Source: Bacilli bacterium (lineage in GTDB: Bacteria > Bacillota_I > Bacilli_A > RFN20 > CAG-826). Taken from it: a DNA stretch of 24,000 nt. Shown here in pieces: positions 1 to 24,000 of the stretch (its first letter is position 1; every line of letters begins with the position of its first letter). The stretch is taken from contig JBAZED010000006.1 in NCBI GenBank assembly GCA_041654095.1, forward strand, positions 40,935-64,934, in the 5' to 3' direction. The position numbers and the translations under genes were made by a program. The notes beneath the pieces were generated by a model that did no database searches, was not told where the DNA came from, and worked only from the letters and a program-made list of their open reading frames with translations.

Positions 1-1
1 T

Positions 2-169
2 CCCGACGCCATTGAAAAGAAGCTAAGGCGATTATTAGAACCAAAGGATTTCATTAAGACGAATCATCAGATCATCGAGTTTGGAAGGCAGGTGTGTCAC
101 GCCCGAAATCCACAATGCAAAACTTGCGTGCTGAATGATTTGTGCAAATATTATCGTCAAAGCGCTTAA
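2..169 (+). CDS. nth: Endonuclease III (Nth), C-terminal fragment; the gene starts upstream of the window
   Basis: Frame 2 reads ...HQIIEFGRQVCHARNPQCKTCVLNDLCKYYRQSA*. The C-x6-C-x2-C-x5-C spacing is the [4Fe-4S] cluster loop that ends Nth/MutY-family glycosylases. Stop TAA is at 167-169. It is absent from the ORF track because no start lies in the window. Confidence 0.8.
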   Translation, partial: PDAIEKKLRRLLEPKDFIKTNHQIIEFGRQVCHARNPQCKTCVLNDLCKYYRQSA

Positions 170-747
170 AAATATTGCGAATCGACTATTTCTAAGTAAA
201 AAAGGCGCGGAATATAGCCTTTTTTGATTAAATGGCCGTTATTCTTAACATCGAGATAGGGAATTGATTTACGCTTTTCACCGCCGAAAGCCGCTATTAC
301 GAAGCTCGCATCGAGGAGATAGTCCTCGTCAAAGGCTTCAAAACGGATGATAAAAAAAGCAATTCCGGAATGTTTAATAACTCTTTTCAAATGCTCGATT
401 TGATGAGTTGTGATGTTCGATAATGGAAAAGAAGTGTGCAGTTTTGTGCTTTTCGCTTCAAAATCGAGATATTTACCGCGATAGACGCCGTTGTAATCAG
501 TTGTCGACTGCTTTTCAAAATAGGCATCGACAATTTTAGCGCCTCGCGAGTAATCGACCTTGACGATATTGATCGGTGTCGGGCGCTTGGTGATGACCGC
601 TATTTCTTTATCGATGTAAAACTGATTCGAAATATTGATATCTTCCTCGAGATTCATCCCGCGGTTGGCGGTCGAAAGGCGAGAGACGATTTTCTTCTTT
701 GGTTCGCTTTTGGATTTTGGGCTCGCGCCGCCGGGATATCTTATCAT
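166..747 (-). CDS. recU: Holliday junction resolvase RecU
   Basis: 193 aa, collinear with remembered B. subtilis RecU: MIRYP.G, NRGM.LE.DIN.SN.Y, IAVI.K.PTPI.IV.VDY, STTDYNG.Y.G.Y.DFEAK.T...TSFPL.N...HQIEH.K. The stop overlaps the nth stop on the opposite strand (TTAA at 166-169). Confidence 0.95.
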   Translation of the reverse strand: MIRYPGGASPKSKSEPKKKIVSRLSTANRGMNLEEDINISNQFYIDKEIAVITKRPTPINIVKVDYSRGAKIVDAYFEKQSTTDYNGVYRGKYLDFEAKSTKLHTSFPLSNITTHQIEHLKRVIKHSGIAFFIIRFEAFDEDYLLDASFVIAAFGGEKRKSIPYLDVKNNGHLIKKGYIPRLFYLEIVDSQYF

Positions 748-748
748 C

Positions 749-1522
749 TTAGCTCACGTATTCGTGGATCATCTCTTCAAATTCTTCAGGGGTCACGGAT
801 TCGCCCTTCGCTAACTGATTGACGAGCTTGGGAAGCGGGGATGGAAGGTTTTTGTTTTTGATGAGAATTTTTTTGTACTCTTCAGTTAGCAATTGAGGAT
901 TTTTGTGCATCGCATCATAGAGGCGAGCGAGATTGCGCGCGTCGTCGAGAGGATCGTGCTTGGTCCCATCGAATTCGACTCCGAAAATCTTCAGCGAATT
1001 TTCTAGCGAGAGGGAATTGCCTTTGCCGTCTTTGACATACTGGCTTAAAAAGGCGGCTAGATCCAAACAGCTATTCTTGATGAATCTAGCTTCGTCTTTG
1101 TTGGCGTCGAGATTGTGGCTGACGGATTGGCTGATGATTCGCAAATCGTGGCTCCCAAAAGTTATAAATAAAGATTTAGAATAAGCGCGACCAACATACT
1201 TCTTAAGTTCTTCCATGGCTTGGCGATAGGAAATTCCCTCAGCTTTCATCATTTCGTTGGTGATGCCCGTCAGTTGAATGACGACCTTGCCAATATTATT
1301 CTTGGAGACGACCAAACGCTTAAAACCAGGATAGATTTTGCGGATCATCCCTTCTTTTGACAAGACGGCGTGCACGGCCCCGATGGCAATCATCTCATGC
1401 GAAAACTGGGTTCCTTCTAAATCGAGAAAGACGAGGTGACGACGGCTGCGAACTGCTTTTTTCAACTCTTTCATGGAATTCGCAAATAGTATAGCACTTG
1501 AGAGGCCATCAGCATAGTCCAA
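749..1522 (-). CDS. DEDDh-type 3'-5' exonuclease (KapD/ERI-1-like) with a ~60-aa C-terminal extension
   Basis: 257 aa. Exo I is FLDLEGT, Exo II is FGSHDLRII, and Exo III is the H-x4-D motif KHDPLDDARNLARLY. The stop is 1 nt from the recU start, which suggests an operon or translational coupling. The start is uncertain: the track start at 1522 is a TTG with no SD, and an internal ATG (MKELKK, 1474) is an alternative. Confidence 0.8.
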   Translation of the reverse strand: MDYADGLSSAILFANSMKELKKAVRSRRHLVFLDLEGTQFSHEMIAIGAVHAVLSKEGMIRKIYPGFKRLVVSKNNIGKVVIQLTGITNEMMKAEGISYRQAMEELKKYVGRAYSKSLFITFGSHDLRIISQSVSHNLDANKDEARFIKNSCLDLAAFLSQYVKDGKGNSLSLENSLKIFGVEFDGTKHDPLDDARNLARLYDAMHKNPQLLTEEYKKILIKNKNLPSPLPKLVNQLAKGESVTPEEFEEMIHEYVS

Positions 1523-1548
1523 AATGGAAGAAATAGGCGTTATTTAAA

Positions 1549-1577
1549 TTGTATTAAGGACAAAACTTTAATATAAT
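1549..1577 (+). promoter_or_regulatory. Candidate sigma-A promoter for gpsB (TTGTAT-N17-TATAAT)
   Basis: TTGTAT at 1549-1554, a 17-nt spacer, then a perfect TATAAT at 1572-1577. SD AAGAGGA at 1584-1590 and the GTG start at 1598 follow. Confidence 0.45.
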
Positions 1578-1597
1578 TAAAAAAAGAGGAACATATC

Positions 1598-1960
1598 GTG
1601 GATCATAAAGTGGCCTTGACATCAAAAGCCGTACTCAGCAAAGTTTTTTTAAAAGATGTCAAAGGCTATGATGCGCTCGAAGTCGATACCTTCCTCGATC
1701 AAGTCGTTAATGATTACCGACTTTTCGAAAAAGCGCTTCTGGAACGCGATGCTTATATCGCCGAACTGGAAACACTCGTCAAGAAGCACAAAGACAACTC
1801 GTCGCTTCTTGAAATCGAAAACGCCAAAGCTCAAAAGCGACTTGGAAACATTAAAGATGAGGGCAAAGTGTCTCTTCAAAATCTAGAGTATTTGCAAAAG
1901 ATAGCCATTTACGAAAAAGAATTGTATCGCCTTGGCGTCGACCCATCTAAACTTAAATAG
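1598..1960 (+). CDS. gpsB: Cell-cycle protein GpsB (DivIVA-domain protein)
   Basis: 120 aa with a GTG start preceded by AAGAGGA. The N-terminal DivIVA/GpsB signature is F...VKGYD..EVD.FLD.V..DY, followed by a coiled coil. The C-terminal NLEYLQKIAIYEKELY resembles the GpsB C-terminal domain. Lying directly upstream of rnpB matches B. subtilis synteny. Confidence 0.85.
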   Translation: MDHKVALTSKAVLSKVFLKDVKGYDALEVDTFLDQVVNDYRLFEKALLERDAYIAELETLVKKHKDNSSLLEIENAKAQKRLGNIKDEGKVSLQNLEYLQKIAIYEKELYRLGVDPSKLK

Positions 1961-2305
1961 CACCGACCTCGATAACTACTGGTTAGTCCAGAGGAAAGTC
2001 CATGCTCGCACTGGCTGTGATGCCAGTAGTGATTGCGCTAGCGGAAAAGATAACGCTAGGTATGCGGGAGCGCATAACGGCGGGAAAAAGCCTAAAGCTT
2101 CGGCCACGGTCGTATCCCTGAAAGTGCCACAGTGACGCAGCTCGGCAGAAATGCTGAGGTGGAACGCGGTAAACCCCACAAGCGAGAAACCCAAATTTGG
2201 TAGGGGAAGTGTACCTAGAGAAGCGAATCGCGGTACGCATGCACATTGTGCATAGATAAATTGTTATCCTTGACAGAACATGGCTTACAGGGTCGGTACT
2301 CACTT
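1961..2305 (+). ncRNA. rnpB: RNase P RNA, bacterial type B (Firmicute type), compact at about 345 nt
   Basis: Near-identical to universally conserved and B. subtilis rnpB blocks: GAGGAAAGTCCATGCTCGCAC (1991-2011), TGAAAGTGCCACAGTGACG (2119-2137), GGAACGCGGTAAACCCC (2161-2177), AGCGAGAAACCCAAATTTGGTAGGGGAA (2181-2208) and ACAGAACATGGCTTACAG (2273-2290). The P1 stem pairs ACCGACCT (1962-1969) with GGGTCGGT (2290-2297). Ends are good to about +/-5 nt. Confidence 0.93.
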
Positions 2306-2314
2306 AGGAGAATT

Positions 2315-2938
2315 ATGAATTTGCCAACCAAGATAACGATCTCGAGAATCGTAATCGTCGTCGGAATGCTTATTGCTCTTTTCGTCCTATCGCTTTTGAA
2401 CCTCACCGTCCCAACGCTGGGAACAAGTGGCGTCAATGTCGTCTATTTCGTCACGGCCGTCGTCTTTGTCATTGCTTCAGCCACCGATTGGCTCGATGGC
2501 TATCTAGCTCGCCGCAACAATCAGATAACCGACCTCGGCAAGTTCCTCGACCCGATCGCCGATAAACTCCTCATCGACGGGCTCCTGATCTTTCTGATCG
2601 CCGCACCGAAATACGCTCCTGATAATTTAACCTTTTCGCTGTGGTGCGCGATTGTTTTAATCGCTCGCGACTTAATCGTCGATGCTTTGCGCTTGATTGC
2701 CGTCACGAAGAACAAAGTGATCGCCGCCAATATATTTGGCAAGGCCAAAACAATTTTGCAGATGATTGCGATCGTCGCTATTCTTTTCAACGGTTGGCCT
2801 TTTTCGTATTTTGATGCCGACTTTCCAAATGGCCTCCACATCGCTGAGCTGCTCGTCTATTTAGCGACAGCCGTCTCGCTTCTCTCGGGAATAATCTATG
2901 TCGTCCAGAATCGCCAAGTTTTAAAGGAGGGGAAATAA
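2315..2938 (+). CDS. pgsA: CDP-diacylglycerol--glycerol-3-phosphate 3-phosphatidyltransferase
   Basis: The CDP-alcohol phosphatidyltransferase motif D-G-x2-A-R-x8-G-x3-D-x3-D is present (DGYLARRNNQITDLGKFLDPIADK), and the protein has multiple TM helices. I place the start at ATG 2315 (MNLPTK...), preceded by SD AGGAG at 2306-2310. The ORF-track TTG start at 2246 lies inside rnpB and is rejected. Confidence 0.93.
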   Translation: MNLPTKITISRIVIVVGMLIALFVLSLLNLTVPTLGTSGVNVVYFVTAVVFVIASATDWLDGYLARRNNQITDLGKFLDPIADKLLIDGLLIFLIAAPKYAPDNLTFSLWCAIVLIARDLIVDALRLIAVTKNKVIAANIFGKAKTILQMIAIVAILFNGWPFSYFDADFPNGLHIAELLVYLATAVSLLSGIIYVVQNRQVLKEGK

Positions 2939-2939
2939 G

Positions 2940-3404
2940 ATGAAAGCCCTAAAACTAGTCGAAATTCTTAAAGACAAACATCTGACGATAGGCGCGGTCG
3001 AATCAATGACCGGCGGCTTATTCGCTTCAGCCATCACCGACATCGCGGGGGCGAGTGAAGTATTCAAAGGCGGCATCGTCGCTTATTCATCCGAGGCTAA
3101 AAAAACACTCGTTGACGTACGGCCTGAAACAATTGATGAATTCGGGGCAATATCTTGGGAAGTCGCGAGCGAAATGGCGTATAACGGCCGCATCAAACTC
3201 GATGTTGACTACTGCCTCGCGGTCACCGGCAATGCCGGACCGACGGCCGATTCTGGCAATCAAGAAATCGGTTGTGTCTTTATTGCTGTCGCGAGCCGCG
3301 ATAGCATCTGGGGTGTGCCCTTGCACCTCGAAGGCTCACGCGATGAAATTCGCCGGGCGAGCGTCAACGCCATGCTGACGACTTTAGAAGGAATTTTGAA
3401 GTAA
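2940..3404 (+). CDS. cinA: CinA C-terminal-domain protein (PncC-type nicotinamide-nucleotide amidohydrolase family)
   Basis: 154 aa with the typical TIGAVESMTGGL motif near the N-terminus and an NAGPTA segment. A strong SD (AAGGAGGGG) lies upstream. The pgsA-cinA-recA order is as in B. subtilis. Only the C-terminal CinA domain is present. Confidence 0.85.
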   Translation: MKALKLVEILKDKHLTIGAVESMTGGLFASAITDIAGASEVFKGGIVAYSSEAKKTLVDVRPETIDEFGAISWEVASEMAYNGRIKLDVDYCLAVTGNAGPTADSGNQEIGCVFIAVASRDSIWGVPLHLEGSRDEIRRASVNAMLTTLEGILK

Positions 3405-3454
3405 GTTTGCATCAAATTCGTTTTTTGTACCTATATATCTAGTGAGGATTAACA

Positions 3455-4453
3455 ATGGCAAAAGAAACATCAAAAGACAAACTAGCCGCTCTCGATGAGG
3501 CATTAAAAGCCATCGAGAAAACATACGGTAAAGGCGCGGTTATGCGCCTTGGCGAACGCCGTCACGTCGAAGTCGATGCGATTCCATCTGGATCGCTCTT
3601 GCTCGACTTCGCCTTAGGCGTCGGAGGTTACCCCAAAGGGCGGATCATCGAGGTTTATGGTCCGGAGAGCAGCGGTAAAACGACCTTGGCATTGCATGCC
3701 ATCGCCGAAGCTCAAAAACAAGGTGGGAGAGCCGCTTTCGTCGATGCCGAGCACTCGATCGACCCCATCTACGCTCGCAATCTCGGCGTAGATATCGACG
3801 ACTTGATCCTCTCGCAGCCCGATAGTGGCGAGCAGGCTCTCGAAATCGTCGAGATGCTGGCGTCGAGCGGCGCGATTGACATCATCGTTGTCGATAGCGT
3901 GGCCGCGCTTGTTCCGCAAGCGGAACTAGATGGTTTGATGGCCGATAATCAAGTCGGTTTACAAGCTCGGCTCATGTCCAAAGCCATGCGCAAATTAGTG
4001 GCGGTATTAAACCGTTCTTCTTGCACGATTATCTTCATCAACCAGCTGCGCGAAAAAGTTGGCATTGTCTATGGCAATCCCGAAACGACCAGCGGTGGAC
4101 GGGCTCTTAAATTTTACGCGTCAGTCCGCGTCGACATCCGCCGTTCGGAAGCGATTAAGGACGGCAACGATATCGTCGGTAACACCGTCAATATCAAAAT
4201 CGTCAAGAATAAAGTCGCCCCTCCTTTTAAATCATGTAAAGTCGACATTATCTATGGACACGGAATTTCGAAGGAAGGTGAAGTTCTCGATTTAGCAATC
4301 GAGACCGGCTTGATTAAGAAATCGGGTTCGTGGTATGAGTATAAAGGCGAGAGAATTGGCCAGGGTCGCGAGACCGCCAAAGAATTTTTAAAGAAAAACG
4401 AGACCGTCTACAATGATCTCGTCGCTCAGTTGAAAACGGGCATCGCCGAATAA
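3455..4453 (+). CDS. recA: Recombinase RecA
   Basis: 332 aa with Walker [11 protein letters not shown], the FVDAEH motif, and an L2-loop region [42 protein letters not shown] lies upstream. Confidence 0.98.
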
Positions 4454-4455
4454 AG

Positions 4456-5007
4456 CTATTTCAGCTTGGCGATAACCTCAATATATTCGTTAAGAAAATC
4501 AATCAGCTCTTCTCGCTGCAAATCACCGACTCGTTCCTGAATTTGCTCGACAAGAGTTTTTTGTTCAAGGCCGACGAGATAATCGATGGTCACATTGAGG
4601 ATATGCGCTAATTTAATCAGAGTGTTGAGATCGGGATCACGAGTTCCAGCTTCATAATTGCTAATCGTTTTGGGACTGAGGTTTAATTGATCGGCAAGAT
4701 CCTTCTGCTTGAGACCGGCTTTTTGACGGGCGGCTTTGAGGTTTATCATCATACATACATTTTTAGCGATATGAACAACCCGTTGCAATTTATCTTTGAT
4801 AATACCTACAAAATGTAGAATATCGTGCATAATACGGAACACTTCGTTCCTATATAACCCGATATATTCTTCGCTAAAGGCAATTGCATTACAGAAAGTA
4901 AGGTAGAGAGCGCTCTTTACCTTTTGCGAACAGGGCATTTCTATCACGCTCATTTCATTTCCGTTTTTTCTTTGTTTTATTTCTTTGTTCCTTTTGTTAA
5001 AATACAT
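4456..5007 (-). CDS. XRE-family helix-turn-helix transcriptional regulator (start ambiguous)
   Basis: The C-terminal 98 aa (4456-4752) form a classic Cro/C1-type HTH: LKQKDLADQLNLSPKTISNYEAGTRDPDLNTLIKLAHILNVTIDYL, plus a helical tail. The frame stays open for a further 85 codons up to 5007. Possible starts are M1 (5007), M19 (4953), M24 and the M86/M87 pair (4752/4749). None has a good SD. Confidence 0.75.
   Translation of the reverse strand: MYFNKRNKEIKQRKNGNEMSVIEMPCSQKVKSALYLTFCNAIAFSEEYIGLYRNEVFRIMHDILHFVGIIKDKLQRVVHIAKNVCMMINLKAARQKAGLKQKDLADQLNLSPKTISNYEAGTRDPDLNTLIKLAHILNVTIDYLVGLEQKTLVEQIQERVGDLQREELIDFLNEYIEVIAKLK
4900..4923. repeat. 24-bp near-perfect palindrome AAGGTAGAGAGC|GCTCTTTACCTT
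   Basis: Hand-paired: 12-bp arms with one mismatch (G4906/T4917, a G-U pair in RNA). It lies about 150 bp upstream of the HTH-proximal ATG pair of the XRE gene, inside the open N-terminal extension. It could be an operator or an RNA hairpin; its function is unproven. Confidence 0.6.
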
Positions 5008-5199
5008 TTGTATCGAAAGATACTTATTACCATAGATTCTTCGTAGTCTTTCTTATCGGATCATATCCGTTATAAATAAGCGAATCGGCTCTTTTTATGC
5101 CACTTTTAGGTAATAATAACCATTTCAGTTAAACTTTTTCCTGTCTTTCCGTAGGAAAAAACAAAATCCGCTATCATTCATACCAAGGAGGTAATTATA

Positions 5200-6765
5200 A
5201 TGATGGACTTAACACTAGCCATCATCCTGATAATTGTCTCGGCTATTGGAGGCCTGGGAATCGGCATTCTGCTTGTCTTTGTCATTCCGGGCTTGAGAGC
5301 CAAAAGCGCCAGTAAAAAAGCCGAGAAGATTATTCGTGATGCTGAAATCAAATCCGAACACATCGTCAAATCCGCGCAGATCGATGCCAAGCAAGTCGCT
5401 TATGAGATGAAGCTTGAGACCGAGAAGGAACTCAAAGAGAGAAAAGCCGAATATCTAGTCTTAGATAATAAGCTCTCGCAGCGCGAATCGAACATCGATC
5501 GCCGCGACGCGCAGCTGATCGCCAAAGAAACCGTCCTCGAAGAGAAGACGGAGACGCTCAACCGCCGCCTCAAAGAAGCGGAGCACAAAGAAGAAATTCT
5601 CCAACAAAAAATCGATTCGATCATTCAAGAATTGGAAAAAGTCGCGCAATTATCGGTCAATGAAGCCCGCGAAGAAATCTTCCAACGGGTCGAGAGCAAA
5701 CTCAGCCGCGAAATCTCCGTCTTTATTAAAAATAAAGAAGACGAAGCGAAGGAAAAGGCTTCGGAAACCGCTCGCGAGTTAATCGGCTTAGCTATCAACA
5801 AATATGCTCAGGAAGTGACGACGGAAAGAACTGTCTCGACCGTCTCGCTGCCCAGCGATGAAATGAAGGGTCGCATCATCGGTCGCGAAGGCCGTAATAT
5901 TCGCTCTCTCGAACAGCTTCTTGGCGTCGATTTGATTATCGACGACACTCCGGAAGTCATCACCGTTTCCTGCTTCGATCCCATCCGCCGCGAAATAGCC
6001 AAATTGACGCTCGAAAAACTCATCAAAGACGGTCGGATTCAACCCGGTCGCATCGAAGAAGTCATCGAGAAAGTCAAAGCCGAAGTCGATGAATCGATTC
6101 GCAAAGCCGGCGAGGAAGCCGCCTTTAAACTCGGCTTGCCGCGCATCAATAAAGAATTGCTCACTTTTGTCGGCCGCCTAAAATACCGTACCAGCTACGG
6201 TCAAAACGCTTATGATCACGCTTTAGAAGTCGCTTACTTAGCGGGCATCATGGCCGCTGAACTCGGCCTCGATCAAAATCTCGCGAAACGCGCCGGTCTT
6301 TTGCACGACATCGGCAAATCGATGGACTTTGAAGTCGACGGTTCACACGTCGAAATCGGTGTTCGCCTCGCCAAAAAGTATGGCGAGCCAGAAGTTGTCA
6401 TCAATTCAATTGAGAGCCATCACGGCGATGTCGAGCCGAAATTCGTCATCTCGCACCTCGTCGCTGCCGCAGACACATTGTCAGCAGCCCGGCCGGGAGC
6501 GCGAAGTGAAACCGTCGAAAACTACATCAAGAGAATCGAAAAGCTCGAAAATCTATGCAAATCATACGAAGGTGTTTATCAATCGTATGCGATGCAGTCC
6601 GGACGCGAGGTTCGCGTCATGGTCATGCCTGAAAAAATCGATGATTTAGCTGCCTATAAACTCGCTCGTGACATTCGCGAAAAGATTGAAAACGAACTCA
6701 CTTACCCAGGGCAGATCAAAGTTTCTGTCATCCGTGAGTATCGGGCCGTCGAAACCGCGAAATAA
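5200..6765 (+). CDS. rny: Ribonuclease Y
   Basis: 521 aa: an N-terminal TM helix, a long Lys/Glu coiled coil, a KH domain ([12 protein letters not shown]) and an HD domain (LLHDIGK, ESHHGD). Strong SD AAGGAGG is at 5185-5191. Confidence 0.97.
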
Positions 6766-6790
6766 GAGCGAGATAGAAAGTTGTTCATTA

Positions 6791-7588
6791 ATGAGAATCC
6801 TCTTTTTTGGCGATATCGTCGGCCGCAATGGCCGGCAAGTCGTCAAGCGCCATCTAGCGGAATTAGTCGAGAAGTATCACATTGATTTCGTCATTGCCAA
6901 CGGCGAAAACGCCACCCATGGCAAAGGTCTGATCGAAAAGCACTACAACGAATTGATCGAGGCTGGAATCGACGTTATTACATTAGGTAATCACTACGCT
7001 CGGAAGAGCGATATCAAGCGCTATATTGACGAGGCCGAATGTTTAGTTCGGCCTTTGAACATCCTCAATTCACTGGGTGGAGCGGGAAGCCGAGTCTTCG
7101 AGTTCGATGGCGTGAAAATTCGCGTCACAAACCTCTTGGGAACAGCCTTTATGAAAGAGGAAGTGAACCACCCTTATTATTCTTTAAAGGATTTGCTCTC
7201 TGAAAATGAGCAAGATGAAATTCACATCGTCGATTTTCACGGCGAAGCAACCGCCGAAAAGATGGCTTTTGCTTATGCTTTTGATGGCCAAGTCAGCGCC
7301 ATTCTCGGGACGCACACTCATGTTCAGACACGCGATTATCGCCTTTTGCCGAATAAGACGGCCTACATCAGCGACATCGGCATGTGCGGCGCCTACAACG
7401 GTGTGATCGGCTTCAAAAAAGAAGAAGTCATCAATCGCACCCTCTTTGGCAAAGATGATTTATTTCAGCTCGACGAAGGCGATCAGTCGCTCTTGTCGGC
7501 CGTCGTACTCGACGTCGATAATGACAGCAAAAAAGCTAAGGAGATATTTCCAATCTACCTTTTAGAAAACGGTCGGAACGATGGGTAG
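6791..7588 (+). CDS. ymdB: YmdB-family metallophosphoesterase (2',3'-cyclic-nucleotide 2'-phosphodiesterase)
   Basis: MRILFFGDIVGRNGR..., GENATHGKG, GNH and DFHGEATAEK motifs are typical of the YmdB/TIGR00282 family, and the gene directly follows rny as in B. subtilis. The start is set at ATG 6791. The ORF-track start at 6668 overlaps the rny 3' end and is rejected. Confidence 0.9.
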   Translation: MRILFFGDIVGRNGRQVVKRHLAELVEKYHIDFVIANGENATHGKGLIEKHYNELIEAGIDVITLGNHYARKSDIKRYIDEAECLVRPLNILNSLGGAGSRVFEFDGVKIRVTNLLGTAFMKEEVNHPYYSLKDLLSENEQDEIHIVDFHGEATAEKMAFAYAFDGQVSAILGTHTHVQTRDYRLLPNKTAYISDIGMCGAYNGVIGFKKEEVINRTLFGKDDLFQLDEGDQSLLSAVVLDVDNDSKKAKEIFPIYLLENGRNDG

Positions 7589-9020
7589 CGAAAGGATTAT
7601 TTCGAAGCCGAAATTAGACGAAGCGCGCATTCGCCAAAAGCTGATGCCGGTCCGTGATTTCGATTTCTATATCTCTGATGATGTTGAAAATTTCCTTAAA
7701 GGCAAAAAATATTATATTCGCACGTATGGCTGCCAAGCCAACATGCGCGATGAAGAAATTCTCGCCGGCATATTAACCAAGGCGGGAATGGCGAAGGTCA
7801 GCAAAGCTGTCCACGCTGATTTGATTGTTATCAACACGTGCTGCGTCCGCGAAAACGCCGAAGATAAAGTCCTCGGTGAACTGGGCACATTAAAAGCTCT
7901 GAAAGCTGTAAAAAAAGATTTGATCATAGCCGTTTCAGGATGCATGAGTCAAGAGGAGCACATCGTCGATTTAATCCTAGAAAAATACGATCAAGTCGAC
8001 ATCATCTTCGGAACTCATAACATTCATAAAATTCTGGAGTTGATCGACATTCACCTCCGCGATCAATGCCGGGTCGTCGACGTCAAAGCCCGACCTCTGG
8101 AAGTCGTCGAAAAACTGCCCTCCGTTCGCAACTCAAAATTTAAGGCTTTTGTGAATATTTCCTATGGATGCGACAAGTTTTGCACATATTGCATCGTTCC
8201 GTACACGCGCGGTCAAGAGCGGAGCCGTCCCAAAGACGAAATTCTCACTGAGTGCTGTGCTTTAGTCGCTAGTGGCTATCAAGAAATAATCTTGCTCGGT
8301 CAAAACGTCAATTCGTACGGAAAGGATTTGAAGAGCGGTATCACGTTCGCCATGCTCCTCGAAGAAGTGGCGGCACTCGGCATTCCACGACTTCGCTTTC
8401 TCACTTCCCACCCATTCGATTTTGGCGACGATATCATTGAGGCGATGGGGTGTCATGATAATATCATGAAATTCGTCCATCTTCCCGTTCAGAGCGGCAA
8501 TGACGAGATTCTGATGGCGATGGGGCGCCGCTATACGCGCGAAAAATATCTAGAAATTGTTCGGAAACTGCGCACCCGCCTTCCCGGCATCGCGATCAGC
8601 ACCGATATTATCGTGGGCTTTCCCAACGAAACTGAAACCCAATTCAGCCAGACGATCGATCTCGTCAGAGAAGCGCAGTACGAAAGCGCCTTCACATTTA
8701 TTTACTCACCGCGAAAAGGCACGCCGGCCGCTCGTCTCGTCGACAACGTTTCGAAGAAAGAAAAATCCGCCCGTTTCAAAATCTTGACCAAAGCGCTCGA
8801 AGAGACGATCACCAAAGCATCATCTGAGATGGTAGGCAAAACTCTTGCGGTCTTAGTGGATGGATGGAGCAAAAAAGACAAGGCAGTACTGTCGGGATAT
8901 ACGGAAACAAACAAATTGCTCCACTTTAAAGGCGGCGAGTCCTTGATTGGAACAATCGTTCAAGTTCGCGCTCTCGAGTCCCATACTTATTCGCTGTTAG
9001 GAGAACTGGTCGATGAGTAA
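7581..9020 (+). CDS. miaB: tRNA-2-methylthio-N6-dimethylallyladenosine synthase MiaB (radical SAM methylthiotransferase)
   Basis: The UPF0004 N-terminal cysteines are present (YGCQAN, NTCCVRE, SGCMSQ), along with the radical-SAM motif CDKFCTYC and a C-terminal TRAM-like region. ATG 7581 overlaps the ymdB stop by 8 nt. The exact start is less certain. Confidence 0.93.
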   Translation: MGSERIISKPKLDEARIRQKLMPVRDFDFYISDDVENFLKGKKYYIRTYGCQANMRDEEILAGILTKAGMAKVSKAVHADLIVINTCCVRENAEDKVLGELGTLKALKAVKKDLIIAVSGCMSQEEHIVDLILEKYDQVDIIFGTHNIHKILELIDIHLRDQCRVVDVKARPLEVVEKLPSVRNSKFKAFVNISYGCDKFCTYCIVPYTRGQERSRPKDEILTECCALVASGYQEIILLGQNVNSYGKDLKSGITFAMLLEEVAALGIPRLRFLTSHPFDFGDDIIEAMGCHDNIMKFVHLPVQSGNDEILMAMGRRYTREKYLEIVRKLRTRLPGIAISTDIIVGFPNETETQFSQTIDLVREAQYESAFTFIYSPRKGTPAARLVDNVSKKEKSARFKILTKALEETITKASSEMVGKTLAVLVDGWSKKDKAVLSGYTETNKLLHFKGGESLIGTIVQVRALESHTYSLLGELVDE

Positions 9021-9324
9021 ACTAGATGAAGCTTTGGAAAACCTCAAACAAGAGATTGGCAACGACTCGTTGATTCAAGAATATTTCCGACTCCGCAATT
9101 TGATTACAAGCAGTGAAGAAATTCGCAGTCTAAAAAAACAAATTGACGAGGCGCAAGTTTCTCTTTCTTTAAGCATGGGAAACGAAGAAGCCCATGCGGC
9201 TAAGAAGGCGGAATACGAACAACTAGTCGCTCTTTATGATGTGCATCCACTGATCAGCAATTTTTCAAACATTCAAATCGAAGTCCATGAATTTTTGAAA
9301 AATATCGCTGATTTGCTTGAATAA
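9013..9324 (+). CDS. ymcA: YlbF/YmcA-family protein (RicA-like)
   Basis: 103 aa and all-helical. The pattern fits the YlbF/YmcA family (F...R......I..LK.QIDEAQ ... HPLISNF...). It sits immediately downstream of miaB (ymcB), as ymcA does in B. subtilis. The start overlaps the miaB stop by 8 nt. It is shorter than B. subtilis YmcA. Confidence 0.6.
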   Translation: MSKLDEALENLKQEIGNDSLIQEYFRLRNLITSSEEIRSLKKQIDEAQVSLSLSMGNEEAHAAKKAEYEQLVALYDVHPLISNFSNIQIEVHEFLKNIADLLE

Positions 9325-9360
9325 AATATCATATATCGCCTTTTTAACTATAATGTAATT

Positions 9361-10233
9361 ATGATTTACGTCATCACAGGGCCGACCAATACCGGCAAGG
9401 ACAGCGTTGCTATCGAACTTGCCAAGTGCCTTGGCGGGGAAATTGTCAACGCCGACGCTTTTCATGTCTACAAGCAGCTGAAGATCGGAACAAATAAACC
9501 TCGTGATGAAGATTTTTTAGGCATTAAGCATCATCTTTTCGAGTATGTTGACGTCAGCGAAGATTATTCAATCGCCCGCTATCAAAGCGATGCTCGCCAG
9601 ATAATTGAAGACCTTATCGCTCGCAATATTCCCATCATACTTCTCGGCGGAAGCGGTTTATATATTAAAGCCGCTCTATACGATTACCGTTTCAAAGATG
9701 AAACACCGGTTGATCTTTCCGAATATGAAAAATTGAACAACGCCGAATTGCATACCATCCTTCGAAAAGTCGATGCCGCATCGGCGGATAGAATCCATCC
9801 TCATAATCGCCGTCGCGTCTTACGCGCTCTCCAAATATATTTTTCGCAAGGCAACAAGAAATCCGATATTCCGGTGCTCAAAGACGAGGCTCCCATCTAT
9901 GAGGCACAATTCTTTGGCGTCGAATTCGATCGGGCGGATTTATATCTCCGCATCGAAAAGCGCGTCCATCGCATGATGGAAGAGGGGCTCGAAGACGAGG
10001 CCAAATCTCTGCTTGCTAGATATGGGGACAAACAACAAGCTTTTTCTGCTATCGGCTATAAAGAAATGATCGAGTATATTCATGGTCTTATCAGCAAGGA
10101 AGAAGCGATTTCGCAAATAATTGCGAATACGCGGCATTATGCCAAGCGTCAAATTACATTTGTCAGGCATCAATTTCCAATGCAATGGATAAAGAGCGCC
10201 GCGGATATCGTCGCGAACATCAAACATGGATAA
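9361..10233 (+). CDS. miaA: tRNA dimethylallyltransferase MiaA
   Basis: 290 aa. The N-terminal P-loop is VITGPTNTGKDSVAIELAK, then ...NADAFHVYK.L.IGT.KP, ILLGGSGLY, R.HPHN.RR..RALQ and YAKRQ.TF. The P-loop ends GKD rather than the usual GK[ST]. There is no SD; see findings. Confidence 0.9.
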   Translation: MIYVITGPTNTGKDSVAIELAKCLGGEIVNADAFHVYKQLKIGTNKPRDEDFLGIKHHLFEYVDVSEDYSIARYQSDARQIIEDLIARNIPIILLGGSGLYIKAALYDYRFKDETPVDLSEYEKLNNAELHTILRKVDAASADRIHPHNRRRVLRALQIYFSQGNKKSDIPVLKDEAPIYEAQFFGVEFDRADLYLRIEKRVHRMMEEGLEDEAKSLLARYGDKQQAFSAIGYKEMIEYIHGLISKEEAISQIIANTRHYAKRQITFVRHQFPMQWIKSAADIVANIKHG

Positions 10234-10909
10234 ACGACTCGATCGCCTCGCTTCGCTGATTGGCGCAGACAAGGTTGAAAGTTTAAAGAACAAAACGGTG
10301 TTGATCGCCGGTTTAGGCGGGGTGGGTGGCACTTGCCTCGAAAGCTTGGCCCGTTCTGGAATAGGGAGTTTTTTGCTCGTCGACTTCGATAGAGTCGATG
10401 TCACGAATTTGAACCGCCAAATTCTCTTCGTTGAACAAAATATTGGTCAACTTAAAGTTGAAGCGGCAGCGAAAAGGCTTCTATCTATTTCTAAAGAAAT
10501 AAAGGTCAAAATTTTTGCGTCTCATGTCGACGAAGAGCTTTTGAAGAACCTCGATGGCGAAGAAATCGATTTCATCATCGACGCCATCGATTCGCCGCAG
10601 GCAAAAGAATGGTTAATTTCATATGCTTTCTATCGCGAGATAGCATTTATCTCTTCCCTTGGCATGGCCAACCGCCTCGATCCGACTGCCGTCCGCCTTT
10701 CGACATTAGACCTGACGACGGGTGACCCTCTCGCCAAGAAAATGCGCTCTCTCCTTCGCAAGCGAAATATTGATCTGGCCAATGTCCCCGTGGTATGCTC
10801 CCTCGAAAAGCCAGTGTTGGATGGTCCGATTTTAGCGTCCGTCATGAACGTGCCTTCTGCGGCCGGGCTCGCCTTGGCGCATTACTGTTTGGAAAATCTA
10901 TTAAAATAG
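10226..10909 (+). CDS. tcdA: ThiF/MoeB-fold protein, probable tRNA threonylcarbamoyladenosine dehydratase TcdA
   Basis: 227 aa with the Rossmann motif IAGLGGVGG and then D.D.V..TNLNRQ. Size and layout fit the TcdA/YgdL subgroup rather than ThiF/MoeB proper (no CxxC pairs). The start overlaps the miaA stop by 8 nt. Confidence 0.7.
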   Translation: MDKRLDRLASLIGADKVESLKNKTVLIAGLGGVGGTCLESLARSGIGSFLLVDFDRVDVTNLNRQILFVEQNIGQLKVEAAAKRLLSISKEIKVKIFASHVDEELLKNLDGEEIDFIIDAIDSPQAKEWLISYAFYREIAFISSLGMANRLDPTAVRLSTLDLTTGDPLAKKMRSLLRKRNIDLANVPVVCSLEKPVLDGPILASVMNVPSAAGLALAHYCLENLLK

Positions 10910-10959
10910 ACTTAGCTATTGTAAAATTTCTAATAGTTAAATAACAGGAGCTATGCATT

Positions 10960-12576
10960 ATGTCACTTTTGCCTATTGATCAAATTGCCAAACAAGTCGG
11001 CATTCCTGTCGATTATCTTGAATTATATGGAAAGTATAAAGCAAAGATTGACACAAGGATTTTTGAAATGCTCAAAGACATTCCCGACGGAAAGTTAGTT
11101 TTGGTGACGGCGATCACACCCACAAAAGCGGGCGAAGGCAAGACGACGACTTCCATCGCCCTCGCCGAAGGGATGGCGAAGATAAATCAAAAAGCCATGC
11201 TCTCACTTCGCGAACCATCATTGGGTCCGGTCTTCGGCATCAAAGGCGGAGCGACGGGCGGGGGGCTGGCATCAATCGATCCTCGCGACGATATCAATTT
11301 GCATTTTACCGGGGATATGCACGCCTTGACATCGAGCATTAATTTAATCGCGGCGATGATTGACAACCACATTTTCCAAGGCAACGAATTGCAGATAAAT
11401 CCCGATCGCATCGTGTGGAAGCGCGCGATGGACATGAACGATCGCGCTCTGCGCGAAATTATCGTCGGCCGCGGTCCGAAAAATGGGACTGAAAGAAAAG
11501 AGAATTTCGTGATTACAGTCGCCTCAGAACTGATGGCCATCTTATGCCTCGCCAGCGACGCGGAAGATTTTCGAAATAGGGTTCAGCAGATTATTATTGC
11601 CTACAATTATCAAGACGAACCGATTCGCGTCAAGGATTTAAGAATTTCTCACGCCATCATGAAGTTGATGCGCGATGCTCTGAAACCCAATCTCGTGCAG
11701 ACGATTGAAAATAATCCCGTCCTAATTCACGGCGGGCCATTTGCGAATATCGCCCACGGATGCAATTCGCTCATCGCCTTGAAATTATCGCAAAAATTAG
11801 CGCCCATCTCGATTACGGAAGCAGGCTTTGGGGCTGATCTCGGCGCGGAGAAATTCTTTGATATTGCATGTCGATTTGGAAATATGAAACCCGATGGCGT
11901 CGTCGTCGTCGCAACCTTGCGGGCTTTGAAAATGCACGGCGGCCAACTATTAGAAAAAATCAGCGAGGAAAATGTCAATGCCTTGCTTAAAGGCGTTTGC
12001 AACCTTCGCATTCACCTTGAAAATATCAAAAAATTCGGCGTGCCTTGCATCGTGGCCATCAACCATTTCGCCAGCGACCATCAAAGCGAGATTGAAGCCC
12101 TCGAAAAATGGTGCAAAGACAACAGTTACGCCGTCAGTTTTCTCGATGGCTATCTCAAGGGCGGCGAAGGAGCTGTCGACTTAGCGCAGAAAGTCATCAA
12201 GATGCTGGAGACTGAGCCTTCTTATTACCAGCCTTTGTATAAGTTGGATTTGAGCATCGAAGAAAAAATCGTAAAAATCTGCAAGCAAATATACCGAGCC
12301 GGGAAAGTTGATTTTGCGGACAAGGCTAGAGAGCAGATGGCGAAGTATGAGAAAATGGGTTATGGACAATTTCCGGTCTGCATGGCAAAAACGCCCCTCT
12401 CGATGAGCGATAATCCCGAGGTCATCGGCGCTCCAGAAGGCTTTACCATCACGATTCGCGAATTAAACCTTTCGGCGGGAGCGGGTTTCATCGTCGCCTT
12501 AACCGGTGATATCATGACGATGCCGGGACTGCCAAAAATACCGTCAGCCGTCCTCATGGAAGATTTTCCTTATTGA
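10960..12576 (+). CDS. fhs: Formate--tetrahydrofolate ligase
   Basis: 538 aa with the nucleotide-binding segment TPTKAGEGKTTTSIAL, then EPSLGPVFGIKGGA.GGG and HGGPFANIAHG. SD CAGGAG is at 10945-10950. Confidence 0.97.
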   Translation: MSLLPIDQIAKQVGIPVDYLELYGKYKAKIDTRIFEMLKDIPDGKLVLVTAITPTKAGEGKTTTSIALAEGMAKINQKAMLSLREPSLGPVFGIKGGATGGGLASIDPRDDINLHFTGDMHALTSSINLIAAMIDNHIFQGNELQINPDRIVWKRAMDMNDRALREIIVGRGPKNGTERKENFVITVASELMAILCLASDAEDFRNRVQQIIIAYNYQDEPIRVKDLRISHAIMKLMRDALKPNLVQTIENNPVLIHGGPFANIAHGCNSLIALKLSQKLAPISITEAGFGADLGAEKFFDIACRFGNMKPDGVVVVATLRALKMHGGQLLEKISEENVNALLKGVCNLRIHLENIKKFGVPCIVAINHFASDHQSEIEALEKWCKDNSYAVSFLDGYLKGGEGAVDLAQKVIKMLETEPSYYQPLYKLDLSIEEKIVKICKQIYRAGKVDFADKAREQMAKYEKMGYGQFPVCMAKTPLSMSDNPEVIGAPEGFTITIRELNLSAGAGFIVALTGDIMTMPGLPKIPSAVLMEDFPY

Positions 12577-12578
12577 GT

Positions 12579-12800
12579 ATGCAAGTTATTAATTACCAAC
12601 TATTTGACATCGTCGAAATGAAAAAGGAGCACCCGTGTCTTCACCGCACAAAAAAATTTCAGATTGTGCGCGTGGGTGCCGATATTAAAATCATGTGCTT
12701 GGGCTGCGGAAACGTCATCATGCTGACCCGCTATGACTTCAATAAGCGCATTCGCAAAGTTCTTAGCCACGAAGAAGCGCCAATAAAAAACGATAAATAG
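12579..12800 (+). CDS. DUF951-family small protein (YyzM-like)
   Basis: About 73 aa. The sequence DIVEMKKEHPC....KFQIVRVGADIKIMCLGCGNVIMLTR.DF.KRIRKVL matches the remembered DUF951 consensus (cysteine pairs PC...C.GCG). The start is set at ATG 12579; the track's TTG at 12573 is two codons upstream. Confidence 0.8.
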   Translation: MQVINYQLFDIVEMKKEHPCLHRTKKFQIVRVGADIKIMCLGCGNVIMLTRYDFNKRIRKVLSHEEAPIKNDK

Positions 12801-12834
12801 TTTTTAAGTTTACACCCTTATATATTGGTGTCAG

Positions 12835-13527
12835 ATGCAAACACCAGTTTTAAAGATTATCCAACTCAGCAAAACATTTTCGCTAGGCAAAAATGATTTT
12901 TTGGCACTTAAAGATATCTCGATCGCCTTTCCTAAAACCGGTTTCGTTCTCATATCAGGCAAGTCGGGATCAGGCAAATCGACGCTTCTCAATCTAATCG
13001 CCGGAATTCATAAGCCTTCTGAGGGTCACGTCTTTTATCGCGACAAAGCTATTGACGCGATGAGTGAAAGACACCTCTGTGCTTATCGAAATCGCGAACT
13101 GGGTTTCGTTTTTCAGCAGTATAACTTATTCGATAAGCAAAGCGTTTTGTTCAACGTGATTTTACCGCTGCTAATTGATGGAAAAGGAATCGCTAAAGCC
13201 TATGAGACTGGCGAGCAGCTCCTTAAACTATATGGCATGGAGGAGATGGCGAAAAGGGATGTCGCCAAATTGTCGGGAGGAGAGAAGCAGCGCGTCGCCA
13301 TCATCCGAGCCATTATCAATAATCCGGCGATTGTCCTCGCTGATGAACCGACGGGTGCCCTCGATCGTCAAAATGCCGAAAGGACCATGCTTTTTCTTAA
13401 AGAAATATCTAGCGAACGCCTAGTCATTGTCGTCTCTCATGACCTCGAATTAGTCAGGAGCTATTCAACTCGTCATATCGAGATAAAAGATGGGAAAGTC
13501 GCCCATGATAGCGGGCCTATTTGCTAA
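12835..13527 (+). CDS. ABC transporter ATP-binding protein (MacB/LolD/FtsE-like NBD)
   Basis: 230 aa with all motifs intact: Walker A GKSGSGKST, Q-loop FQQYNL, signature LSGGEKQRVAIIRA, Walker B/D-loop IVLADEPTGALD and H-loop VSHD. Confidence 0.93.
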   Translation: MQTPVLKIIQLSKTFSLGKNDFLALKDISIAFPKTGFVLISGKSGSGKSTLLNLIAGIHKPSEGHVFYRDKAIDAMSERHLCAYRNRELGFVFQQYNLFDKQSVLFNVILPLLIDGKGIAKAYETGEQLLKLYGMEEMAKRDVAKLSGGEKQRVAIIRAIINNPAIVLADEPTGALDRQNAERTMLFLKEISSERLVIVVSHDLELVRSYSTRHIEIKDGKVAHDSGPIC

Positions 13528-13536
13528 ATCGAAATT

Positions 13537-14916
13537 ATGAATTGGAAACAGCGTTTTGCGTGGCACTATCTAAAAGAAAACACTCTTAAAAATACAATTT
13601 TGTGGCTCTCGTCTTTGATCAGCTTTTCTTCTTTGCTCCTCTCGCTTGGATTCTTCGTCGGCTCGAATCAGCTCATTGATAACACGCAAGATAACTTACT
13701 TGATAGCCAACTCTTTATGGTCACAAAGCAGGAGAAAATATCCTCGAGCGAATCTCCTGTCGCGTTGGTGAAGACGTTGCGACCAAATCTCGAAGAGCTA
13801 AATTTTCTATCGACCTTGGCTCCTTCGGCGATAATCGCTAATGACTATCAAAAAATTTTCCCTGGTGACTGCGAATTGAAGCTTGATAGTCATAGTATTG
13901 AAAATGTCGTTTTTACACCTCTTCATAGTTTTCAACAACTCCATAGCAAAAAGCATCTATTAGTTAACGGTGCAATTCCAAAAAGTGAAAACCTTGCAAA
14001 AATCGTCATTAATTCCACTTTTGCTGAGATATTAACCACAAACGTCGACTCGTTGATCGGTAAGAAAATCGAAGCGAGCATCACGAGCAAGATAATAGTT
14101 GCCGATAGCATCGGTTCACCGATTGAAGACTATTTTCTTTTACAAGAGCAACTTGAGATCTGCGCGGTATTTGATGAATTATCTTTTTTGAATAGTCCGA
14201 AAATCTTTTATTCATTTGTCGCTTTGGAAAAGAGGCTTGACGAATATGCTTTATACAATATTAGCAAATCGCTCCATCGCTTTATCTCGTGTCGCGAGAT
14301 TTATCAAATAATTGGGAATGATCACTATTTAACGAATTACTCCCGAACGCTTTTTGTTCTCGATAATAACGATTTTCGAAACCTTTCGTCTTTAGCGGTT
14401 AAATCGGCAATCGAGGATTCGCCGCTATCTATAGAATCGAACGCTCTGGTTATAAAAGACACTTATCGAGATTTGACCAAAGCCGCTTTATACTCGATGT
14501 TGATTTTTGTGATAATTGCTTTTGCGGGACTATGCGCGATAATGGCGATCAGCGCCTATTCCAACTATGTTTCCAAAAAGAGAGAATCGGCACTGCTCAG
14601 CTGCTTGGGAGCAGATAAAAGCGCGATTCTCAATATCTTCCTAAGGCAAAATCTATCAATCACCATCTCAGCCGCTATTGCATCGCTATTCTTTTCGAAA
14701 TTGATACAAGGTATCGCAAACTTATATTTCTATGAGCATTTTATGTTTGACGGCCTCATCGATATCCCCTTTTTCTCTTACCGGGATATTCCTATGGCGA
14801 TTATTATTGTGCTGATAATCTTCGCTTTTATCACCACCTCGATATTCACGCTTATTCCCCTTTCCTTCTATAAAGGATTTTCACTAGCTGATGAGCTCAG
14901 GGATGGGACGAGTTGA
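13537..14916 (+). CDS. ABC transporter permease, FtsX/MacB-type (4 TM, ~270-aa extracytoplasmic domain)
   Basis: 459 aa. TM1 spans about residues 20-43, a hydrophilic domain spans about 44-315, and three C-terminal TM helices follow. The FtsX-domain signature after TM2 is KKRESALLSCLGADKSAIL. Confidence 0.85.
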   Translation: MNWKQRFAWHYLKENTLKNTILWLSSLISFSSLLLSLGFFVGSNQLIDNTQDNLLDSQLFMVTKQEKISSSESPVALVKTLRPNLEELNFLSTLAPSAIIANDYQKIFPGDCELKLDSHSIENVVFTPLHSFQQLHSKKHLLVNGAIPKSENLAKIVINSTFAEILTTNVDSLIGKKIEASITSKIIVADSIGSPIEDYFLLQEQLEICAVFDELSFLNSPKIFYSFVALEKRLDEYALYNISKSLHRFISCREIYQIIGNDHYLTNYSRTLFVLDNNDFRNLSSLAVKSAIEDSPLSIESNALVIKDTYRDLTKAALYSMLIFVIIAFAGLCAIMAISAYSNYVSKKRESALLSCLGADKSAILNIFLRQNLSITISAAIASLFFSKLIQGIANLYFYEHFMFDGLIDIPFFSYRDIPMAIIIVLIIFAFITTSIFTLIPLSFYKGFSLADELRDGTS

Positions 14917-17711
14917 AGTTAAATTCGATTACTAAACAATACGGAAATAGGAAAGCGCTCGATGACTTTACCTGTCACTTTCCAAAGTGCGGTTTGATCG
15001 CGGTCGTCGGGCCTTCCGGGTGTGGGAAGACAACGCTGCTAAACATCATGGCGGGACTCGATCAAAATTACGATGGGGAAGTCATGTTTCGACAGATATC
15101 GTTAAAGGAATTAAGCGGGGACGACTTAAGTTTTTACCGCCTATATAACATCGGTTATGTCTTTCAAGATTTTCGCCTCTTTGATGTCGATACCGTCGCG
15201 GATAATCTTCTGATTCCACTCGACATGGTCAGCCGAGACGAGCCAGCGAGCAAACAGCGGTACATCGACTTCATACTGGACTTGGTTTCGATGAGGACCA
15301 AGAGAGACGTTAAAATTAATCTTCTGTCCGGCGGCGAAAAGCAAAGAGTTGCGATAGCGCGCGCTCTTATGAATAATCCGAGCGTTTTACTCTGCGATGA
15401 GCCGACGGGAGCGCTGGATGAAAATAACGCGGCCGCGGTTATGGAAATCCTCAAGGGCATTTCGAAGCAGAAACTGGTTGTTGTCGTCACTCACGATGAG
15501 GCGCTCATCAAGAAATACTGCACGGAAATAATAAGGCTTAAAGATGGTCGCATCATCGAAGCAAAAAAGTTTCAGCACAACAATGATTCTTCAAGAAGAG
15601 TAATCAGCAAAATAATGATTGATGAAGGACATCGGCGGATGCCGTTAAAGACGATGTTTCGGCGCGCATTTTCGATTATTAAGACAAAGAAGCATCGATT
15701 AATTCTGAATAACGCGATGATGTCGTTAGGTTTACTCGGCGTCGGGCTTAGCATCATCATGTCCTTTTCCATCTCCGACCGCATCGTCGCAGGTTTTTCG
15801 AAAGTAATAAGCGACGATATGATTGTCATGTCGAATAAAAAAGAAGCCTCGGCAATCATGAGCGCTTATAGCGCGGGCTACGATAATGTCGTAAAAATAC
15901 GCGAAGCTTATGAGGACTACATTAAAGACATAGGTGTCTCTTACGCGGTCAATTTTGAATCGTTTTTTCAAGACCGCGATGAACTGTTCATCTCCTCGAC
16001 GGCGCACAAGATTGTATTACCTCGTTTTACGACTCGGCAGATCAATGATTTTTATTGGCTCGACGATGAAGTGAAAAGCCGCGTCGTCTACCCCCAGCGA
16101 ATGACCAGTCTTGCTGATGACGAAATAGTCATCGGCCTTCCTTACAACGATATGGTCGGGTTGTGTTATGCCCTGAGAATTGAACGAGATTACGAATCGC
16201 TTGGCGACTATCTTCAAAATACGAAAACTCTCGTTACTTTAGGTATCGCTAATCAAGAGTGGCAGTATGAAGATGAGCAACTTTTTTCTCTATCTGGCAT
16301 CATCGAAACGGAAGCGTCAGCTCTTTTTCATACCAATCATCTTTGGAGCGAATACGTTTTTGAAGATAAAATGCGCCTTCCGAGCATCGATGGTGGGCCC
16401 TACGAATTACCTTGGCAAATGGCCAAAACATATTTTCTGAGAACGCGATTGAATCCAGAACTCTTTCTTGAAAAGGTGATGTTTGACAAAAACTTAACCG
16501 ACTATGTCTTTGAAATGGCGGGATTTGTTCATCACCCGACGCATTGTCCGATAAGCGGTCCGTGTTTACTTGATCGCCTACTCGTGTATCACGCCGATAA
16601 GGAGACCATCGATTTAAGCAGACTTGCCTCGATATTAAAAAGCGAGCGCAAGCTTCAGAATTATATCTATGCTTCAGATAGTGGCTATTACTATCATCCC
16701 CATTCATTTCTGGCTGGCTTTGCCAAGAATGTCTTAATCTCGTTGAGCAAGGCGCAAATCGAAACGGCGATTGACGCCGATAGCTTGTTGCAGAACAATT
16801 CCGAAAACGCCTTTCTCGATCCGCCTCCCGGAGTCGTCCAAGGAAGCATTCACACAAGCTTGACTGGCGGCTTGGGTTTTTCGAGCGACTTGGACGATCT
16901 TATCTACGGAATTAAACCGCAGAACCTCAATCAAATAGCTGTTACAGAAGGCTTGGCAAATCACTTGTCAACACCCCTGGAAATAATGGGCAAAACACTG
17001 CATATCGCCGTGAATTACAGCGACATTCGCTACGACAATGAGCGGATTGAAAAACAATATGCATTAATCGAAGTGGAAATCGTGGGAATTGTTCGCGGCA
17101 GTCAAATCGCCATGCACCACAACCCGTATTGGAGCGTCGGTTTTTTTCAAATAAAAGCTGGAGTAAGCGCCTTTGAACTCATCCCTAAACACGTCATTTT
17201 CAAGATCCGAAACACCGATTCTCGCGGCGCCTTTATCGAGCACCTGACGAGCGAGTACGACGATTTCGCGTTTTATAACCCAATGGCATCGATCAGCGCT
17301 GGGCTCGACGAGACGATGAGTTTTGTAAAAACGGTGCTAGTCTCCCTTTCATTTCTCTCCGTCACTTCATCGCTCTTTCTCTTCTTCCTCGTCATGTTCG
17401 TGACGATCGAAGAAAATCGCAAAGACATCATTTTAATGGACTATTTGGGTATTCCAAAAAGCGAAATTCGAAAGTCATTTATCGTTTGCGGGTTGATGAT
17501 CACATCGTTAGCTTTTTTATTGGCCAGCGCGGAAACGGTGGCGGTCGATTTCCTTATAACACATGTTATCGGCGGTTACATCGGCACAAACATACCTTAC
17601 ATTTTTGATCCAAAACCTTTGCTTGCCATTCTTTCTATTGCGATTATTATCGCCTATCTAGCAACGAGAGCGGCTTTTGAAAAGCAATATAAATTTGTTA
17701 AAAAAAGATAG
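14913..17711 (+). CDS. Fused ABC ATPase / FtsX-MacB-type permease with a ~520-aa extracytoplasmic domain
   Basis: 932 aa with a TTG start overlapping the upstream TGA (TTGA). The N-terminal NBD is intact (GPSGCGKTT, VFQDFRL, LSGGEKQRVAIARA, LLCDEPTGALD, VTHD). TM1 spans about residues 264-285, a large hydrophilic domain spans about 286-806, and three C-terminal TMs follow with the FtsX signature ENRKDIILMDYLGIPKSEI. Confidence 0.88.
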   Translation: MKLNSITKQYGNRKALDDFTCHFPKCGLIAVVGPSGCGKTTLLNIMAGLDQNYDGEVMFRQISLKELSGDDLSFYRLYNIGYVFQDFRLFDVDTVADNLLIPLDMVSRDEPASKQRYIDFILDLVSMRTKRDVKINLLSGGEKQRVAIARALMNNPSVLLCDEPTGALDENNAAAVMEILKGISKQKLVVVVTHDEALIKKYCTEIIRLKDGRIIEAKKFQHNNDSSRRVISKIMIDEGHRRMPLKTMFRRAFSIIKTKKHRLILNNAMMSLGLLGVGLSIIMSFSISDRIVAGFSKVISDDMIVMSNKKEASAIMSAYSAGYDNVVKIREAYEDYIKDIGVSYAVNFESFFQDRDELFISSTAHKIVLPRFTTRQINDFYWLDDEVKSRVVYPQRMTSLADDEIVIGLPYNDMVGLCYALRIERDYESLGDYLQNTKTLVTLGIANQEWQYEDEQLFSLSGIIETEASALFHTNHLWSEYVFEDKMRLPSIDGGPYELPWQMAKTYFLRTRLNPELFLEKVMFDKNLTDYVFEMAGFVHHPTHCPISGPCLLDRLLVYHADKETIDLSRLASILKSERKLQNYIYASDSGYYYHPHSFLAGFAKNVLISLSKAQIETAIDADSLLQNNSENAFLDPPPGVVQGSIHTSLTGGLGFSSDLDDLIYGIKPQNLNQIAVTEGLANHLSTPLEIMGKTLHIAVNYSDIRYDNERIEKQYALIEVEIVGIVRGSQIAMHHNPYWSVGFFQIKAGVSAFELIPKHVIFKIRNTDSRGAFIEHLTSEYDDFAFYNPMASISAGLDETMSFVKTVLVSLSFLSVTSSLFLFFLVMFVTIEENRKDIILMDYLGIPKSEIRKSFIVCGLMITSLAFLLASAETVAVDFLITHVIGGYIGTNIPYIFDPKPLLAILSIAIIIAYLATRAAFEKQYKFVKKR

Positions 17712-17790
17712 ATAAATTACGATAGCAATGTTATTATATCTCGGTGAGTTATATGACTCGCAAACACTCTAGAAGAAAGGTTAGGATTTC

Positions 17791-17988
17791 ATGAAGGGAA
17801 CAGTCAAAATGTTCAATAAGGAAAAAGGTTACGGCTTCATTCATACCGAAGACAACACCGATGTCTTTTTCCATTATTCATCCTTAGTCATGGACGACTA
17901 CAAGACCGCCGAAGTTGGCGAACAAGTAGAATTCGATGTTGAGGAATCTGCTCGTGGCTTAAGAGCTGCGAACATCAAGAAGATTTAA
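17791..17988 (+). CDS. Cold-shock protein (CspA family)
   Basis: 65 aa with RNP1 KGYGFI and RNP2 VFFHY. The overall pattern is M.GTVK.FN.EKGYGFI. A possible extended -10 box, TGtTATTAT, lies at 17729-17737. Confidence 0.93.
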   Translation: MKGTVKMFNKEKGYGFIHTEDNTDVFFHYSSLVMDDYKTAEVGEQVEFDVEESARGLRAANIKKI

Positions 17989-18014
17989 GCTACACATTAA
18001 GTCATTGAACATGT

Positions 18015-18043
18015 AAGCCCTAATTTATTAGGGCTTTTTCTTT
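18015..18043 (+). terminator. Rho-independent terminator downstream of the csp gene
   Basis: A perfect 9-bp stem (AAGCCCTAA at 18015-18023 paired with TTAGGGCTT at 18028-18036) with loop TTTA, followed by TTTCTTT. Confidence 0.8.
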
Positions 18044-18049
18044 GCTATC

Positions 18050-18078
18050 TTACTATCTCGACATCGTTGTTATATAAT
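18050..18078 (+). promoter_or_regulatory. Candidate promoter for ychF (TTACTA-N17-TATAAT, with an overlapping TGtTATATA extended -10)
   Basis: A perfect TATAAT lies at 18073-18078, 35 nt upstream of the ychF ATG and just after the csp terminator. The -35 match is weak (3/6). Confidence 0.4.
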
Positions 18079-18112
18079 AACAATGCTTAACAGTAAACGA
18101 GGGAGAGTTTCA

Positions 18113-19219
18113 ATGCCATTAAAAGCCGGAATTGTCGGTCTGCCGAATGTCGGGAAGTCTACCCTTTTTAACGCTATCACCAATTCGCAGGTCGAAGCAG
18201 CTAATTATCCTTTCGCGACAATCAATCCCAATACCGGGGTTGTCGCCGTTCCCGATGATCGCCTCGCTTTTCTCTCGGATTTGTTTAAGCCGCTAAAAAC
18301 AATTCAAGCGACCTTTGAATTTTATGATATTGCCGGTTTGGTCAAAGGCGCCTCCAAAGGAGAAGGGCTGGGCAACCAATTTTTGGCGCACATCCGCGAA
18401 TGCGACGCGATCGTCCAGGTCGTGCGCTGTTTTGAATCGGCGGAAATCATCCATGTCGAAAGCACGATCGACCCCCGCCGCGATATCGAGACCATCAATT
18501 ACGAATTGGCGCTCGCCGACTTGGAGACCGTCGAAAAGCGGATTGCCAAGGTCGAGAATAAAGCCCGGCTCGCCAAAGATAAAGAATTGGTGCAAGAAAT
18601 GAGCGTCCTTTCCATTATCCGCGATTGCTTAAACAAAGGAATATCGGCGCGCAACGCTCCTCTGACCGGCGAGCAAATTGCGTATGCTCATAAAAATTTT
18701 CATCTCCTGACCCTTAAGCCGATGATCTACGTCGCCAATGTCGGGGAGGAAGATTATGCCGATCTAAATAGTGCGAAATACTATCAGCAAGTTATGCAGG
18801 TCGCGGGCGAAGAAAAAGCCCAAGTCATTCCCATTTCCTGCGAGATTGAATATCAATTATCGCTCCTTTCAAAAGAAGATAGGCAGGAGTTTCTCAGTTC
18901 GATGGGCGCGAGCGAATCGGGCCTTGATAAAGTTGTCAGAGCAACATATTACCTTCTTGACTTAGCGACGTTTTTCACCGTCGGAGCCGACGAATGCCGG
19001 GCTTGGACATTTAAAAACGGCATGACGGCCTCGCAATGCGCCGGCATCATCCACACCGATTTTCAAAAGGGCTTTATTAAAGCCGAAGTATACAGTTATG
19101 AAATAATTCATGATCTCAAAAGCGAAATGGCCGTTAAAGAAGTTGGTAAATTGCGAATTGAGGGACGAGATTATGCCGTCGAAGACGGCGACATCATGTT
19201 TTTCCGTTTTAATGTGTAA
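18113..19219 (+). CDS. ychF: Ribosome-binding ATPase YchF (Obg-family GTPase)
   Basis: 368 aa from ATG 18113 ([17 protein letters not shown]...), preceded by SD GAGGGAG. The G1 motif is GLPNVGKST and G3 is DIAGLV.GAS.GEGLGN.FL. The C-terminal TGS region is IHTDF.KGFI.AEV. The track start at 18083 is rejected. Confidence 0.95.
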
Positions 19220-19231
19220 GAAGGAGAATTT

Positions 19232-19708
19232 ATGGATCGGATCGGATATGGAGAAGACATTCATCAGCTCGTCAAGGGGCGAAAACTCGTCCTCGGCGGA
19301 ATTGAAATACCCTTTGACAAAGGGTTGCTCGGGCATAGCGACGCCGATGTTGTTTGCCACGCTTTGGCCGATGCCTTATTGGGCGCTTTGGCGCTCGGCG
19401 ATATCGGACAGCACTTCCCAGATAATGATCCCCAGTACAAAAACGCCGATAGCACTTTGCTCCTCGCCGATGTCTACCAGTTAATTCTCGCCAACGGCTA
19501 TGAGATCAACAATATCGATTTGTCGATATCTTTGGAGCGACCCCATATCGCCACCTATCTATTAGCGATGCGCAAAAAACTTTGTTCTCTTCTCTCAATC
19601 GCTCTCGACGTAATGTCGATCAAGGCGATGACAAACGAAGGACTTGATGCGGTCGGTCGCGGCGAAGCCTGCCGCGCCACAGCCATCGTCTTATTAAGAG
19701 AAAAATAA
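19232..19708 (+). CDS. ispF: 2-C-methyl-D-erythritol 2,4-cyclodiphosphate synthase
   Basis: 158 aa with RIGYGEDIH (Asp/His zinc ligands), GLLGHSDADV..HA..DALLGA...GDIG..FP and a matching remainder. Strong SD AAGGAG is at 19221-19226. Confidence 0.93.
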   Translation: MDRIGYGEDIHQLVKGRKLVLGGIEIPFDKGLLGHSDADVVCHALADALLGALALGDIGQHFPDNDPQYKNADSTLLLADVYQLILANGYEINNIDLSISLERPHIATYLLAMRKKLCSLLSIALDVMSIKAMTNEGLDAVGRGEACRATAIVLLREK

Positions 19709-19709
19709 A

Positions 19710-21038
19710 ATGACAGCCCGCATTTGCTTTAGCACAAGAGAAGGAGCTCATCTCGGTCTTAATGAAACGAGACTCGCCTTCATTTCGTATTTGCTGGCCA
19801 AAAAATTACGAGGCACTTTCATCTATCGACTCGGCGATGCCCATCAAAAAGAACTGGAAGAAAGTCGGAAAAGACTCTCGTCACTCGAAGATTTGCAGTG
19901 GCTGAACCTCAGCCCCGATGAATCGCCCCTTAATCCGCGGCCAAAATATGCGCCTTATGCGCAATGCGAGAGAATCGATATTTATCGCCGTTATATCGAA
20001 TCGCTTTTAGCGATGGGTGCGGCTTACGAACGAGCCAGTCCGAAAGAAAAGGGTTCTTCTCTCAACGGCGCGCGGCCCGCTATCTACTTGAAAATGACCG
20101 GCATCGAAGAGGGGGCGGTCAGCGATCTGCGACAGGGGCGAATCAGCAGCAACAAGCTCAATTTTAACGATTGGCTCATCGTTGATAGCAGCGGACAACC
20201 GAGCTACGATTTTGCCGCGATGATCGATGATCACCTGATGGATATCAGTCATCTTATCTTCGATGCAAATCAAGTTCCTAACTGGAATCGCTATGTGATT
20301 TTATACCGCTATTTCCACTGGCATCTTCCGCTTTTTTTATCTCTGCCACCTCTAAAAATAGAGCGCGAGGACACATCGTCGCACTTCGTTGAAGAACTGC
20401 ATGACAAAGGATATCTCTCCGAAGCCGTCTGCAACTATTTGTTTGCTCTCGATATCGAGGAAATATCATCTGATCATCCCAATAAAATCGAGGCGATGAT
20501 CGCTGATTTCGACGTGAAGAAAATTCACAATAATCATCGTCTGTTTGACATAAAAACCTTGCGCAGAATCAACTCTTTATTAATAAAGAAGACGACCGAC
20601 ACCGAATATGCGGCGTTTGTCCGACCCTTTATTCAGCGTTTTGTCAGCGAGAAGTACAACGATGATTATCTGCTCAGATTAGCCGTGCTCTTCAAACAGC
20701 AAATTACGCACGGTTTGGAACTGTGGGATTTCTTCACGCCCTTTTTAGAAGACGCCCCCAATCTTTCACCGAGCGAACTGCAGCTCTTGAATCTGAGCGC
20801 GTCCAAAACCGTTGTTGGCGAATTAGCCGATGCGATTGGCGAGTTCGATGGCGAAATCACCGATGTTGATTTGTTGCTCGACAATCTCCAACATCGCCTG
20901 CAAATTACCGGCAGAGATTTCTACTTGCCGGTTCGCCTCCTTTTGACGAGGATGAGCCATGGCGCGGAGTTGGGGGAGATCATCAGATTTCTCGGCAAAG
21001 ATGAAGTGCTCCTTCGCCTCCGCCAAGATAAAGATTGA
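19710..21038 (+). CDS. Glutamyl-tRNA synthetase-like protein with degenerate catalytic motifs (not called gltX)
   Basis: 442 aa, collinear by eye with GluRS (..APY.Q.ER...Y, PSYDFAAMIDDHLM, GYLSEAV.NYL, and the C-terminal LPVRLLLTRMSHGAELGEIIRFLGK). The HIGH-region, EDTD, RGEDH and KMSKS signatures are all substituted; see findings. The ORF is intact with a 1-nt gap after ispF. Confidence 0.8.
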   Translation: MTARICFSTREGAHLGLNETRLAFISYLLAKKLRGTFIYRLGDAHQKELEESRKRLSSLEDLQWLNLSPDESPLNPRPKYAPYAQCERIDIYRRYIESLLAMGAAYERASPKEKGSSLNGARPAIYLKMTGIEEGAVSDLRQGRISSNKLNFNDWLIVDSSGQPSYDFAAMIDDHLMDISHLIFDANQVPNWNRYVILYRYFHWHLPLFLSLPPLKIEREDTSSHFVEELHDKGYLSEAVCNYLFALDIEEISSDHPNKIEAMIADFDVKKIHNNHRLFDIKTLRRINSLLIKKTTDTEYAAFVRPFIQRFVSEKYNDDYLLRLAVLFKQQITHGLELWDFFTPFLEDAPNLSPSELQLLNLSASKTVVGELADAIGEFDGEITDVDLLLDNLQHRLQITGRDFYLPVRLLLTRMSHGAELGEIIRFLGKDEVLLRLRQDKD

Positions 21039-21062
21039 ATTATACTATTGTATAAGTATAAT
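21035..21062 (+). promoter_or_regulatory. Candidate sigma-A promoter for argS (TTGAAT-N16-TATAAT)
   Basis: TTGAAT at 21035-21040 overlaps the TGA of the upstream gene. A 16-nt spacer and a perfect TATAAT at 21057-21062 follow. ATG is at 21080. Confidence 0.45.
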
Positions 21063-21079
21063 ATTACCTTGACAAAGTT

Positions 21080-22702
21080 ATGGATATCGAAACCTTCCTC
21101 AAAAATAAAATCGTCGGTGCTCTGCAAAAAGTTGGTCTCGATGTTTTAGCGAGCGATGTCATCCTCGAACACCCCAAAGAAGAAACGCGCGGTGACTATG
21201 CGACAAGTGTCGCTTTGCAACATGCCAAAAAAATCGGTTTTAAGCCTCGTGACTTAGCCGAGCAAATCGTCGCGGTAATCGATCGTGACGGCATCAGCAA
21301 AATCGAAGTGGCAGGGCCTGGTTTTTTAAATATTTTTCTAAAATCGGAAGCGCTGCAATCGATCGTCGGAGATGTCATTGCGAAAAACGAGAACTATGGG
21401 CGCGGATCAAAAAAAGCGACCAAGGTCAACGTCGAGTTCGTCAGCGCCAACCCGACTGGCGATTTGCATCTTGGGCATGCGCGCTGCGCCGCGATCGGCG
21501 ACGCCATCTGCCGCCTATATGAGTTTGCCGGCTATGAAATCACTCGCGAATTCTACATCAACGACGCCGGCGCCCAAGTGAATAAGATGGGCGCGTCACT
21601 ACAAGCTCGCTACCTGAATGAGTGCGGGCTCAATGCCGAGGTACCGGCCGATGGTTACCACGGATTAGATCTCGTCGATCTCGCCAAGCAAGTCAAGGAT
21701 TTGTACGGTGACAAATTGATTGCTGATACCAAAGAAAACTTCCTCACTTTCATCAGCGAAGGAATTAGGTTGGAACTCGAAAAAATCAAGCGCGATCTAG
21801 CTCTGTTTCGCGTCCACTTCGATCTTTATAGTTACGAATCAGAAGTTCGAAAAGATGGTAAAGTCGAAAAGACTTTGGAAGAATATAAACCCTTCACCTA
21901 TCTCGATCAAGGTGCGACGTATTTGAAGACGACGGCCTTTCTCGACGATAAAGATCGCCCGGTCGTTAAGAGCGATGGCTCATATACATATTTGATGCCA
22001 GACATCACTTATCACCTGCAAAAATTGGGCCGCGGTTACGATTTGCTCGTCGACGTATTAGGCGCCGACCACCACGGGTACACGAATCGGATGCGCAGCG
22101 CGCTGATGATGAAGGGATATCCGGCGGAAATAATTGATTTTGAACTTGTTCAAGTCGTCCGCTTGATGAAGGGCGATGTCGAAGTCAAAATGTCGAAGCG
22201 CGGGGGAACGACCGTCACCCTTCGCGAGCTCGTTGAAGAAGTCGGAGTCGATGCCACGCGCTATTTCTTTGCGGCCCGCGCCGCGACGAGCCACCTCGAT
22301 TTCGATTATGATTTAGCCCTTGAACAAAGTTCGTCTAACCCGGTTTTCTATGCGCAATACGCTCACGCTCGCTTGTGCAAATTGCTCGAGACGGGGGCGG
22401 ATTTCGGAATTGACATCTCAGCTCGCAATCTTCGCGAGACGGCTGAGATTAACTTGCTCAAGCACCTTCAGGAGTTTCCAAATACGATCGAAGGCTGCGC
22501 CAAAACTCGCGAACCATATAAGGTTGCAGCGTACATTCAGAAGTTGGCGGCGCTTACGCACGCTTTTTACACTGAATGTCGTGTAATAGATCGCGATAAT
22601 GCCGAATTATCGCAATCGCGCCTCGCCTTGTGCAAGGCCAGTCAAATCGTCATGCGGAATGCGCTTAACGTCTTGGGAGTAAATGCTCCCGAACAAATGT
22701 AA
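21080..22702 (+). CDS. argS: Arginine--tRNA ligase
   Basis: 540 aa with the class I signature ANPTGDLHLGHAR (HIGH) and KMSKRGG (KMSKS equivalent). The C-terminal DALR anticodon-binding region reads YAHAR... Confidence 0.96.
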   Translation: MDIETFLKNKIVGALQKVGLDVLASDVILEHPKEETRGDYATSVALQHAKKIGFKPRDLAEQIVAVIDRDGISKIEVAGPGFLNIFLKSEALQSIVGDVIAKNENYGRGSKKATKVNVEFVSANPTGDLHLGHARCAAIGDAICRLYEFAGYEITREFYINDAGAQVNKMGASLQARYLNECGLNAEVPADGYHGLDLVDLAKQVKDLYGDKLIADTKENFLTFISEGIRLELEKIKRDLALFRVHFDLYSYESEVRKDGKVEKTLEEYKPFTYLDQGATYLKTTAFLDDKDRPVVKSDGSYTYLMPDITYHLQKLGRGYDLLVDVLGADHHGYTNRMRSALMMKGYPAEIIDFELVQVVRLMKGDVEVKMSKRGGTTVTLRELVEEVGVDATRYFFAARAATSHLDFDYDLALEQSSSNPVFYAQYAHARLCKLLETGADFGIDISARNLRETAEINLLKHLQEFPNTIEGCAKTREPYKVAAYIQKLAALTHAFYTECRVIDRDNAELSQSRLALCKASQIVMRNALNVLGVNAPEQM

Positions 22703-22715
22703 GAAGGAGAATTAC

Positions 22716-23108
22716 ATGTCAGAAAAATCGATGCTCGACCTCGCCTTTGAGGTTATCAATCAAACGAAAGAGTTGCCTATCAGCTTTCATGAACTTTGGG
22801 AGACGGTCTGTCAAAAAGCCGGCCTGAATAAAGAAGACACCCGCCGCCTCATCAGCCGTTTTTACACGAATTTGTCGATGGATGGGCGCTTTGTAGCTCT
22901 CCCCGATAATTTCTGGGACTTGCGCTCCAATCACACGTTTGACAAAGTGCACATCGACATGAACGATGTCTATACCGAAGTGGAGACGATCGAAGAGATC
23001 GATGAAGAGGAAATTGAATACCTCAAGATCGAAGACGAAGAAAAAGAAGACGCCGATGAAGAAGGCGATAGTGAAGAAACAAAAGAGGAAATCGAAGATT
23101 TGTATTAA
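22716..23108 (+). CDS. rpoE: DNA-directed RNA polymerase delta subunit
   Basis: 130 aa from ATG 22716, preceded by SD AAGGAG at 22703-22708. The N-terminal domain (ML.LA.EV......P..F.ELW..V....G......I..FYT.LS.DGRF) is followed by the strongly acidic Asp/Glu tail typical of delta. The track start at 22683 is rejected. Confidence 0.85.
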   Translation: MSEKSMLDLAFEVINQTKELPISFHELWETVCQKAGLNKEDTRRLISRFYTNLSMDGRFVALPDNFWDLRSNHTFDKVHIDMNDVYTEVETIEEIDEEEIEYLKIEDEEKEDADEEGDSEETKEEIEDLY

Positions 23109-23131
23109 AATCTAAGTGAGGAGAAATAGAT

Positions 23132-23992
23132 ATGGCATTAGTAAATATGAAAGAAATGCTTATAAAAGCATTAAAAGAAAAGTATGCAGTCGGACAATTC
23201 AATATCAACAACGTGGAATGGACAGCGGCGGTTCTTGAAGAAGTTCAAGAATTGAAAGCCCCCGTTATTCTCGGGGTCAGTGAAGGCGCCGCAAAATACA
23301 TGGGTGGGTTTAACACGATTGTCGGCATGGTTCGCGGCTACCTCAAAGACCGGAACATCACCGTCCCCGTCGCCATCCACCTCGATCACGGCAGCTCCTA
23401 TGAAGTTTGCGTCAAAGCCATCAACGCCGGTTTCACCTCCGTCATGATCGATGGTTCTCACTATCCGCTAGCAGAAAATATCGCCATCACGAAGAAAGTC
23501 GTCGACTACGCTCATCAGCGCGGAGTGTCGGTCGAAGCCGAGCTGGGCCGCGTCGGTGGTCAAGAAGAAGAAGTCATCGCCGAGACGATGTATGCGATTC
23601 CCACCGAATGCATTCGCATGGTCAAAGAGACGGGCATCGATTGTTTAGCACCGGCTCTCGGCTCAGTCCACGGACCTTACAAAGGCGAACCTAAATTAGG
23701 TTTTAAAGAGATGGCCGCGATTCGCGATTTACTCAAATCTGTCCCCCTTGTTTTACACGGTGGCTCGGGCATTCCCGACTTCCAAATCAAGATGGCCATC
23801 GAGCGCGGAACGAGCAAGATAAACGTCAATACCGAGTGTCAGCAAGAATGGACGAAAATCGTTCGCGAAGTCATCGCGAATGATTCAAAAGTCTATGATC
23901 CGCGGAAAATCATCGGCCCAGGCATGAAGGGTATCCGAAATGTCGTTCGTGCCAAATGCGAAATTTTTGGATGTGTCGGCAAAGCCGAGTAA
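23132..23992 (+). CDS. fba: Class II fructose-1,6-bisphosphate aldolase
   Basis: 286 aa with the metal and substrate motifs HLDHG, MIDGS, EAELG.VGG.E, SVHG.YK and [16 protein letters not shown] lies upstream. Confidence 0.95.
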
Positions 23993-24000
23993 GAAGATAA

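Follow-up and report, generated by a model that had tools for sequence, protein, structure and literature searches.

The window, by which we mean the whole stretch of 24,000 nucleotides that was analysed, carries an open reading frame of 442 amino acids plus a stop codon at positions 19710–21038 of the forward strand. Its product, which we call pseudo-GluRS, has the full-length five-domain fold of a GluRS and none of the catalytic motifs. The stop codon of ispF (YgbB; 19232–19708, forward strand) lies 1 nt ahead of the start of the gene. Downstream follows a canonical argS (21080–22702, forward strand), which we use as a yardstick for evolutionary rate. The intact frame, the single nucleotide separating it from ispF and the HLGH and MSKR signatures retained in argS had all been described in the original prediction, and each is found in the sequence.

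A terminator-like hairpin lies after csp (18015–18036, forward strand), and the transcription unit with ychF, ispF and the pseudo-GluRS gene probably starts after it, to judge from the sequence. A promoter-like TTGAAT-16-TATAAT occupies the spacer between the pseudo-GluRS gene and argS (21035–21062, forward strand). Both elements come from a consensus scan only, and the promoter-like one is not above what is expected from shuffled sequence. We found no tRNA genes in the window, no regulatory RNA with Rfam near the pseudo-GluRS gene and no match with PADLOC.

Homology and the former active site

That the protein is a GluRS homologue over its whole length, as had been proposed earlier, is borne out by Pfam, by the TIGR00464 alignment and by the fold of an AF2 model. 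Two Pfam domains score above their cut-offs, PF00749 (tRNA-synt_1c; 3.7e-31, 108.6 bits) and PF19269 (Anticodon_2; 1.9e-11, 45 bits). The model has a pLDDT of 92.1, and its best Foldseek matches in the PDB are full-length bacterial GluRS (2O5R, 8JPV and 1J09; TM 0.82–0.86), so the fold is kept, as the original prediction had held. With both Pfam domains and the full-length fold, the protein belongs to the GluRS superfamily. Against the NCBIfam equivalog TIGR00464 (gltX_bact) it scores 203.7 bits, which is below the cut-off of 289.95; members of its family score 195–270 bits, compared to about 581 bits for canonical positional orthologues.

We read the catalytic positions from an alignment of 214 canonical GluRS, numbered after the T. 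thermophilus (Tth) enzyme, the sequence of which is 100% identical to 1J09. Positions R5, H15, G17, E41, D42, D44, Y187 and R205 are 93–100% conserved in this set (for the HIGH motif, H15 is present in 208 and G17 in 209 of the sequences). In KMSKS, the first position, K243, occurs in 183 of the 214 (86%), and the other four, K244–R247, are 92–97% conserved. Of all these residues the window protein retains only D42 and Y187, and each of the two has disappeared from most other members of the family.

The HIGH motif is gone. In the remnant of PSPTG-x-LHIGG (residues 8–19, STREGAHLGLNE; 19731–19766, forward strand) HIGG has become GLNE without an indel. G16 and N18 stand at the positions of H15 and G17, where the family has G, S, T, N, E or D. 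The original prediction had seen a 2-residue insertion and an HxGx remnant here. HLGL is indeed present at 19749–19760, but its surviving histidine, H14, is placed by the alignment two positions ahead of where HIGH begins. The insertion has to be given up, because HMMER against 3AKZ and 2O5R and MAFFT are both gap-free over residues 4–45.

The Glu-binding residues Tth R5, E41, Y187, N191 and R205 correspond to C6, G42, Y166, A170 and F184 in the window protein; four of the five ligands are lost and only the tyrosine is kept. RIEDTD has turned into RLGDAH (19827–19844, forward strand), and E41, the ligand of the glutamate alpha-amino group, is now G42. Across the family, R5 is C, R or I, E41 is G or D, and R205 is F, S, I, C, A or R. 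In the segment DDHLM-ISHLIFDANQ (residues 173–188; 20226–20273, forward strand) the structural DDH is kept, R205 has become F184, and the GEEH and W209 positions are lost. The DDH residues (D173, D174 and H175) are invariant in the family together with R21 and R40, and they are invariant in canonical GluRS as well.

The former KMSKS loop, which includes KIERE (residues 213–228; 20346–20393, forward strand), is acidic, 7–8 residues shorter and variable, with an identity of only 20% within the family. A stretch that had been estimated to be about 30 residues short contains a clean 31-column deletion, which took out the zinc-knuckle CxC...Y...C of the acceptor-binding subdomain. The loop at this deletion (20040–20072, forward strand; junction G120/A121, nt 20069/20070) has a pLDDT of about 60, the lowest in the model.

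Every motif substitution that had been listed is present: RLGDAH, APYAQCER, SHLIFDANQ (20247–20273), KIERE (20355–20369) and LDI for LGW. The profile alignment, proposed as a check on a comparison by eye, confirms that HIGH, KMSKS and the Glu-binding residues are replaced, with no alignment shift hiding them. The proposed loss of the adenylation and Glu pocket also holds up, since in the alignment with the 214 canonical GluRS the catalytic positions are replaced and they vary within the family. Judged by alignment and model, catalytic residues are lost and an aaRS fold is kept, as is characteristic of a pseudoenzyme. We infer that pseudo-GluRS has no aminoacylation activity.

Descent from gltX and selection

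The dead version occurs in the same synteny in no fewer than three lineages, represented by 10 sequences with four GTDB species among them. The four GTDB genomes are JBAYBO01, DCUC01/UBA1424, JAEWLX01 and JAEWMX01. The sequences come from uncultured Bacilli in anaerobic digesters and other metagenomes. The gene order csp-ychF-ispF-gltX slot-argS-rpoE-fba is common to the family and to outgroups with a canonical gltX, and in 74 related Bacilli genomes a canonical gltX stands between ispF and argS/rpoE. Hence, pseudo-GluRS is the positional orthologue of gltX. The original prediction was right about the ancestral gltX slot and about looking for equally dead orthologues in related genomes. It had left a choice between a pseudo-synthetase and a repurposed paralogue. 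A pseudo-synthetase in the gltX slot is the part that stands; the gene is not a paralogue added beside gltX.

Three lineages (the P0002 group, P0009 and P0010/11) share the same 31-aa deletion and the motif losses, which argues for one inactivation event. On the family profile the positional orthologues of the outgroups score 285–343 bits and canonical representatives at most 256.6 bits (1.84 billion proteins). We also considered an origin from a foreign "short" type of GluRS, as both are without the CP insertion; this was rejected because the family profile gives much better scores to the local positional orthologues. A scan of GTDB genomes with the window protein alone gave no match, and an alignment-based scan recovered the loci. 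The P0009 sequence sits on the 719-kb contig ERZ27250602 k141_1508116.

All full-length family sequences recovered from the three lineages are intact ORFs of 439–448 aa, with no frameshifts or stops. Synonymous sites are saturated across the seven main lineages (pS 0.7–0.88), which makes their dN/dS unusable, and two pairs were chosen as closer. In the unsaturated pair (L090/L007) dN/dS is 0.106 for pseudo-GluRS (0.112 for the catalytic half and 0.091 for the anticodon-binding domain, ABD), and 0.052, 0.029 and 0.039 for the neighbouring argS, ychF and fba. In the other pair (L091/L006) it is 0.18 for pseudo-GluRS. Pseudo-GluRS is under purifying selection, which maintains it across species, and the comparison of dN/dS that had been recommended rules against decay (0.11–0.18). 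Since selection maintains the gene despite the loss of catalytic residues, it is best described as a repurposed pseudo-synthetase.

Pseudo-GluRS also evolves at an accelerated rate: at an ArgS identity of 75% canonical gltX reaches 82%, but pseudo-GluRS reaches only 42–49% at an ArgS identity of 77–82%. At matched divergence (13 pairs from 6 genomes, for a single canonical clade) the catalytic half has 4.4–10 times the amino-acid differences of canonical GluRS, ABD-a 1.0 times and ABD-b 2.3 times. Constraint has thus shifted between the domains. The catalytic half also remains under constraint (dN/dS 0.11), and the ABD is therefore not all that matters. This constraint could reflect the need for a stable fold, a surface that contacts a partner or a site that has escaped recognition.

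The anticodon-binding end and candidate roles

The anticodon-binding domains 4–5 (residues 297–442; 20598–21035, forward strand) are under a constraint close to that of canonical GluRS. Within them lies FYLPVRLLLTRMSHGAEL (20919–20972, forward strand) with R409, G418 and L421, none of which varies in the family beyond conservative substitutions. R409 is the equivalent of Tth R435, which contacts U35/C34 of the anticodon (PMC12088422, from which the roles of the anticodon-contact residues are taken), and it is invariant. With the ABD evolving at only 1.0–2.3 times the canonical rate, the tRNA-binding end is kept, as had been proposed. Position 358 is Gln in all family members, and going by this Gln at the C36-reading position the protein has the non-discriminating type of anticodon reading. 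The median net charge of ABD-b is −1 in the family versus +2 in canonical GluRS. Together with the lost acceptor-side zinc-knuckle, a less positive ABD-b could have lowered the affinity for tRNA. Nevertheless, the conserved contacts suggest that pseudo-GluRS probably still binds tRNA-Glu/Gln.

We consider it moderately likely that pseudo-GluRS is an in-place descendant of gltX that lost catalysis and was retained for a non-catalytic role through binding of tRNA-Glu/Gln, with another GluRS encoded elsewhere. Under this scenario, gltX would have lost amino-acid activation in place, in an ancestor shared by a small clade of uncultured Bacilli. The zinc-knuckle was destroyed along with HIGH, KMSKS and the glutamate ligands, and the five-domain fold was retained under purifying selection. 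Selection on the ABD is now of about the strength seen in a working GluRS, with the old active-site residues drifting freely. This combination of a constrained ABD and a drifting active site makes a non-catalytic protein that binds the anticodon arm of tRNA-Glu and/or tRNA-Gln the most likely outcome. In the cell it might, as a tRNA-binding factor, sequester tRNA, escort it or hand it on, or it might have a regulatory role, and tRNA-Glu would be charged by the product of another gene elsewhere in the genome.

Such a replacement GluRS would probably be a xenologue. Among the 80 loci kept from 244 matches in the GTDB alignment scan, there was no second gltX of the Erysipelotrichales type for the four GTDB genomes, and a vertical gltX paralogue in the family genomes is unlikely. 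The scan relied on two family-derived patterns, which a GluRS of a foreign type would escape. P0008, the one canonical GluRS that had words in common with the query, was rejected as a second gltX, since its context is peptidoglycan/CPR-like and unrelated.

One could also argue that pseudo-GluRS works through protein–protein contacts, as a non-catalytic scaffold or regulator of, for example, the real GluRS, GatCAB or ArgS. There are precedents in HisZ with HisG and SLIMP with mitochondrial SerRS (2022 aaRS-paralogue review), and purifying selection on the catalytic half (dN/dS 0.112) despite varying pocket residues fits a conserved surface or fold. We find this rather unlikely, as the best-kept parts are the anticodon-contact elements and bacterial GluRS of this type is monomeric (PMC12088422). 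The gene is also conserved beside argS, but the adjacency of argS and ispF is ancestral and common to genomes with a canonical gltX, and hence uninformative on a new partnership.

It is improbable that pseudo-GluRS has been turned into a different enzyme, with a remodelled pocket that uses pre-charged Glu-tRNA as a substrate or binds a new small molecule. The ATP motifs are lost and a Rossmann fold and a tRNA-binding domain are kept, which parallels the logic of cyclodipeptide synthases (PMC3105412), and the DDH and R21/R40 are invariant. However, these residues are equally invariant in canonical GluRS, the family has no new conserved polar cluster, the old pocket positions differ from member to member, and there is no biosynthetic gene context.

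A split synthetase, in which pseudo-GluRS is the anticodon-binding module in trans to a catalytic GluRS-type protein without an ABD, is a purely speculative and very improbable reading. It would account for a kept ABD and a free pocket, and GluRS relatives without an ABD exist (GluQRS), but none of the genomes examined carries such a partner gene in the roughly 20 kb surrounding the locus, and a full catalytic body of 300 aa would be superfluous. We give very little credence to a clade without any conventional GluRS, in which a different enzyme makes Glu-tRNA-Glu and pseudo-GluRS is a cofactor that recognises or presents tRNA-Glu. Candidates for the alternative enzyme would be a split or unrelated ligase or AspRS, which is reported to make Glu-tRNA-Glu accurately in vitro (PMC6523644). 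The four GTDB genomes, with no second Erysipelotrichales-type gltX among the kept loci, would be compatible with such a clade.

That pseudo-GluRS is itself the cell's (only) GluRS, with highly unusual active-site residues, is scarcely credible. It occupies the gltX slot and IMG labels it a non-discriminating GluRS. No second gltX of the Erysipelotrichales type turned up for the four GTDB genomes among the 80 kept loci, in a scan that could not find a GluRS of a foreign type. Against this reading, the protein lacks both class I signatures and four of the five Glu ligands, at positions that are unconserved within the family, the KMSKS loop is short and acidic, the TIGR00464 score is below cut-off, and the catalytic half evolves about 4–10 times faster. 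A functionless pseudogene in slow decay, to which accelerated evolution and lost catalytic motifs might point, is effectively refuted by ORFs that are intact in three lineages despite saturated synonymous sites, by the dN/dS values and by the confidently predicted fold.

Relation to known GluRS-like proteins

GluRS is universal and essential. If pseudo-GluRS is a pseudo-synthetase, then any genome pipeline that counts it as a GluRS annotates this clade wrongly, and a replacement must have been acquired, which is now a search target. Pseudo-GluRS would represent a full-length pseudo-synthetase of class I, from bacteria, that retains its anticodon-binding module. It would also serve as a natural experiment to show which regions of GluRS take part in recognising tRNA independent of catalysis, and as a candidate for a new regulatory or hand-off factor binding tRNA-Glu/Gln.

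Pseudo-GluRS shares with canonical GltX (TIGR00464; T. thermophilus 1J09, T. maritima 2O5R/3AFH) the five-domain architecture, the slot after ispF and the anticodon-contact Arg. The C-terminal motif P(L/I)R...TG..HG(P/A)(D/E)L..LGK is common to both, in agreement with the earlier remark that this motif is well kept, and pseudo-GluRS clearly descends from the local Bacilli type. It differs by the absence of HIGH, KMSKS, PSPTG, the Glu ligands (R5/E41/N191/R205) and the zinc-knuckle.

Among aaRS-like proteins that no longer aminoacylate, SLIMP is a SerRS-like insect mitochondrial protein and HisZ a HisRS-like regulatory subunit. Both are aaRS-derived, keep the fold (SLIMP also tRNA binding) and have a selected non-catalytic role. 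They are, however, class II, dimeric, and extra paralogues with known partners, whereas pseudo-GluRS is a GluRS-derived bacterial protein of class I that takes the place of the orthologue itself. Cyclodipeptide synthases are class I aaRS-like Rossmann proteins without HIGH and KMSKS; they have no ATP motifs and use aminoacyl-tRNAs as substrates. In contrast to pseudo-GluRS, they are TyrRS/TrpRS-derived and small, have no ABD and carry a conserved new catalytic Ser pocket.

GluRS2 is the tRNA-Gln-specific second GluRS of Helicobacter, Acidithiobacillus and Thermotoga. Genomes with GluRS2 depend on another GluRS for tRNA-Glu, as we envisage it for those with pseudo-GluRS, but GluRS2 is fully active and has the canonical motifs. 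GluQRS/YadB is the tRNA-Asp queuosine glutamyl transferase. It resembles pseudo-GluRS in being derived from GluRS and in no longer charging tRNA-Glu, which for pseudo-GluRS is predicted from the sequence. In other respects they are each other's reverse: YadB has retained its catalytic domain and activates Glu but lacks an ABD, and pseudo-GluRS has the ABD but not the catalytic residues.

Our literature search found no description of a dead GluRS. GluQRS and GluRS2 are the only GluRS-derived paralogues described in the 2022 aaRS-paralogue review and the 2014 bacterial GluRS/GlnRS survey. The review has GluQRS as the only one with a new function, and the survey confines GluRS2 to proteobacteria, hyperthermophiles and acidobacteria, with no case in Firmicutes. 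We place pseudo-GluRS among the known aaRS-like pseudoenzymes, as a GluRS-derived case that differs from both GluQRS and GluRS2. Against the GluQRS profile TIGR03838 the family scores 52–90 bits and the window protein 51.8, well below the cut-off of 276.7; the ABD is present and the motifs are lost.

A GluRS fold with replaced catalytic signatures

As originally predicted, the pseudo-GluRS gene (19710-21038, forward strand) is an intact ORF of 442 codons, starting one base past the ispF stop. Pfam identifies tRNA-synt_1c (3.7e-31) and GluRS Anticodon_2 (1.9e-11) domains in its product, for which the closest solved structures are full-length bacterial GluRS (e.g., T. maritima 2O5R, 8e-40). We modelled the protein with AlphaFold2 from 72 aligned sequences (mean pLDDT 92.1, pTM 0.90), and Foldseek matched the model to structures of full-length bacterial GluRS at TM scores of 0.82–0.86; GluQRS and archaeal or eukaryotic GluRS were far poorer matches. 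By sequence and fold the protein belongs to the GluRS superfamily, but it shows none of the testable features that define a working GluRS. On TIGR00464, the NCBIfam bacterial GluRS equivalog with a cut-off of 289.95 bits, it scores only 203.7 bits. All members of the dead family score 195–270 bits, and the canonical genes that occupy this locus in related genomes reach about 581 bits.

Our alignment combined 214 canonical GluRS, the ten family members and T. thermophilus (Tth) GluRS, whose sequence we confirmed to agree with 1J09 at 100% identity. Tth R5, present in 214/214 canonical sequences, is C, R or I in the family, and E41 (201/214) is G or D. Y187 (199/214) is G, A, E, D, V, S, T or F, with Y in the window protein only; R205 (210/214) is F, S, I, C or A, with R in family member P0010 only. 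H15 (208/214), G17 (209/214), D44 (209/214) and the K-L-S-K-R stretch at 243–247 (183–207/214) are replaced by variable residues. Catalytic-site residues differ from canonical GluRS and also among family members. In the window protein GLNE stands in place of HIGG, and the surviving His14 falls two positions ahead of the leading His of HIGH. The loop that once carried KMSKS is 7–8 residues shorter in the family, acidic, and only 20% identical between members. A clean 31-residue deletion (junction G120/A121) has cost the acceptor-binding subdomain its CxC...Y...C zinc-knuckle; the deletion loop is the sole weak stretch of the model.

The determinants at the anticodon end, by contrast, have been retained. 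A conserved Arg, R435 in Tth, makes a stacking contact with U35 and a bond to C34 (PMC12088422). Its equivalent, R409 in the window protein, is invariant across the family, and G401, Y405, G418 and L421 are likewise kept in the alignment. Position 358, which reads C36, is Gln in all family members and most commonly in the canonical GluRS of the same alignment; we take this residue to be typical of non-discriminating GluRS.

Every motif substitution read from the sequence beforehand is present where it had been placed, the suspected shortening of about 30 residues is the 31-residue deletion, and ArgS next door does retain HLGH and MSKR. Only the proposed 2-residue insertion at HIGH did not stand, as neither HMMER nor MAFFT opens a gap within residues 4–45.

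The databases name the protein differently: "nondiscriminating glutamyl-tRNA synthetase" in IMG, "glutamate--tRNA ligase family protein" in NCBI PGAP. As a statement of function the IMG name is almost certainly wrong, and it would mask an absent or replaced GluRS in pathway reconstructions.

Distribution and descent in place

Orthologues with the same losses, which the original prediction suggested looking for, exist in three lineages and four GTDB species; one of the source samples came from an anaerobic digester. A word-indexed search returned six, at 46–50% identity. We also searched 1.84 billion cluster representatives exhaustively with a profile. Canonical GluRS begin at 256.6 bits in this search, and only three family lineages emerged: the P0002 group, to which the window protein belongs; P0009 (448 aa), with RVRYA and APYRQSER still in place but HIGH and KMSKS gone; and P0010/P0011. 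The more canonical-looking P0009 lies on a 719-kb contig (locus L086, ERZ27250602 k141_1508116, 719,387 bp).

Gene order at every family locus is miaA-thiF-fhs-ABC-csp-ychF-ispF-pseudo-GluRS-argS-rpoE-fba. A GTDB genome scan gave 76 loci from other Bacilli/Erysipelotrichales-like genomes (among 80 of 244 matches listed), where ispF is followed by a textbook gltX (VRVRYAPSPTG-LHIGGAR, KLSKR, 475–486 aa), as expected if the slot is the ancestral one; many share the flanks csp-ychF-ispF-gltX-argS-rpoE-fba. On the family profile these canonical positional orthologues score 285–343 bits, above any canonical representative in the 1.84-billion library. Hence, the dead gene arose in situ from the local gltX, and insertion from a foreign "short" GluRS type can be rejected. 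The same deletion boundaries in all three lineages point to a single inactivation event in their common ancestor.

Selection and possible function

Synonymous sites are saturated across the main lineages, making dN/dS unusable there, and we relied on two closer pairs of related loci. Between L090 and L007, dN/dS of the pseudo-GluRS is 0.106 (dN 0.076, dS 0.72; catalytic half 0.112, anticodon-binding domain [ABD] 0.091), compared with 0.052 for argS, 0.045 for fhs, 0.039 for fba, 0.029 for ychF and 0.123 for ispF. Between L091 and L006 it is 0.18 (16 non-synonymous vs 23 synonymous differences). Hence, purifying selection maintains the gene, less tightly than before. Canonical gltX is usually better conserved than ArgS (82% vs 75% identity); the pseudo-GluRS reaches only 42–49% where ArgS is at 77–82%. 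Relative to canonical gltX at matched species divergence (one canonical clade, 13 pairs), amino-acid differences are 4.5x in Rossmann-N, 4.4x in CP, 6.3x in Rossmann-C, 10x in the KMSKS loop and 6.1x in the stem-contact fold, and 1.0x in ABD-a and 2.3x in ABD-b. Constraint is relaxed mainly on the catalytic body and largely retained on the anticodon-binding end.

Two oddities concern these loci. The L007 argS (GTDB MAG OH_PDB_11, 11372-12991) has an in-frame TAA at codon 181, GAA in its close relative L090, and is otherwise intact; the probable cause is an error in the assembly or consensus, or else a polymorphism between strains. L091 (1814-4285) and L006 (317-2788) are two assemblies of one species, 98% identical. 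Of their mismatches, 45/49 fall in the 3' two-thirds of the pseudo-GluRS and just beyond (L091 3337-4280), none in ispF or the first 476 nt of the pseudo-GluRS, which suggests mosaicism between strains, recombination or chimerism of the consensus.

The original interpretation, a kept fold and tRNA-binding end with a lost adenylation and Glu-binding pocket, is thus supported. We are highly confident that the gene is a dead but selected GluRS orthologue. Whether the retained function is tRNA binding is, judged from sequence, an even call; the combined statement, a dead, selected, non-catalytic tRNA-binding GluRS orthologue, we consider rather probable. Such a protein would be unable to activate glutamate, may still recognise the anticodon arm of tRNA-Glu and/or tRNA-Gln, and could act by sequestration, escort, hand-off or regulation, with GluRS activity supplied by a different gene.

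One could also argue that the protein is a scaffold for protein partners, given the residual constraint on its catalytic half. This seems unlikely: the anticodon contacts are its best-kept elements, and the gene neighbourhood, being ancestral, is uninformative. New chemistry in the old pocket is less likely still, since pocket positions vary among members and no new conserved cluster has appeared. A trans-acting ABD for a split enzyme we regard as quite improbable, and an active, sole GluRS of the cell, with its motifs lost and variable, as more so. A decaying pseudogene, the least credible reading, is at odds with the dN/dS values and with ORFs intact across saturated divergence.

Where does Glu-tRNA come from? 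Four family genomes gave the dead copy only (among 80 of 244 matches listed). A vertical Erysipelotrichales-type gltX paralogue is weakly disfavoured, because genes of this type share the WLGIIPDESP motif used in the scan and should have ranked alongside the nearest outgroups. The scan addresses that type and is blind to a foreign-type enzyme. We know of no organism without GluRS and therefore assume that a replacement exists. A clade without conventional GluRS is very improbable; AspRS is reported to make Glu-tRNA-Glu in vitro (PMC6523644).

Among known systems, GluQRS/YadB is the mirror image, keeping catalysis without the ABD. GluRS2, restricted to proteobacteria, hyperthermophiles and acidobacteria (PMC3927822), differs in being fully canonical. 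The closest functional resemblance is to SLIMP and HisZ, aaRS-derived pseudoenzymes (PMC9437257), but here the protein is class I, bacterial and the orthologue itself, not an added paralogue. That 2022 review has YadB as its sole entry under GluRS paralogues, and in the literature that we searched, no dead full-length GluRS is described. An aaRS-like pseudoenzyme that is the positional gltX orthologue of a clade should surprise synthetase specialists and is directly testable.

Neighbouring features

The genes ychF, ispF and pseudo-GluRS are contiguous. By consensus scan only, a terminator-like hairpin follows csp and a promoter-like element lies in the 41-nt spacer before argS. An Rfam search found no T-box or other Rfam element near the gene, the window holds no tRNA genes, and PADLOC gave no match for the protein. 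In the window and all related loci, ispF (19232-19708, forward), among the faster-evolving genes of the block, has no adjacent ispD, unlike in B. subtilis, where the order is ispD-ispF-gltX. Upstream of csp lie three co-oriented ABC/FtsX genes (12835-17711, forward), kept at every family locus and in some of the outgroups, with one encoding a 932-aa fusion of ABC ATPase and FtsX-type permease with a TTG start. The rpoE ORF (delta subunit, HARE-HTH) as listed (22683-23108, forward) overlaps the argS end by 20 nt; since database records contain no gene for precisely this product, translation probably begins at an internal ATG at ~22716. A class B RNase P RNA (1964-2292, forward, 281.6 bits) is consistent with a low-GC Gram-positive (Bacillota) host. 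An ORF at 1983-2303 (reverse) and the listed TTG start of pgsA at 2246 overlap this RNA; hence, the ORF is probably not a real gene, and the true pgsA start probably lies further downstream.
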